A stretch of DNA of 64,000 nt from an uncultured bacterium (GTDB lineage Bacteria; Zixibacteria; MSB-5A5; CAIYYT01), in NCBI GenBank assembly GCA_963726455.1, contig CAVSCK010000001.1:62004-126003 (forward strand), given 5' to 3'. Both the position numbers and the translations under genes were made by a program. Below are positions 1-64,000 of this stretch, piece after piece; position 1 is the stretch's first letter; every line of letters begins with the position of its first letter. The notes under the pieces are model-generated. The model was not told the origin of the DNA. It worked only from the letters and a program-made list of their open reading frames with translations, and searched no databases.

Positions 1-2322
1 CATGCGGTGGTGTCCCTGCAAGTGCGTTTGGCCAAGTCTCTCAAACTACTGGAGGAAAAGGGCGGCGAGAATCAGATCATCGCCACTTTCATCACGCGCA
101 AGGGTATCACGGTTGTCAATTCCATCGAGGACATCCACAAGATCGGCGTCGCCGTGCGCGTCATTTCCAAAGTCAAAATTCCCAACAACACCGTTCAGCT
201 AGTCCTGCAAGGCATCAGGAGAATCCAGGTCGAACGACTGCTAGCGATGGAGCCATATATCATGGCACACTGCGAATGCCTTCCTGAAACAGGGACCGTG
301 GCCGACAAAGCCCTTGCCGACAAACTCGAAAAAGCGCTCACGCTGTTCGAGCAGGTAGCTCAACTTGACAATCGTTACCCGGCGGAGATGGTACAAGTGA
401 TGAAAGTCAACGCCGAAGACTATGACCGCTTTGCCGACCTACTGGCCAGCTATCTCAACTTCGGCCTCGGCGAAAAGCAGTACCTGGTGGCTGCCACCGA
501 CCTCGCCGACCGCTACGACCGCCTTATCAAGCTAATGACCGCCGAAATCCAGAAACTGCATGTCTCTGCCGAGGTGGAAAAACAGGTACGGATCGACGTC
601 GACAAGAGCCAGCGCCAGTTCTATCTCAGGCAGCAAATGGATGCCATCAAGAAGGCGCTGGGCGAGGAGGAGGGCACCGGCGCGGAACTGGCCGAGGTGC
701 GCGAGAAGATCAAACAGGCCGAGCTGCCGGCGCCGGCACAGATTGCCGTAGATCGAGAGTTGGAACGGCTACAAAATATGTCTTCTATGTCCGCCGAATA
801 TAATGTGGTGCGAACCTACCTTGACTGGATCATTGACCTGCCCTGGAGCCGATCTTCGTCCGACAATCTTGACATAAAGGCGGCCCGTGAAATTCTTGAG
901 GCCGACCATTATGGATTGGAGAAGGTGAAGGAGAGAATTCTGGAGTTCTTGGCCACCCGACACCGTAAGGAGAATCCTCACGGTCCGATACTCTGTTTCT
1001 CCGGCCCTCCCGGGGTTGGCAAAACCTCACTTGGGAGGTCTATAGCTCGCGCTTTGGCCAGGAAGTTCGTCCGCATTTCGGTAGGTGGGATGCGCGATGA
1101 AGCCGAAATCCGTGGCCACAGAAGGACTTACGTCGGAGCCATGCCCGGCAAGATCGTCCAGGAGATTCGCAATTGCGGGTTCAATAACCCGCTCTTTATG
1201 ATTGATGAGATCGACAAGATGGGGTCCGATTTCCGTGGCGATCCGTCCTCGGCGATGCTGGAAGTGCTCGATCCGGAGCAGAACTTCTCATTCCACGACC
1301 TCTATCTCGATCTGCCGTTTGACCTGAGCAAGGTCTTCTTTATTGCTACAGCCAACATGGTTGACATGATCCCGCCGCCGCTGCGCGACCGAATGGAGGT
1401 CATTGAGATATCGGGCTACACGCTCATGGAGAAGGTCAAGATCGCACAGAAGTACCTGATCCAGAGACAGATTGAGGCCACCGGACTGAAAGCCGAGGAA
1501 ATCACATTTACCGAGGGAGCGCTCTCGAAGATCATCTCCGGCTATACCTATGAGGCCGGAGTTCGGAATCTGGAAAGAAACATCAGCTCCATCTGCCGAA
1601 AGGTAATGGTGCGGATTCTTGACAGCAAAACCACGTCGGCCAAGATCACCGAGAACGAAGTCGAACAGCTTCTGGGGCCGCCGCAGGTCATTCCTGAGGT
1701 CGCTAATCGCTCTCCAGAAGTCGGTATTGTCACCGGCTTGGCATGGACTCCGGCCGGAGGCGATCTCCTGTTTATCGAGACCACTAAGATGAAGGGTAGC
1801 GGCAAAGTCATGGTCACCGGTCAACTGGGCTCGGTGATGGAAGAGTCGGTGGAAGCGGCCTATTCGTACGTTCGCTCGAGGGCCGACCAGTTGGGAATTG
1901 ATCCTGAAGTATTCGAGCAAGTTGATGTTCACATTCACTTCCCGGAGGGGGCGACTCCAAAAGACGGGCCGTCGGCAGGAGTTGCAGTGACCGTGGCGCT
2001 GATCTCGCTCTTTACTGGACAGCCGGTATTTCCCGATTTGGCGATGACCGGCGAGGTGACATTGCAGGGAAGAGTCCTGCCGATCGGCGGCTTGAAGGAA
2101 AAAAGCTTGGCTGCCTACCGCGGGGGAATCAAGAGAGTGGCGTTTCCAGCGGCCAATGTTAAGGACTTGATTGAGATTCCGGCGGAAGTGAAATCAGCCC
2201 TGGAAATGATCCCGATAAAGACTGTTGATGATGTCCTGCAATTAGCACTAGCGCATATCATCGTGCCTTCCGGGGACGTCATCAGTGAAATCGAGAACCT
2301 TACCAACAAGACCGGCCAATAG
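1..2322 (+). CDS. lon: ATP-dependent Lon protease (5' end lies outside the window)
   Basis: Walker A GPPGVGKT, IRGHRRTYVGAMPG, catalytic PKDGPSAG (Ser) and GGLKEK (Lys); frame open from base 1. Confidence 0.97.
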   Translation, partial: HAVVSLQVRLAKSLKLLEEKGGENQIIATFITRKGITVVNSIEDIHKIGVAVRVISKVKIPNNTVQLVLQGIRRIQVERLLAMEPYIMAHCECLPETGTVADKALADKLEKALTLFEQVAQLDNRYPAEMVQVMKVNAEDYDRFADLLASYLNFGLGEKQYLVAATDLADRYDRLIKLMTAEIQKLHVSAEVEKQVRIDVDKSQRQFYLRQQMDAIKKALGEEEGTGAELAEVREKIKQAELPAPAQIAVDRELERLQNMSSMSAEYNVVRTYLDWIIDLPWSRSSSDNLDIKAAREILEADHYGLEKVKERILEFLATRHRKENPHGPILCFSGPPGVGKTSLGRSIARALARKFVRISVGGMRDEAEIRGHRRTYVGAMPGKIVQEIRNCGFNNPLFMIDEIDKMGSDFRGDPSSAMLEVLDPEQNFSFHDLYLDLPFDLSKVFFIATANMVDMIPPPLRDRMEVIEISGYTLMEKVKIAQKYLIQRQIEATGLKAEEITFTEGALSKIISGYTYEAGVRNLERNISSICRKVMVRILDSKTTSAKITENEVEQLLGPPQVIPEVANRSPEVGIVTGLAWTPAGGDLLFIETTKMKGSGKVMVTGQLGSVMEESVEAAYSYVRSRADQLGIDPEVFEQVDVHIHFPEGATPKDGPSAGVAVTVALISLFTGQPVFPDLAMTGEVTLQGRVLPIGGLKEKSLAAYRGGIKRVAFPAANVKDLIEIPAEVKSALEMIPIKTVDDVLQLALAHIIVPSGDVISEIENLTNKTGQ

Positions 2323-2339
2323 ATAATATCCATGCAGGG

Positions 2340-2362
2340 TCCGAAGCCACGCGGGCTTCGGA
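2340..2362. terminator. Hairpin between convergent genes, probable terminator
   Basis: tccgaagcc-acgcg-ggcttcgga, perfect 9-bp stem 17 nt after the lon stop; weak U-tract. Confidence 0.5.
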
Positions 2363-2434
2363 TTCCGTGCTTGTATCTCTTGTCTGTAATCAGATCCGAC
2401 TTGGTGGCGTTTGGAGGGGGCGGATTATTCGCGT

Positions 2435-2758
2435 CTAGTCTGTGCCCAGCGCTTTGAACTCGCCGGTTTCCTCGATCACAACCGGGTAGCCATCAACCTG
2501 CGAGGGGATCTTCTTTTCAAGTTCAGCCGTCTTTTTCGCAACGAATACCTTGATGCAGGGCTTACCGTCGCGTTCGCCGATGCCTGTGCCGACGACGCCG
2601 GGAAGCGCCATCCATTCACCTGTATGCTGGTCGAGAACTTGCTGTATAGTCTGCTTTGGCATGCTTGCTTCTCCGGTCTTCTGTTTGTCGCCGCTGCAAC
2701 TCGTGAGAGTGAATATAGCGAACGCCAATATTAACGTGAATGCAAATCGCAACTTCAT
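2435..2758 (-). CDS. Small lipoprotein consisting only of a Nal1-type protease pro/N-terminal domain
   Basis: Signal peptide with lipobox LTSC; GVVGTGIG..GKPCIKVFV..IPSQVDGYPVVIEETGEF aligns with the N-terminal domain of the neighbouring protease; ATG at 2758. Confidence 0.8.
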   Translation of the reverse strand: MKLRFAFTLILAFAIFTLTSCSGDKQKTGEASMPKQTIQQVLDQHTGEWMALPGVVGTGIGERDGKPCIKVFVAKKTAELEKKIPSQVDGYPVVIEETGEFKALGTD

Positions 2759-2836
2759 CTCGATTCCGTGCTCCAATACGTTGGGCGGAAGCACCTATTG
2801 CCTCCGCCCAAAGACGTCTAATATCTCAAGTCGCGC

Positions 2837-3865
2837 CTAGTTCGCGCAAATAGTGGCGTTGAAGCGCTGCAATATCGGACCGATGGGGCTAACGATTGCC
2901 GAGCCGGTATTGGTGCCTGCAAACAGCAGGGCAACCGGATTATTGCCGGAAGATGTGACGACTAACGAACCCGAGTCACCTGACTTGCAGAAGTTGTTGG
3001 AGGTCATGATCTGACCGACAAAGCGAGCGGTACCGTAGGTGTACCCCACGTTGACGGTGACATTGATGGCTGTCACAGTGCCGGTGGTCTGCGACGTCGT
3101 CCGACCGACTTTCTTGATTGCCTGGCCTACAAAGGCGGCGACAGTCGTCGAGCTGGGGAAGCCGTAGTAGTTGGACGGAGTCGAGCAGGTATTGGTGACA
3201 CCGCTAACATATTGTGCAATGGCGGCATCCATGGTGTTATTGGCATTGGTGCTGAAAGTGATCGATTGGAAATCCGACAGGTTGGCAACCAGGTCGGTTG
3301 AGACCTTGTTCGCACAGCGCCTATTTTCATAACGTCCCGGCTGAACAATCGGTTCGCCGATCGCCGCGTAGTTTTGTCTGGCCAATACGTGATTATTGCT
3401 CAGGATATACTTCTGGCCACCTTTGAACACCACGCAACCGATGGTTCCTGCTGCGCATTCATTGTTGTTGCCGACAGAAACGCCGATCGGAACCGGGCGA
3501 TAACGTCCCGTCAAAGCCATGGCGACGAATTCGCCGGTTTCTTCGACTTCGACTGGTACGCCTTCGAGAGTAGCTGGGATGGCGTTGACGCCGGCTTTCT
3601 TGGTGAACACTTTGACGACCGGTTTGCCGTTAACGTCGACACCGGTGCCGGTGCCTACGACGCCGTCAATAGCCAGTAGCTCGTCCGTGTGTCTGTCCTG
3701 AACAGCTACGACCGGAGCGAGTTTCTCCATTGTAGGAGCGCCAAACTCAGTGACGGCGGTTGGCTTGGCAGTCTCATTTGTACATCCGTTCCAGATTACG
3801 GCGGTGCTTAGCGTCAGCAGAAATAGCGCTGCCAATGCCAGGGATAGGAAACGGTATCTCTTCAT
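2837..3865 (-). CDS. Exported trypsin-like (Nal1-like, clan PA) serine protease, probable lipoprotein
   Basis: Triad motifs LSNNHVL, MDAAIA, SGDSGS; signal peptide ending WNGC; GGAGG RBS. Confidence 0.88.
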   Translation of the reverse strand: MKRYRFLSLALAALFLLTLSTAVIWNGCTNETAKPTAVTEFGAPTMEKLAPVVAVQDRHTDELLAIDGVVGTGTGVDVNGKPVVKVFTKKAGVNAIPATLEGVPVEVEETGEFVAMALTGRYRPVPIGVSVGNNNECAAGTIGCVVFKGGQKYILSNNHVLARQNYAAIGEPIVQPGRYENRRCANKVSTDLVANLSDFQSITFSTNANNTMDAAIAQYVSGVTNTCSTPSNYYGFPSSTTVAAFVGQAIKKVGRTTSQTTGTVTAINVTVNVGYTYGTARFVGQIMTSNNFCKSGDSGSLVVTSSGNNPVALLFAGTNTGSAIVSPIGPILQRFNATICAN

Positions 3866-4448
3866 CTTAGTGGTCCTCCAGACCGTTACGGTTTATCTTT
3901 CTACTCGCCGCGCGCAAGTTCGAGTTCGTGAGGCAGAACTGCGTCGGCAAGATGTGCCACTTCACCTCAAGAGTGGCAAGCGTTCCGAAAATCGGTTACC
4001 AACAATCCCTCGGTGTTTCACCTCCTTTCGCCAGATTGCCTTCGCAAATGGCACCTATATCGGGACGACGCCGCCACGTATGACGACATCTAAAATTCAG
4101 CGTACTGACATCAATACGACGCAACGCTCTTATCGAACTCTGCGAATCGACAGTTCCTACATACCCGTACGAAGCTCTATAATGGGACTCTTTAGCTCCA
4201 AGATATGAATTGACCGGCGTTTGTCAACCAGAAACTGGACTGACTTTCCCACAACATGGTGCTGCGTATCGAATTGTGGAACTGCGATCTCTCGATTTCG
4301 TTAAAAGACAATTGATGGGCGCGCGACCGTCGTTGGACGGCATTATGGGTTGCTCGAGCGCACAAAATGGTATAACTTATCACGATCGCGGCCGGCGTTT
4401 TGTGCAGGCCGCCAGGTCATTTAAAGAGACGATTATGGAGGTTAGATA

Positions 4449-5291
4449 ATGAACACTATGAAAACGACATTCCTGATGGCCTTGCTGATGGTGCTGGCAG
4501 TCTTTATCGGCTACGCAATCGGCGGCAATGGAGGCATGATGATCGCCTTCGTTTTTGCACTGGGAATGAACGTGTTCAGCTATTGGTTTTCGGACAAGAT
4601 CGTGCTCAAGATGTATGGGGCACAGGAAATCACCGAGACCGATTCGCCCAGACTTTTCGCAGTGGTTCGCGATTTGAGCCAGCGGGCTTCGATACCGATG
4701 CCGCGCGTATATATGATTCCGACCGACACGCCCAACGCATTCGCGACCGGTCGCAATCCGCAGCATGCCGCGGTCGCCGTTACTCGGGGGATCATGAACA
4801 TTCTCACCGAAAATGAACTGCGCGGTGTTTTGGGGCACGAGCTGGCTCATGTTAAGCACAGAGATATTTTGATCGGCACCATCGCGGCCGTGTTCGCCGG
4901 CGCGATTTCCATGCTGGCTCACATGGCGCAATGGGCGGCGATATTCGGTGGCGGTCGCTCGGATGATGATCGCGGCGGTGGCGGACTGGGGCTCTTGGTG
5001 ATGGCGATAATTGCACCGATTGCGGCGCTTTTGATACAAATGGCAATTTCCCGTTCGCGTGAATATCTGGCGGACGAGAGCGGCGCGCGCTTCCACGGTA
5101 ATCCCCGCGATTTGGCGTCGGCACTGGCAAAATTGCAGCGTGGTGCAGCAGCGATTCCGATGCAGGCCAGCCCTGCGACGGCGCATATGTTCATTGTCAA
5201 CCCGCTTAGCGGGCGCGGCCTAATGACCTTGTTCAGCACGCATCCGCCGATGGAGGAACGCATCAAGCGCCTCGAAGCGATGCGGATGTAA
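4449..5291 (+). CDS. htpX: Zinc metalloprotease HtpX (M48)
   Basis: [15 protein letters not shown] zinc motif, [15 protein letters not shown]; GGAGG RBS. Confidence 0.97.
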
Positions 5292-5345
5292 TACGCCGAT
5301 GCCACAGCTTTACGAAATCTACGCTTGGGGCAATTTGGAGATATA

Positions 5346-7484
5346 ATGGTTAAGCCAGCAACGTTCAAGACAGCTCTCCTCACTCTTGTTCTGCTTCTTC
5401 TCGGCGTCGCAGTAGGACAGACCCCCGCAAAGGAAGATCAGCTTCCGCCTCCGGTGGCAACGAAAATACCAAAGGCGGACACGACATTGGGAGACGTCCG
5501 CATTGACAATTACTTCTGGCTGCGCGACAAGAACGATCCGGACGTGATCAACTATCTGGAAGAAGAAAACGATTACACCGATTCGATTATGAAACCGACG
5601 GTTCCGGTGCAGGATAGTCTGTTCAAGGAATTCCTGTCGCGGATCAAGGAGACTGATCTGTCGGTGCCCGAGAAGATCGACGACTACTATTACTACTACC
5701 GCACTGAACAGGGGAAACAGTACCGCGTCGAGTGCCGCAAGAAAGGGAGTCTGGACGCGCCTGAAGAAGTGATTTTGGATCAGAATGAACTGGCCAAGGT
5801 GCACGGCTATTTCGATCTGGGCGGCTTCCAAGTCAGTCCCGACCAGCAACTGCTGGCCTATGCAGTGGACACGAATGGATCGGAAATCTACTCGGTCTAC
5901 TTCAAGGATTTGCGCACCGGCCAACCGCTTCCCGATACGATCTCCAATACCGGCGCCAGTATCGTCTGGGCCAACGACAACAAGACGATCTTTTACGACA
6001 TCCTCGACGAAACCTTGCGACCCTATGAGATCAAGCGTCACACGCTGGGAGATAATCCAAAGACCGACGCGATAGCATTTGAGGAACCGGACAAGTCGTA
6101 TTTCATCGACATCGAAAAGAGCAAGAGCAAGGCCTATATCTTTATAGGCGCCGGCAGCAAGACGACGACCGAGTATCGATATTTGGATGCCAACACTCCG
6201 CTGGCAGAGTTCAAAGTAATCGCGCCGCGGCAGCACGGGATTGAATACGGCGTGACCCACCATGACAACCGCTTCTTCATTCTCACCAACGAGAATGCCA
6301 CGAATTTCAAATTGATGGAAGCTCCAGTGGCCGATCCTTCCCGCAAGAACTGGAAGGAATTGATGCCTTATCGCCCTGACGTCATGCTGTCGTCATGCGA
6401 GGCCTTCCGCGATTATCTGGTATTGCTTGAGCGCAAGGACGGATCGCAGCAAATTGAGATCCGCAACTTCAAAGACAACACGAGTTATTACGTGGACTGG
6501 ACGGAGCCGGTTTATTCGTATTCTGTATCGAGAAATCCCGAGTACAATACCGATCTGCTGCGATTCACGTACACGTCGCTCGTCACTCAGCGCTCGGTCT
6601 ATGACTACAACATGACGACGAAAGCGCGCACGCTTTTGAAGCAGGACGAAGTTCTGGGTGGATATGATCCCACGTTGTATCAATCGCAGAAGCTCTTTGC
6701 TACGGCGAGTGACGGTGTCAAGATACCGATCTCTTTGGTCTACAAGAAAGCGCTGCTGAAGAAAGACGGATCGAATCCGATGTACCTGTATGGCTATGGC
6801 TCCTATGGCGACCCGATGGATCCCTGGTTTAGCTCAGCTCGATTGAGTTTGCTGGACCGTGGATTTGTATTTGCGATACCTCATATCCGTGGTGGAGGTG
6901 AGATGGGACGGCAGTGGTATGATAATGGCAAGATGCTTACCAAGAAGAATACATTCACGGATTTTATCGCTTGCGCCGAATATCTGATCGCAGAGAAGTA
7001 CACCGGCAAGGACAGACTGGTCATTTCCGGCGGCAGTGCCGGTGGACTGTTGGTAGGCGCCGTGGCGATGATGCGGCCCGATCTGATGAAGGTTGTGATC
7101 GCGGACGTGCCGTTTGTCGACGTGCTCAACACGATGCTCGACCCGACTATTCCGTTGACCGTTACCGAGTATGAGGAATGGGGCAATCCGCATGAGAAGC
7201 CATATTACGACTATATCAAATCGTATGCGCCGTACGAGAATGTGACGAAGCGCGATTATCCCAATATCCTGATTACCGGAAGTTTGAACGATCCGCGCGT
7301 TGCGTACTGGGAACCGGCGAAATGGTGCGCCAAGCTACGCTCGAACAAGACCGACCAGAATTTGCTCTTGATGAAGATAAATATGGACGCAGGTCATGGC
7401 GGATCATCCGGTCGCTATGAGCGATTGAAGGAACTGGCGCTGGAGTATGCGTTCATCTTCAAGGTTCTGGGAATAAGCTCATAG
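5346..7484 (+). CDS. ptrB: Oligopeptidase B (S9A) with N-terminal signal peptide
   Basis: DNYFWLRD, YGYGSYG, RGGGEMG, GGSAGG nucleophile, DPRV, AGHGG; start placed at ATG 5346 after GGAG. Confidence 0.93.
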   Translation: MVKPATFKTALLTLVLLLLGVAVGQTPAKEDQLPPPVATKIPKADTTLGDVRIDNYFWLRDKNDPDVINYLEEENDYTDSIMKPTVPVQDSLFKEFLSRIKETDLSVPEKIDDYYYYYRTEQGKQYRVECRKKGSLDAPEEVILDQNELAKVHGYFDLGGFQVSPDQQLLAYAVDTNGSEIYSVYFKDLRTGQPLPDTISNTGASIVWANDNKTIFYDILDETLRPYEIKRHTLGDNPKTDAIAFEEPDKSYFIDIEKSKSKAYIFIGAGSKTTTEYRYLDANTPLAEFKVIAPRQHGIEYGVTHHDNRFFILTNENATNFKLMEAPVADPSRKNWKELMPYRPDVMLSSCEAFRDYLVLLERKDGSQQIEIRNFKDNTSYYVDWTEPVYSYSVSRNPEYNTDLLRFTYTSLVTQRSVYDYNMTTKARTLLKQDEVLGGYDPTLYQSQKLFATASDGVKIPISLVYKKALLKKDGSNPMYLYGYGSYGDPMDPWFSSARLSLLDRGFVFAIPHIRGGGEMGRQWYDNGKMLTKKNTFTDFIACAEYLIAEKYTGKDRLVISGGSAGGLLVGAVAMMRPDLMKVVIADVPFVDVLNTMLDPTIPLTVTEYEEWGNPHEKPYYDYIKSYAPYENVTKRDYPNILITGSLNDPRVAYWEPAKWCAKLRSNKTDQNLLLMKINMDAGHGGSSGRYERLKELALEYAFIFKVLGISS

Positions 7485-7544
7485 CCCTGGTGGATTAGCA
7501 GCTTTTGCAGACAATGCCCCGCGCGGGCGGGAAAGGGACGTTAT

Positions 7545-7808
7545 GTGATATTAGCTCTATCGATTCTGTCTTTGGCGGCGATGCTGACTTCTTTTGTTCT
7601 CATGATGAGAGCAATGTGGTTGCGGACGCCCGACGCGCCGAGTGTAAACAGTTCCAGTCCCAAGGACTGGTTCGTTCCGGTCTGGAAGCAGAGGCAATGG
7701 TATACCGGAGCGGGCTTCCGTCTGATGGTGTTGGCGCAGATTCTGCTGTCAGTGAGCTGCATTGTTCAACTCATCATCACCGCAACTGGAGCGATGAGTA
7801 CGAAGTAA
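7545..7808 (+). CDS. Small two-TM hypothetical membrane protein
   Basis: 87-aa ORF with two hydrophobic segments filling the gap between ptrB and the TolC gene. Confidence 0.45.
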   Translation: MILALSILSLAAMLTSFVLMMRAMWLRTPDAPSVNSSSPKDWFVPVWKQRQWYTGAGFRLMVLAQILLSVSCIVQLIITATGAMSTK

Positions 7809-7832
7809 GGGCTGCCGTGCTTCACGTGGAGA

Positions 7833-9140
7833 CTAGTTGCGCGTTTCCGGAAAGTAACCCAGAGTCTTCTTGAGTTCAAGCTGCGTCATCAAGAGCGAAT
7901 AACGATCCTGCAACGCCTGTGTCTCGATGGCTTCCACTTCCAGCTCGGCGTCCAGATAATCAGTGTTGGAAATCAATCCAGCGCCATACGAGACCGACGC
8001 GATATCGAGCACCTTCCGAGCGAGGACCAGCTTGTCGGAAGTGATTCGGGCCTTGGCATCCATCTTGCGCAGTTCCTGAAACATTATTTCCATTTGCCGT
8101 CGTGTTTCGCTGGCAATGCGATCGATGTCAAGTTGGTAGCTCTTCTGCCGTTCAACTTCTTCCTGCTGCCGGTGTCTGGAATAGCCGCCGTCGAAGAATG
8201 GGTATGACAGTGTCAAACCACCGACAAAGTTGAATTGCATCTTGTCCGGCTCGGGCATGAAGTTGTTCTTCCACCCGGCGGAACTCACGGCGGTCAGCGT
8301 CGGGCGCAACTGCTCCGAAGCTCCTGACAGGCGCGACAGAGTCTGTTGCTTCTGCAGTGCAACCACTTCCGGTTTTTGCAGTATTAGCGAATCGAAACGA
8401 ACCGTCTGAGGTGGGTTGACCGATATCTGCAAAAGCGAATCACTCGGCTCGAAGAGTTGTACCGAATCTCCACCGCAGACCTCGGTCAGCGTCAGGAGCG
8501 CTTCTTTGAGATCGACGCGTGCGATCGAGAGTTGTTCCTGGTAGGTCTTGAGCTGGATTTCACTCTTGAGTAAATCAAACTGCGAGATCAATCCGTTGGC
8601 GTATTTTGTCTTGCCGTCGTCCAGGTGTTTCTGCGACAATTCCACATATCGCATGAGCAGGTTTACATTGTCTTGCTGCAAAGCGGCTGTGGCATAGGCG
8701 CGAATGGTCTGATACGTCACCTCATTCGCAGCGCCCGCAACGTTGACCTGGCTCAAGTCGCGGCCGACACGCGCTTGAGAGACGATCTTCGAGCGCCTGC
8801 CCCAGTCAAACAGCAGATAGCCGCCGGACAGATTCGCATCCAGCACATTGTGCGTCGCCGTTTTGATCTGAGGAGCGACGATCGGCGGCGGCAGCGTAAG
8901 ACTTATCTGCGGAATTCTGGACAGGTAGTTGTAGCTGCCGGTCAACTTGAATTGCGGCAGGTACGCTGACTTGGCCTGATCGACGCGCTGTTCGCTTTCC
9001 TGGACTCGGTTTCGCAACACCGTAAGCTGTTTGTTGTGCGACAATGCCCGGTGCAGCGCCTCGTCGAGCGACAAGGACTGGGAATAGGCACTGCCGGCCG
9101 AAACCAGCAGAATCGTAAGCAGGAGAAGCATTTGCCTCAT
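7833..9140 (-). CDS. TolC family outer membrane efflux protein
   Basis: Signal peptide, LSLDEAL start, two OEP repeats (YLPQF, LFDWG/FFDGG, Y.NGLIS..D). Confidence 0.88.
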   Translation of the reverse strand: MRQMLLLLTILLVSAGSAYSQSLSLDEALHRALSHNKQLTVLRNRVQESEQRVDQAKSAYLPQFKLTGSYNYLSRIPQISLTLPPPIVAPQIKTATHNVLDANLSGGYLLFDWGRRSKIVSQARVGRDLSQVNVAGAANEVTYQTIRAYATAALQQDNVNLLMRYVELSQKHLDDGKTKYANGLISQFDLLKSEIQLKTYQEQLSIARVDLKEALLTLTEVCGGDSVQLFEPSDSLLQISVNPPQTVRFDSLILQKPEVVALQKQQTLSRLSGASEQLRPTLTAVSSAGWKNNFMPEPDKMQFNFVGGLTLSYPFFDGGYSRHRQQEEVERQKSYQLDIDRIASETRRQMEIMFQELRKMDAKARITSDKLVLARKVLDIASVSYGAGLISNTDYLDAELEVEAIETQALQDRYSLLMTQLELKKTLGYFPETRN

Positions 9141-9304
9141 AGCGGGAAAATGGTGTGCTACTACCCGATTCGCAACATTTAAGAACAAAGAATACAAAAC
9201 TAAGTGCTTGAGAATTTCGTATACTTAACTGCCGAATGGTACGCGGGTTGTGGTTTGCCCCGTTTGCGGCTCTGAGCCAAAACCATATCGGAGGAGTTGG
9301 GTCT

Positions 9305-10804
9305 ATGTTGCGCAAGTTGGCTTTTGGAATCTTCCTGTTACTGACCGCGCTGTCAATTATTTTCGCGTTTCGTAGTGACAGGGATGTGACCACGAATTCG
9401 AGTGAGGCCTACAAACATTACCAGGCCGGCGTCGACCTGGCGGAGAAGCTCTACATGCGGCAGGCAGCCGCAGAATACGAGCAGGCGGTGGCGTTAGATT
9501 CGGGTTTCGCTGTGGCGGAAGCACAGCTAGCCAAGACTTACTATGGACTCGGATTCAAGCAGAAGAGCAAAGAACTCTGGGATCTTGCAATAGCTAACAA
9601 ACCGAAAGTATCTGAGCGGGAGCAGTTGCTGCTCGAAATGTGGAAGTCGGAGGATGGGGAAGGATTTAATCGGGTATTGGCCGACAGTCTGGCGGAGTTG
9701 TATATGGCCAAGTACCCAGACCATCGCGAGGGCTATGTCACTCTCTGCAATTCTGAATTTGGGCGCGAAAACTGGGAGCGTTGCATCGAACTCGACCAAA
9801 AGGCACTCAATATTGACCCCAATTACGCCAACGCTTACAACATGCTCGGATATCTTAACTACTATCTCGGCCGCTATGACGAAGCACTATCGCTGCTGGA
9901 AAAATACATTCAGTTATGTCCTAATCAGGCCAATCCACATGACTCGCGCGGGGAGATTCTGCTGGCGCTCGGCAAGTATGACGATGCACTCGCCGAATTT
10001 CGCGAGGCCTTCAATATTAATCCAGATCTCGATTTCCCGGTATTGCATATGGCCGGGACCTACGCTGCACTTGGACAGATCAAACAAGTTGATTATTGCT
10101 TTCACATTCTCGCAGGTCAGGCATCCAGCGAAGTTCTCAAGAACAGCTACCTGGCACAACAGGCAAGACTTTACGCCGAATGCAAGAAATATGACGACGC
10201 GATCCGGCTTTCCGATGAGGTAATTCGCCAGGACACCGACCCGGACAAGACCAATGCGCAATTCGGTGCGGCAGTCAAGGGATACATCGCTTACGTGCGC
10301 AGAGACCCGGAGGCGCTGAACAACGCCTGGTCCGAACGTCGCCGGTTTCTCAAGGAACTGATGGATAGAAGACCCGGCCTGGTACAGAAATCTTCCGAGG
10401 CACGCGCCAACGCTTATATGGATGCCACTTCAGCCGATCTCGCGGGAGACCTCTCGACTGCTTCGCGGTTGTTTGCTGAATGTGTCGACTCCACGAAGAG
10501 CCCCACTGACCTGATTGGAATGAGAACTCTGTACGCCGACGTTCTTTGGCGTATGGGGAGCGTCGACCAGGCCAGATCCGAGTTGCAGAAAAATCTGTCC
10601 ATCAATCCCAACCATCCGCGAACGCTCATAATACTGGCGAAAATAGATGACTCGCTCGGGAATAAGGATGCCGCTTTGGCGCTCCGCCAGCAAGTCCTCG
10701 GCGTTTGGAAAAACGCCGATTCCGATTTCCCGCCGCTGGTCGAACTACAGAGATCAGTGACTTCGCCTCTGGCGTCATCGTCCAAGAGCGTCGCGGTCAA
10801 GTAA
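9305..10804 (+). CDS. Membrane-anchored or exported tetratricopeptide repeat protein
   Basis: N-terminal hydrophobic segment, multiple TPRs (AYNMLG, ANPHDSRGE, AFNINPD); GGAGGAG RBS before ATG 9305. Confidence 0.85.
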   Translation: MLRKLAFGIFLLLTALSIIFAFRSDRDVTTNSSEAYKHYQAGVDLAEKLYMRQAAAEYEQAVALDSGFAVAEAQLAKTYYGLGFKQKSKELWDLAIANKPKVSEREQLLLEMWKSEDGEGFNRVLADSLAELYMAKYPDHREGYVTLCNSEFGRENWERCIELDQKALNIDPNYANAYNMLGYLNYYLGRYDEALSLLEKYIQLCPNQANPHDSRGEILLALGKYDDALAEFREAFNINPDLDFPVLHMAGTYAALGQIKQVDYCFHILAGQASSEVLKNSYLAQQARLYAECKKYDDAIRLSDEVIRQDTDPDKTNAQFGAAVKGYIAYVRRDPEALNNAWSERRRFLKELMDRRPGLVQKSSEARANAYMDATSADLAGDLSTASRLFAECVDSTKSPTDLIGMRTLYADVLWRMGSVDQARSELQKNLSINPNHPRTLIILAKIDDSLGNKDAALALRQQVLGVWKNADSDFPPLVELQRSVTSPLASSSKSVAVK

Positions 10805-11125
10805 CCATCCGCTGGACTTCCTGATCCTGGAAAAAGTCGAAATCAAGACACATTCCGGCCTGGCAGAAACAAAGCTGTCGCCGGCGACGATTTCCACAAT
10901 GTTGACTAATTGTGGATAGACCAAGTCTGTCTTCATTACTCAGCGTGGCGCGGGTAATTGCGAGGGAATAGGGCGGTTCACCGAAATCCGTCTCTGAGCG
11001 GGGATTTCAAGACAGTCGCTGTCGCATTTTTCAACGTAACTTGTTGTGATGTATTCTGTTATTGGAGCAGATAAATGCTCCCAAATCGACCCCGAGAGGC
11101 GTATCTAGTTGGGAGCCGGAGAATC

Positions 11126-11154
11126 TTGACAAGTTGACTAAGGATTGTTATTCT
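11126..11154 (+). promoter_or_regulatory. Sigma70-type promoter of the Rrf2-iscS-mnmA operon; spacer contains an IscR-like half-site
   Basis: TTGACA-17 nt-TATTCT with extended -10 TG; AGTTGACTAA in the spacer. Confidence 0.65.
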
Positions 11155-11184
11155 TATCGCAGAAGGACTATGGAGGAGTAGCTT

Positions 11185-11640
11185 TTGTCGTTATCGACTC
11201 GCGGCAGATACGGTGTCCGGGCCATGCTAGCTATGGCCAGGGCAAAACGGCCATTATCGACGGTGCAGATTTCGCGGATGGAAGACATCTCGCTGCCGTA
11301 TCTCGAACAGATTTTCAGCCGGTTACGGCGCGGCGGATTGGTGCAAGCCAAACGGGGCGCGCAGGGTGGCTACGCTCTTGCCCGTCCGGCGGAAGAAATC
11401 AGCGTCGGCCAGATCGTCAGTGTGCTTGACGGGCCGATCACCTTCAGCCATTGCCACCGCCCGGGGCATGAAGAAGACTGTGTCCGCAGGGAGATTTGCG
11501 CGTCACGCAAATTCTGGGCGGACCTGGAGAACACGATCAATACCAAGCTGTTTAATACAACGCTCGAGGATTTGCGTAACGTCGAGACCGGGCTTCTCGA
11601 AAAGAAACGAGGCATTAGCAGTGCGACGAATATACTTTGA
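11185..11640 (+). CDS. Rrf2 family transcriptional regulator (IscR/CymR-like)
   Basis: STRGRYG, YLEQI, RGAQGGY; three Cys (C-x8-C-x5-C) as potential Fe-S ligands. Confidence 0.92.
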   Translation: MSLSTRGRYGVRAMLAMARAKRPLSTVQISRMEDISLPYLEQIFSRLRRGGLVQAKRGAQGGYALARPAEEISVGQIVSVLDGPITFSHCHRPGHEEDCVRREICASRKFWADLENTINTKLFNTTLEDLRNVETGLLEKKRGISSATNIL

Positions 11641-12787
11641 TCATAACAGTACCACTCCGTTAGATCCCCGGGCTCTCGAGGCGATGACGCCGTACCTGTT
11701 GGAGTTTTACGGCAATGCCTCTTCGGTTCACTCCGTCGGACAGTCGGCGCGCGCGGGACTGGAACAATCGCGCGAGAAGATCGCCAGTTTGCTCAGTTGC
11801 CGTCCCGATGAAATATATTTTACCTCGGGCGCTACCGAGTCGGACAATACCGTGATCAAGGGCGTGGCTGATGCTCTCGTTCAGAAGGGCAAGCATATCA
11901 TCACGTCGCGTATCGAGCATCATGCAATCCTGGAGCCCTGTGAGTATCTCATGCGGCACGGATACGAGATAACCTATCTCGGCGTTGACCGCATGGGTTA
12001 TGTCGATCCGAACGAACTGGCGGCGGCAATTCGCACCGATACGATTTTGGTCTCGATCATGCAGGCCAATAACGAAGTCGGCACGATTCAGGATATCAGA
12101 AAACTCTGCCAGATCGCGCATGCCAAAGGTGTGCTATTCCACACCGACGCCGTACAGGCGATCGGCAAGATCAAGGTTGATATCAAGAATCTCGAAGTTG
12201 ATTTCCTCTCCGGCTCGGCGCACAAGTTCTATGGTCCGAAAGGTGTAGGCATTTTGTTTGCCAAGACCGGCGCACGGTTTACTCCATTCGCCCACGGTGG
12301 CGCCCATGAGCGCAATAAGCGCGCCGGCACTGAGAATGTCGCCGGAGTGGTTGGTATGGCGCGGGCGCTGGAACTGGCGACGACCGAACTCGACAAGAAC
12401 ACCAAACACTTGCAGGAGCTTGCGAAACGACTCTTCGACGGCATCCTCGCAACCGTGCCCGATTCTCATTTCAATGGCGACGCAGATCATCGAATCGTGA
12501 ACACGTTGTTCTTTACTTTCCCCGGCGCCGAAGGCGAGGCGACAATCCTGTCACTCGATATGAAGGGGATTGCCGTTTCCTCCGGTTCGGCTTGCACGTC
12601 CGGCGCGGTGGAGCCGTCCCATGTCCTATTGGCGATGGGGGTTCCGTCGGAAGAGGCGCAGACTGCGGTTCGTTTTTCACTGGGCAAGGGCAATACAGCC
12701 GAGGAAATCGACTACACCCTCGAAGTCCTGCCGCCCGTGATCGAGCGCCTGCGCATGATGTCGCCGATCTACGCGCAATCCAAATAG
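11621..12787 (+). CDS. iscS: Cysteine desulfurase (IscS/NifS, class V PLP enzyme)
   Basis: IYFDHNSTT, FTSGATE, HTDAVQ, SAHKFYGPKG (PLP Lys), SSGSACTS; GTG start at 11621. Confidence 0.93.
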   Translation: MRRIYFDHNSTTPLDPRALEAMTPYLLEFYGNASSVHSVGQSARAGLEQSREKIASLLSCRPDEIYFTSGATESDNTVIKGVADALVQKGKHIITSRIEHHAILEPCEYLMRHGYEITYLGVDRMGYVDPNELAAAIRTDTILVSIMQANNEVGTIQDIRKLCQIAHAKGVLFHTDAVQAIGKIKVDIKNLEVDFLSGSAHKFYGPKGVGILFAKTGARFTPFAHGGAHERNKRAGTENVAGVVGMARALELATTELDKNTKHLQELAKRLFDGILATVPDSHFNGDADHRIVNTLFFTFPGAEGEATILSLDMKGIAVSSGSACTSGAVEPSHVLLAMGVPSEEAQTAVRFSLGKGNTAEEIDYTLEVLPPVIERLRMMSPIYAQSK

Positions 12788-12797
12788 CACTCTGGGC

Positions 12798-13898
12798 ATG
12801 AAGAAACTAGTTGCTGTCGCGATGTCAGGCGGAATCGACAGTTCCGTCACTGCCGTCAAGCTCAAGCTGGAGGGCTACGATGTCATCGGCCTGACGATGA
12901 AGCTCTGGGACTTTGACGAAATCGGCGGCGCAGACAAGCATGTCAGCCGGCATTGTTGCTCGCTGGAGATGTTCGAAGATGCCCGCAGTGTTTGCTTCAA
13001 GTACGGCATCCCGCATTATGTACTGAACATGCACAAGGATTTCAACGAGACCGTGATTCAGGATTTCGTGTCCGAGTATGTCAACGGACGAACTCCGAAT
13101 CCGTGCGTCGTCTGCAATTACAAAATCAAGTGGGGACTGCTGGAGAACAAGACGAAGCAGCTCGGTTGCGACTACTTAGCCACCGGCCACTACGCGCGAA
13201 TCCATCATGACGAAACCAGCGGTCGTTATCAAATCCTCAAAGGTGTTGATGCGACCCGCGACCAGTCATACTTCCTCTGGGGTCTCTCCCAGGAATCGCT
13301 GGCACACACATTGTTTCCGTTGGGGGATCTGCACAAGACCGAAGTGAGACGCCTGGGGCATGAGTACGGCCTCATCAATGCCGATGGCGAGGAGTCGCGC
13401 GAAATCTGCTTTGTGCCGGACGACGATTACGCACGGTTGGTGCAATCCCGGCACCCGGAACTCGCGCAACCGGGAATAATTCGCGACACCGCCGGCAATG
13501 CGGTGGGAAAGCACGAAGGATACTATCGCTACACGATCGGACAACGGAAACGAATTCAAATTGCGACGACAGAAAAGCGCTATGTCACGCAGATCATTCC
13601 GGACAAAAATGAAATTGTAGTCGGTTCGGATGACGACCTCCTGACCGATCATTTCCGTGTGTCCGAAGTCAACTGGATAGCCATCGATCTCGCGAATAGC
13701 GACGACCAGCGCAACCGGACGATACCCGCGTTAGTGAAGATTCGCTATCTGCACAAACCGGTTGCCGGCGAGTTATCCTTGCAGTCCGACAATTCCGTTG
13801 AGGTCCGGCTTTCGCAGAAGCAGCGTGCGATCACTCCGGGGCAAAGTTGCGTCTTCTATGACGGTGATGTAGTCTTGGGTGGCGGGAAAATAGTCTGA
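12798..13898 (+). CDS. mnmA: tRNA-specific 2-thiouridylase MnmA
   Basis: AMSGGIDSS, GRTPNPCVVCN, ATGHY, DQSYFL, YTIGQR, TPGQ. Confidence 0.96.
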   Translation: MKKLVAVAMSGGIDSSVTAVKLKLEGYDVIGLTMKLWDFDEIGGADKHVSRHCCSLEMFEDARSVCFKYGIPHYVLNMHKDFNETVIQDFVSEYVNGRTPNPCVVCNYKIKWGLLENKTKQLGCDYLATGHYARIHHDETSGRYQILKGVDATRDQSYFLWGLSQESLAHTLFPLGDLHKTEVRRLGHEYGLINADGEESREICFVPDDDYARLVQSRHPELAQPGIIRDTAGNAVGKHEGYYRYTIGQRKRIQIATTEKRYVTQIIPDKNEIVVGSDDDLLTDHFRVSEVNWIAIDLANSDDQRNRTIPALVKIRYLHKPVAGELSLQSDNSVEVRLSQKQRAITPGQSCVFYDGDVVLGGGKIV

Positions 13899-13910
13899 CC
13901 ATTCCAAAAA

Positions 13911-13935
13911 GTAGGGGCGCACGGCAGTGCGCCCC
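13911..13935. repeat. GTAG-type REP-like palindrome, possibly also terminator for ahcY
   Basis: GTAGGGGCGCAC-GGCA-GTGCGCCCC between convergent mnmA and ahcY; preceded by AAAAA. Confidence 0.65.
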
Positions 13936-13969
13936 AGATCAGCAATCTATATTGTAATTAGTTACTCGT

Positions 13970-15229
13970 TTACGTCCCCATCTGCCAACTGGCAAGATAC
14001 TTCTTCTGTTCCGCCGTGAGCTTGTCAATGGTCGCGCCCATCGACTTGAGTTTCAACTCGGCTACCTGATAGTCAAGTTTCGCCGGCAACGCGAAAACGT
14101 CTTTCGACAGCTTCCTGTAATTCTTCACAATGTACTCGCAAGCAAGTGATTGATTGGCAAACGACATATCCATCACCATCGCGGGATGTCCTTCGGCCGC
14201 GGACAGGTTAATCAGCCGCCCTTCGGCGAGAACATTGATCTTGCTGCCTGATTGAAGCGTAAACTCCTCAACCAGGTTGCGTACCATGCGGCGCTTCTTT
14301 GACATCTTGGCCAATCCTTCGAGATCGATCTCGACATTGAAGTGTCCGCTGTTACAAACGATCGCGCCCGACTTCATTTTCAGGAAATGCTCCGGACGGA
14401 GAACGTTGATATCGCCGGTGAGTGTGACGAAGACATCTCCGAGCGGTGCGGCTTTCGCCATGGGCATCACGCGGAAGCCGTCCATTGCGGCTTCAATGGC
14501 CTTGATGGCATCAACCTCAGTGACAATCACGTCCGCACCGTGTCCCTTCACCCGCGTCGCCAATCCGCGTCCACACCAGCCGTAACCGGCGACCACGACA
14601 ACCGAGCCGGCTATCAGGAAATTGGTAGAGCGAATGATGCCGTCGATGGTCGACTGTCCGGTACCGTAACGGTTGTCGAACATGTGCTTGGTCTGCGAAT
14701 CGTTGACTGCGACAATCGGATACTGCAAAACCTTGTCGTGCGCCATCGCGCGCAGGCGGATGACGCCGGTCGTCGTTTCCTCGGTGCCGCCGATCACATT
14801 CGGCAGCAAATCTCGGCGGTCTGAATGCAGCACGTTGACTAAATCGGCTCCATCGTCCATCGTGATATCGGGTTTGATGTCGAGTGCGGCGTTGATATGC
14901 TGGTAATAGCCCTTGGTGTCGATGCCGCAGATGGCGGAAACATCAATGCCGTAATCCTTCACCAGCGATGCTGCCACATCATCCTGCGTCGACAGCGGAT
15001 TGGAAGCGCAAAGGTGCAACTCGGCTCCCGCCGACTTCAGCACGCGCATCAGGTTCGCGGTTTCCGTCGTCACGTGCAGGCAGGCGGCGATCTTGCGTCC
15101 CTTAAGCGGTTGTTCTTTCTTGAGGCGCTCTTCGATCAGCGAGACCACCGGCATGAAATTGCCGGCCCATTCGATGCGCCTTTTGCCCTCGGAAGCGAGG
15201 GCGAGATCCTTAACGTGATACTTGTTCAT
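13970..15229 (-). CDS. ahcY: Adenosylhomocysteinase
   Basis: [47 protein letters not shown]. Confidence 0.97.
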
Positions 15230-15249
15230 TCAGGTATTATCCCCCGTCG

Positions 15250-16413
15250 TTAGGCGTCTTTCTGCAATTCTTTTATTTTGTCAGTGCGTTCCCACGTGAA
15301 CTGTTTTTCATGCCGTCCGAAATGTCCATAGGCCGCCGTGCTCCGATAGATCGGGCGACGCAGGTCGAGCATGTCGATGATGCCGCGCGGCGTGAGCTCG
15401 AAGTGTTTGCGGATCAGCTCGATAATGCGATTATCGGACAGCTTCGAGGTCTTGTCGGTGAACACCATGATCGAGACCGGATTGGCGACTCCGATTGCGT
15501 AGGCCAGTTGTATCGTGCACTTGCGGGCGATACCGGCGGCAACGATGTTCTTGGCGATATAGCGCGCCATATACGCGGCCGAGCGGTCAACCTTGGTCGG
15601 ATCTTTTCCCGAAAACGCGCCGCCGCCATGCGAGGCCATGCCACCGTAAGTGTCCACGATGATCTTGCGGCCGGTCATGCCGGTATCCGATTGCGGGCCG
15701 CCGATCACGAACTTGCCGGTCGGGTTGACATAGAACTTGGTCTTGCTGTCAATCATCTTCGCGGGGACTACGGGTCGAATGACCTTCTCGATAATCTCCT
15801 GCCGCGCGCGTTCGGTGATCTTCTTGCCGGTGCGATCGAGGATTCTTTCCGAATGTTGCGCGGAAATCACAATCGCTTCGCAGCGTCGCGGCCTGCCGTC
15901 GATGTATTCGATCGAAACCTGCGACTTGCCGTCCGGGCCGAGGTAATCGAGCACGTTCTTCTTGCGCACGTCCGTCAGGCGCCTCACGAGTTTGTGGGCC
16001 AGCATGATCGGTAGCGGCATCAGCTCCGGAGTCTCGTCACAGGCATAGCCGGTCATCAAACCCTGATCTCCCGCTCCCCCGCGGTCGACACCCTGCTTGA
16101 TATCGGGCGATTGCGAGCCGATGGCGTTGAGTATCGAACAGGAGTTGAAGTGAAAGCCGTATTCTGGTTTTGTGTAGCCGATGTCGTTGACAATCCTGCG
16201 CACGAGACGGTTGATGTCGCAGAAACCGGTAGTGGTGATTTCGCCGCCGACGACTACCAGGCCGACTGTGACAAATGTCTCGCAGGCGACGCGGCTGTTC
16301 TTGTCTTGTCGCAGCAAGTCGTCGAGGACACCGTCGGAAATCTGGTCGCAGAGTTTGTCGGGATGTCCTTCCGTGACCGACTCGGAAGTAAAGAGAAACT
16401 TGTTTGTTGCCAT
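15250..16413 (-). CDS. metK: S-adenosylmethionine synthetase
   Basis: [41 protein letters not shown]. Confidence 0.98.
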
Positions 16414-16481
16414 ATCTATTTCCTTTTCCAGTGATTTCTATCTATCGCCGAAGCGAATATTCTATTCGGTAACGCTCACTA

Positions 16482-17462
16482 TTACAGTATGTGCAATTCG
16501 CCGATTTCGCTGTAGTCGCCAAGATTGTAAGAGCCGTTGGCATCGTGCATCATGACATAGTTGCCGATCAGCGAGTTCTCAATCGTACAGGATACCACCT
16601 GAGTATGGTCGGCGATTATCGAATCGCGGACGATCGAGTTACGGACGACAGTCTCTTTGCCGATCGAGGCATACGGGCCGATCACCGAATTCTCGATCAC
16701 CGCCTCGGACGAGACGAACGATGGCGGAATAATCACCGAACCGTCGCGATACGACGATGCGGCCTTGCGGTCGAGCAGGAAGCGGTTTGTCGACAGCATG
16801 GTTTCCTTGCGTCCACAATCATACCAGCCGGTTGTCGGGAAAGTGTGAATGGCCGACCCCTTCTTGATCAAGAGATCAAATGCATCGGTGACCTGAATCT
16901 CGCCGTGCGTGGTGATCCCCTTCTCGATGACTTCGGTAATGCACTCGAAAAACTTGGCCGTTTCACGGATATAGTAAACGCCGACCACCGCCAGATTTGT
17001 CGGCGGGTCCTGCGGTTTTTCCACCAGATGCACGATGTGGTCGTTCTCGATTTCCACCACGCCAAACGCGCGCGGATCGCCGACTTCCTTGACGACAATC
17101 GTATTGCGGTTGGCCCCGATCATGCTGCTCCAGTCCAACTCAACAATGGTGTCGCCCAGCACGACCAGCAATTCCTCGGAGCGGTTGACAATGCCGAGAT
17201 AGACGGCGTAGCCAAGCCCGTAGAGGCGCTGCTGTTCGATAAAACGCGCGGTGAAGTTGTAATTACTGCGAATGAATTTTTCGATCTTCTGGCCGTTGGG
17301 TCCGGTGATGAAAATGACCTCGCTGAAATCGAGCGCGAGAATCTGGTCGACGATATGTCCCAGAATCGGCTTGCCGGCTACCTGCAGCAAGCACTTGGGA
17401 GTACTGTACGTGTGTGGGAGAAGACGTCTCCCCTCGCCGGCAACCGGAATTACAATTTTCAT
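16482..17462 (-). CDS. Sugar-phosphate nucleotidyltransferase with C-terminal beta-helix
   Basis: IPVAGEGRRLLPHT..PK, EKP, WYDCG, hexapeptide-like tail. Confidence 0.9.
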   Translation of the reverse strand: MKIVIPVAGEGRRLLPHTYSTPKCLLQVAGKPILGHIVDQILALDFSEVIFITGPNGQKIEKFIRSNYNFTARFIEQQRLYGLGYAVYLGIVNRSEELLVVLGDTIVELDWSSMIGANRNTIVVKEVGDPRAFGVVEIENDHIVHLVEKPQDPPTNLAVVGVYYIRETAKFFECITEVIEKGITTHGEIQVTDAFDLLIKKGSAIHTFPTTGWYDCGRKETMLSTNRFLLDRKAASSYRDGSVIIPPSFVSSEAVIENSVIGPYASIGKETVVRNSIVRDSIIADHTQVVSCTIENSLIGNYVMMHDANGSYNLGDYSEIGELHIL

Positions 17463-17469
17463 TCAGACC

Positions 17470-18120
17470 TCAACCCAGTTTAATCAGCTTCAGCCAGTCA
17501 ATAAAGATAAACTGCACTTGCCCGATCAACAAACTAATTCGCCCCATCACGGTGTAGCCGAAATGGGCGCCAAACGCGATCATTATAAACCAAATGCCGA
17601 CCCGAGCGCTGCCGCCCAAAACGCCGGTGTGTTCTTTCGAAAAATAGAAATAGATCAGTGTCGTCAGCACTCCGAAGAAGATTATGATGCTGAGCGGACT
17701 CAGCAGGTTCACGAATGTTCCCGCAATCTGCGGGATCAATCGTCCGTGCAACTCCGACATCAGATAGATACCCGCGGTGTTACCCATGACAAACGCCAAC
17801 GGATAACGTGATATCCAGGACGCCTTCGGGAAGAAGCGCGTAAACATGAGAACGCCCAGACCTCCGGCGAACAACAGGAAGGCAATCTTCATGAGATGGA
17901 ATCCCGGCTGGTCGCCTGCGGAAACCGACGTCCAGTGCTGGCTGATCGGATCAATCAACTGCTGCAGTATCACCGAGCGATAAATCAACCCAACATAATA
18001 TCCGGCGGATAGTCCCGCAAAGATATGTTCAGCCAGGCGATAGAAGGGGTTGTCGCGGTACAAGAATGAAAACAGCGACAGCGTTAAGAAACCGGCTAAC
18101 CAGAGTCCAAGAGTGTCCAT
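17470..18120 (-). CDS. Conserved hypothetical polytopic membrane protein (DUF6754-associated cassette, gene 4)
   Basis: About six TM helices; SFLYRDNPFYR.AEH, YFYFS, FGYTVMGR; TGATG overlap with the upstream gene. Confidence 0.8.
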   Translation of the reverse strand: MDTLGLWLAGFLTLSLFSFLYRDNPFYRLAEHIFAGLSAGYYVGLIYRSVILQQLIDPISQHWTSVSAGDQPGFHLMKIAFLLFAGGLGVLMFTRFFPKASWISRYPLAFVMGNTAGIYLMSELHGRLIPQIAGTFVNLLSPLSIIIFFGVLTTLIYFYFSKEHTGVLGGSARVGIWFIMIAFGAHFGYTVMGRISLLIGQVQFIFIDWLKLIKLG

Positions 18121-18953
18121 CAGGTACTCTTTCCCTTCTGACCACGAATCATGAAGTAAGATATGTTGCCGATGATCACGAAAAAGATGATCAGCAAATG
18201 CACAAGTGATTGCGAGTCCATGCCGATCGTTGCCATGGCCGGTTTGTTAACGAGCTTTTCATATTCAGCCGCTCCCTTCATGCCACCCAAAAGTCCGGTC
18301 ATCTGTTTGGCCTGAACGTAACTGTAAAACTTCGGCGCCATTACCGCGGTTACACCGGCGCCCATCGGCACGCCGAATTGCGCGTTGACGATCGAAATCC
18401 AGTTATCGACGATGCCGTTATCCGCGACAATGAAGATGAAACTGATATCCTTGTAACTTTTGACCCGCTGCATCAACGGCAATTGCGCCAGCGGCGTGCC
18501 GTACTGATCCGCCGGGTAGATTGACTCAATCGAGGATCCCATTCCCAGCAACACGGCGGTATAGTTTGCCTTGTAGCCGAGATTGACATAGTCGATGCCA
18601 TAGGTCTTGTTATATAACTTGGCCATCTCCTTCATCGTGCGATCCGCCATCGACGGACCGCCCAGAGGGATCGTCGTCATGGTGACAACTTTGAGATTCT
18701 TGCGGAACAGTTGATGCAGTGCCGCCACCGACATCGGCCTGGTTTCCGCCACCGTCGACGGATAATAGTCGAACGTTAGCATTACTACCGAGCTGTCGGG
18801 AAGCGCTTCGACGGCATCGTACAGTTGCCTCGCTTCCGGCGTAATTGCAACCGGCAGCCGCATCGGCAAGAGCAGGGGGAAAATCACTGCCAGCGCCACA
18901 GCCAGGTAGATCCAGCGGCGATCAAGTAGCGAAATGCGTTCCCAGAAACTCAC
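18120..18953 (-). CDS. Conserved hypothetical membrane protein with soluble alpha/beta domain (cassette gene 3)
   Basis: TM-domain-TM layout; YGIDYVNLGY, GLLGGMKGAAEYE, MDSQS; GTG start 1 nt after the upstream stop. Confidence 0.8.
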   Translation of the reverse strand: MSFWERISLLDRRWIYLAVALAVIFPLLLPMRLPVAITPEARQLYDAVEALPDSSVVMLTFDYYPSTVAETRPMSVAALHQLFRKNLKVVTMTTIPLGGPSMADRTMKEMAKLYNKTYGIDYVNLGYKANYTAVLLGMGSSIESIYPADQYGTPLAQLPLMQRVKSYKDISFIFIVADNGIVDNWISIVNAQFGVPMGAGVTAVMAPKFYSYVQAKQMTGLLGGMKGAAEYEKLVNKPAMATIGMDSQSLVHLLIIFFVIIGNISYFMIRGQKGKST

Positions 18954-18954
18954 G

Positions 18955-19611
18955 TCAGGTTTTCCCCATATAAGTGCGCTCAATTCCAAGCATGATGCGC
19001 AGTGATGTCGCGGCCGCTCCCAGCGCGGCGCCGATTATGATTCCGCGCTGCACCGCAACATTGACTCCGCCCATGATGTAGGTATTGATCCATTGCGGCA
19101 GATTGGCGTTGATCGCTAGGTATACTTTTTCACCCATCGGCACACGCCAGAGCATCACGACAGTCGCCGTAATTAACAGCAACGTGGCTTCCGCGTTGCG
19201 CGCCCTGAATGCGCGAAACGCAGCCGAGGCGACATAGAAAGCGAGCATGGCAAACATGGTCGCCATCATCGGCGCATTCAGATTATTGAAACACCAATCA
19301 TATATCGATCCCGAATCCGTGCCGAACAGCGGCGACGAACCCACCGGCAGCATTGCCGGTATCGCCGTCACGGCCACCGCCAGCAGCAGCGCCGCCCGGT
19401 TGAACCAACCTTTTTCACGTCGCAATACCGGCCGCCAATTGACCCGCACCATCGACACCACCCCCAGCAACAGCGTGAATCCGGCGATGACAGTGGTCCA
19501 CTGCAGCAACTCGCCTTCTACGTCTCCGGTCTTCTCCGGGTTGAGCAGGAACACGGCGACCATGGCCAGGCCGGACAGAAACGCAATGGCAATCGGCAGC
19601 TTGGTCTTCAT
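18955..19611 (-). CDS. Conserved hypothetical polytopic membrane protein (cassette gene 2)
   Basis: About six TM helices; LAFYVASAAFRAFRAR, RGIIIGAALG, LRIMLGIER. Confidence 0.8.
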   Translation of the reverse strand: MKTKLPIAIAFLSGLAMVAVFLLNPEKTGDVEGELLQWTTVIAGFTLLLGVVSMVRVNWRPVLRREKGWFNRAALLLAVAVTAIPAMLPVGSSPLFGTDSGSIYDWCFNNLNAPMMATMFAMLAFYVASAAFRAFRARNAEATLLLITATVVMLWRVPMGEKVYLAINANLPQWINTYIMGGVNVAVQRGIIIGAALGAAATSLRIMLGIERTYMGKT

Positions 19612-20483
19612 CAACGAACCTCGAACAGTGATCTAATCCAGTCGCCGCCGCTATGCAGCGTAACCATAATCGTTGCGACAACGATCAGCACTACGATCAG
19701 AACCTTCATAAAATCCTGCCCCTTCAATCCGCCCAGCATCAGTGGCTCATGCGACAAATATGCTGACGCCGCGAATAATTCCTCGCCCATCAGCGTGTAG
19801 TCGCAGGCGGCGATAAAAAACGGCAGTTGTTCCGGCTGTGCAGTTCCGGCGATCTGAATCGACCCCGCCGCATTGCCGGTTTCCGCAAGTAGCAGCGACT
19901 CAGCGTAAAACGCGCCCATCATGATATTAGCCGCCGGGCGCTCGCGCATCATGTAGCCGTTGACCGCCGCGGTGAACGCAAACTGCTCGCCCGCGACATA
20001 GCTGATCATATCCTGATTGTAGGAATCCGCCCGGCCTTCAGTGATATACGACTGCTGTACTACTTCCTGTGCAGCCGCCAGCACCATCGGATAGCGCACC
20101 GGCACATACAGCGGCGTCTCGTAGCGCGCCGTGATCAAGGCGACTCTGCCAAGAATAGAGAGACCGGCGAGGGTGTCGATCGTATCAATCTCGTTGATCC
20201 CCGGAATGAAGAGCACCGGCTTGCCCATTTCTGTAGCGCGTCCGACAGCATCCTCGACTTCATCAAGCCCGGCGATCTTGCGGATGAATAGCTTTTCACC
20301 CCGTCGCGCGCGGCGGGTGTAATACAGGACCGCGATAGAAAACACGGCGGCAACGACCAGCGCATTCAGGCGATAGGTGCGGAACCAACCGGTGTCGGCA
20401 GGAGCGCCGTTAGTAGCGAATATCTGCGGAACAATCAGGAGTAAAATGAGTGCTGCAAGTCCGAGCAGTCGGGCCAATTTCAA
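19611..20483 (-). CDS. DUF6754-like membrane protein (cassette gene 1)
   Basis: IRKIAGL...AVGRATEMGKPV, GAFYAESL, CDYTLMGEELFAASAY; recognised from recalled family motifs. Confidence 0.78.
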   Translation of the reverse strand: MKLARLLGLAALILLLIVPQIFATNGAPADTGWFRTYRLNALVVAAVFSIAVLYYTRRARRGEKLFIRKIAGLDEVEDAVGRATEMGKPVLFIPGINEIDTIDTLAGLSILGRVALITARYETPLYVPVRYPMVLAAAQEVVQQSYITEGRADSYNQDMISYVAGEQFAFTAAVNGYMMRERPAANIMMGAFYAESLLLAETGNAAGSIQIAGTAQPEQLPFFIAACDYTLMGEELFAASAYLSHEPLMLGGLKGQDFMKVLIVVLIVVATIMVTLHSGGDWIRSLFEVR

Positions 20484-21545
20484 TTCAGTTTCTCCAAAGC
20501 AACCTTAAGCCGTTCGATGTCATTTACGGGAGTAGGATCAATCTTGTTGAGCAGCGCCAGATAATAACTGGTAAAATCGCCAAGCTGAATCAATGAAAAT
20601 ATCTCCGCCAGCCGATTCGGACCCTGCGCTTTCAGCATCGACGTTCGCGACTTTCTTACGGCTCAGGATCTTGCCTATAATCTTGAAGCGATTCGTCACG
20701 CCCGCGGAATCCGCCGGACCGGTCAGGAAGACCACCTGCAACTTACTCAGCGATTTCGCGGGGAAATTGTATCCCATCAGTTCATTGTGATTAAACTCCG
20801 GGCAAATATTGGCATAAGCCAGCGATTTGGCGTTTTCGCAAAGTTGGCCTTTGAACCGTACAGCTGTGGCATCATAGTAATCGGCGCCTGCATATATCAC
20901 GGCGATCTTGTCTTTCAACTTCGCGGCCAGTTGCCTTGCGGGATTCCGCTTATCTGAAGTCTCTGTTCCGAGCTTTTTGCGATTGCCCACCAAGTAGGCG
21001 CAAGTCGCCTCAACATTATCGGACTGACTTGCTGCAAATCCCAGTCTTTCCGCTAGATGCAACAGCGGTCCGAATGCATATCCGAGTGCCGCGCGCGGCT
21101 GCAAACCGGCCGGCAATACGACATGAGGATAGGCGCCTTCGATTGCGATTCCTCCGAGTCGGCCGCCCGTCGTCGTAATTATGATCCGGCAACCACGCTG
21201 CTTCGCTTGCGCGAATGCTGACAGCGTCTCCTCGGTGTTGCCCGAATACGATGACGCAATCAACAACGTGTTCTGATCGGCATAGCGGGGAAGATTGTAG
21301 TTACGGTTGACTACGATCGGTACCGGCATTTCTTCGGCCAGATAGGAACGCAGAATATCTCCACCGATTGCCGACCCACCCATTCCGGCAATAATGATGT
21401 TCTTGATCTCGGCTGCGTTGATATTCGTCAGGTCGCCGTTGATGGGCAGCGAATAACCTTCGCGCAATTGCTCGGGGAAGTGATACACGCGCGAATACAT
21501 GTCAGCGGGATCAAGTTTCTTTAGCAGCGCCGGTGTCAGTAACAT
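20480..21545 (-). CDS. Bifunctional phosphoglucose/phosphomannose isomerase, frameshifted near 20640
   Basis: GMGGSAIGG, SYSGNTEET, QPR, ENAK, PEFNHNE; the shifted frame restores the family tail LGDFTSYYLA..IDPTPV..IERLK, ending at TGA 20480-20482. Confidence 0.88.
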
Positions 21546-23318
21546 TTAGTCCTCGTCGTCCAATTCGCCTACGTGCGTTGAGTACCATTCCTGCAGTGTC
21601 GCTTCTATCTGTGATGTCGTCGACATGTTCATGACCTTGGCAGCCAGCCTGACGCACTCGGTATAATCGAGCCTGGCAATTACTCTCTTGACTTCTGACA
21701 GTCTCATCGGCCCGACCGAAAATGATGCCAGGCCCAAGCCGACAAGAAGCGGCAGCGCCAGATCCTCACTCGCCATTTCGCCGCACATTGAGACATCGAT
21801 GCCAGTAGTTATGCCTGCATCAATCGTCATTTTGATCAGCCGCAGCACGGCGGGATTGAATTCGCGGTAGAGCGAGGCCACTCTCTTGTTGCCCCGGTCA
21901 ACCGCGAGCGTGTACTGGATTAGATCGTTGGTTCCGATCGACAGGAAATCGACGTGCTTTGCGAGTTCGCATGCCATCACCGCCGCCGAAGGAACCTCCA
22001 CCATGATGCCGATTTCAACATCCTCGTCGAACGCAACACCTTCCTTGCTCAATTCCGTCATGGAAGCGTGAATTAGCTTCTTGGTGCGGACGATTTCCGA
22101 TACGGTTGACACCATCGGGAGTAGAATCCGGACGTTGCGAAATTCCGACGCCTTCAGCAGCGCGCGAATCTGCGCCCTGAAAATTTCCGGCATATCCAGG
22201 TCAAAGCGAATGCCGCGCCATCCAAGTGCCGGGTTGACTTCTTCGGAGTTACGCAAATCCCCGACAATCTTATCGGATCCCAAATCGAATATGCGCATGA
22301 CCACCGGATTCGGAAAAAACGTCCTCGCAATCGCCCGGTATTGCTTAGTCTGTTCCTCTTCCGACGGAAATTTCATCGCGCTGAGGTAGAAGAACTCCGT
22401 GCGATACAGGCCGACGCCGATCTTTGCCGCTGACAGAACCAGATCAAGGTCGGAAGGGATTTCCAGATTCGCCATGACCGTAATCATGCGGCCGTCTTTG
22501 GTGGTGGAGGGCAGCCGCGCGATTGACTTGAGTTGCCGCGATGCCACGCCGCGATGGCGTTTGTGCTCCGCTTGATATCGAGTAAGAGTCTTGGCCTCCG
22601 GATTAACAATGACTAATCCGTTATCACCGTCAACGATCATCGAAGAGTCGTCCGGACACTTCTTGAGCAGGTTGCTGACACCAACCACGCCGGGAATCGA
22701 CAGTGACTTGGCGATTAAAGTCATGTGCGAGGTCGCGCCGCCCATCTGCGTGGCAAAGCCCGGAATATGATACTTGTTCATCAGGATCACTTCGGCAGGG
22801 GAGAAGTCCTCCGCGAGAGCGACCTTATGCGGATTATCGACAATCTTATTTGAACGAACGCCCGCCAGATGGTTGAATACTTTGGCGGCCGTCGTGCTGA
22901 TATCATTCGCCATTTCGCGCAGATAAGTATCCTGAGAGGTCCGGAGTGATTTGAGCGTCTGCTGCAAGTGCCGGTCGTAAACGAACTCGGCATTCAGCGA
23001 CGATTTCGCAATGTCATCCGACACCTGCCGGAAAAACTCGGCGTCACGCAGGATCAATAATTGCGCTTCGAAAATCTTTGACAATTGTGGGCCAAGCGTG
23101 CGATCGGCTTCGCCGCGAATCTGCTCCAGGTCCTTCACCGCCTTGCCTACAGCAGTCTTGAGCCGCTCTATTTCGGAATCAACTTGGGACCTGGGAATGC
23201 TTCTGCGTACAATCGCGAAGCCGTCCAGATGGTGCCTGAAGCTCTTGCCAATGGCAATGCCCGGGGAAGCCACGATTCCCTTGAGCACAAGTTCTTTGAG
23301 TTTGGTTTCTTGTTTCAT
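21546..23318 (-). CDS. ptsI: PTS enzyme I (PEP-protein phosphotransferase)
   Basis: GIVASPGIAIG, GGATSH (phospho-His), GLYRTEF, NPALGWRGIR, SIGTNDLIQY, CGEMA. Confidence 0.96.
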   Translation of the reverse strand: MKQETKLKELVLKGIVASPGIAIGKSFRHHLDGFAIVRRSIPRSQVDSEIERLKTAVGKAVKDLEQIRGEADRTLGPQLSKIFEAQLLILRDAEFFRQVSDDIAKSSLNAEFVYDRHLQQTLKSLRTSQDTYLREMANDISTTAAKVFNHLAGVRSNKIVDNPHKVALAEDFSPAEVILMNKYHIPGFATQMGGATSHMTLIAKSLSIPGVVGVSNLLKKCPDDSSMIVDGDNGLVIVNPEAKTLTRYQAEHKRHRGVASRQLKSIARLPSTTKDGRMITVMANLEIPSDLDLVLSAAKIGVGLYRTEFFYLSAMKFPSEEEQTKQYRAIARTFFPNPVVMRIFDLGSDKIVGDLRNSEEVNPALGWRGIRFDLDMPEIFRAQIRALLKASEFRNVRILLPMVSTVSEIVRTKKLIHASMTELSKEGVAFDEDVEIGIMVEVPSAAVMACELAKHVDFLSIGTNDLIQYTLAVDRGNKRVASLYREFNPAVLRLIKMTIDAGITTGIDVSMCGEMASEDLALPLLVGLGLASFSVGPMRLSEVKRVIARLDYTECVRLAAKVMNMSTTSQIEATLQEWYSTHVGELDDED

Positions 23319-23352
23319 TCAGCGTTTCTATATTCTGTCGGCAGGCCCGATA

Positions 23353-23619
23353 TTATTCAAACCTGGATCCAATCACCTCTGCCAAAGCGTCAACGGCTGC
23401 ATCTTCATCATCCCCGCGAGCGGTAATCTTGACTTCCGATCCCATTTCTGCTGCCAGCATCATCACCCCCATGATCGACTTCCCATTCACTTCCAGCCCG
23501 TCCTTCTCCAGGATGATTTCGGACTTAAACTTGGTGGCGGTTTGCACCACTTTAGCCGAAGGACGCGCGTGTAACCCTAACTTATTAGCAATCTTAACCG
23601 TTTTCGAGGCCAATTTCAA
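23353..23619 (-). CDS. ptsH: Phosphocarrier protein HPr
   Basis: GLHARP (His15) and NGKSIMG (Ser46). Confidence 0.96.
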   Translation of the reverse strand: MKLASKTVKIANKLGLHARPSAKVVQTATKFKSEIILEKDGLEVNGKSIMGVMMLAAEMGSEVKITARGDDEDAAVDALAEVIGSRFE

Positions 23620-23625
23620 ATCCTT

Positions 23626-25864
<2,239 letters not shown>

Positions 25865-25884
25865 TTATGTAGATGGCGGTACGG

Positions 25885-27666
25885 CTACTTCATTAGCAGC
25901 ATCTTGCGGGTTTCCGACATGCCGCCGGCGTCGATCTTGTAGAAGTAGACGCCACTGGACACCTGGTTGCCGCGATTGTCTCTGCCGTCCCAGGTAACCT
26001 GATGATTGCCTGCCGACATAACATTCTCGGAAAGAATCCGCACTACCTGGCCAAGCGAATTATAAACCGCGACTTTGACCTCGCCGGTCTGAGGAACGGC
26101 GAAGAAGATTGTGGTGGTCGGATTGAACGGATTCGGGAAGTTCTGGCTCATCATCGTCGGAGCGGTCGCAGGCGGAGGGATAAAGCCGTTGATCGTATTT
26201 CCGTTAATACAGCCCATAGCCTCGACGCAAGCGCCCGGGCACGGCGCTTGTAGAGTGCCGCTGACGCAAACCGAGTCACCGACTACGAAGCTACCGTAGT
26301 TTTCCAATACGAACTTGTGTCCGCCCATGCCGCCCATTCCCAATTGCGAGAACAACACGCAATTCGTGCCCTGAACCAGGAAGCCACAACCGTTGAACCC
26401 CGGTGTCGGAGGAGTGGTCGGACGGATGTCGTTCATCACGAGGCACGCGACGGCTTCGGGACACATGTTGGGGCAATCCGGCCTTACCATGCCCGTCACA
26501 CAAACCGAATCGCCCACGACAAACGGTCCGTAGTTCTGCAGTACAAATCTGGCATTGGGATCATTCGCGGCCACAAAGACCACGCATGCTGTGCCCTGCA
26601 CCAGCACGCCGCAACCCTGATAATGATTGCCCGGATTGTGTTGCCACGGATCGATTGTATTGTTCGCCAGGCAGGCGGTGGCCTCCGCACAGGGAAGCTG
26701 GCAGTCTGGGTCAAGCATTCCGTGCACGCAAACCGAATCGCCCACGACGAACGGTCCGTAATTCTGCAGCGCGATCAGACGACTTGAGTTGCCGGCTGGC
26801 GCAAACAGAACGCAGTCGGTTCCTTGTACCAGTGTGCCACAGGCCTCGAACGGTCCGCCGGGATTGGATGGCGGAGTAGATATGGTGTTGTCTCTGATAC
26901 ATCCATGGGCCTCCGGGCACTGTCCTTCGCAGTGAGGGAACATCAGGCCGTCAACGCAAACTGTGTCGCCGACGACGAAGGTGCCATAGTTGTCAAGAAC
27001 AAATCCGCCCTGTTGCATGCAGCCCATAGGCGAAAGAATCACGCAGCCGGTTCCCTGAACCAGTACGCCGCACATGCTCGTCGGAATTCCGGGGAATGGG
27101 TCGCCGACAACAGTCATGGTCTTGCAGGAGGTGGCGCTGAACTCGCCGCTCACGGCAGTCGCGCAGAACGTGTAAGTTCCCGGCATCGGCGGAACCGGAA
27201 TTCTGATCGGATGAGTAATCGTATCGCCCGGCGCCATCGGTACATGGATCACGCGGAACGTAATCGTGGTATCAAGAACGTCGTTGATATGGAGCGTAAC
27301 CTGAAACACCAACGTTACCAGCGACGCGGAGTCGCCGCAGTTGACCAGTTGAAATGCGCCCAGAACCGGCATATGATGCATGGGCGTCACATGGACCGTG
27401 TCCGGCAGCATCAATGACACGGCCACGCAGCTCGTGCTGTAACCGCCGCGACCGGAGCCGTTAAGATCGTTATAGATTTCTTCTACCGCGCCCGACACCG
27501 CGTCGATCACCTGATTGGCGGGAGCGCTGTAATCAAGCAGGTTGTTTGAATTTCGATGGTCGGCATCATTACGTGAGCCGTTTCCGGGAATGCCTCCGCC
27601 AAAGCTCGGCGCGTACAGAGCCAGCAGTAGCAGACTGGCCAGAAGAGCAACAGCAGTACGTTTCAT
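25885..27666 (-). CDS. Secreted protein with four six-cysteine repeats and a C-terminal FlgD-Ig/T9SS type A-like domain
   Basis: Signal peptide; four CG.LVQGT.C...NYG.FVVGD.VCV.G repeats; QNFPNPFNPTT...WDGRD...SSGVYFY...RKMLLMK tail. Confidence 0.85.
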   Translation of the reverse strand: MKRTAVALLASLLLLALYAPSFGGGIPGNGSRNDADHRNSNNLLDYSAPANQVIDAVSGAVEEIYNDLNGSGRGGYSTSCVAVSLMLPDTVHVTPMHHMPVLGAFQLVNCGDSASLVTLVFQVTLHINDVLDTTITFRVIHVPMAPGDTITHPIRIPVPPMPGTYTFCATAVSGEFSATSCKTMTVVGDPFPGIPTSMCGVLVQGTGCVILSPMGCMQQGGFVLDNYGTFVVGDTVCVDGLMFPHCEGQCPEAHGCIRDNTISTPPSNPGGPFEACGTLVQGTDCVLFAPAGNSSRLIALQNYGPFVVGDSVCVHGMLDPDCQLPCAEATACLANNTIDPWQHNPGNHYQGCGVLVQGTACVVFVAANDPNARFVLQNYGPFVVGDSVCVTGMVRPDCPNMCPEAVACLVMNDIRPTTPPTPGFNGCGFLVQGTNCVLFSQLGMGGMGGHKFVLENYGSFVVGDSVCVSGTLQAPCPGACVEAMGCINGNTINGFIPPPATAPTMMSQNFPNPFNPTTTIFFAVPQTGEVKVAVYNSLGQVVRILSENVMSAGNHQVTWDGRDNRGNQVSSGVYFYKIDAGGMSETRKMLLMK

Positions 27667-27816
27667 TAGACCTCCTATGTGGTTGTTGATTTCCTATTAA
27701 TCTTTCCAAGTTTCTATAACTGGAGTGCGCTCAGCGATCCGATTTGATACCGTTTTTTTTCGCTTTCTCACTACCGAAACCCGGTCGCCCGCTTTGCGGG
27801 AATCGCACATTGACGC

Positions 27817-29913
27817 CTACTGGCAACCAGGGGCGCGGCCGCCGGCGAAGATGTAATTTATCAGGAATACTACGTCGGATATGTCAATTACCCGATCGCA
27901 GTTGGCGTCACCGGCATCAAACAATGCAGGCGGCGGACCGGAAGCGAAAATATACGTGCACAAATACACCGCGTCCGAGATGTCAACGCTCCCCGAGCCA
28001 TCGGCATCTCCGACCAGAATCACGATTGGCGGGGATTCGTTCCAGACCGCGCCGGCGGCATTGACACAACCATAGCCATAGTATGGATCAACCGGCACGA
28101 TTGTCGTGCCGTGTAGAGTCTTGCTGGCCGTGGATCGAATCTGAATTTCCATGCTGAACGAATTCAAGTCCGGAAACGCGGCCTTGGCCAGAGCGCAGGT
28201 GCCGCTGACGACTGCTGCACCGAAGGATGTGCCGCTCCAGGTGCCCCATTGGTAAGTCCCCGCCAGCGAACTGTACAGATTTACTGCCGGCGCGCAGACA
28301 TCAATGTATTCGCCATAATTCGAAAACCAGGCAATTGCTTCGGTCGTATCGAGGGCCGAGACAGCAATCACTCCATTCAACGCCGCCGGGAATATTGGCA
28401 TAAACGTTGAATCATTCCCGGTGGCAGCGACCATAGTGACGCCGTTTGCCACTGCGGTGCTACAGGCCTTGACCAGCAGGTAGCTATTGTCATAAACGCC
28501 AAAGCTCATATTGATAATGTCTGCGCCGTGGTCGATGGCATAATAGATCGCCTGGGCGATTGCGAAAGTGTTACCGACTCCGTCTTGATCGAAGGCCCGC
28601 AGAGGCATCAGTTTGCTCTCCGGTGCTGTCAGGCGAATCAGCCCGGCAACGAAAGTGCCATGGCCGTAAACCGTTCCCGGTAATTCGCTGGGATCGTCGT
28701 CATTGTCGAAGAAATCGTAGCGGCTCGTGTCGAGCGCTCCCGCAAACAGGGGATGAGTCAATTCGATGCCGTTATCGATCACGGCTACACGCGTACCGTT
28801 TCCCTGCGTGCGGGCATGCGCTGAATCAATCCCGATTTCGTAGTTGGCGGGCTGCTCAAAGTACGAAGCCGGACTGACGCCGTAAACCAGCGGCGGGGCA
28901 TTTTCGTCCGGAAACGAAATACTCATTTGCTGCACTTCGGGCAATGACGTCTCGAAATTTGGCTCGGCAAACAATACGCCGTGATGAGTCCTGAGGATTT
29001 CCAATTGCGCGTCGACGGACAGCGTGTCGTCGAATCTGAGCAAATAGGTCATGCGGTGCGCGATACTATCGATAACGGATGAACCGATCGAGGATACAAT
29101 GGCAGCCAGAGAGTCGCCGGAATCCAGCCGCAGCACGGCATGTCCCGACATCGGCATCATCGGAGGCGGAGCACAGAAGAGTATCGAGTCGACCTCCAGA
29201 CATCCCGCAGCACCCTGACAAACTGTGCTGCAGGGCAGCACTCCGGGAGCAAAAACACGGACTGTGTCGCCGACCTGGAAGCCGAAGGCATTGCTGAGCA
29301 CGAAGCGCGTGAATGGATCACCGCCCGGAGAAAACATTATGCAGGTCGAATCTCCCACGATAACACCGCAGCCGCAGAAACCGGAACCATGCTGTCCCTG
29401 CATCGTGATCGAGTTTGATACTATGCAGCCGGTCGCTGCCGGACACGGGTTTAAACAATCGTTCAAACGGTTTCCGGTTACGCAAACCCGGTTTCCGACG
29501 TGGAAGCTTCCATAATTGTCGAGTCGCAAATGCGCCATTGGCTCGTTGTCGGGAACGAACAACATGCAGCCGGCCTGATCGATCAGACTGCCGCAGGCCT
29601 GATATTGGGAATCGGGAGGATTGGCCGGCGAAATGGAATTGTTTACGATGCAGCCCATGGCGTCAGCGCACTGGGGCTGGCAGTACATTTGCAATTGACC
29701 GGTAACGCAGACATGGTCTCCGGCGTGAAATGGTCCGTAATTGCCGAGCCCGTACAACGCCATCGGACCGCCACCTGGCTGAAATAGCAGGCAGTTCGGC
29801 CCCTGTACGAGCATACCACAGCCGCTGAATGGCGAGGCCGCCTGCAAGATCGGCGTGCAACAGAGTATTATCAGCAGCGCCGCAAGTCCCATCGATTTAC
29901 CCGGTCGTTTCAT
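27817..29913 (-). CDS. Secreted subtilisin-like S8 peptidase with three six-cysteine repeats and a dockerin-like tail
   Basis: VAVIDNG (Asp), HGTFVAG (His), SGTSF (Ser), ATGND; GDADGSGSVDISDAVYL and GDANCDRVIDISDVVFL. Confidence 0.92.
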   Translation of the reverse strand: MKRPGKSMGLAALLIILCCTPILQAASPFSGCGMLVQGPNCLLFQPGGGPMALYGLGNYGPFHAGDHVCVTGQLQMYCQPQCADAMGCIVNNSISPANPPDSQYQACGSLIDQAGCMLFVPDNEPMAHLRLDNYGSFHVGNRVCVTGNRLNDCLNPCPAATGCIVSNSITMQGQHGSGFCGCGVIVGDSTCIMFSPGGDPFTRFVLSNAFGFQVGDTVRVFAPGVLPCSTVCQGAAGCLEVDSILFCAPPPMMPMSGHAVLRLDSGDSLAAIVSSIGSSVIDSIAHRMTYLLRFDDTLSVDAQLEILRTHHGVLFAEPNFETSLPEVQQMSISFPDENAPPLVYGVSPASYFEQPANYEIGIDSAHARTQGNGTRVAVIDNGIELTHPLFAGALDTSRYDFFDNDDDPSELPGTVYGHGTFVAGLIRLTAPESKLMPLRAFDQDGVGNTFAIAQAIYYAIDHGADIINMSFGVYDNSYLLVKACSTAVANGVTMVAATGNDSTFMPIFPAALNGVIAVSALDTTEAIAWFSNYGEYIDVCAPAVNLYSSLAGTYQWGTWSGTSFGAAVVSGTCALAKAAFPDLNSFSMEIQIRSTASKTLHGTTIVPVDPYYGYGCVNAAGAVWNESPPIVILVGDADGSGSVDISDAVYLCTYIFASGPPPALFDAGDANCDRVIDISDVVFLINYIFAGGRAPGCQ

Positions 29914-29934
29914 GATCTATATCTCCGTCAGCAA

Positions 29935-32691
29935 TTATATTCCCAGCAATACATAAGGCGCCCAGAAAGCAGGATTGTCGTTAATCTTCATCACATGATT
30001 GATGGCGGCTGCGTAAGCGGCAGGCACATCATTGTTGGCGCTGAGCGATTGATAGAATTCCGTCATGAACATCATGCTCAATTTGTCTGATACCGTCCAG
30101 AGTGATGCCAATACAAACCGCGCTCCGGCTTGATAAAAAGCCTTCGCCAAACTGAAAGAATTTGCGTAATGAATTCCCGGCGCCGCGGTCTGGCACCCCG
30201 ATAGGGTGACCAGCTGTGCAGCGACACCGCTTCCAAACAGATCAAACGGAAAGAACGGCCCGTCGTTCAAAAGAATCCTGCTGAACAGCGGATTTTCCGA
30301 AGATCGCGACGCGTGAGTAGCGATATGTACAAACCCGGTGGAATGCCGCAATTCATCCAGCAGGCGATGCGATGAGACGGCATCGTCAGTGTACAGCATG
30401 GCTTCCGGAAATGCCGCGCTGATTCTGCTTCCTTCGATCTCGACCATTGGCAATCCGCTTGCGGAAGGCGCGAAAATTGCGGAGCGCAATGTTGTTATCG
30501 GTTCAGTTGCTTGTGACTTATAGGCCAGGTCATCCGGACTTACAATGATGCGCATCTCAGCGCTATCTTTCAAGTATGCCTGTCCGGAATCGGGGAGCGC
30601 GGCAAAAGGTATTTGCGCGAAAATGCCGTCAACCAGGAACACGGGCTTACGGTCTGCAATGTATTGCTCAATCGGAGCCAGCAACCAATCGCGGAGTTGA
30701 TTCAGATGCTGAATGATGGCCTCACGCGAGCCGCCGGTCGGCATGTAAACTGCATTTTCCATCAGGAAGTGCAGCTGCCGTACCGCTGCATTCAATTGAT
30801 TCGGAGTAACCCGGCATCGGACGAAATCTATACTGTCATTTGTGACCGAGAAGACGCCCACGGAATCTTCCAGTGCCACGGGATTAATCAGGATATGGGA
30901 GCCATCCACCAGATTGTTGGCGCCTGCAACTCTGCCTGAAGGCATTGTCTGAAGCGAGCTCGCTGCGGTGAGGATGGAGGCAATTCTCCGTTCGCTGGTG
31001 TAAAGCTGATGCTCAATCTTTCGCATCGCCGGCGCCGAAATCGTACGTGTCGCCGACTCACCGGGAGCTTGCTGCAGCCGCTTGAGCGATAAACGCAAAC
31101 GATCGCGCTCCCGCAAGAACTGCTGCGGGACTTCGCGGGCGATCTGCGAATCAGGAACCCGGCGCTGGTTGAGAATCGCCAAGGCGCGCGAATTCTGCGC
31201 GAATGATTCGTCGGTCTTGCCCAATTCCAGCAGACATTCAACGGCGGAGGAATAGCCAGATGATTTGCCCAGTGCGAAGAAGAAGCGTCTTTCGTCCGCC
31301 GGGAGATTCGGCAGCACCTTCTCGACAACAGCTATGGCTTTGCGGAAATGCCGCAACGCCAGTGCGGAACGCGATTGTTGCTGCAGGCATTTTCCCAGCA
31401 GAAATTCCAAGCGATACTGCTGATAGCTGGATAGCGGCCGGTTGAGCAGCGACTTGGCTTTTTGCTGCGCTGACTCGGCTGAGCCGTTTGCGAGTCCGGC
31501 TTCGATCAATGTTATCTCGGCGTCGAGTGTGCGCCGTTCATCTCCACTTATTTGGAACAGTCGCCGGGCCGCAGTGGCTGTTCTCGTTGCGGTCTTGATT
31601 TTGCCGGCGTCAAGCTCGAATCTGGCGCGCTCCAGCTCGACCATTCCGAGCCAGAGTTGATTTTTCTCAGACCCGAACAGCTTCTTCGCTTTGTTCAGAT
31701 ACCTGGCGGCTTCATCGTTGTCTCCAAAGTGACGCAACGCCTCGGCGATGAAGTACGCCGCTTTGCCTTCTTCATAAAAGAGATTGAGCTTCTTACAGGC
31801 GGCGTCGGCATCCTGGCCGTACATCACGGTAGAACTAAGTTGATTCAGATATGTGCTGATCTCAGCGAGATCGAGTGTTGTCACGGCGACCGCCTTGGCA
31901 TCGCCGAGTTTCTTGAATGACACCAGCGATTTGTCGAAGGTCGCCAGCGCCAGCGTGTACTGATCTTTGAGAAAATACAAATATGCCAGAGAGTATTCGG
32001 CCTTGGCCTGTGCGATCGCCATGCCTCCTTGACGATAGATTTCGGCCGCGTCGCGATATAGCTGCTCGGCTTCGTCGAGGCGATTGAAATTGACCAGGAT
32101 GTTGGCGCGGTTGAAATCGACAATCGCCAGCGATATGCCGCCCTGCTTGGCGAATATAGCGCGCGCGAGATCGTAGTAGCTTAGCGCTTCACGGTTGCGA
32201 TCGAGGCGATGATAAACGTTGCCGATATTGGTCATCACGCGCGCCGCCTGAGTGTCGAGGTGCTTCTTTCGGAAGTATTTCAGCGCAGCTTTGCCGCAGT
32301 CCAACGCCTGCGGATGCTTGCCCAAGTACATGAACGCATCCATCAGTCCCTGTTGTGTCTGCGCGGCCAATTGATATTGCTTCTGTTTTTCGAACTGCCG
32401 GATGGCGTTTTCATACTTACGTACTGCGTTCGCGCTCTTGCCGCTCCAGTGGGCCAGGCGCGCTTGCATGGCAAGCAATCGAGGCGCCTGAGACTTCGGA
32501 AGCAGTGCAAAACATTTCTCGGCACGTTCGACATACTTTGCGGCCTTCTTCAGGTCGCTCTGGAGCAGTTGATTGAGCGACGAACTGATATCGCTGGCGA
32601 ACTTGTCGGTATCACCCTGATACCGGTCGGTAATTAACCGATCAAGCGCCGCTTGCTTGGACAGCCGCGACATTTCAGCGAAGGTAATCAT
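29935..32691 (-). CDS. TPR-CHAT caspase-like cysteine protease
   Basis: Long N-terminal TPR array; IPFAAL, HIATHA (His), LSGCQT (Cys), ASLWTV, FWAPY; no signal peptide. Confidence 0.92.
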   Translation of the reverse strand: MITFAEMSRLSKQAALDRLITDRYQGDTDKFASDISSSLNQLLQSDLKKAAKYVERAEKCFALLPKSQAPRLLAMQARLAHWSGKSANAVRKYENAIRQFEKQKQYQLAAQTQQGLMDAFMYLGKHPQALDCGKAALKYFRKKHLDTQAARVMTNIGNVYHRLDRNREALSYYDLARAIFAKQGGISLAIVDFNRANILVNFNRLDEAEQLYRDAAEIYRQGGMAIAQAKAEYSLAYLYFLKDQYTLALATFDKSLVSFKKLGDAKAVAVTTLDLAEISTYLNQLSSTVMYGQDADAACKKLNLFYEEGKAAYFIAEALRHFGDNDEAARYLNKAKKLFGSEKNQLWLGMVELERARFELDAGKIKTATRTATAARRLFQISGDERRTLDAEITLIEAGLANGSAESAQQKAKSLLNRPLSSYQQYRLEFLLGKCLQQQSRSALALRHFRKAIAVVEKVLPNLPADERRFFFALGKSSGYSSAVECLLELGKTDESFAQNSRALAILNQRRVPDSQIAREVPQQFLRERDRLRLSLKRLQQAPGESATRTISAPAMRKIEHQLYTSERRIASILTAASSLQTMPSGRVAGANNLVDGSHILINPVALEDSVGVFSVTNDSIDFVRCRVTPNQLNAAVRQLHFLMENAVYMPTGGSREAIIQHLNQLRDWLLAPIEQYIADRKPVFLVDGIFAQIPFAALPDSGQAYLKDSAEMRIIVSPDDLAYKSQATEPITTLRSAIFAPSASGLPMVEIEGSRISAAFPEAMLYTDDAVSSHRLLDELRHSTGFVHIATHASRSSENPLFSRILLNDGPFFPFDLFGSGVAAQLVTLSGCQTAAPGIHYANSFSLAKAFYQAGARFVLASLWTVSDKLSMMFMTEFYQSLSANNDVPAAYAAAINHVMKINDNPAFWAPYVLLGI

Positions 32692-33272
32692 ATTTCCAAA
32701 TCAACCACTGCTAAGGATTCGCCCTGGATTATTTTCAAATGGTACTTGCCGCCGGGAAGTCGTTCGATGTGAAATACTCCGAATTGATCCGCCTGCGCTG
32801 TGATTTTGCGTTGACCGCCACTCAATTCGATCTTGATTTCCTTTGTGCCTACCGTGACAGAAAGTTGGCCTATTAGTTCGTAGGACTTGGGTGACACCGG
32901 ATAGAGTGACAATTCCAGCCGCTGGTCGCCGACCTGATAGCGCACACGGCGGGTGTCGACCAGTGCCGGACGAACACCATCCGGAAGCGGCAGCATTTGG
33001 CTGTCATAGGTCACAATGCCTCGCTCTTGGCGCGGGTTCTTGCCGGCTTCGCGGGTGTCCTTGAGCATGCCCTTGAGCAGGGAGTGTGCCGACTGGCGTA
33101 ACTTCTCCCACTCCGACAACGCTGCCGAATCGGTGTCACCAACGAGCGATTTCAATTCCGCCAGATCCTGATCGCTGTCCAGCTTCTCCGCTAACTCCTC
33201 GCGCTCTTTATCCGACAGGCGCTTCAGCAGGTCATCCGCCAGCTTCTCTATGTTTTTCTCTTTCTTTCCCAT
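32688..33272 (-). CDS. Putative anti-sigma factor or CHAT substrate (helical N-terminus, beta-sandwich C-terminus)
   Basis: Lies between the sigma and CHAT genes, ATGA overlap with CHAT; TYDS...GVR...RRVRY linker; LIGQ, D.FGVF, LPGGKYHL resemble a carboxypeptidase-regulatory-like domain; function inferred. Confidence 0.65.
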   Translation of the reverse strand: MGKKEKNIEKLADDLLKRLSDKEREELAEKLDSDQDLAELKSLVGDTDSAALSEWEKLRQSAHSLLKGMLKDTREAGKNPRQERGIVTYDSQMLPLPDGVRPALVDTRRVRYQVGDQRLELSLYPVSPKSYELIGQLSVTVGTKEIKIELSGGQRKITAQADQFGVFHIERLPGGKYHLKIIQGESLAVVDLEI

Positions 33273-33316
33273 TAATCCACCTGTATTCAGGTCTCGCTTT
33301 TCGTGTCAAAAAATAC

Positions 33317-33889
33317 CTAAAAATTGAACTTCTTTCGCTTTAGTATGCGGCACAATTTGTCCAGCGCCTTGCCTCGTAAGGGACCGATTGATGACACCGG
33401 CATCTTCAGTGCCCGCGCAATCTCCTTATATGACGGTTCCTCCGGATCGAGAAACAGCGCCGTCAGCAGCCGGAAATCTCTGTCGTTCAATTCGCTCATT
33501 GCCGCCAGCAGCGCTTGACGCCGCCGGGCTTGCTCATAGACTTTTTCAGGGTGGTCGGCGCAATCGTCCGCGACCAGTTCCAGCGATTCATCGCCCACGA
33601 TTTCGACCATTCGCAATTTCTGGTAGAAACTATAAATCTGGCGGCGGGTAATTGTGGCTACGACCGCCGGAAGTTTCTCGGCTTCGCGAATGGAGTCGAT
33701 GCTCTTGACCAGCTCAAGACAGACTTGCCCGTAGATGTCGAAACTTTCGTCCCGGGTCAATCGGCTGCGTCGGCAGAGGGCAAAGATCACCGGGCCGACC
33801 AAGTCGATCAGTTCGTGCCAAGCCGGTTCATCACTCTGGCGGCAGAGTCGGACTAGTTCTTCGAGAGTGTGCTGGGCACGTCTGATCAT
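33317..33889 (-). CDS. ECF-type RNA polymerase sigma factor
   Basis: 190 aa; region 2 (AWHELI, DIYGQV) and region 4 (SYKEIA.AL.MPVSSIGP.R.KAL.KL). Confidence 0.9.
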   Translation of the reverse strand: MIRRAQHTLEELVRLCRQSDEPAWHELIDLVGPVIFALCRRSRLTRDESFDIYGQVCLELVKSIDSIREAEKLPAVVATITRRQIYSFYQKLRMVEIVGDESLELVADDCADHPEKVYEQARRRQALLAAMSELNDRDFRLLTALFLDPEEPSYKEIARALKMPVSSIGPLRGKALDKLCRILKRKKFNF

Positions 33890-34163
33890 CGGCGCTCGAC
33901 GAATTTAAGGGCAGTTTTCGGGACCGCGGATTGTACCGGCCTCCGGCAAATCAATATAATGGCTGTCGTCTATCTTCAAAGCGAAATGATGAATCAGTCC
34001 CACGTCTCATACAATCATGTGTGGCAGTTAAACCACATTAATTCGAGCGTGGATGAGGGAGAAACTTATACGGCTGAATGAAGTTTTGACGGCACCTCGA
34101 CAGAAACCCCTTGCCTTCGCTCGCCCGAATTGACTTATTCTATCCAAATTTGAAAGGATACCG

Positions 34164-36336
34164 ATGATGACGTATTTTCGCCGCTGCTGTGCTATTCTGG
34201 CTTTGGTTACACTTCTTGCCGGCACCACTCTTGCTGACGAAGGCATGTGGCCACTCTATCTTCTCGACAAACTTCCGTTCGATAGTCTCCAGACCCGCGG
34301 ACTGATTCTCAAACCGCAGGATATATACAATTCGCAAGGCACCGGCATCGCCAGTGCGGTGGTGCAGGTCAGCGCGACCGGATCGTTCGTGTCGCCGGAA
34401 GGATTGATCCTCACGAATCATCATGTTGCTTACGATGCCATCGAAGAACAAAGTTCGGTTGAACACAACTATCTTCGCGATGGTTTCTACGCCCCCACTA
34501 AAGCGGGTGAAAAGCAAGCTGTCGGGTATCGTGTCTCTGTGACTCTCGGTATGGAAGATGTCACGTCGCGAGTGCTGGCGGTGGTGAACGACACGATGAC
34601 CGATTTGCAGCGCTACAAGGCGGTCGATCAGGAGATCAAGAAGATCGTCAAAGAAACGGAAGCGGGCGGCGATATCAAGTGCCGCGTCGCGACGATGTTC
34701 TCCGGCAAGCAGTACGTCAAATATACTTTCATGGAAATCCGCGATGTGCGCATCGTGTATGTGCCGCCGATGGCAATCGGCAATTTCGGCGGCGATATCG
34801 ACAACTGGATGTGGCCGCGCCACACCGGCGATTTTTCATTCCTGCGCGCCTATGTTGCCCCCGACGGCAAGCCCGCCGACTATGCAAAGGAAAACGTGCC
34901 GTACAAACCGAAGTCGTATTTGCCGGTTTCATCTGCCGGAGTCCGTGAACACGACTTTGCAATGACACTCGGTTTTCCCGGCAGCACGCGGCGCTACATC
35001 AGTTCGTTCGAGCTGGAAAATGCGATCAACTTCACCTATCCTCGTTCGATTCATATTTCGGAGGATCAGCTTAAGATCAGAAATGAACTTGGCGCGATGG
35101 ATTCCGCACTGGCGCTGGCGCAGTCGTCTGATATCGCAAGTATCAATAACCGGTTGAAAAAGAACTACGGGACGATGGAAGGCCTGACGCACTCGCACAT
35201 TCTCCAGAAGAAACAGACCGATGAACGCGGGCTGGCGGAGTTCCTGAAAGCTAATCCGGCGTTGGACAAGAAAGTATGGACGGTACTTCCGGAGCTCGAC
35301 AGTCTTTACCGCGCCAACAAGGTTGATCAGGAACGCGATGCGACACTTTCGCAAATGATGTGGGGTTGCACCTATCTGCGGCTGGCGAATACACTCTATC
35401 GCTGGTCGGTCGAACGTCAGAAACCGGATATGCAGCGCGAACGCGGATTCATGGATCGCGACACGGCCGCGGCAATCGAGCGGTTGACGAATGTGCAATC
35501 CGATCTCGCTCCCAAGGTCGACAAGGAATTGCTGAAATATTCGCTGCACAATGCCCTGGCACTGCCCGCTAATCAAAAGATCGACTTGGTCGAAAAGATG
35601 TTTCCGGTGGGGACGAATGGCGACCGTGAAAAGCAAATCGATCAGTTCGTTGAGAACGCGTATGCCAGAACCATCATTGGAACGACTGACCAGCGTCTCA
35701 AGATGTTCGCGTTGAACAAAGCCGATTTGGAAAATCTGCACGATCCGTTCGTCGACTTCGCCGCCGCGCTCTATCCGATGATGGAAACATCCCGTGAACG
35801 CGACCGCGTGTTCTCCGGCGCCGAAACCCGCCTGACCCCGAAATTGATTCAGGCCTACGCCGAGTGGAAGCAGGAGAAGATGTATCCCGACGCCAACGGC
35901 ACGATGCGCCTGAGTTACGGCGAAGTGCACGGCTACCAGCCGCGCGATGCCGTCAGCTACGATTATGAAACGACCTTGTCGGGCGTGATCGAAAAGGAAT
36001 CGCGAGTCGATCCGTTTATCGTGCCCAAGGAACTGTCGGCGACATTTGCCAGCAAAGGATTTCGGCAACTACGTCGATGCGCAGTCCAAAGATGTGCCGG
36101 TCGATTTCCTGACCACCAATGACATTACCGGCGGCAATTCCGGCAGTCCGGTCATCAACGGCAAAGGCGAACTAATCGGCCTGGCGTTCGACGGCAACTA
36201 CGAAGCGGTCGCCTGCGACTACCTGTTCGATGGCGACATCGACCGTACAATCTCAGTCGACATCCGTTACGTCCTGTTCATCATCGACAAGGTGTACCAC
36301 CTCAACGGCTTGTTGAAAGAGATGACGGTGCGATAA
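34164..36336 (+). CDS. S46 dipeptidyl peptidase (DPP7-like), frameshifted near 36055
   Basis: Signal peptide plus [28 protein letters not shown]; catalytic [10 protein letters not shown] and AFDGN lie in the +1 frame ORF 36046..36336. Confidence 0.92.
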
Positions 36337-36374
36337 GCAGCTAGGAGACCCATAGCAAGCTGTGGAGTCCCTGG
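36285..36374 (+). repeat. 90-bp direct repeat, copy 1 (3' end of the S46 gene plus flank)
   Basis: 77/90 identical without gaps to 37282..37371 by manual alignment. Confidence 0.9.
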
Positions 36375-36454
36375 TTCATAATTCTCGGCGGGCTGATAAT
36401 GGCGATGCCATGATCACGGAACTTTGTTCTTGCTCTCTAAGGTGTGAATAGACG

Positions 36455-36964
36455 ATGAAAGTACTCAGCAAAGAAGACGCATACGAGGTGCTCGGCAGAA
36501 GGACATTGGACGAGCTCGTAGGCGGTTTGTCGAAGAGCTTACCCTTGATTGGGGGAGCGTATTCAATTCCAAGAGACTCCGGAACCAAAACTTCTCTGTC
36601 GAGGCTCTTCGGATACCTATTTTCCAAGGGATCTGGGAATTTCTTGTATGTGTCGGGTTGGGGGGTGTGGAACGCTGAAAACCTTGACTTGTTCTACGGT
36701 TATAGACGTTCCTTTGGGGAGAATCGGTTCCTGATGGAGGCTCCCGCGCACTTCTTCGACTCAACCAAGGAGGATTCTTTTGTCAGTATACTCAGTATGG
36801 TATTTTACTTCGTTTGGGACGCATGGTTGTTTGATATCGAGGGTACCTACTTGCTCAGAATAAGTCATGATGAGTGGCTCGAGATACGGAGCGGCAGTGA
36901 GGACCTGACTCACGAGTTTGAGGCGGAGTCTGACAGATATGGATTGCGACTCCTGGGTCGATGA
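36455..36964 (+). CDS. Hypothetical protein inside the repeat-bounded insert
   Basis: 169-aa ORF; WGVW..ENL.LFY.YR, EAP.H.F, WD and SHDE motifs look like a conserved uncharacterised family. Confidence 0.7.
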   Translation: MKVLSKEDAYEVLGRRTLDELVGGLSKSLPLIGGAYSIPRDSGTKTSLSRLFGYLFSKGSGNFLYVSGWGVWNAENLDLFYGYRRSFGENRFLMEAPAHFFDSTKEDSFVSILSMVFYFVWDAWLFDIEGTYLLRISHDEWLEIRSGSEDLTHEFEAESDRYGLRLLGR

Positions 36965-36968
36965 GCTT

Positions 36969-37107
36969 GTTTCGTAGGTCCGGTTCAGAGCCGTTCGCAA
37001 TCATCGCAATTCACGTTGCTGATGAATAACATCAGTCCTTTCAGTACCAGTAGTCACATCCACACGGCGAGAAACCCGACATACATGAGTTAACTAGGTC
37101 GAACCCC
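36969..37107. repeat. Degenerate REPIN-like element
   Basis: gtttcgtaggtccggtt...gaaacccgacat matches the ends of the 38702..38880 element. Confidence 0.6.
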
Positions 37108-37203
37108 TTTTGCCACAACGCTTGACTCGCCGACTAGCCCTGTAGTCTAGCCCATTGTGGGCGTCTGCGGCGCACGAGGACGTACGCCGCTCACAGTTCG
37201 GGC

Positions 37204-37230
37204 CTGGATTCCCGCCTTCGCGGGAATGAC
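37204..37230. repeat. ATTCCC-N8-GGGAAT palindrome (dRS3/REP-like)
   Basis: ctggATTCCCgccttcgcGGGAATgac. Confidence 0.7.
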
Positions 37231-37281
37231 ACGGACGGGTGATCCGAAGGTTCGTCCGAGCTCACATCCGCGCCATCCTGC

Positions 37282-37371
37282 CGACAAGGTATACCATCTC
37301 AACGGCTTGTTGAAAAAGATGACGGCGCGATCAGCAACTGCTAAACCCACAGCAAGCTGTGGGGTACCTGG
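37282..37371 (+). repeat. 90-bp direct repeat, copy 2 (remnant of the S46 gene 3' end)
   Basis: Encodes [14 protein letters not shown] versus [14 protein letters not shown] in copy 1; stop TAA changed to TCA. Confidence 0.9.
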
Positions 37372-37643
37372 CAACCTCTGAAACTCGCGGAACATTCGTA
37401 CGGGCACGTTGCTGCGTGTCCGCATTTAGATTCCAACTCCGGACATATCCTGCGTATAAATCGCAGCAAGGGTTCCGGTACGGAGCTCTTGAGTCGTTCC
37501 TGCGTCCTGCGGCGAAGTGAGCGATTAAGGTATGTGAGGTTATGGCGCAGCGAGACGAAACTATGACAATTCAAATAGCATTCCCACCAACATAATTCCC
37601 GGAGAATCATTTTACGTCCAACCAACAACCCCCACACGTCATA

Positions 37644-38645
37644 TTGAAGCGAAATTCCCTCATGTCTGTCGTGGCGCCTTATCAACGCCCGAGTCGCTTG
37701 CGCAGCATCTGGCAAATTGTCAATTCAATTGTTCCTTACTTCTCGCTAATGGTGGTGATGTACTTCACCCTGGCGATTAGTTACTGGATCACCCTTGCAC
37801 TTTCCATCGTCACCGCCGGATTCCTGATCCGAGTGTTCATAGTCTTCCACGACTGTTGTCACGGTTCGTTCTTCAGCTCTCGTAAAGCTAACTACATCTG
37901 GGGAACCCTGACCGGGATTCTGACATTTACGCCTTACAGTATTTGGCGACGTGCTCATTTACTCCATCATGACACCTCGGGCAATTTGGACCAGCGCGGC
38001 GAGGGAGACGTTTGGACTATGACCGTAAACGAGTACCTTGCCGCAAGTCGAGGCAGGCGTTTTGGATACCGATTTTTCCGAAATCCGTTTGTTCTGCTGG
38101 TACTCGGTCCGCTGTACATCCTGCTCATCAAGAATCGGATTTGGCTGCCTGGCGCAACGCGAGGTGATCGGTTGAGCGTCGTGATCGGTGACGTTGCGAT
38201 TGCTGCGATGTTCGTGGCGGCCTGGTTTACGATCGGCATCAAGTCATTCATAGCAATTCAGTTGCCCGTCTACTGGATTGGCTCCTTGGCAGGCATCTGG
38301 CTCTTTTATGTGCAGCATCAATTCGACGGTGTCTATTGGGAACGGCAGGATGATTGGAATCCGGTATCAGCGTCGCTGGACGGAAGTTCCTTCTACAAGT
38401 TGCCGCGGATCATTCAATGGTTCACCGGCAATATCGGCTATCACCACCTGCATCATCTTAGTTCGCAGATACCGAGTTACTATCTGCCGCGCTGTCATAG
38501 GGACCTGGTAAAGCTGCATCCAATCAACGCGATGACCTTCATCCCCAGTCTGAAAGCGCTCGGTTATCGGCTGTGGGATGAAGACGGACATCGCCTCGTC
38601 GGCTTTGGTTCTCTTCATGAGAGACAGTCGCCCACGAGGGCCTAA
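37644..38645 (+). CDS. Membrane fatty acid desaturase (Bacillus Des-like)
   Basis: His boxes HDCCH, HLLHH, HHLHH; WLFYVQHQF. Confidence 0.92.
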   Translation: MKRNSLMSVVAPYQRPSRLRSIWQIVNSIVPYFSLMVVMYFTLAISYWITLALSIVTAGFLIRVFIVFHDCCHGSFFSSRKANYIWGTLTGILTFTPYSIWRRAHLLHHDTSGNLDQRGEGDVWTMTVNEYLAASRGRRFGYRFFRNPFVLLVLGPLYILLIKNRIWLPGATRGDRLSVVIGDVAIAAMFVAAWFTIGIKSFIAIQLPVYWIGSLAGIWLFYVQHQFDGVYWERQDDWNPVSASLDGSSFYKLPRIIQWFTGNIGYHHLHHLSSQIPSYYLPRCHRDLVKLHPINAMTFIPSLKALGYRLWDEDGHRLVGFGSLHERQSPTRA

Positions 38646-38701
38646 GCGACTATGTACGCCTTATGGATGCGGCAGGCGAGGACGACTGCCGAGCACAAAT
38701 A

Positions 38702-38880
38702 GTTTCGTAGGTCGGGTTCGCGAGTCCGTCCCTGTCCTACCGCTCGTGTCGGCCGAGTCACACCTTCCGGCATAGCAAAGTCCTTAGATTCACCGACGGA
38801 CGAGAAAACCCGACATTCGCACCTCTAGCTTAACAAGTATGTCGGGTTTGGCGCTTCGCTGCAAACCCGACCTACGAAAC
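38702..38880. mobile_element. REPIN/MITE-like element with perfect 17-bp terminal inverted repeats
   Basis: gtttcgtaggtcgggtt ... aacccgacctacgaaac; internal aacccgaca/tgtcgggtt arms; GTAG-type REP architecture. Confidence 0.75.
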
Positions 38881-38886
38881 TTTCCG

Positions 38887-39153
38887 CTACAAGGCGTCTT
38901 GATCGCCGGGGGTGGTGCCGTCGGAATTGGAAGCGGTTGAGTCAGTATACGATGTGTCGGGTTGTGTTGTGATGGGATCGGATGATGGCTCAGGCCGAGC
39001 GTTGGATTTGGCGCGGCCTGAGTCACGAAGGGCTTTGCGCAAGAGGAATTCGATTTGGCCGTTCAGTGAGCGCAATTCATCATCAGCCCAGCGCTGCAAG
39101 GCGTGCAGCGTATCCTGATCGATCCTAAGCAGGAATGATTTGCGCTCAGCCAT
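38887..39153 (-). CDS. Arc-like ribbon-helix-helix DNA-binding protein
   Basis: RKSFLLRID....WADDELRSLNGQIEFLL; usual partner of this SPFH subfamily. Confidence 0.88.
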   Translation of the reverse strand: MAERKSFLLRIDQDTLHALQRWADDELRSLNGQIEFLLRKALRDSGRAKSNARPEPSSDPITTQPDTSYTDSTASNSDGTTPGDQDAL

Positions 39154-39159
39154 AATCCA

Positions 39160-39237
39160 TCACCGATCCGCCCAATGCTGCAAACGGTGCAGCGGTTTCC
39201 GATCGATCCTCAACGTGTATGACTTACGCTCAGCCAT
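39160..39237 (-). pseudogene. 25-codon truncated duplicate of the RHH gene 5' end
   Basis: MAERKSYTLRIDRKPLHRLQHWADR* versus MAERKSFLLRIDQDTLHALQRWADD. Confidence 0.75.
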
Positions 39238-39267
39238 GAGCTTCACCTTGTCCGTTCAATCACGAGT

Positions 39268-40128
39268 CTAATGGTACAGACTGCCGGTGTTGATCACCGG
39301 TTGGGTGTTGGCTTCACCGCAGAGAACGACCAGCAGATTGGAAACCATCGCGGCTTTGCGTTCGTCGTCGAACTCGATGATCTTCTTGGCCGACAATTGC
39401 TGCAACGCCATTTCAACCATGCCGACGGCGCCTTCGACAATCAACGTGCGGGCGGCAATGATCGCACCGGCCTGCTGGCGGCGCAACATCGCTTCGGCAA
39501 TCTCCGGCGCATAGGCCAGATGACTGATACGCGCTTCGATTACTTCGACGCCCGCCTGCGCGAGACGATCATGAATCTCGGCGCGCAGTTGATCGGAAAT
39601 CGTCGCGGTGTGTCCGCGCAACGAGACACGTTCGTCGGTGTGCGAGTCGTACGGGTGTTGGGTCGCGAGATTACGTATCGCGGACTCACTCTGGATCGCG
39701 ACGAATTGCTCGTAGGCATCCACCTGGAAGCAGGCCTCGGCGGTGTCGACAACTTTCCAGACGACGATGGCGGCGATCTCAATGGGGTTGCCGTCGATGT
39801 CGTTCACTTTGAGGCGATTCGTTTCGAAGTTGCGAACGCGCAGGGAGATTCGGCGTTTGGAATAGAAGGGGTTAGCCCAGCGTAAACCCTCCTGTTTGCA
39901 GGTGCCGACATACTTGCCGAAGAGCTGGAGTACGCGGCCCTCATTAGGGTTTACCATGAAGAGCCCGCATAGCATGACGATGTCGATGATGATAACTACT
40001 GTGCTCGCGACCTTGTGGGCGACCGGCAGCAGGAATATCAGCCACAGGACCGAAGCGACCAAAATTACCAGCAGCAGGGTCAACATGCCCCAGCCGGAGC
40101 TTACTTTACGATCAGTTTCTTTTATCAA
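39268..40128 (-). CDS. SPFH/band 7 domain membrane protein
   Basis: Two TM helices, [37 protein letters not shown]; TTG start with AAGGAGG RBS. Confidence 0.93.
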
Positions 40129-40140
40129 TGATACCTCCTT

Positions 40141-40160
40141 ATGATATCATAATGATATTA
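40141..40160. promoter_or_regulatory. Putative operator for the RHH regulator upstream of SPFH
   Basis: ATGATATCAT palindrome followed by a second TGATAT at 11-bp spacing, next to the RBS. Confidence 0.55.
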
Positions 40161-40290
40161 CGAAGATAGCATAACATTGTTTCGGGAATTAGTCAAGAAA
40201 TCTGTAATGTGTTATTATACAACATCTTAATGACTTGTTGTTGCGTCTGGATTTGCGTTCCTTTGAGCCATACATATATTGGTGGCAAAC

Positions 40291-41707
40291 ATGAACTAGT
40301 CGGCAGATTGAGGAGCCAGTTACGTCCACACAGAAAGCTACAGTTCGCGCCGCACTGTTTGTTGCCACGCTGAGTTCGTTCATCGGGCCGTTCATGTCAT
40401 CGACAGTGAATGTAGCGCTGCCGTCGATCGGCGAGGAATTCTCGATGGGCGCGGTGTCGCTGGGGTGGATTAATACGGCCTACCTGTTGGCAGCGGCGGT
40501 GTTTCTGATTCCGTTTGGACGGATGGGCGATTTGTACGGCAAGAAGTGGATATTCATATACGGGCTGGTGCTGCTGGTGATTTCGTCGGCAGCGTTGGCG
40601 TTGTCGATTTCGGGAGACGTGCTGATTTTTTGCCGCGCATGCCAGGGAATCGCGGGGTCGATGATATTCGCGACGGCGATACCGATTCTGGTTTCAATCG
40701 TGCCGCCGGAGATTCGGGGGAGGTCGATTGGAATCAGTGCGGGAGCGACGTACATCGGACTGTCCCTAGGTCCGTTCGCGGGGGGATTGATTACGCAACA
40801 GTTCGGCTGGCGGTACATATTCTGGCTCAATGTGCCGCTGGGATTGCTACTGGCAGTGGTTGGATATTTCCTGCTGCGCGGGGATGAAACAAAGGATCGA
40901 GACGTCAAATTTGATTTGGCAGGATCGGCGATTCTGGGGGTAGCATTGCTCCTCACGATGTATGGATTCTCGACGTTGCCACGTTGGTCGGCGGTGATTA
41001 TGACGGCGCTCGGAATTGTCGGGACAGTGTTTTTCGTCAAGTATGAATCGCGGGCGACGCAGCCGCTGGTGAACATCGATTTGTTTCGCCGCAACACGGT
41101 GTTTGCTTTCTCCACACTGGCGGCGCTGATCAATTATGCGGCAACGTTCGCGGTTGGTTTTCTGCTGAGTCTGTACTTGCAGAAGTTGCGCGGATTGACG
41201 CCGCGTGAAGCGGGATTGATTCTGGTTGCACAGCCGGTAATGATGGCGATTTGTTCGCCGTATGCGGGCAAGATGTCGGACAGAATCGAGCCACGGACGC
41301 TGGCGTCAGTCGGCATGGCGATTTCGGCTGTCGGACTGGCGATGATGGTGTTTCTTGGTGACGGCACATCGATGGTTTATGTGGTCGTCGGGCTGATGAT
41401 ACTTGGGATTGGGTTCGGATTGTTTTCCTCGCCGAACACGAACGCGATAATGAGCTCGGTCGACAGACGATCGTATGGACTGGCAGGCGCCACGGTCAGC
41501 GCGGTGCGACAGGTGGGGATGATGGTGTCGATGGGAATTGTGATGATGATTATCTCACTGTATCTCGGGCAGGCGGATATTAAGCCCGAGAACTTCGCCA
41601 GTTTTGTACAGAGTCTGCGAATCACGTTTGTTGTGTTCGCTATCGCCTGCGTGGCGGGTGTGTTTGCGTCGCTGGCGCGTGGCAAAATGAAACGCGAGCG
41701 AGCGTGA
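40291..41707 (+). CDS. MFS transporter (DHA2/EmrB-like, 14 TM); apparent extra base just after the start codon
   Basis: VNVALPSI, GRMGDLYGKK, GWRYIFWLNVP; TM1 lies upstream of ATG 40394; removing one A from ATGAACT (40291) gives MTSRQIEE in frame, behind a GGTGG RBS. Confidence 0.88.
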
Positions 41708-41967
41708 AAGAATAGGCAGTTTCTCCTCAGTGTCTGCATTGCATCCTCGAGCTTGCTAGCCGATCTCGACCATTTGCTGAACATACCTCGCCGGCAGTGC
41801 TGCTGGGATTTTCGACGCGAAGTAGATCGAGTAGCGGCGCCTGTTTCAATGCGGAACTCAGGGCATCTTTTGGTGGGGAAGCGCGCTGCAAATTACGCCG
41901 CAGTTGCCGATACAATAATGAGAAGATTCCAAAGCTATATGCACTATCGGGTTGAAAAGACCGAGGC

Positions 41968-43413
41968 ATGACGACTACAACTCAGACGAATCAAACGTGT
42001 AAGTCATATCTTGCATCCGAGGTCATCTTCAGGCAGGGTGATCCGGGCGGATTTATGATTACGATCGTCTCCGGCACCGTAGAGGTGATCATGGACGACG
42101 TGGTGATAGCGACACGGGGACCGGGTGAAGTGGTTGGAGAGATGTCGTTGATCGACAACTCGACGCGATCAGCAACGGTCGTAGCAGCCGGCGATTGTGA
42201 GATCGAGGAATGGAGCCGCGACCGGTTCATTGCGCAGATCAAGGAAGATCCGACATTTGCCCTCAATTTGCTGAAGTGCCTGAGCCAACGCCTGCGGGAA
42301 TCGGACGCGTTGCGTGTGGCCGAACTCGAGCAGAACAACTACAATCTCAAGATTGCCAACAAGGAACTTTCGCTCGTCAACGATTTCCTCGAACAGTTGA
42401 TTGAACAATCACCGGCGGGAATCGTGATCACGAACAAGCAGGGAGAAGTTAAACGAGCGAATCCAGCTGCGCTAAGAATATTCGATGTCGTTGATAACGC
42501 CTCCTGGAATTCGCTGTTGTCGTACTTCCCAACGCGAAGCCCGATCGAAAGTTTGTGGACGTCGTTGAAGCCGAGCTGGGTGGGGGAATTTCGCGCGCAG
42601 GTTGGTGAGAGAACGCGCATGCTTTATCTGTCGGTGTCGCGGCTGTATTCCTATGATCCCGAAAGCAGTTACCTATTCATCTGCGAAGACATTTCGGAGC
42701 TGATCGAACTGAACGAACAGATAGTCAAGTTGGAACGGTTCGCCACCGAAGGAGAAATCTCCTCTGGCATTGCGCACGATATCAAGAACTATCTCGCGAT
42801 TCTAAGAGGCAACTTCGACTTGATGATGTACAAGATTAATCAGGAGTTCAGGGAGAAGCAGCAGCATCATATTGCAGCGATGGAGAGGGGCTTTACTGAG
42901 ATCGAAAGTTTCGTGGAGAATCTGATGGGTGGAAGAAGCGACGCCGAGGTGGTTGCAGAAGTGAGTCTGCCGGATATGGTCAAGTCATTGATAAGAATAC
43001 TGGCACCGCAGAAACGTTTTCAGCATATCAAGATGACCACAGTTTTCGATTCGTCATTTCCATTGCTATTGCGCGTGAAGGAGAAGCAGATCCAACAGGT
43101 GCTGCTGAATCTGTTGATCAACGCCGCCGACGCGCTGAATGGCTGGGATACTCTCCAGTCCAGAGAAATCAAGATTCTGTTGAGCGTAGAGAAAGATAGC
43201 GGTCGGCCGCAACTTATCGTGGCCGACAACGGACCGGGTATTCCGCAGGATAAACAGGCGGAATTGTTCTCGCGCAGATTCACAACCAAGGAAACTGGTC
43301 ACGGGATCGGGCTGATGACCGTCAAGAAAATAGTCGATCAGCACCAGGGTACTATCGCGATTGAGTCCAACCCGGGTGCCGGCACCAAATTCACTATCAC
43401 CTTCAAGAACTGA
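41968..43413 (+). CDS. Cytoplasmic sensor histidine kinase with cyclic-nucleotide-binding and PAS domains
   Basis: IFRQGD, GEVVGEMSL..RSATV (cNMP); PAS; AHDIKN H-box, NLLINA, DNGPGI, GHGIGL. Confidence 0.92.
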   Translation: MTTTTQTNQTCKSYLASEVIFRQGDPGGFMITIVSGTVEVIMDDVVIATRGPGEVVGEMSLIDNSTRSATVVAAGDCEIEEWSRDRFIAQIKEDPTFALNLLKCLSQRLRESDALRVAELEQNNYNLKIANKELSLVNDFLEQLIEQSPAGIVITNKQGEVKRANPAALRIFDVVDNASWNSLLSYFPTRSPIESLWTSLKPSWVGEFRAQVGERTRMLYLSVSRLYSYDPESSYLFICEDISELIELNEQIVKLERFATEGEISSGIAHDIKNYLAILRGNFDLMMYKINQEFREKQQHHIAAMERGFTEIESFVENLMGGRSDAEVVAEVSLPDMVKSLIRILAPQKRFQHIKMTTVFDSSFPLLLRVKEKQIQQVLLNLLINAADALNGWDTLQSREIKILLSVEKDSGRPQLIVADNGPGIPQDKQAELFSRRFTTKETGHGIGLMTVKKIVDQHQGTIAIESNPGAGTKFTITFKN

Positions 43414-43424
43414 GCGATGTAATT

Positions 43425-43769
43425 ATGCCAGACGTGCTATTCTTCCTGTTGCTCGCGCACGTTTTCGGTGATTACGCGCTGCAAACGGATTACATGGCCA
43501 AGACCAAGGGGGATTCGCCCCTGGTGCTGTCATTGCACGTGTTGATTTACACGGTTACGATCGGGGTGCTCTGGTGGGTCGGCAGCAGATTCAACGGCGT
43601 CAAAGGTTTCTTCACGCCCATACAATTGCTGGTACTCGCAGGGCTTTACGTTCAACACTGGCTGCAAGACTATATCAAGATGAACAAGTCCAACGGCAGC
43701 AAGCAGGGATTCTTTATGGATCAGGCGCTGCACTTGGCCGTGCTCTATGTGATCAGAATTCTGTTTTAA
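43425..43769 (+). CDS. DUF3307 family membrane protein
   Basis: AHVFGDY.LQ, LH..IY, QH..QD, DQALH. Confidence 0.88.
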   Translation: MPDVLFFLLLAHVFGDYALQTDYMAKTKGDSPLVLSLHVLIYTVTIGVLWWVGSRFNGVKGFFTPIQLLVLAGLYVQHWLQDYIKMNKSNGSKQGFFMDQALHLAVLYVIRILF

Positions 43770-43779
43770 AGGCGGGGCA

Positions 43780-46700
43780 ATGAATCGGCAGATTACTTCA
43801 TATCTACCGCGACTGTTGCTGGACTGGTATGCATCCAAGCCACCAACGGAATGCCATCGTTACACCAGGCACAGCGGAACACTTCTGTTCGCCGACACCA
43901 GCGGTTTTACGGCGTTGACGCGGGTATTAGGACGCCAAGGAAAGATCGGTTTTGAGACGTTAACGCATTTGCTAAATGGTCTGTTCAGAGCGCTGGAATC
44001 GGCGACAACCCCGTTCGCCGGTGACATTCTGAAGTTTTCCGGTGATGCAGTCTGGTGTCTGCTTCCGGAAACGGCTCCAGTCGAGCGCGTTTTTGCGCGG
44101 ATGCTGTATGCAGTGGAGCGCCTCAACGATCAGACCTCGATCTGCCGCCAACATCCGCTGTCGTTGCATGCCGGCGCAGTAAGGGGCGAGTTTGCGCTGG
44201 TGACCTTCGGCGATCCCGCAAACCGACTGGAATTTGAAATTGTCGGCAGCAAGGTGATGCAGGCGTATTCGGCCTGTGACCTGGCAAAGGCAGGGGAAAT
44301 CGCTTTACACTCTTCCATCAACACCGACAGGGCGACCATGAGAGGTGAGCGCGGAGAATCCGATTATCGAATCGTCCGCCCCGCCAGCGAACCATTTGCA
44401 GACAGTTCGGATTCGGTGATGCTGCCGAGTGATCCGACGACCGGTGATCTCGCAATGGTCGAGAAATATCTGCCGCAGGTTCTGCTGGCGAGAAAGCGGG
44501 AACGCGGATCGAGCCAGGTCTTTGGGAGCGAGCATCGCCAGGTAGCGGCATTGTTCGCCGAATTGCGACTCCCCTCTTCCGAGCGGAACGTTCCCGATGA
44601 GTCACTCATTGCGAACGCCAATGCCAAAATCATTGAGATCATGGAAGTGATCAGAAATCACAATGGCATTGTCGCGCGAGTCGATCCCTTTGCGGACGGA
44701 CACAAGCTCCTGGCTCTGTTTGGCGCGCTGGCAAAGAGCAACTCCGACAAGTTGAATGCGTTGCAGGCAGGCGTAGACGTCGCGCGACAAAGTTGTCCCG
44801 AGTCACGGGTTAGAGTAGGATTGGCGGCAGGGCCGCTGTATTGCGGCGAAGTAGGTTCAGATTTGCGCCATGAGTATACCGTGATGGGAGAAGCGGTCAA
44901 TCTGGCAGCGAGGTTGATGTCGCGTGCAAGTGAAGGAGACGTGCTACTGAATGATGCGCTGTACGAAAGTCTGCGGGATGTCACTGACATTTCGGAAGTG
45001 CGGGTGAATCTTAAGGGTATCGGTGATGAGGTCGTCGTATACAAGTTTGATTCGTGGCGACAGACAGCGATTGGGCTGCCTGCGGTACCGGAGCTTGTCG
45101 GCAGGGAAGATACTCTGGCAGAATTGCAGAGCGTGTGGGATTCGCGAACAGGAGACTCCGCCAAATACGTTCTGTTGAGCGGCGAGCCGGGTGTTGGCAA
45201 AACTTCGGTCTCGGCCGCCTTCGCACGCAAGGTGTCAGAACAGGGTACCGTTTACCTTTCGGCCTATGGTTCGCAACTTCACCATCCCGGATGGCTAATC
45301 ACAGAATTATTGAAAGCAGAATGTGCAGGCACTGAGATGTCAGCCGGTCAATGTATTGACACCGTCGCATTCCTGAGGTCCAGAGTCGAACCAAACTGGC
45401 TGCCGTTGTTCGATCAATTGACTGGGCGTTTGGCGCCTGACAACGAATGGACGCGCGGGCTATCGCCGGAACTGCGTATCGCCAAGTTGAGCGGCATAGT
45501 CAGTAATTTGCTGGCATCAAACTGTGACGACCGCCTGATAATCATAGATGATATGGAATCTGCTGACTCGCTTTCGGTTTTGATATTGAAAGAACTTGTC
45601 AAGAGTTCGTCTAGGTGCAAGTCGATGTTGATACTGGTCGGTAGTGGGCTGGATGAGTTCGACAGGGGAGAGCATTGCCGACAGATTCATCTTGACGGAC
45701 TGGACCATGACGCTCTGACGGAATTGATCGGAGCACGATTCGTCAAGGGTGCACGCGAGCTGGAATTGACGAAGCTGCTGATCGAGCGCTCAGAAGGGAA
45801 TCCGCTTTACATTGGCGATACCTTAGACCAGTTGACGACTTCCGGTGCGATTGGAAATCTTACCGATCCGGTCAAATGTGATGTTCTGAAGCCACTTGAC
45901 GAAATCATACTGGCAGATCGCCTTGAAGACCTGCAATTGTCGCGACTGGATGCCCTGCCCGAGTCACACCGACAAGTCCTAAAGATGGCGTCAGTGATTG
46001 GAGGCAAGTTCACGGCGAAGCAACTACGCGGGCTTATCGAACAAGATTATGCGAGTGCGATCGCAGGTATACTCGATGAACTGTGCGCGGTGGGGTTGTT
46101 GTCCTGCGACCCGGCAGTCGGAAGTTATAATGTATCGCGCGAATTGACCAAGCAGGCGATTTACAACTGCATTCCGCAGACCGACCTGGGTCCACTGCAC
46201 AGGCAGATCGCAGAGATGTTTTTGGCTGAAGAAGGAATGTCAGATGTCCTGCGAATCGCTTTCCATTTCTCCCGATGCGACGACCCCGTTCGTGCTTTTG
46301 ACTGGTCACTTAAAGCCGCGGAATTCGCAAGATCCAGCGGATTGCTGGTGGAAGCGGCTGCCTATTTCAGCAAGTGCGACCGAATTCTTGGCGGAGATGC
46401 AGCCGGCGAAATCGGAATAACTTCGCAAGTTGAGTTCTATCGACAGGCCACCGATTTTGCGTTGCAGGATGGCAACTATAGTGATGCCCGCCGTTACGCG
46501 CACTATTGGCGCAAGTTGTCGCTTAAGTTAAATCAGATGTCCAGTTGCCACGCCGCAGTGAATGCGCTGGCGCGAATTCTCTGGAAGCAGTCGAGGTACG
46601 TCCGCTGTCAGCAAGTGCTGGACAAAATCCTCGCGCAAGACCAGACCGAAGAGAGCAGATCGCAACTCGCCGAGAGTTATTCATTGCTGGGTGAACTGCA

Positions 46701-47836
46701 GAGACGAACGGGAAAGCTGGCGGAGGCGCAGACGTCCTGCCACCGTGCCGTTGAACTCGCACGAAGCGGCGTCGATCGACTTGTCGAATCGGACGCCACG
46801 AACAACCTCGGGCTGGCGCTCTGGTCATCGGGAGATTTGGCTGGCGCGCGCGAGTGTTTCCTGCGCAGTCTCGAACTGCGCGCGGCGAACGAATCGAAGT
46901 ATGCCGAGGCGAGAGTGGCAAATAACACGGCGATCATTTCCGAGGAAATGGGCGACTATGTTGAAGCGAGACGGCTAGCCAAGAACGCCAAAGATATCTT
47001 TATGGAGATAGGCGATCGCCGCAATCAGGCGTACGCCAGCGGGACGCTGGCGAATCTGCTGGTCAGTTGCGGCTGGTATCGTGAGGCGACCGAGCTCTAT
47101 CATTCCGCCGACCGGATCTTCGTAAAGTCAGGTGAGACGCACCCGCATTATTACACGCTGGGAAACTTGGGTGACCTTGATCTGCTGCTGGGGTTTGCGG
47201 ATGATGCGTTCGCCAAGTATCAGGAAGTGTTCGCCTTTGCCAAAGATGCCGGCGACCAGGAATTGCTGGCGGAAATGGCGGTTCGTTTTGCCGAACACAC
47301 CTACTACTACCTGAATCAGCAGGCGGAAGCGGTTGCATTGTACGAGAAGGCAATTGAGACCGCGAAAAACGTGGGATCGCTGGAGTTTCAGGTGCGCGGG
47401 ACAATCGGACTGTGCCGGGTGCTGATCGGCATTCGTGATATGCGGAAGACGGATATTGCCATCGGGCAGTTGATCGAATATGCGCGTGAAAGCAAGTCAG
47501 ACCGGACGCGTTATGAGGCCGAATTTCTGACGGGTGAACTGTTACGGATAATGGGAAGAAACTCGTCGGCTGCTTCGTATTATAGGAATTGCATCGCCTA
47601 TGCGGAAAAGCAGCAGCAATTTGAACTCACGCTTGAAATGTTACACACGAATGTTCGAGGCGGACTTGACTTTGCAGGAGGAAGCCGCTCACGGACTCAA
47701 GGCGTTGCTCGACAATTTCCGTGCGGTCAACGGATCGGAGATGCTGAAGACGGCAATGAATTCCCGTTACTTCCAATTTTTCCAACGGACGTTGCGCCAA
47801 GTATCGGGCAGCGTCGCCGAGGGGATTTCCCGATAG
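43780..47836 (+). CDS. Double class III nucleotidyl cyclase + AAA/STAND ATPase + TPR protein; probable frameshift near 47633 (uncorrected ORF runs to 47922)
   Basis: FADTSGFT, KFSGDA, GEAVNLAARL; LVGRE, GEPGVGKT, IIIDD, GNPLY; TPRs; +1 frame gives a helical-looking tail ending at 47836. Confidence 0.88.
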
Positions 47837-47981
47837 GTTGTTGGAAGGCTCCCATATTTTCCCCCAAAAAGTTAGCTGTTCAATTCTTGTGTTCAGGACG
47901 CGCACAAGATATCGGCCCGTAAGCTGTTTGTAATCGCGGTCTTACAAATTTGACCTCAAATTGTTTTGTCCCGAAACAGTT

Positions 47982-47997
47982 CGGCAACCTCTTTGCA
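47982..47997 (+). promoter_or_regulatory. Sigma54-type -24/-12 promoter
   Basis: cGGCAACCTCTTTGCA = GG-N10-GC with a TTGCA -12 box, 65 nt before the lipoprotein ATG. Confidence 0.55.
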
Positions 47998-48062
47998 ACT
48001 TCACAGCCAAACGATTAGACCCTTGACCGTATCAGGCCGAAAGGCCGGAAGGAGGAAATCTG

Positions 48063-48632
48063 ATGAGATCGCCGCACCGTAGATGGCACGTTTCGATTTT
48101 CGCTGTACTGCTGGCAATCTCCATTTCGATGGCATTTATAGCCGGCTGTTCCCCGAACGGCACCGCACCGAACCGGGAAGACGCTTTACAGAATAAGCTG
48201 GATTGGCTGACCGCGTTTGATCCGGCGAATAACGCCGATAAGGGGCCTGTAAACGGGAACTTCAGCCCGGTACTTGTGGACACGGTACTTGCCGGCACGT
48301 TTGGTTCCCAGGGTGGAGTCCTGGCCCTCTTTCATGACAGAAGCAGACTCCAAGTGACGTTTCCGGCCGGCTGCCTGGATGTAGAGACGTTGATCACGAT
48401 CCACGTTACTGAAATTGCGTCACCGTTTGGCCCGTTCTGGGTTCTTGATTGCGGTCCCGACGGCACCGTCTTTGTGAAGCCGATTTCGGTGACGGTTACG
48501 CCTGGAAGCGCTTCGGCTCTCTTCTATTTCAACGATTCGACCGGGGCCTGGGAAGTTCAGCAGGTGGTTTCGGCCAAGACCGTGAACCCGCACTTCTTTA
48601 TCTACCACTTCTCGAAGTATGGGATCTCGTAG
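48063..48632 (+). CDS. Lipoprotein with a ZU5-like beta domain
   Basis: Lipobox IAGC; FPAG.L, GPDGTVF.KP, HFSKY; GGAGG RBS; fold assignment tentative. Confidence 0.72.
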   Translation: MRSPHRRWHVSIFAVLLAISISMAFIAGCSPNGTAPNREDALQNKLDWLTAFDPANNADKGPVNGNFSPVLVDTVLAGTFGSQGGVLALFHDRSRLQVTFPAGCLDVETLITIHVTEIASPFGPFWVLDCGPDGTVFVKPISVTVTPGSASALFYFNDSTGAWEVQQVVSAKTVNPHFFIYHFSKYGIS

Positions 48633-48664
48633 CGATTAGTCGGAGGTAATGACACAATGTCTTG

Positions 48665-48700
48665 AGCCCCGGGCGCGTTCGCCCGGGGCTTTTTTATTTT
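48665..48700 (+). terminator. Rho-independent terminator
   Basis: agccccgggcg-cgtt-cgcccggggct followed by a T-tract. Confidence 0.85.
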
Positions 48701-48901
48701 CGGGCGCACGGCTAGCCGCTCTAATAATACAGTGTGGCATTTTGGGACAGACGACCGCCGAGGGATCGTATGCGAATAATTTGAGAATCACATCTTGATT
48801 CAAAAGATACCCCCATCTCCCACGAAACGATTTGACTTCCGTATTATGTCGTAATGCAGGCGAAAAGGCATTGACGTATGTTGCAGAGAGGAGGTGACAA
48901 G

Positions 48902-49522
48902 ATGAGAAAGACAATCTTTGCAGCACTATTCATACTTGCATTCGCGGCAAGCTCCTATGCTGAGAGCATGTGGCAACCGGTGTTGTACGCCGGTGGTGGT
49001 GCGGCGATACCGACCAGCAAGTTCAAAGACACGCACAAGACGGGATTTGACCTTGGCGGCGGAGCGGGCGTCATTTATAACAACATGCTGGAGTTTTCAG
49101 CCAACGCCTATTACAGTCGATTCCCGTTGGATCAGAGCAAGTTTCTTACCAATTTTCCAAGCGGTTCTACGGTAAGTGGCGGAGCTTCGAAGATCCTCAA
49201 CATCGGTGGGCAGGTAAAGTACTACATACCGACCGGTAGTAGCAGTGCGATGAAACTTATGCCGTACATCGTGGGACGGCTTGGCGCTGCTCATCTGACT
49301 CAGAGTGATCTGACAGTTATGACGAACGGCGTTTCGACTACCGCATCGTCTAGTGGTCTAACTAAGTTTACGTATGGAGTCGGTATCGGCACCAACATCG
49401 AGGTGAATCCGAACCTTGGTCTTTGGGTCGAGGGAAGATTCACCGGTGTTAGCACGCCAGTAGCTAAGACCGACTATATTCCGATTCAAGCCGGCATTCG
49501 TTACGTGTTTGGTAAAGAGTAA
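48902..49522 (+). CDS. Eight-stranded outer membrane beta-barrel protein
   Basis: Signal peptide, alternating beta strands, AGIRYVF near the C-terminus. Confidence 0.82.
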   Translation: MRKTIFAALFILAFAASSYAESMWQPVLYAGGGAAIPTSKFKDTHKTGFDLGGGAGVIYNNMLEFSANAYYSRFPLDQSKFLTNFPSGSTVSGGASKILNIGGQVKYYIPTGSSSAMKLMPYIVGRLGAAHLTQSDLTVMTNGVSTTASSSGLTKFTYGVGIGTNIEVNPNLGLWVEGRFTGVSTPVAKTDYIPIQAGIRYVFGKE

Positions 49523-49539
49523 TATTAACAGAAGCGGAG

Positions 49540-49577
49540 ACGGCCGGGTTCCGCAAGGAGCGCGGCCGTTTTCGTTT
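49540..49577 (+). terminator. Probable terminator
   Basis: acggccg...cggccgt stem followed by tttcgttt. Confidence 0.6.
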
Positions 49578-49637
49578 CTATGACGATTTAGTGACAGTTC
49601 ACACTTCGTGACATCGACAATGATTTAGGGATTCAAT

Positions 49638-49698
49638 AGAAAAGGGAGAGGGTGGCGAATCCTCCCGGTTACTGAAACCGAGAACAATTCACCACCCT
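49638..49698 (-). terminator. Probable terminator of the rubrerythrin gene
   Basis: agggtggcgaat...attcaccaccct stem with a pyrimidine tract on the minus strand. Confidence 0.45.
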
Positions 49699-49715
49699 GG
49701 CGAAGAGAATGGATA

Positions 49716-50339
49716 TTACGATACGGTAACGAATCTGTCTTTGGAGGTCATGCAGATCGCGCAACGGTCAGGCGAAGAGCTTTCGTAGGTGTTGCCGCAC
49801 GTCGGGCAAACCATATACTGACCGGCGAGGGTTCCCTCGGCGTTTTTCTTCAACGCATCCAGCGCCTTGGCGTAAAGCACTTTGTGATTCTGTTCGGTCT
49901 GATAAGCATAGTTGAAGGAAATGCCGGCTAAAGCGATTTTGGATTCGCCGGCGCGTTTGATGAATTCGGGGTACATAGTGGCAACTTCGTATGTTTCGCC
50001 TTTGATGGCGTCTGCGAGATTCTCAGCGGTAGTTTTCACTTCGAATTTGGGAGTGACCTCAGGTGCTTTGTCGCCAAGTTGTTCCAGGACGGCTTTGTGG
50101 TTACCGGCATGGAAGGCCTCGGATTTTGACGCGGCGCTGAAGAGCGCAGCCACTTTCAGGAAACCTTCTTCTTTGGCTTTTTCCGCATAGGCCGCGTATT
50201 TGGCGGACGCAGTGGTTTCGCCGGTGAATGCGGCTTTGAGGTCGTCGATAGTTTTGGCCTTGGCGGGAATGTCGGCGCTGAACGCCATCGCAGTTATTCC
50301 CAGCATTAATGCAATCATTAGAGCTACTGTGGTTTTCAT
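49716..50339 (-). CDS. Rubrerythrin family protein with an N-terminal signal peptide
   Basis: AF.GE, SEAFHA, GETYE..MYP, EQNH diiron motifs; CPTC/CAIC rubredoxin domain; hydrophobic leader ending AFSA. Confidence 0.88.
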   Translation of the reverse strand: MKTTVALMIALMLGITAMAFSADIPAKAKTIDDLKAAFTGETTASAKYAAYAEKAKEEGFLKVAALFSAASKSEAFHAGNHKAVLEQLGDKAPEVTPKFEVKTTAENLADAIKGETYEVATMYPEFIKRAGESKIALAGISFNYAYQTEQNHKVLYAKALDALKKNAEGTLAGQYMVCPTCGNTYESSSPDRCAICMTSKDRFVTVS

Positions 50340-50442
50340 TTGATATCTACCTTTCTCTTTTGGTTTTGTTCTTTCCTATGCCGGTCGTATTGTTTACCGA
50401 GAGAGCGAATCCGTTTTCGGATCGACCGACGCGCCTCTCTGA

Positions 50443-50940
50443 TTAGATGGAGCCCTCTTTTTCGTTGGTTGAATCTGTGTTGGACTCGCTTCCGAGCCCG
50501 AAATCAAGTTGTACTCCGGCAGCGTGCCTGAATACTAATTCTCCTCCGTAATAGCCGGTGCGTGCAATGGACAGCACCCCCAGGAGGACAACCAGTACCA
50601 TGCCCCAGCGGAGCCGGCCAGTGAACCACCCTTTGAAATGTACAAGCAGTCTTGCGAGCGTAATTCCGATTACGAGCCAGAGCGTCAGGGTCGCTGCGTC
50701 CTCGTGAGTTTCCAGCGCCGTCTTCAATGCGCCCGCTTCTTCAACACCGTCACCCGCGAGGTTTCCGGTCACATAAGATGCGACCAGCCCCAGGGCGCCG
50801 AGAGTCAGGAGCAGCATCGCCATGTTCGTGAAGAAGTGCCGCTTCGTGATAACTCCGGTTACTTCGGAGACAAATCCGACGATGATCAGGGCAATCGGAA
50901 AGTGCACAATCATCGGGTGCAAATGAACAGGATCAATCAT
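50443..50940 (-). CDS. DUF2231 family membrane protein
   Basis: HPMIVHFPIAL, HE, TGYYGGELVF; four TM helices. Confidence 0.85.
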   Translation of the reverse strand: MIDPVHLHPMIVHFPIALIIVGFVSEVTGVITKRHFFTNMAMLLLTLGALGLVASYVTGNLAGDGVEEAGALKTALETHEDAATLTLWLVIGITLARLLVHFKGWFTGRLRWGMVLVVLLGVLSIARTGYYGGELVFRHAAGVQLDFGLGSESNTDSTNEKEGSI

Positions 50941-51186
50941 AAATTCTCGCTTTGCTACCTCCTCTTACGATTCCAAAACATATTGTCTGTTGTAAAGATT
51001 ATTCCATCCACAATCGATTCATATGGATGTAACGGAAAAATTCTAAAACGGTTCCCGGAGGTTATACGCGGAAGTTGTGGCCGATCTTGGTGCGCCAAAC
51101 GCAATCGCCGAATACTGGAATGCAATTTCGGCAGGAGTGGATGCTTTCAGTCAGCAATCAAGAGCTGATGAGTTTTGTTGTCGGGT

Positions 51187-51825
51187 CTACTTCTTCGGAT
51201 ATCCCACCGACTGCGCTAGAATCACTTTCTGATCGGGGCGCAGTTTCATCACTTTGGACATTTCGTCGCGGTTGACCGATCCACGCACAACGGTAGCGAG
51301 GCCAGCGGAGGCGCAGTACAAGTAGACATTCTCGCTGATAAAGGCGGCATCGGCGGCGTTGTAGAAGTCTTTATCGGAGCCGCCGCGCGTGACTTTGGCA
51401 TTGTCTGCAACATAGATGAGATTCACCGGAACTTCTTTAACGAAAGGTTGCATCCCGGTCTTTTCACGAATGTCGTCGGGTAAAATCTGAATCAGGGCGT
51501 GCTTGAGCGGATCGTAGAGAAACAGACCATTGGTGGTGGCGACGTAAACTTCGATTTCCTGCCAATTCATGGCCGACGGAGCGGTACGTTTCTTGTCGTC
51601 AGCACGGTTGATGCCACAGGCAGCCCAAAGCAAGTTGCCGAGCACAGAGAGCGACAACGTGTCTTTGCTATATTCGCGCGTGGACTGGCGCAACTTTAGC
51701 GCCTGCATCAAGGGCTTGCCGCCGGTGGTGTCGGGCGCCGGGAGCAAGATCAATTTGAGATCCTGTGCCGTAGCGGAAACGTACACAAGCAGAAGAAACA
51801 CTGAGAACGATAGAATCTTCTTCAT
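51187..51825 (-). CDS. Nitroreductase-like (SagB/ThcOx-type) flavoprotein with signal peptide
   Basis: R.STREY, LWAACGINR, RTAPSA, ENVYL, QSVGYP. Confidence 0.88.
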   Translation of the reverse strand: MKKILSFSVFLLLVYVSATAQDLKLILLPAPDTTGGKPLMQALKLRQSTREYSKDTLSLSVLGNLLWAACGINRADDKKRTAPSAMNWQEIEVYVATTNGLFLYDPLKHALIQILPDDIREKTGMQPFVKEVPVNLIYVADNAKVTRGGSDKDFYNAADAAFISENVYLYCASAGLATVVRGSVNRDEMSKVMKLRPDQKVILAQSVGYPKK

Positions 51826-51901
51826 GAAAACAACTCCTGACTAATGGTTGAATCCAGGTATTTGAGCATGGTCGTATCTTGCGTCCGGCCTCGGTAGCGT
51901 A

Positions 51902-53062
51902 TCACTTGATCTCGTCAGTTGACTGATAGAAGCCGTCGTAAAGCGATTTGATCTGACCCGGTCCCAGATTGTCGGCCCGAATATTCCGAATCAGGAAATC
52001 GCGGAACGTCTCATGCTTGTCGTTAAAATGCTCTCGCTTCATAACCTGATACAGTGCCACCGCAAAGACGTGCATGCCGTCATCGTCTTGCTTCCACCGC
52101 TTGTGAGGTTCACGCTCGATCTTGAGTTGCTCTTCGATTATCTGTTCGAGCGCCTGCACACAATCCTCTTCGATAAATCCGGGCAGCAAGTTGTACCCGA
52201 ACGACGGATTGTGATTTCGCACTTTGTCCATCAGGAATTCGTCCTTGGACAACAGGTCGATGGCGGCGACTACGGTGCTGTCATCCATTGACGGCACCGG
52301 CGGATGCATCATTTCATGTACCGCATTGCGCACGACAATTTCGAAGGGATAGGATACATCAGTCAGGAAGCGCATCCCCGTGATCTTGATCCCGTGCGGC
52401 TGGGCGTAATAGAGCATGTATACCGTGATCTTGTTTGACGGCAGCGGGTAGCCCAGGGCATTCTCGATCGAGGGAATGATATTGTATCTGGGCAGCAGAC
52501 CCCCGATCGAATCGATTCGCGCCTTTTCGATCGGCAGAATCGTCGTGCGCCAATAATCCTCGAACTTGATCTCCCGGAGGAATTGAATGACGGTAACGAG
52601 ATCGGTTCGCACCGATTCATAGAGCCGCCAGTCTTCGTCGGAGTAGTAAGGAGTCTGCTTCAGACCCGCCTGCATTTTCGAACTCTCGGCCAGGGTCGCG
52701 AGAAGATCATTCAGAGTCGAATCATCCGTAGCGGAAAAATACAGACAAAGCGTCGCCGAAATGATCGACTGATTTTCGTCCTTGATCTTCCGCTTCAGAT
52801 TCGCCAGCGCCGTCTTTGCCACAGGTGTCAGCTTTGGCAGGAATTTGGCGTACTCGTCCTTGTAGTAATCCACATAGAAAGAATCACCGGTCAAAACGTT
52901 TAAGAAACAGAGCGCATCAAAAGCAAGCGAAGGGACGATGCTCCATTCAGTCACTTGATGAGTCTTCGAGACGGGCATTACTTTTTGATTCTCGGACATG
53001 GCTGTTGCGGTCAGTACGAAAGCAATAAGTATGAAGGTGGAAAAGAACAGCCGCAGAGACAT
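51902..53062 (-). CDS. Exported hypothetical protein, possible zincin metallopeptidase
   Basis: Signal peptide; VHEMMH followed downstream by EE. Confidence 0.65.
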   Translation of the reverse strand: MSLRLFFSTFILIAFVLTATAMSENQKVMPVSKTHQVTEWSIVPSLAFDALCFLNVLTGDSFYVDYYKDEYAKFLPKLTPVAKTALANLKRKIKDENQSIISATLCLYFSATDDSTLNDLLATLAESSKMQAGLKQTPYYSDEDWRLYESVRTDLVTVIQFLREIKFEDYWRTTILPIEKARIDSIGGLLPRYNIIPSIENALGYPLPSNKITVYMLYYAQPHGIKITGMRFLTDVSYPFEIVVRNAVHEMMHPPVPSMDDSTVVAAIDLLSKDEFLMDKVRNHNPSFGYNLLPGFIEEDCVQALEQIIEEQLKIEREPHKRWKQDDDGMHVFAVALYQVMKREHFNDKHETFRDFLIRNIRADNLGPGQIKSLYDGFYQSTDEIK

Positions 53063-53177
53063 AAGCGATCCTCCCCAGGGTTTTCGAATGTCGAAACCCC
53101 GCTGGTTTGAGTATACGGATTCTGATTGCGGAAAGTGAATGGATTTCCGAGATAAAGCGACCGAACCAACCGATCTC

Positions 53178-54105
53178 TTAGAACAGGTTTAGCCCAAGGA
53201 TAACAACGCTCTTTTCGGTTTGGGTTCCATACAGATGTTGCTCGATTGGGATCTGTACAGACAATGAGACAGTCAGAGCGTTGGCAGCTGTGTAGTGGAT
53301 GCTCGGTGTCAGATAGGTCACCCAACCGCCGGTATTTTCGGCCCGTAACTCCGCCGTCGGAATCCCAACGGGCATAGCGTCCATTGATTTGCACTGGACG
53401 ATGAGATTTGCCGCGCCAGAGGGTGAGTGGCTCCTAGGTTGTAAAGAAACGAGTTGCCATAGTGGTAGCCGAATCGATTCGTTCCGGAGTGGCGATAGTA
53501 TATGCTCGAGAAGACAGGCACAGCATGAATGGAACGTGCCAGCAGGCCACCGACTTGCCAGTCGTAACTTCCGGTGCCCGGCTGCAAATGCTCGTCCAGT
53601 CTTTGGCCGTCCCTTTTGATGCTGTTTTGTCCGGTCGGGAGTTTGAGGAGGACAGCTAGGCCGTAGTGGATAGGCTCCTCGAGATCAATTACCATGATTC
53701 GTCAGTCCAGGTGGTCGATAGAAGGGCATCTCCGATGCCGGCGCTACGTTCAATTGCCGGACCCATTTGTGAAGACCTTTGCATCTTCTTGAAGACGTAG
53801 GGTAGTTCCGCCGCCAGGCCGATTCGGTTGGTCGCCCGAAAACCGATACGGACTGTAGGGCGTATGTCGCGTTCTGACTCAGTGCCGATTCCCTCATCTG
53901 CGCTCAGGGCGTTTGACTTATTGCTCATGTAGTTCTGCAGCGTCAGAGCAAACCGCTCTTGCGTCTGACGATGGGCGAATGCCGAATCTAGCTGAGACAT
54001 AATGAATGCCTTGTCGCCACAGGCGCATTCGGAACAGCCACGCGCCGGAAGGCATTCGATAAAAACAAGCGCCGCTAACGGCATCAGAATCAAACGAAAC
54101 GACAT
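53178..54105 (-). pseudogene. Outer membrane beta-barrel 'transporter' (MetA-pathway-like) split by three frameshifts; pseudogene or assembly error
   Basis: Signal peptide + CSECAC, GIGD, KLPTG, LQPGTGSYD, NTGG and terminal Phe spread over four frame segments (breaks near 53700, 53395, 53343). Confidence 0.7.
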
Positions 54106-54246
54106 ACAATAACCCCTTATGAATTGGCGTGTCATTTACACAAACCGGAATGCCATCTGAGGGTTCCCGGATAGATTAGTTCGTCGTTCCCAGCACTGTC
54201 CCTTTTTCCCCCACACTCCTCGAAATGCCTTGCTCTCTGTTCATCT

Positions 54247-55161
54247 TCAACGGTTTTTGAACTTTATGAATGTCCCTTTGCGATATTCCTCGAATGCCAC
54301 CTGCAGTTCTTCCTGAGTATTCATCACAATCGGGCCGTACCAGGCAACCGGTTCACGAATCGGCTTACCGGAGATAAGCAGGAATCGTATCGGCTCGGCT
54401 TCGGTGGTCACGACGATTTGTTCACCGTCGCCGAACAGCACGAGACTCGTGTTGTCGACGGCCGGCTCTCTGCCCATGTCGAAGTAGTTGGCGCCCTCGA
54501 CTTCGTAGGCGAACGGGTTCTTCTCACCGCAGAAATACCCGTTGCCGTCAATGACGTAGGCGAATACGGTGTGTCCCAGCTTAGTGGGATGTTTGTATTC
54601 CGTACCGGCGGGAACGGCTATGTCCAGATACTCCGGCTCGATCACGACATCCTGAACGGGGCCGACCACGTTGTCGACTTTGCCGCAGATCACACGGATG
54701 CTGACACCGCTGTCGGTTCGCACTTCGGGAATCAGTTTGGCAGTGACATCGCGGTAGCGCGGATCCATCATTTTCTGCGAGGCGGGGAGATTGGCCCAGA
54801 GCTGGAATCCGCCCATGTGGCCGCTTTGATCACCTTTGGGCATTTCCTGATGAATGATGCCGCTGCCGGCGGTCATCCATTGCACTTCGCCGGGATGGAT
54901 TACGCCCGTGTTGCCCAGACTGTCGCCGTGCTCGACATCGCCGGCCAGCATGTAGGTAATCGTTTCGATGCCCCGGTGCGGATGCCAGGGGAAACCCTTG
55001 ATAAAGTGACGCGGATCATCGCCGCGAAAATCGTCTAGGAGCAGAAAGGGGTCGAATTCGGGCACCTCGCTGTTACCAAACGCGCGCCTAAGGTGTACGC
55101 CGGCGCCTTCGATGGTGGGTCGGCTTCTTATTATCTTTCGGATTTGGCGAGTCTTGCCCAT
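54247..55161 (-). CDS. Pirin family protein
   Basis: DPFLLLD, HPHRGIET, WMTAGSGIIHQE, GPIVMNT. Confidence 0.95.
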   Translation of the reverse strand: MGKTRQIRKIIRSRPTIEGAGVHLRRAFGNSEVPEFDPFLLLDDFRGDDPRHFIKGFPWHPHRGIETITYMLAGDVEHGDSLGNTGVIHPGEVQWMTAGSGIIHQEMPKGDQSGHMGGFQLWANLPASQKMMDPRYRDVTAKLIPEVRTDSGVSIRVICGKVDNVVGPVQDVVIEPEYLDIAVPAGTEYKHPTKLGHTVFAYVIDGNGYFCGEKNPFAYEVEGANYFDMGREPAVDNTSLVLFGDGEQIVVTTEAEPIRFLLISGKPIREPVAWYGPIVMNTQEELQVAFEEYRKGTFIKFKNR

Positions 55162-55407
55162 TTGGTACTCCCTTTGCGGCCAAGTTACGGCGCACATATA
55201 TTGTTCGTAGCTGACTACATCAGTCATAGGAATTACGACGCCTGGGGTGACACTTTTTGATGGAAAATATTTTCACGCGGGCAGTGCGCAAACTACAGTC
55301 CGGGCTGAACGTAGACCTTGTGGAACGAAATGAAGAATGGCAGCTTACGTTCGGTTCATTTTTGAGCTTGTACCGGCTAACTTGCAGCTTACGATGAGGA
55401 GGCGCGC

Positions 55408-55857
55408 ATGGCATTGACTACGGTTAACGAGATTCTGGATTTCGCAATTCAAAAGGAGGAAGAGGCGGCGCAGTTCTATTTGGACTTGGCGTCCAAAGTC
55501 AGCCGCAAGAATATGAGGGAGGTCTTCCGCATATTCGCCCTAGAGGAGTTCGAACACAAGAGGAAACTAATCGGTGTGAAGCAAGGCGAAATCACGCTGT
55601 TGAACGAAGATCGGGTTGCTGATCTGGGAATCAGTGACAGCCGGGCCGACATAAATTTCTCCGCCGATCTTGATTTTGGCGAGGCGCTGATTATTGCGAT
55701 GAAGGCGGAGAAAGCGGCGTTCAAACTGTACACTGATCTTGCCGGTACGACGGATGACGCTGGTCTCAAGAGTCTGTTCCTGCTGCTCGCCCAGGAGGAG
55801 GCCCGCCACAAATTGCGGTTTGAGATTGAGTACGACGATTATATCAAAGAAAACTAG
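55408..55857 (+). CDS. Ferritin-like (rubrerythrin diiron domain) protein
   Basis: AIQKE...FY, EEFEH, AMKAE...LY, EEARH. Confidence 0.9.
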   Translation: MALTTVNEILDFAIQKEEEAAQFYLDLASKVSRKNMREVFRIFALEEFEHKRKLIGVKQGEITLLNEDRVADLGISDSRADINFSADLDFGEALIIAMKAEKAAFKLYTDLAGTTDDAGLKSLFLLLAQEEARHKLRFEIEYDDYIKEN

Positions 55858-55871
55858 TGAGACAAGACGGA

Positions 55872-58409
55872 CTAATTGCCCAGTTTGATCAGGAACGGGT
55901 ATTCCTGATCTTCGGGATTGATGCGGCAGGCCTCGGTAAGCGACTGCAAGCTACGCTGTTTATCGCCACTCATCTGATAGAGTATACTTTCCGTCAGCAG
56001 ACGATTTCCCTGCACAAAGCGAGACATTTTGGCAGTGTCGCCGATGTTGGTGAACACGGTTCCGATATCGGTGCGGTTATCTTCGAGGAATCTCAAATTC
56101 GTGACGAGGTTGGCATCATCGAGACAGGCGGGCGCAAAGAATTCGGTGTAGGAATGGTCGTCGGAATTGATTTTGCTGGAAGCGCCCAGGCGAGCGATTG
56201 CCGCGCCGTCCAAAGCCAACGTAGCTGCCAGGTGATAGGGTTCGATGTAGAAATTGGGGTCTGATCCGAGCTTGGCGACACGTTCGGACCATTGCTGGAA
56301 GTCGATCTGAATCGGGTCGAGCGAGCCCAACAGAACCGCGTGATAATGTCCCAGCCAGACAACGCTGTTCGGAAACACGGAGTGGAAGGTGCTGATGATG
56401 CCCATGAATTCTTTGGTGCGCAGTTTATGAAGCGGTAGGTATTGAGAGACTACGCCGCCAGGATTGAGATGCTGACGGCATAATTCGAAATAATCTTTGG
56501 TGTATAGATTTCCTGAGCCGAGAATCGGGTGCGTGGGGTCGCAGGAGATCAAGTCGTACTTGTTGGTGGTCTGCTGCAGGTAGTGTCGGCCGTCTCCGGC
56601 TATGATTTTGAGCCGTGGGTCGGTGACGACGTTATTGTTTACGTCGCGATAGAAGACTGCGGCATCTTCCAGGCCGGGCACGAGTTCGACGCATTCGATG
56701 GATTTGACATCGGGATGAGAGGCGATCGCCGAAGTGGTGACACCGATGCCAAAGCCGATGACCAGAACTTTGTTGCGTTCATTGCCGAAGAGGAAGGGAA
56801 AGTGGCCGACCATTTTGACGACCTTGATGGCGTCATAAGTTGAACCGATGACTGCGCTGTTGTTGACATAGGTGTACTTGGAACCGGTGAGGCTACTTTT
56901 GTCCTGTCCGACTGAGAGGGTGCCTTCCACTGATTCACGGTAGAAAAGTACCTCCGAGCTCGCGCGGCTGAATGAGGGAGGGAGAATTCTGATTTCGGGG
57001 TGAGCGACGACTATAATCAGCAATGCTACAGTGATGACATATATGATAGTTCTCAGATGTCTGTTCTTATGATGGGATGGCAGGAGTTGAAAGATGTAGA
57101 GCGATACACCAAGCAGAAGCGCGGCTATCAGCATCGTTGAAAGGACAACTCCGAACAACGGCAGGAAAATGAAGGTCGTGATGATCGGGCCGACGACGCA
57201 TCCGGCTGTGTTCAGGAGCAATACTGTTCCAACATCTTTGCTGATGGTTGGATTTCCGGCGGTGTACATGCGGCAAGCCAGGGGGAACGCGTAGCCGGAA
57301 AGTATCGACGGCGGAATCACGATCAGTAGCGAAGCCACGAACGGCAGCAGAAGCACGCGCGCCAGCGGCGCACTGAGCAACGACTGAAATGGGAACATGA
57401 GAATTTGCGGCAGGAAAATGAGAACCAGTAAACCGAAGGCGGTGAGCGCCACCATCCAGAGAAAAACTTGCAGCATCGTGCGAGAGTAATCAGTGATCCG
57501 GCCGCCACGCGACTTGAAGTAGAGACTGCCGGCGAACAGTCCAAGAATCACCAGCGAAGCAACCAAGGCGAACGTGTAACTGGTATTGGCGAAGTAAACG
57601 CGAAAGGCCCTGATCCAGAGCACTTGCAGGCCCAGCATGGCAAACCCGCAGATGATAGTGCCAATGATGGCGATTTGTCGCAAACGCGCTGTGGTAGCAG
57701 CGCTTTCCGCAGGCCGTTTCTTGCCGGCGCCTTTGTGGATTGGATCTTCCGGCAAAGGATCTGCCGGAGAGGTTTCGCTGATCATGAGGGATTTCTGTCT
57801 AATGAACAGCCAAGCCGCGAGCAGGATGTTGACTGTGACCGCCAGAAAGACGGTGTTCTTTTGTCCCAGCATTCCCAGGAAGACGAAGCCGGCGGCCAGC
57901 CCGCCGATAGTGCTGCCGAGGGTTTCCAGGGCATAGAGGTGTCCGAGTGCCGGCGCGATAGCTTTATTGGTTCGTATTGTTATTCTGCAAATGATAGGGA
58001 AGATGCCACCCATTAAAAACGTCTGGGCGAACAACAGAGCGGCAGAGACTACAAACACAATCAGTCCTGCGACTGCGCCGGAGCCGAGGAGCGCGTAGAG
58101 TCCGGGTATGGCGCCGGTGATGATGAAATAGTCGAGCGCGCCGACGAGACCGACCCCACCCAATAGCAGCGCCAGCAGCAAACCTGTGCGACCCTGAGCC
58201 GTTGTCCGGTTGCCCCAGAAGTAGGCGCCGGTACCCAGCCCGGCCATGAATGAGGCGAGGACGATGGTTGAGGCCGTAACTGTCGTTCCCAGTACCAGAG
58301 ACAGCAGTCGATTCCAACTAACTTCGTAGATCAGGAAGGCGAAACCGGTCAGGAAGATGACTATATAGGGAGCGAGATTCTCGGGACGGGATTCAGATTT
58401 CAGACTCAC
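55872..58409 (-). CDS. Fused MFS-like membrane domain/spermidine synthase-like protein
   Basis: About 13 TM helices (YEVSW.R, FMAGLG.G, LMGG.FP); IGFGIGVT, VEL, DGRHYL, YDLI..DP, LYT.DYF. Confidence 0.9.
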   Translation of the reverse strand: MSLKSESRPENLAPYIVIFLTGFAFLIYEVSWNRLLSLVLGTTVTASTIVLASFMAGLGTGAYFWGNRTTAQGRTGLLLALLLGGVGLVGALDYFIITGAIPGLYALLGSGAVAGLIVFVVSAALLFAQTFLMGGIFPIICRITIRTNKAIAPALGHLYALETLGSTIGGLAAGFVFLGMLGQKNTVFLAVTVNILLAAWLFIRQKSLMISETSPADPLPEDPIHKGAGKKRPAESAATTARLRQIAIIGTIICGFAMLGLQVLWIRAFRVYFANTSYTFALVASLVILGLFAGSLYFKSRGGRITDYSRTMLQVFLWMVALTAFGLLVLIFLPQILMFPFQSLLSAPLARVLLLPFVASLLIVIPPSILSGYAFPLACRMYTAGNPTISKDVGTVLLLNTAGCVVGPIITTFIFLPLFGVVLSTMLIAALLLGVSLYIFQLLPSHHKNRHLRTIIYVITVALLIIVVAHPEIRILPPSFSRASSEVLFYRESVEGTLSVGQDKSSLTGSKYTYVNNSAVIGSTYDAIKVVKMVGHFPFLFGNERNKVLVIGFGIGVTTSAIASHPDVKSIECVELVPGLEDAAVFYRDVNNNVVTDPRLKIIAGDGRHYLQQTTNKYDLISCDPTHPILGSGNLYTKDYFELCRQHLNPGGVVSQYLPLHKLRTKEFMGIISTFHSVFPNSVVWLGHYHAVLLGSLDPIQIDFQQWSERVAKLGSDPNFYIEPYHLAATLALDGAAIARLGASSKINSDDHSYTEFFAPACLDDANLVTNLRFLEDNRTDIGTVFTNIGDTAKMSRFVQGNRLLTESILYQMSGDKQRSLQSLTEACRINPEDQEYPFLIKLGN

Positions 58410-58639
58410 GGTCCTCCGGGGAAAGATTCCAGCAGCAGTATCTCTGCCTTGACAAATTAGTTGTGTGCGGCATCAAAAGCAAGGTCAGTGATTTACGGTA
58501 GGCAAGTCTCTCTCCTTACAATTGAGCCATGACAAAGACCGGGGCTTGGAAATTGCTTGTTGAGTGAACTCTCCTGACCTAGATTATCGCCGGAGCAGGT
58601 TTGAACCATGCTGAAAGTTTACGAAAAGGAGGTACTAAG

Positions 58640-59305
58640 ATGGTTCAACGGAAGTCTGACACATGGCTTTGGGTTTCGTCCATTTCGAGACTCAGCGCGC
58701 GATTGCGAGAGCACGTTCTGTCATTCGTGATGGTTGCCTTCTTGATTCTTACGCTGAGCGGTTCAGGATTAGCGGCGGGTATGAATGCATATTTCGGCGC
58801 GACGTTGGGAATCGCCAAGTCAACAATTGACAAAGGGCATTTCAGCTTTGAGACCAATGACCTCTCCGGTTCCGAAACGGGCTGGCGTGTTTTGGGAGGA
58901 TGCCAGTTGATGCCCAACCTGGGGCTTGAAATCGGATATGCCTACCTGGGCAAACCCCAGGCACAGGAGACAGTATTCGGGGATTATTTCGAGACCAAGC
59001 TGAGCGGCGTCGAAGTCATGCCCATCGGGACTCTTCCGATAGGGAATAGTCTCTCGGCTTTTGCACGAGCCGGAGTTGTCTTCTGGCGTTCTGCGATGAC
59101 GACGCAAAGCACGTATCAGAGCAGTGGGACGGTCAACGAGTCGGGGAGTAGTGTGACTTTTGGTGTAGGTGCGAAATATGCGTTTCTGAAGATATTCGCG
59201 GTTCGTGCCGAGTACACTCGATACGCAATCGACAAGGCCAAGGCCGGCCTCGGAGACGTGAACTTCATATCGGTCAGCGGAGTGGTGACGATTTTCGGTA
59301 AGTAG
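58640..59305 (+). CDS. OmpA-like outer membrane beta-barrel protein
   Basis: LEIGYAYLG, AFARAG, FGVGAKY, VRAEY; AGGAGGT RBS. Confidence 0.82.
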   Translation: MVQRKSDTWLWVSSISRLSARLREHVLSFVMVAFLILTLSGSGLAAGMNAYFGATLGIAKSTIDKGHFSFETNDLSGSETGWRVLGGCQLMPNLGLEIGYAYLGKPQAQETVFGDYFETKLSGVEVMPIGTLPIGNSLSAFARAGVVFWRSAMTTQSTYQSSGTVNESGSSVTFGVGAKYAFLKIFAVRAEYTRYAIDKAKAGLGDVNFISVSGVVTIFGK

Positions 59306-59349
59306 TTGACTCGTGAATCGACTGCAGGCGAATGCATCGGTTAAGGCAG

Positions 59350-60289
59350 CTAGCTCTTTTTGCCGTAGACGTCGGTACTCAAGATATTTCAGACCGGAAT
59401 CTACCATCAAGGTTACTATGCTAGCATTTGGTCCCAGCCGTTCGCCGACTTTGATGGCTGCAATGACATTCGCTCCTGATGACGTCCCGGCAAACAGGCC
59501 TTCGTCGCGAGCCAGACGCCTCGCCATAGCTTTGGCGTCCTCGGTTTTCACTGCCACGATTTCGTCAACAAGACTCGGATCCCAGAGCGGTGGAATATAA
59601 CCGATGCCGACGCCTTCAATTTTGTGGGGTCCGGGCTGACCGCCTGACAATACTGCGGATTCGGCGGGCTCGACTGCTATTATCTTGATCATGGAATCGT
59701 GCTGCTTCAGGACGGTTGCCACGCCTCGCAAGCTGGCAGCGGTGCCTACGGATTGAACAAAGGCATCGAGCTTGCCGTCGGTCTGGCTCCAGATTTCCTC
59801 GGCCAGGGCAAAGTAACCGGTAATGCTGTCAGCATTACTGAGTTGATTGGTCCAGAAGGAATGCGGCTTCTTACTGATTTCTCTGGCGGCCTCGATCATG
59901 TCCAGGATCAGTTTCTTGGTGGTGAGTCCGCCTTCACTCGGGACCAGTGTGAGTTCGGCGCCGAATGCTGCCATTTGTCTCAGTTTCTCCTGGCTGAATG
60001 CTTCAGAGGAGACGATGTGCAAACGATAGCCTTTGGCCACGCAAATCAAGGCGAGCGAAATGCCGGTGCTGCCTCCGGTATACTCAACAATCGTATCTCC
60101 GGGCTTGAGGCGGCCATCCTCCTCAGCCCGCGCAATCATCGCCTGGGCGGTGCGGTCTTTCATGCTGCCGGTCGGATTTTCCCATTCAAGTTTAGCAAAT
60201 ATCTTCGCGCAATTGAAAGGAACGACCTTCTGCAATTGCACGATCGAAGTGTTGCCAATTGCTGACAGTACGTTTTTGCTAATGCTCAT
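59350..60289 (-). CDS. Cysteine synthase family PLP enzyme, frameshifted near 59381
   Basis: IGNT, KLEWENPTGSMKDR, GTSSGAN, DSGLKYL; the shifted frame gives the usual YLSTD end, stop at 59350-59352. Confidence 0.9.
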
Positions 60290-60536
60290 ATAGTCTCATT
60301 CCCTATCCGATGACTTGCCACAATTTCCGAGAATGTGGAAGACGTGCCAACAAAAATCAGCTCGATTGGGAAATATCCACGTCTTGGATAGTTGCTATTC
60401 AATCCCCGCTGCCGACGATTTTTCTACTTCGCGCGTATCAAAAAGTCATCCAGCAGCTTAGCCGGATTCTGCTCCCTTGGCACACCTCTTGCCCTACTTC
60501 TCGCGTATTTCAGGTCATTCAAGAAGGAGTGGAAAT

Positions 60537-62036
60537 ATGTTTGAGAGTCGCAAGTCTTCGTACCGGAGATGGCGTTATCCGTCCTGGGCGGTGATAATCA
60601 TATTCATATGCTGTCTGGTGAGTTGTGCTGACGATCGTCCGAAGGGACCGTTGGAGCCGTCGACGGACCTGGGGCCGACCGCGGTGATTTCCAATCTCCG
60701 GGTCACAGCAATAACTGCAGACAGAATAACCATTAGCTGGACGGCTCCACCGTGGAAAGGCGAAGAAATCCAATATCAGATTCGGCATTCAGAGGACTCG
60801 CTCACTGTCGCCAATTGGTCCGAAGGTGTGGAATGTCTGTATGTACCGCCCGTGGAGGATTCCGGTAGAACTCAGTCATACGATGTGGCGGGGCTACCCG
60901 CAGGAAAGTTGTCTTACATCGCTATAAGGGCCTGTAATACCAAGAACTACCTTGGGCCAATCTCGAAAAACATTTCCGGGATACTTCCTTCACTTCTCTC
61001 GACGCCGTTGAGGCATAGTTACAGCGGGGATGTAATAACTGCACTCGACTTTGATTCGGATGGGGACATGGATATAGCAATAGTCAGGACAGGACAATTC
61101 GGAGATGATTTGTCTATTCTGAGAAACGACGGAACGGGCAGGTTTGCGCTGAATCAATCGTTGTCTCTCAACGGCAGTTTAAGTGCGATTCGAGCCGCGG
61201 ATTTCAACAACGACGGATCCAAAGATATCGCGGTCTTGTCGACCAGTTTTGTATTTGTGCTCATCAATGACGGCCTGGGGCAGGTTGCGGTTTCGGATTC
61301 AATAAATATCGGGCTCATGGGAGGCGCCATGCAAGTCGGCGACTTCGATCGCGACGGCTTTCCCGATATCGTAATCGGAAACACATATTCCGGCGGCAAA
61401 TTTGGGGGCATTAGCCGTTCGTTAGCCATCTACTTCAATGACCGAACCGGCGGATTTGGTTACGCAGACACTGTGAGCACGGCATACAGCATTTCCGATA
61501 TCTGCCCATTCGACGCCGATAATGACGGTGACCTCGACATCGCGTCCACTTACGCAGGTACCGAGACGATACAAATCTTTTACAACGACGGAACCGGTCG
61601 TAAATGGAATAGTCAGCAGAGCGTCGGCATCGGTAAGTACTGGCCCTTTGTAACTCATGGTGATCTGAACAACGACGGCAAATTGGACTTGATAGGAGTC
61701 AGTTGGGACGGGGACCTAATAACGTCCGTGCTTCGAGAGAATCAGGGGGTGTACAGCGTTACCCGTTCCACACCCGGCGCAGGAAAGGGTTCTGAAATTC
61801 GCTTGGGCGATTTTGACGGAGATGGTTTCCTGGATATCGCGCGGGCGGAATACGGCACGCTCACTCTCCATGTCAATGATAGATACGGCGGTTTTGCCGG
61901 TGCTGCGACATATTCCGCCGGTAATGAAGCGTATCTATCAGCTCTGGAGGTCGCGGACTTTAACGGAGATGGCCACCCGGATGTAGCAGTAATCCAGAAC
62001 GCCGGTGAATTGATCATATACTCCTCATCACTTTGA
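60537..62036 (+). CDS. Lipoprotein with an FN3-like domain and FG-GAP/VCBS repeats
   Basis: LVSC lipobox; ISWTAP...YQIR; repeated DFxxDGxxDI motifs. Confidence 0.85.
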   Translation: MFESRKSSYRRWRYPSWAVIIIFICCLVSCADDRPKGPLEPSTDLGPTAVISNLRVTAITADRITISWTAPPWKGEEIQYQIRHSEDSLTVANWSEGVECLYVPPVEDSGRTQSYDVAGLPAGKLSYIAIRACNTKNYLGPISKNISGILPSLLSTPLRHSYSGDVITALDFDSDGDMDIAIVRTGQFGDDLSILRNDGTGRFALNQSLSLNGSLSAIRAADFNNDGSKDIAVLSTSFVFVLINDGLGQVAVSDSINIGLMGGAMQVGDFDRDGFPDIVIGNTYSGGKFGGISRSLAIYFNDRTGGFGYADTVSTAYSISDICPFDADNDGDLDIASTYAGTETIQIFYNDGTGRKWNSQQSVGIGKYWPFVTHGDLNNDGKLDLIGVSWDGDLITSVLRENQGVYSVTRSTPGAGKGSEIRLGDFDGDGFLDIARAEYGTLTLHVNDRYGGFAGAATYSAGNEAYLSALEVADFNGDGHPDVAVIQNAGELIIYSSSL

Positions 62037-62070
62037 GGGGCAGAACATCGTTCGAACGGAGTAAGAACAC

Positions 62071-62098
62071 GAAAGCCCCGGATCACACCGGGACTTTC
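62071..62098. terminator. Possible terminator hairpin
   Basis: gaaagccccgg-atcaca-ccgggactttc. Confidence 0.45.
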
Positions 62099-62447
62099 TA
62101 ATTCAATGGCGGGCACTACGAGTTGCGTTCTGCAACTGGGTGATAGAGAACGCGGTCCAGTGAGTGCCCAAACCGTACTATCTGCAGCTCCTGAGTGAAT
62201 TCGTCGGACTGTTCCGACCACCTACTCGCAGACTCGGCGGACTATCGAATCGGTGCTCTCGTAGGTTTCCCTGAAACACTTTGGTAAGTTTTTCGCAACA
62301 TTGTCAGAACAGTCTACGTATGAGAGATTACTATATCTTTCGAAAGAACGATTTGGGCATGCGGTCGAACCGTTTCCCGCAGCAGAGAGCCCAAGGACTT
62401 GCATGCATAGACGGCAGTTGCAGGAAACTGAAGCGAGGAACTATGTT

Positions 62448-63890
62448 ATGAAGATGCGAATACTCATGTTTAATTGTCTACTATTGGTGCTGCTACTTCT
62501 CCCTTGCGTGGTGCACGGACAGGGGACGGGAACGACCGTCAGCCCCGAGAAGGTGTTCGATCAGGTGTGGCAGACACTTGATCGTGCTTATGGCCAGTTC
62601 CCCAATAAACACGTGGATTGGGCGGCCCTTTATAGGGTCTATCGGCCACAGATCACCGCAAAAACAAGCGACGGCGATCTGCACCGGATTCTCCTCGAGA
62701 TGCTTGGACATCTAAACGATGCCCACGTATGTATTCAAACCGACACGAGCCGCACCTGTTGCGGCTTGATTGAAGGTTTGCCCAGACAAGGGTTCTCCCA
62801 ACGCCTGATAGAAACCAAATTCCTGAATGGAAAGGCAAAGTGGGCGCTCGATAGCTGTCTGCTATACGGATGGTTGGATGAACGAATCGGCTACCTGCAT
62901 ATTGAGGATTTTAAGAACAAGCCTGGCGAGTTAACTCAGGCAATCGATGAGTGCGTGAAGGAGTTCGCCGGCGCTTCTGCGCTGATACTCGATGTTCGCC
63001 ACAATACTGGCGGGCGTGCGGCAAATGCCGAAGCTGTGGCCGGTCGCTTTGCCGATCGTAAGCGGTGTTTCGCCTCTAGTTTCGATCGCTACGGCGAGCG
63101 GCATGATGATTTCCTGCCGCGCATCTACAGGAATATCGAACCGGCTGGACCGATTCAGTTTACGAACCCCGTAGTAGTGCTGACCAATCGCCATACCGAG
63201 AGCGCTGCCGAGATCTTTGTTCTGGCCATGCGTGTCTTGCCGCATGTCACCATTGTCGGTGATCTTACCGGCGGCGCCTTAGGGGCTCAGTATCCGGAAA
63301 ACCTGCCGAATGGCTGGACCTTATGGGTTGCTCACAAGCGTACCCTCGATCACGAAGGGATTTGCTGGGATGGTGTGGGAATACCACCCGACGTGCGGAT
63401 CACGAACGCTCAGTCCGACATCGATTCAGGTCGGGACCGCGTTCTGCAGTTTGCTCTCCTCTACCTTGAAACGGGAAAGCCGCTACCGCAAGAGGAGCCG
63501 GGCAGTCTCGCTGACATCCGAACCTCTCTCGTGCAGGAATTCAAACAGAACCTTGACAAGTCCGGACTGGAATTCGCAGCAGACGACTTCAGGAGCAAGA
63601 TGAAGAGCCGGGACCAGCGTTACTACTTCAGCCCCATAGAGATTGTGGAGTTGGCCCGCGAATATTCAGGCAAAGAGGAATTTAAGCCGGCAATCGAACT
63701 ACTGGAAATCTGCCGGGCGGAATGCCCGCAGTTCGCTTACACCTACGGGCTGCTGGCCGCCGCCTATTTTAACTCTGAAAATAAGGAGGCCGCAAAGGCG
63801 GTCGTCGCCGAAGGAGATAAGGTCAAGGCCACGTATTCGTTTGAGAAGCCGCTTCTGGAAAAAGTGAAGCAAGCGCTTGCAGGAAAGTAG
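62448..63890 (+). CDS. Exported S41 peptidase with a C-terminal TPR-like region
   Basis: L.DAH, IGYLHI, LILDVRHNTGG, TESAAE, LPNGW, GVGIPPD. Confidence 0.9.
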   Translation: MKMRILMFNCLLLVLLLLPCVVHGQGTGTTVSPEKVFDQVWQTLDRAYGQFPNKHVDWAALYRVYRPQITAKTSDGDLHRILLEMLGHLNDAHVCIQTDTSRTCCGLIEGLPRQGFSQRLIETKFLNGKAKWALDSCLLYGWLDERIGYLHIEDFKNKPGELTQAIDECVKEFAGASALILDVRHNTGGRAANAEAVAGRFADRKRCFASSFDRYGERHDDFLPRIYRNIEPAGPIQFTNPVVVLTNRHTESAAEIFVLAMRVLPHVTIVGDLTGGALGAQYPENLPNGWTLWVAHKRTLDHEGICWDGVGIPPDVRITNAQSDIDSGRDRVLQFALLYLETGKPLPQEEPGSLADIRTSLVQEFKQNLDKSGLEFAADDFRSKMKSRDQRYYFSPIEIVELAREYSGKEEFKPAIELLEICRAECPQFAYTYGLLAAAYFNSENKEAAKAVVAEGDKVKATYSFEKPLLEKVKQALAGK

Positions 63891-63956
63891 GTGGATTGAA
63901 ATATAAGAGCTCGTTGTCTAAGTCCTCGAGCCGATTAATTGGCTGCATCGCCCCAA

Positions 63957-63988
63957 CAAAAAGTGACCCCGCCCTTCTGGCGGGGTCA
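63957..63988. terminator. Terminator hairpin (U-tract on the minus strand)
   Basis: aaaaaa then tgaccccgcc-cttct-ggcggggtca. Confidence 0.65.
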
Positions 63989-64000
63989 ACTCTTAATGGC

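Follow-up and report, generated by a model that had tools for sequence, protein, structure and literature searches.

A cluster of five co-oriented genes on the minus strand of a Zixibacteria-like genome (33889..25885 of the window, that is, of the whole stretch of 64,000 nt that was analysed) contains a four-gene cassette that is probably a protease-gated switch for secreted proteins. The cassette consists of the first four genes, which encode an ECF sigma factor, a 194-aa protein, a TPR-CHAT protease and an S8 subtilase (Table 1). Our more specific reading, to which we give about an even chance, is that these genes form a free-standing cassette of the ECF54 type, in which a soluble anti-sigma factor is gated by the CHAT protease and the output includes the secreted subtilase. 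We build on what can be read directly: the linkage of the genes, the folds of their products, where the motifs lie, which proteins carry export signals, and the lack of CRISPR genes.

Table 1. Coordinates of the genes and signals of the cluster within the 64,000-nt window.
Feature	Coordinates	Strand	Basis
ECF-type sigma, 190 aa	33889..33317	-	TIGR02937 56.2 bits (cut-off 42.9), residues 23-179
Predicted ECF-dependent promoter P1, GTATTTT-N15-AGACCTG	33288..33316	-	Sequence read
Soluble anti-sigma candidate, 194 aa	33272..32688	-	AF2 pLDDT 91.7
Cytoplasmic TPR-CHAT caspase-like protease, 918 aa	32691..29935	-	Pfam CHAT 1e-40, TPR_12 1.5e-21
Secreted S8 subtilase, 698 aa	29913..27817	-	Peptidase_S8 5.2e-41
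Predicted ECF-dependent promoter P2, GTATCAA-N15-GCACTCC	27722..27750	-	Upstream of fifth gene
Secreted T9SS-tailed protein (fifth gene), 593 aa	27666..25885	-	FlgD_ig 1e-11; TIGR04183
Intrinsic-terminator-like hairpin and T-run	25801..25829	-	6 stem pairs (4 G-C), 7-nt loop, tail TTTTTTGTGCG

Conservation of the cassette and its genomic setting

The order sigma, ORF of ~190-210 aa, CHAT and S8 was kept in all 12 loci examined in relatives (12/12), in one of which (L019) the sigma position falls past the contig end. A wider linkage count was based on 61 loci from genome contigs, partly overlapping these first 12. Sigma homologues occupied the same position in 42/43 testable loci, where they lay upstream of CHAT together with a homologue of the 194-aa protein, and S8 was found downstream of CHAT in 48/53 testable loci. 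The stop codon of the 194-aa gene overlapped the CHAT start as ATGA in 42/46 loci. A gene-neighbourhood survey of this kind had been suggested in the preliminary description of this DNA, and the linkage that it looked for is clearly conserved. Recurrence in dozens of loci puts the arrangement far beyond chance, though kinship among the loci means that both the locus counts and the Fisher test overstate independence. The 194-aa family was present in 123/251 sampled genomes of the phylum, at 1-5 copies per genome, and in only 1/3 other genomes of the same genus. Two loci (L026 and L048) carried tandem or divergent duplicate cassettes.

Housekeeping genes flank the cluster (obg, dprA, ptsI and a gene for an S46 peptidase), and a terminator-like hairpin closes the cluster ~56 nt beyond the last stop codon. 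We found no CRISPR-like repeat array in the window and no match to cas1 in the cognate genome, which is represented by a 100%-complete assembly. The preliminary description had proposed five co-oriented genes, an ATGA overlap between the second and the third, the label "CRISPR-free" and a strong terminator. All five ORFs, the overlap and the label were confirmed; the hairpin and T-run are real, while their strength is moderate and not exceptional.

A 194-aa protein predicted to bind sigma region 2

The first gene encodes a protein with the architecture of an ECF sigma factor, i.e. with regions 2 and 4 only, as judged from TIGR02937; the Pfam models of the two regions gave sub-threshold matches only. 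The second gene encodes the anti-sigma candidate, which is modelled as a three-helix N-terminal domain (residues 3-78), a conserved loop (~88-109) and a C-terminal beta-sandwich similar to transthyretin and CarboxypepD_reg domains. No Pfam family, CarboxypepD_reg included, matched the protein above threshold. NOMO_3rd appeared sub-threshold (0.0072), and a profile search against PDB related the beta-sandwich to a transthyretin-like domain of NOMO (E 5.8e-4), a likeness at the level of the fold only. The protein is expected to be soluble and cytoplasmic, with a signal-peptide-like start in 0/46 homologues and a TM-like segment in 0/147 family representatives.

Structure prediction of the complex between the sigma and the 194-aa protein, which had also been put forward as a check, returned an ipSAE of 0.81 (median of 3 runs) versus 0.01 for the best of 3 controls. 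The runs shared at least 67% of contacts with a partner pLDDT of at least 72, and in a benchmark the ipSAE mark was reached by 58/80 solved complexes and by 2/110 mismatched pairs. Because sigma/anti-sigma complexes have already been solved, the high score may partly mirror known complexes. On the sigma side the predicted interface spans residues 19-61; the 194-aa protein contributes residues 46-74, 86-94, 111 and 113. The confident part of this interface covers region 2 of the sigma, not region 4. In this model, the 194-aa protein is thus predicted to bind sigma region 2.

Comparison of the fold pointed in a similar direction. Among the top 50 of 48,161 chains in a VIA-align search, three matches were limited to the N-terminal helices: RsiW (5wuq_C; Z 6.3, rmsd 4.9, 70 aligned), MucA-cyto (8z6g_A; Z 6.1, rmsd 2.8, 53 aligned) and a Retron-Eco1 effector chain (Z 5.8, rmsd 2.2, 47 aligned). 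Of these, RsiW and MucA are anti-sigma factors, and for helical domains a Z of about 6 lies in the range where the tool warns of common arrangements. A further anti-sigma factor, RslA (3hug_B), was a weak profile match of the family (E 0.63). The zinc-binding signature HxxxCxxC was present within the first 80 residues of 33/147 family representatives; the protein of the window has no Cys and hence lacks it. The zf-HC2 model of Pfam remained sub-threshold, with hits in 1/12 (E 0.03) and 2/20 (E 0.025 and 0.042) family members. Taken as an anti-sigma candidate, as it had been from the start, the protein is thus backed by predicted region-2 binding, by anti-sigma-like N-terminal helices and by a subclade with HxxxCxxC. 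It is not a Csx30 homologue: PDB includes chains of Csx30, and none was among the matches of the family profile down to the E limit of 10.

The loop between the two domains is conserved. D90, S91 and R101 were invariant across 87 family sequences, and P95, G99, R101 and R108 were invariant or almost so; the latter four lie in a coil outside the confident sigma interface, in a loop modelled at pLDDT 82-87. The loop may be a structural or sigma-binding element instead of a cleavage site, as residues 86-94 touch the sigma in the model. An apparent fusion of the 194-aa protein to CHAT at one locus (L070/G063) proved to be an artefact of an N run.

The TPR-CHAT protease and the secreted proteins

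The TPR-CHAT protein is modelled (AF2 pLDDT 86.3) as ~13 TPR-like hairpins (residues 1-510) followed by the CHAT domain (~597-918). The motifs HIATHA and LSGCQT are found at residues 789 and 830, and H789, H793 and C833 were invariant in 50/50 aligned homologues. No hydrophobic stretch is present at the N-terminus, and a signal-peptide-like start was seen in 0/56 homologues. Foldseek matched the model to Csx29 (2.2e-15, 13% identity), separase (1.1e-14) and DdvA (1.6e-13), which places the modelled CHAT in the structural class of these three proteins.

The subtilase, by contrast with this cytoplasmic protease, is built for export. A signal peptide is followed by three Cys-rich repeats of ~75 aa, a fervidolysin-like prodomain, a catalytic domain with the motifs VIDNG (378), HGTFVAG (418) and GTSFGAA (561), and a C-terminal dockerin-like module; signal-peptide-like N-termini were found in 46/47 homologues. 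The product of the fifth gene has a hydrophobic signal-peptide N-terminus, four Cys-rich repeats like those of S8 and a FlgD_ig/Por_Secre_tail C-terminus, in which the T9SS type A sorting domain TIGR04183 scored 40.5 bits (cut-off 23) over residues 510-590. With both a Por_Secre_tail and an N-terminal signal peptide, it has the make-up of a T9SS type A cargo protein, and the same genome contains 51 TIGR04183 matches. A subgroup of the loci, L032, L050, L055, L058 and L061 among them, has homologous fifth genes. The initial identification of the ECF sigma, of a cytoplasmic TPR-CHAT with intact His and Cys, of a secreted S8 subtilase and of a secreted FlgD-tailed protein was borne out in each case. 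The same account had treated the last two as a pair of cargo proteins, which applies to only one of them: the fifth gene alone varies between loci, while S8 belongs to the core of the cassette and shares a predicted sigma-dependent transcription unit with the 194-aa gene and CHAT.

A promoter-like motif precedes the 194-aa gene and the fifth gene

A bipartite promoter-like motif, with the family-wide form GTATyww-N15/16-CTCy, was found at two places in the cluster. P1 begins one base past the sigma stop codon, and ~15 nt separate it from the start of the 194-aa gene downstream; an equivalent motif is located at a fixed place of the sigma-to-194-aa spacer in 32 loci having both genes. P1 is also the best match of the position weight matrix (PWM) in its own 3.64-Mb genome (score 19.3). 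Motif density was 3.77 per kb in the sigma-to-194-aa spacer, 1.04 after S8 and 0.04-0.06 in coding sequence. The second copy, P2, recurs with its spacing in L050, L055, L058 and L061, and more generally the motif was found ahead of the next gene in 13/17 loci where that gene is T9SS-tailed versus 3/20 where it is not. The -10 half is weakly specified, and a strict two-block pattern was passed by only 17/43 loci. Genome-wide, PWM matches with a score of at least 11 were not in excess over the control (253 vs 306), and a regulon is not definable from the matrix. We infer that P1 and P2 are used by the sigma of the cassette; the earlier suggestion that the freed sigma induces the secreted proteins fits the conserved ECF-type motif before the fifth gene.

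A proposed switch and its alternatives

In the switch that we propose, the sigma gene would be read from its own promoter of a non-ECF type, and the 194-aa protein would hold the sigma in check, clamping onto region 2 with its long third helix and the first part of its beta-domain. A cytoplasmic cue would act on the TPR array of ~500 residues and turn on the His/Cys dyad of CHAT, which would cut the 194-aa protein, the likeliest place being the exposed, invariant loop at ~95-109 (PxPxGVR...RR). Both the cue and this cleavage we infer. With the remnant of the 194-aa protein lost, the sigma would join RNA polymerase and read promoters of the above form. Transcription from P1, before the unit of anti-sigma, CHAT and S8, would reset the switch and yield more S8, and transcription from P2 would express the neighbouring T9SS-tailed protein. 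The output would be extracellular, since the putative sigma-read promoters precede the S8 unit and the T9SS-tailed protein gene, and would consist of the subtilase with either the Cys-repeat protein or a second S8-PKD protease. A promoter, a minimal regulon and a likely cleavage loop are thus all predicted from the cassette.

A different scheme has been proposed for ECF54 on the basis of its carboxypeptidase(-regulatory), subtilase and CHAT neighbours (PMC8999054, section 3.3). According to it, the sigma itself would be the substrate: no anti-sigma would exist, the neighbouring proteases (CHAT and/or others) would hold the system off by degrading the sigma, and the 194-aa protein would be an adaptor or a target. 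The Casas-Pastor 2021 supplement lists ECF54 without a putative anti-sigma, the invariance of the CHAT dyad implies that some substrate is cut, and a sigma-binding partner could equally be an adaptor that brings the sigma to the protease. We nevertheless consider direct proteolysis unlikely. The 194-aa protein has anti-sigma-like features in its RsiW/MucA-like helices, in the HxxxCxxC of part of its family and in the predicted region-2 clamp; S8, exported in nearly all homologues, would not degrade a cytoplasmic sigma after export; and a predicted sigma-dependent promoter before the 194-aa gene fits the usual feedback between sigma and anti-sigma.

Equally unlikely, in our estimate, is that CHAT has no part in the release. 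The 194-aa anti-sigma would then respond to another cue, for instance general proteolysis or, in the clade with HxxxCxxC, redox, and TPR-CHAT and S8 would be mere members of the regulon, with CHAT processing, for example, precursors of secreted proteins. The ATGA coupling and the near-universal co-occurrence argue instead for a physical or functional pair of the 194-aa protein and CHAT, even though a place downstream of predicted P1 is also what regulon members would have. ZAS-type relatives point to redox sensing as a possibility for some family members, but the protein of the window offers no Cys for it. The invariant coil outside the sigma interface and the precedents of CHAT or Lon proteases cutting anti-sigma-like partners likewise favour a coupled protease. 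Finally, it is very unlikely that the cassette is a CRISPR-independent anti-phage or conflict module, with CHAT as the sensor of infection and a sigma-driven defensive or abortive response. In line with such a role are its patchy multi-copy distribution with duplicates, its analogy to Craspase, CalpL/T/S and DdvA/DdvS and weak PADLOC domain matches (subtilase 2.5e-20, BovA 2e-4, SAVED_CHAT 4e-3). Against it, PADLOC gave no system-level match, and its models did not hit the sigma, the 194-aa protein or the product of the fifth gene; exported proteases and T9SS cargo are predicted as outputs, not nucleases or toxins; and the flanks are housekeeping genes in a genome without a cas1 match.

Relation to known systems

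The ECF54 group reportedly goes back to Huang et al. in 2015. The likeness of the cassette to it was judged from component make-up and predicted promoter. As described, ECF54 combines an ECF sigma with a carboxypeptidase-regulatory-like beta-sandwich protein at +1, a subtilase and a TPR-CHAT protein; the cassette has its beta-sandwich protein at +1, CHAT at +2 and S8 at +3. The promoter predicted for ECF54, GTATCAG (-35) / CTCC (-10), is nearly the same as that of the cassette, whereas the usual gene order is sigma, +1, subtilase, CHAT, with the two proteases exchanged. The same sources (Casas-Pastor 2021 supplement; PMC8999054) give ECF54 as 100% Actinobacteria and without a putative anti-sigma. 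Zixibacteria-like genomes are outside this stated range, and the +1 protein, to which the literature ascribes no anti-sigma role, is here a predicted anti-sigma. That sigma-CHAT-subtilase neighbourhoods occur in other phyla had been anticipated, and the ECF54 entry bears this out for Actinobacteria; as the neighbourhood is already described there, the novelty is smaller than had been implied. New here are the predicted region-2-binding 194-aa protein, the promoter-like motif between the sigma and 194-aa genes and before the fifth gene, and the link of this motif to T9SS-tailed neighbours. ECF54 is listed in Casas-Pastor 2021 as one of few ECF groups without an assigned regulator, and the +1 protein, acting as a soluble anti-sigma under the control of the CHAT next to it, is a candidate for that role. 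The cassette also reaches beyond Actinobacteria, into about half of the sampled Zixibacteria genomes.

Our preferred reading, release of the sigma by CHAT, has a precedent in Craspase (Csx29, Csx30, CASP-sigma and Csx31), where Csx29 cleaves Csx30, which binds CASP-sigma (PMC10028731). In both systems the gene of a cytoplasmic TPR-CHAT protein adjoins those of an ECF-like sigma and of an inhibitor that binds this sigma (in the cassette, a predicted one); the sigma is proposed to be relieved once the inhibitor is cut, and the locus itself contains sigma motifs (PMC10028731). Csx29 is the best structural match of the cassette CHAT, yet only the fold class is common: the Csx29 family model NF041237 of NCBIfam scored 25.9 bits against a cut-off of 300. 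Csx30 differs from the 194-aa protein in domain make-up, and no Csx31 was noted in the cassette. Craspase is associated with Cas7-11, a CRISPR array and cas1; the window has no CRISPR-like array and the genome of the cassette no cas1 match. The trigger of the cassette cannot be a target RNA, and its predicted output is secreted proteases. If our reading is true, the logic by which a caspase-like protease frees a sigma in type III-E CRISPR also stands alone and drives secreted proteases, and the cassette would offer a simpler setting in which to study the activation of TPR-CHAT proteases.

Two further systems share parts of this layout. DdvA/DdvS of Myxococcus xanthus also couples a TPR-CHAT to an anti-sigma domain and an ECF sigma, with CHAT-mediated proteolysis proposed as the release step (PMC11506125). 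DdvA, which acts with RseP, spans the membrane as one protein, with its TPR-CHAT in the periplasm and its zinc anti-sigma domain in the cytoplasm (PMC11506125); in the cassette, the anti-sigma candidate and TPR-CHAT are two soluble cytoplasmic ORF products, neither of which has a TM-like window. DdvS controls a CBASS/CRISPR island (PMC11506125), and the cassette locus is without one. Similarly, CalpL-CalpT-CalpS has a soluble anti-sigma-like protein that binds an ECF-type sigma and is cut by a cytoplasmic protease, but this protease is a SAVED-Lon activated by cyclic oligoadenylate from type III CRISPR, with no CHAT, TPR or subtilase (10.1101/2023.06.23.546230).

A broader reading, which we consider quite unlikely as a whole, would make the cassette a free-living form of the Craspase signalling arm: ECF activation by a cytoplasmic TPR-CHAT that cuts a soluble anti-sigma would be widespread and CRISPR-independent, type III-E systems and DdvA would perhaps have captured such a cassette, and the TPR cue would perhaps be a peptide that the subtilase of the cassette makes extracellularly and that is then re-imported. 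Peptide sensing of the RRNPP type is an analogue of such a cue. If true, the peptide cue would create a self-amplifying protease-sensing loop and account for the secreted S8 as an obligatory partner in two distant phyla.

With class I anti-sigma domains (RsiW, MucA, RslA), the 194-aa protein has in common a gene that adjoins the sigma gene, a weak N-terminal helical similarity and, in a subclade, HxxxCxxC. It differs from them in the lack of a TM helix and of a Pfam zf-HC2 match above threshold, in the fused cytoplasmic transthyretin-like beta-sandwich, and in confident predicted contacts with sigma region 2 only. Look-alike clusters of the 194-aa protein were also seen in Chloroflexota and Acidobacteriota and are taken as leads only. 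In one Atlas look-alike cluster NOMO1-like_2nd was annotated in 13% of members, and in one zf-HC2 in 10% of members.

Organization of the sigma-CHAT-subtilase cassette

Five co-oriented ORFs on the minus strand make up the locus, with a divergent S46 peptidase gene (34164-36122, +) on one side and obg, dprA and ptsI downstream on the other. The sigma factor was recognized by the NCBIfam ECF model, and its Pfam regions 2 and 4 scored below threshold. For the 194-aa protein we found no family in Pfam, NCBIfam or PADLOC. The TPR-CHAT protein carries the motifs HIATHA at residue 789 and LSGCQT at residue 830, the S8 subtilase contains a Cys-rich repeat of about 75 aa in three copies, and the sorting domain of the fifth protein scored 40.5 bits against TIGR04183 (cut-off 23). 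The preliminary description, made from the sequence alone, had reported five co-oriented genes with an ATGA overlap, these same CHAT motifs, a secreted S8 subtilase and a FlgD-type tail, and it proved right in every detail checked. Its view of the locus as CRISPR-free also held, as no CRISPR-like array was found in the window and cas1 had no match in the 100%-complete assembly of this genome.

Features of the cassette and of the adjoining secreted-protein gene in the window
Feature	Coordinates	Strand	Description
ECF sigma factor	33889..33317	-	190 aa; NCBIfam ECF TIGR02937 56.2 bits (cut-off 42.9)
Predicted promoter P1, between sigma and 194-aa genes	33316..33288	-	GTATTTT-N15-AGACCTG
194-aa protein (second ORF)	33272..32688	-	stop overlaps CHAT start as ATGA
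TPR-CHAT (third ORF)	32691..29935	-	918 aa; Pfam CHAT 1e-40, TPR_12 1.5e-21
S8 subtilase (fourth ORF)	29913..27817	-	698 aa; signal-peptide-like start, fervidolysin-type prodomain, Asp/His/Ser motifs, dockerin-like tail
Predicted promoter P2, upstream of fifth gene	27750..27722	-	GTATCAA-N15-GCACTCC
Secreted protein (fifth ORF)	27666..25885	-	593 aa; signal peptide, four copies of the Cys-rich repeat of S8, FlgD_ig/T9SS type A sorting domain
Terminator	25829..25811		hairpin and T-run, 3' of fifth ORF

The longest obg ORF (24713-25858, -; 381 aa) begins 5' of the terminator hairpin; because its GTP1_OBG domain is reached only at residue 51, the true start is probably a downstream codon. The sole tandem repeat in the window lies at 39082-39237 (84-bp unit, 1.9 copies, 78% identity).

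The cassette is conserved among related genomes

The preliminary description had named conserved linkage in other genomes as a check on its reading, and the linkage is clear. Relatives of the window's genome supplied 12 loci, and all 12 kept the order of sigma gene, an ORF of about 190-210 aa, a CHAT gene of about 915-937 aa and S8, with the sigma position beyond the contig end in one of them (L019). We then scanned one genome per species with the CHAT alignment as query and obtained 61 loci, some shared with the first 12. By record title these were 32 Zixibacteria, 25 Ignavibacteria-type and one each of Calditrichaeota, Neomarinimicrobiota, GN15 and 'bacterium', where the titles 'uncultured Ignavibacteria/Ignavibacteriales' disagree with a genome-level placement in the class of the window's Zixibacteria-like genome. 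Directly upstream of CHAT, a sigma gene and a homologue of the 194-aa gene were present in 42 of the 43 loci with enough flank, and S8 followed directly downstream in 48 of 53. The five downstream misses comprise two loci in which no S8 was found (L041, L064), two in which CHAT is split and S8 comes after its second part (L074, L081), and L083, where the genes are rearranged. L083 also accounts for the sole upstream miss; all four genes are retained there, CHAT running divergently. In 42/46 loci the 194-aa gene and CHAT overlap by ATGA. We regard the cassette as real, conserved and coherent.

A profile search of 251 genomes sampled from the phylum detected the 194-aa family in 123 (101/198 of high quality; 66/120 genera), at 1-5 copies per carrying genome; within the window's genus only 1 of 3 other genomes carried it. 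A library of 1.84 billion representatives held 594 members at E 1e-10 or better, and a homologue search with the family alignment returned 12 matches, all unnamed or annotated 'hypothetical protein'. Among plasmids searched by tblastn, the 194-aa protein had no match, and for CHAT there were only partial matches of a generic kind, mainly cyanobacterial and all below 80% coverage of the query.

Several loci show variant arrangements. L026 (249-11211) has two back-to-back, divergent copies of the cassette; in L048 (1606-8064) a second sigma gene follows S8 directly, with the promoter motif in between; and in L083 (3787-9763) CHAT is divergent from the other three genes. Two ORFs make up the CHAT gene in L048 (2813-5575), L074 (2161-4844) and L081 (7001-9753), a split that could mean a frameshift, pseudogene or assembly error.

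The 194-aa protein as a candidate anti-sigma factor

The AlphaFold2 model of the 194-aa protein (87 sequences; pLDDT 91.7) consists of three helices at the N-terminus (3-15, 21-33, 35-78), then a coil at 94-107 and a beta-sandwich of nine strands that resembles a NOMO transthyretin/CarboxypepD_reg-like domain (profile match, E 5.8e-4). A Foldseek comparison with the PDB gave nothing at E 1e-3 or better and listed generic beta-sandwiches only. These also made up most of the top 50 rows of a structural search against representatives; in three of those rows only the N-terminal helices were matched, at modest Z scores, namely the anti-sigma factors RsiW (Z 6.3) and MucA (cytoplasmic part, Z 6.1), together with an effector chain of Retron-Eco1 (Z 5.8). 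Across the best 147 representatives of the family with lengths of 150-230 aa, the linker motif DS..P..G.R occurred in 135, HxxxCxxC within the first 80 residues in 33 and a transmembrane-like segment in none. Pfam zf-HC2 was sub-threshold in family members, and its presence in 10% of members of an Acidobacteriota look-alike cluster (Atlas) is a lead only.

Structure prediction of the sigma factor together with the 194-aa protein, a check named in the preliminary description, came out in favor of binding. The predicted complex reached an ipSAE of 0.81 (median of three runs) versus 0.01 for the best of three controls; because sigma/anti-sigma complexes have already been solved, the high score may partly reflect likeness to them. 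The same mark was reached by 58/80 solved complexes and by 2/110 mismatched pairs. At least 67% of contacts agreed between runs, and partner pLDDT was at least 72. In the confidently predicted interface, residues 19-61 of sigma (region 2) contact residues 46-74 (the long third helix), 86-94, 111 and 113 of the 194-aa protein. The prediction supports binding of the two proteins, short of demonstrating it. The 194-aa protein is, in our judgment, quite probably a soluble anti-sigma factor of a not-yet-named family.

A cytoplasmic CHAT protease and a candidate recognition loop

In the model of the 918-aa protein (pLDDT 86.3), a TPR superhelix takes up about 500 residues and precedes a CHAT domain of caspase fold. 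Among solved structures, the model was matched best by Csx29 (2.2e-15), human separase (1.1e-14) and DdvA (1.6e-13), at 11-14% identity, and H789, H793 and C833 are invariant in 50/50 CHAT homologues. Export signals were found in 0/56 CHAT proteins, 0/46 homologues of the 194-aa protein and 46/47 S8 homologues. In the 194-aa protein, P95, G99, R101 and R108 are invariant or almost so, and they sit in the coil, outside the confident sigma interface. For this reason we infer that the coil loop is the most plausible site for recognition or cleavage by CHAT.

A candidate natural fusion of the 194-aa protein with CHAT (L070; a 1058-aa frame in genome G063) was rejected, as its open frame runs through a run of N. 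The window's genome encodes five more CHAT-domain ORFs of 1018-1106 aa (C2:30326-31372, C3:517878-518921, C4:441531-442565, C4:444663-445703 and C4:1884158-1884967, by contig), with some 2 kb separating two of those on C4. All lie outside sigma cassettes of this type, because the 194-aa family is single-copy in this genome.

A predicted promoter motif marks two putative target units

A bipartite element, GTAT[T/C][T/A][T/A]-N15/16-(CTCT / ACCT / CACTC), lies in the short stretch that separates the sigma gene from the 194-aa gene; it begins at most a few bases from the sigma stop and was seen in 32 of the loci having both genes. Copies of the P2 type with identical spacing occur in L050, L055, L058 and L061. 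With a PWM trained on other loci, the P1 site was the top match in the 3.64-Mb genome (score 19.3). Genome-wide, the PWM gave no excess (253 matches vs 306 in a reversed/complemented control), so no regulon is claimed beyond the locus. Under a strict two-block pattern, motif density was 3.77 per kb in the sigma-to-194-aa spacer (17/43 loci), 1.04 per kb after S8 (17/48), 0.44 per kb upstream of sigma (5/42) and, within the reading frames of CHAT and S8, 0.04-0.06 per kb. After S8, the motif was present in 13/17 loci whose next gene is T9SS-tailed versus 3/20 otherwise (Fisher p 2.4e-4, with independence overstated as the loci are related). Upstream of sigma, a TTGACA-type sequence was found in 11/44 loci, against a background of 1/44 among CHAT coding stretches of equal length. 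These observations suggest independent expression of the sigma gene, with the anti-sigma-CHAT-S8 unit and the adjoining secreted-protein gene as the targets of the sigma factor. The predicted -10 block of P1 lies within a 5-bp palindrome (33279-33292; ACCTG-AATA-CAGGT, minus strand), a predicted weak hairpin.

Relation to known systems and possible regulatory logic

The preliminary description had suspected that such neighborhoods occur in other phyla, and the catalogued group ECF54 bears this out. As described (PMC8999054; Casas-Pastor et al. 2021 supplement), ECF54 is 100% Actinobacteria and lacks a putative anti-sigma factor. Position +1 is always taken by a carboxypeptidase-regulatory-like protein, the subtilase stands at +2 or -1 and a CHAT protein with TPR at +3 or -2, and the predicted promoter is GTATCAG / CTCC. 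Components and promoter match the window's cassette strikingly, and the neighborhood type was therefore already known. In the literature searched, including the ECF54 supplement in part, we found no account of the cassette in Zixibacteria, no suggestion that the +1 protein is the missing anti-sigma factor and no promoter position; relative to these sources, all three are new.

Three other systems are related in logic. In type III-E CRISPR (Craspase), Csx29 cleaves Csx30, which binds CASP-sigma (PMC10028731); CalpL/CalpT/CalpS offers a mechanistic precedent (10.1101/2023.06.23.546230); and DdvA is a transmembrane TPR-CHAT anti-sigma factor with hypothesized autoproteolysis (PMC11506125). The window's locus belongs to none of them: its CHAT scored 25.9 bits against the Csx29 model (cut-off 300), we found no sequence similarity between the 194-aa protein and Csx30, and the locus has neither CRISPR components nor the transmembrane fusion of DdvA.

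In the best-supported model, the cytoplasmic CHAT protease would gate a sigma/anti-sigma switch, and the direct targets of the sigma factor would include its own anti-sigma-protease-subtilase unit and the adjacent T9SS-tailed secreted protein; taken whole, we give it an even chance. Direct degradation of the sigma factor, the hypothesis of the ECF54 literature, seems unlikely. Just as unlikely, to our minds, is that CHAT is a regulon member only, a reading that leaves aside the invariant coil. A defence role, for a cassette whose 194-aa protein matches no PADLOC family, is less probable still. The gated switch would combine an orphan ECF group with Craspase-like logic in a compact system testable in E. 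coli.

The fifth gene and the Cys-rich repeat

The fifth gene of cassette loci varies. Among 31 next-genes scanned, 10 encode a further T9SS-tailed S8 protein that contains PKD repeats, and 6, including the Cys-repeat type of the window, encode T9SS-tailed proteins with no other Pfam domain; the remainder are housekeeping genes or have no match. The T9SS type A sorting domain has 51 matches in the window's genome, so the fifth gene is one of about fifty T9SS cargoes, though it bears the promoter motif of the cassette. The Cys-rich repeat (six Cys in about 75 aa; CG.LV.G..C..F ... NYG.F.VGD.VCV.G ... C...C......C) is present in three copies in the N-terminal part of S8 (residues 32-255) and in four copies in the fifth protein (residues 199-500), and matched DUF5818 only below threshold (3e-5, 23.9 bits vs cut-off 27). 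In L032, L050, L055, L058, L061, L077 and L084, the repeat is found on both S8 and its neighbor, travelling together.
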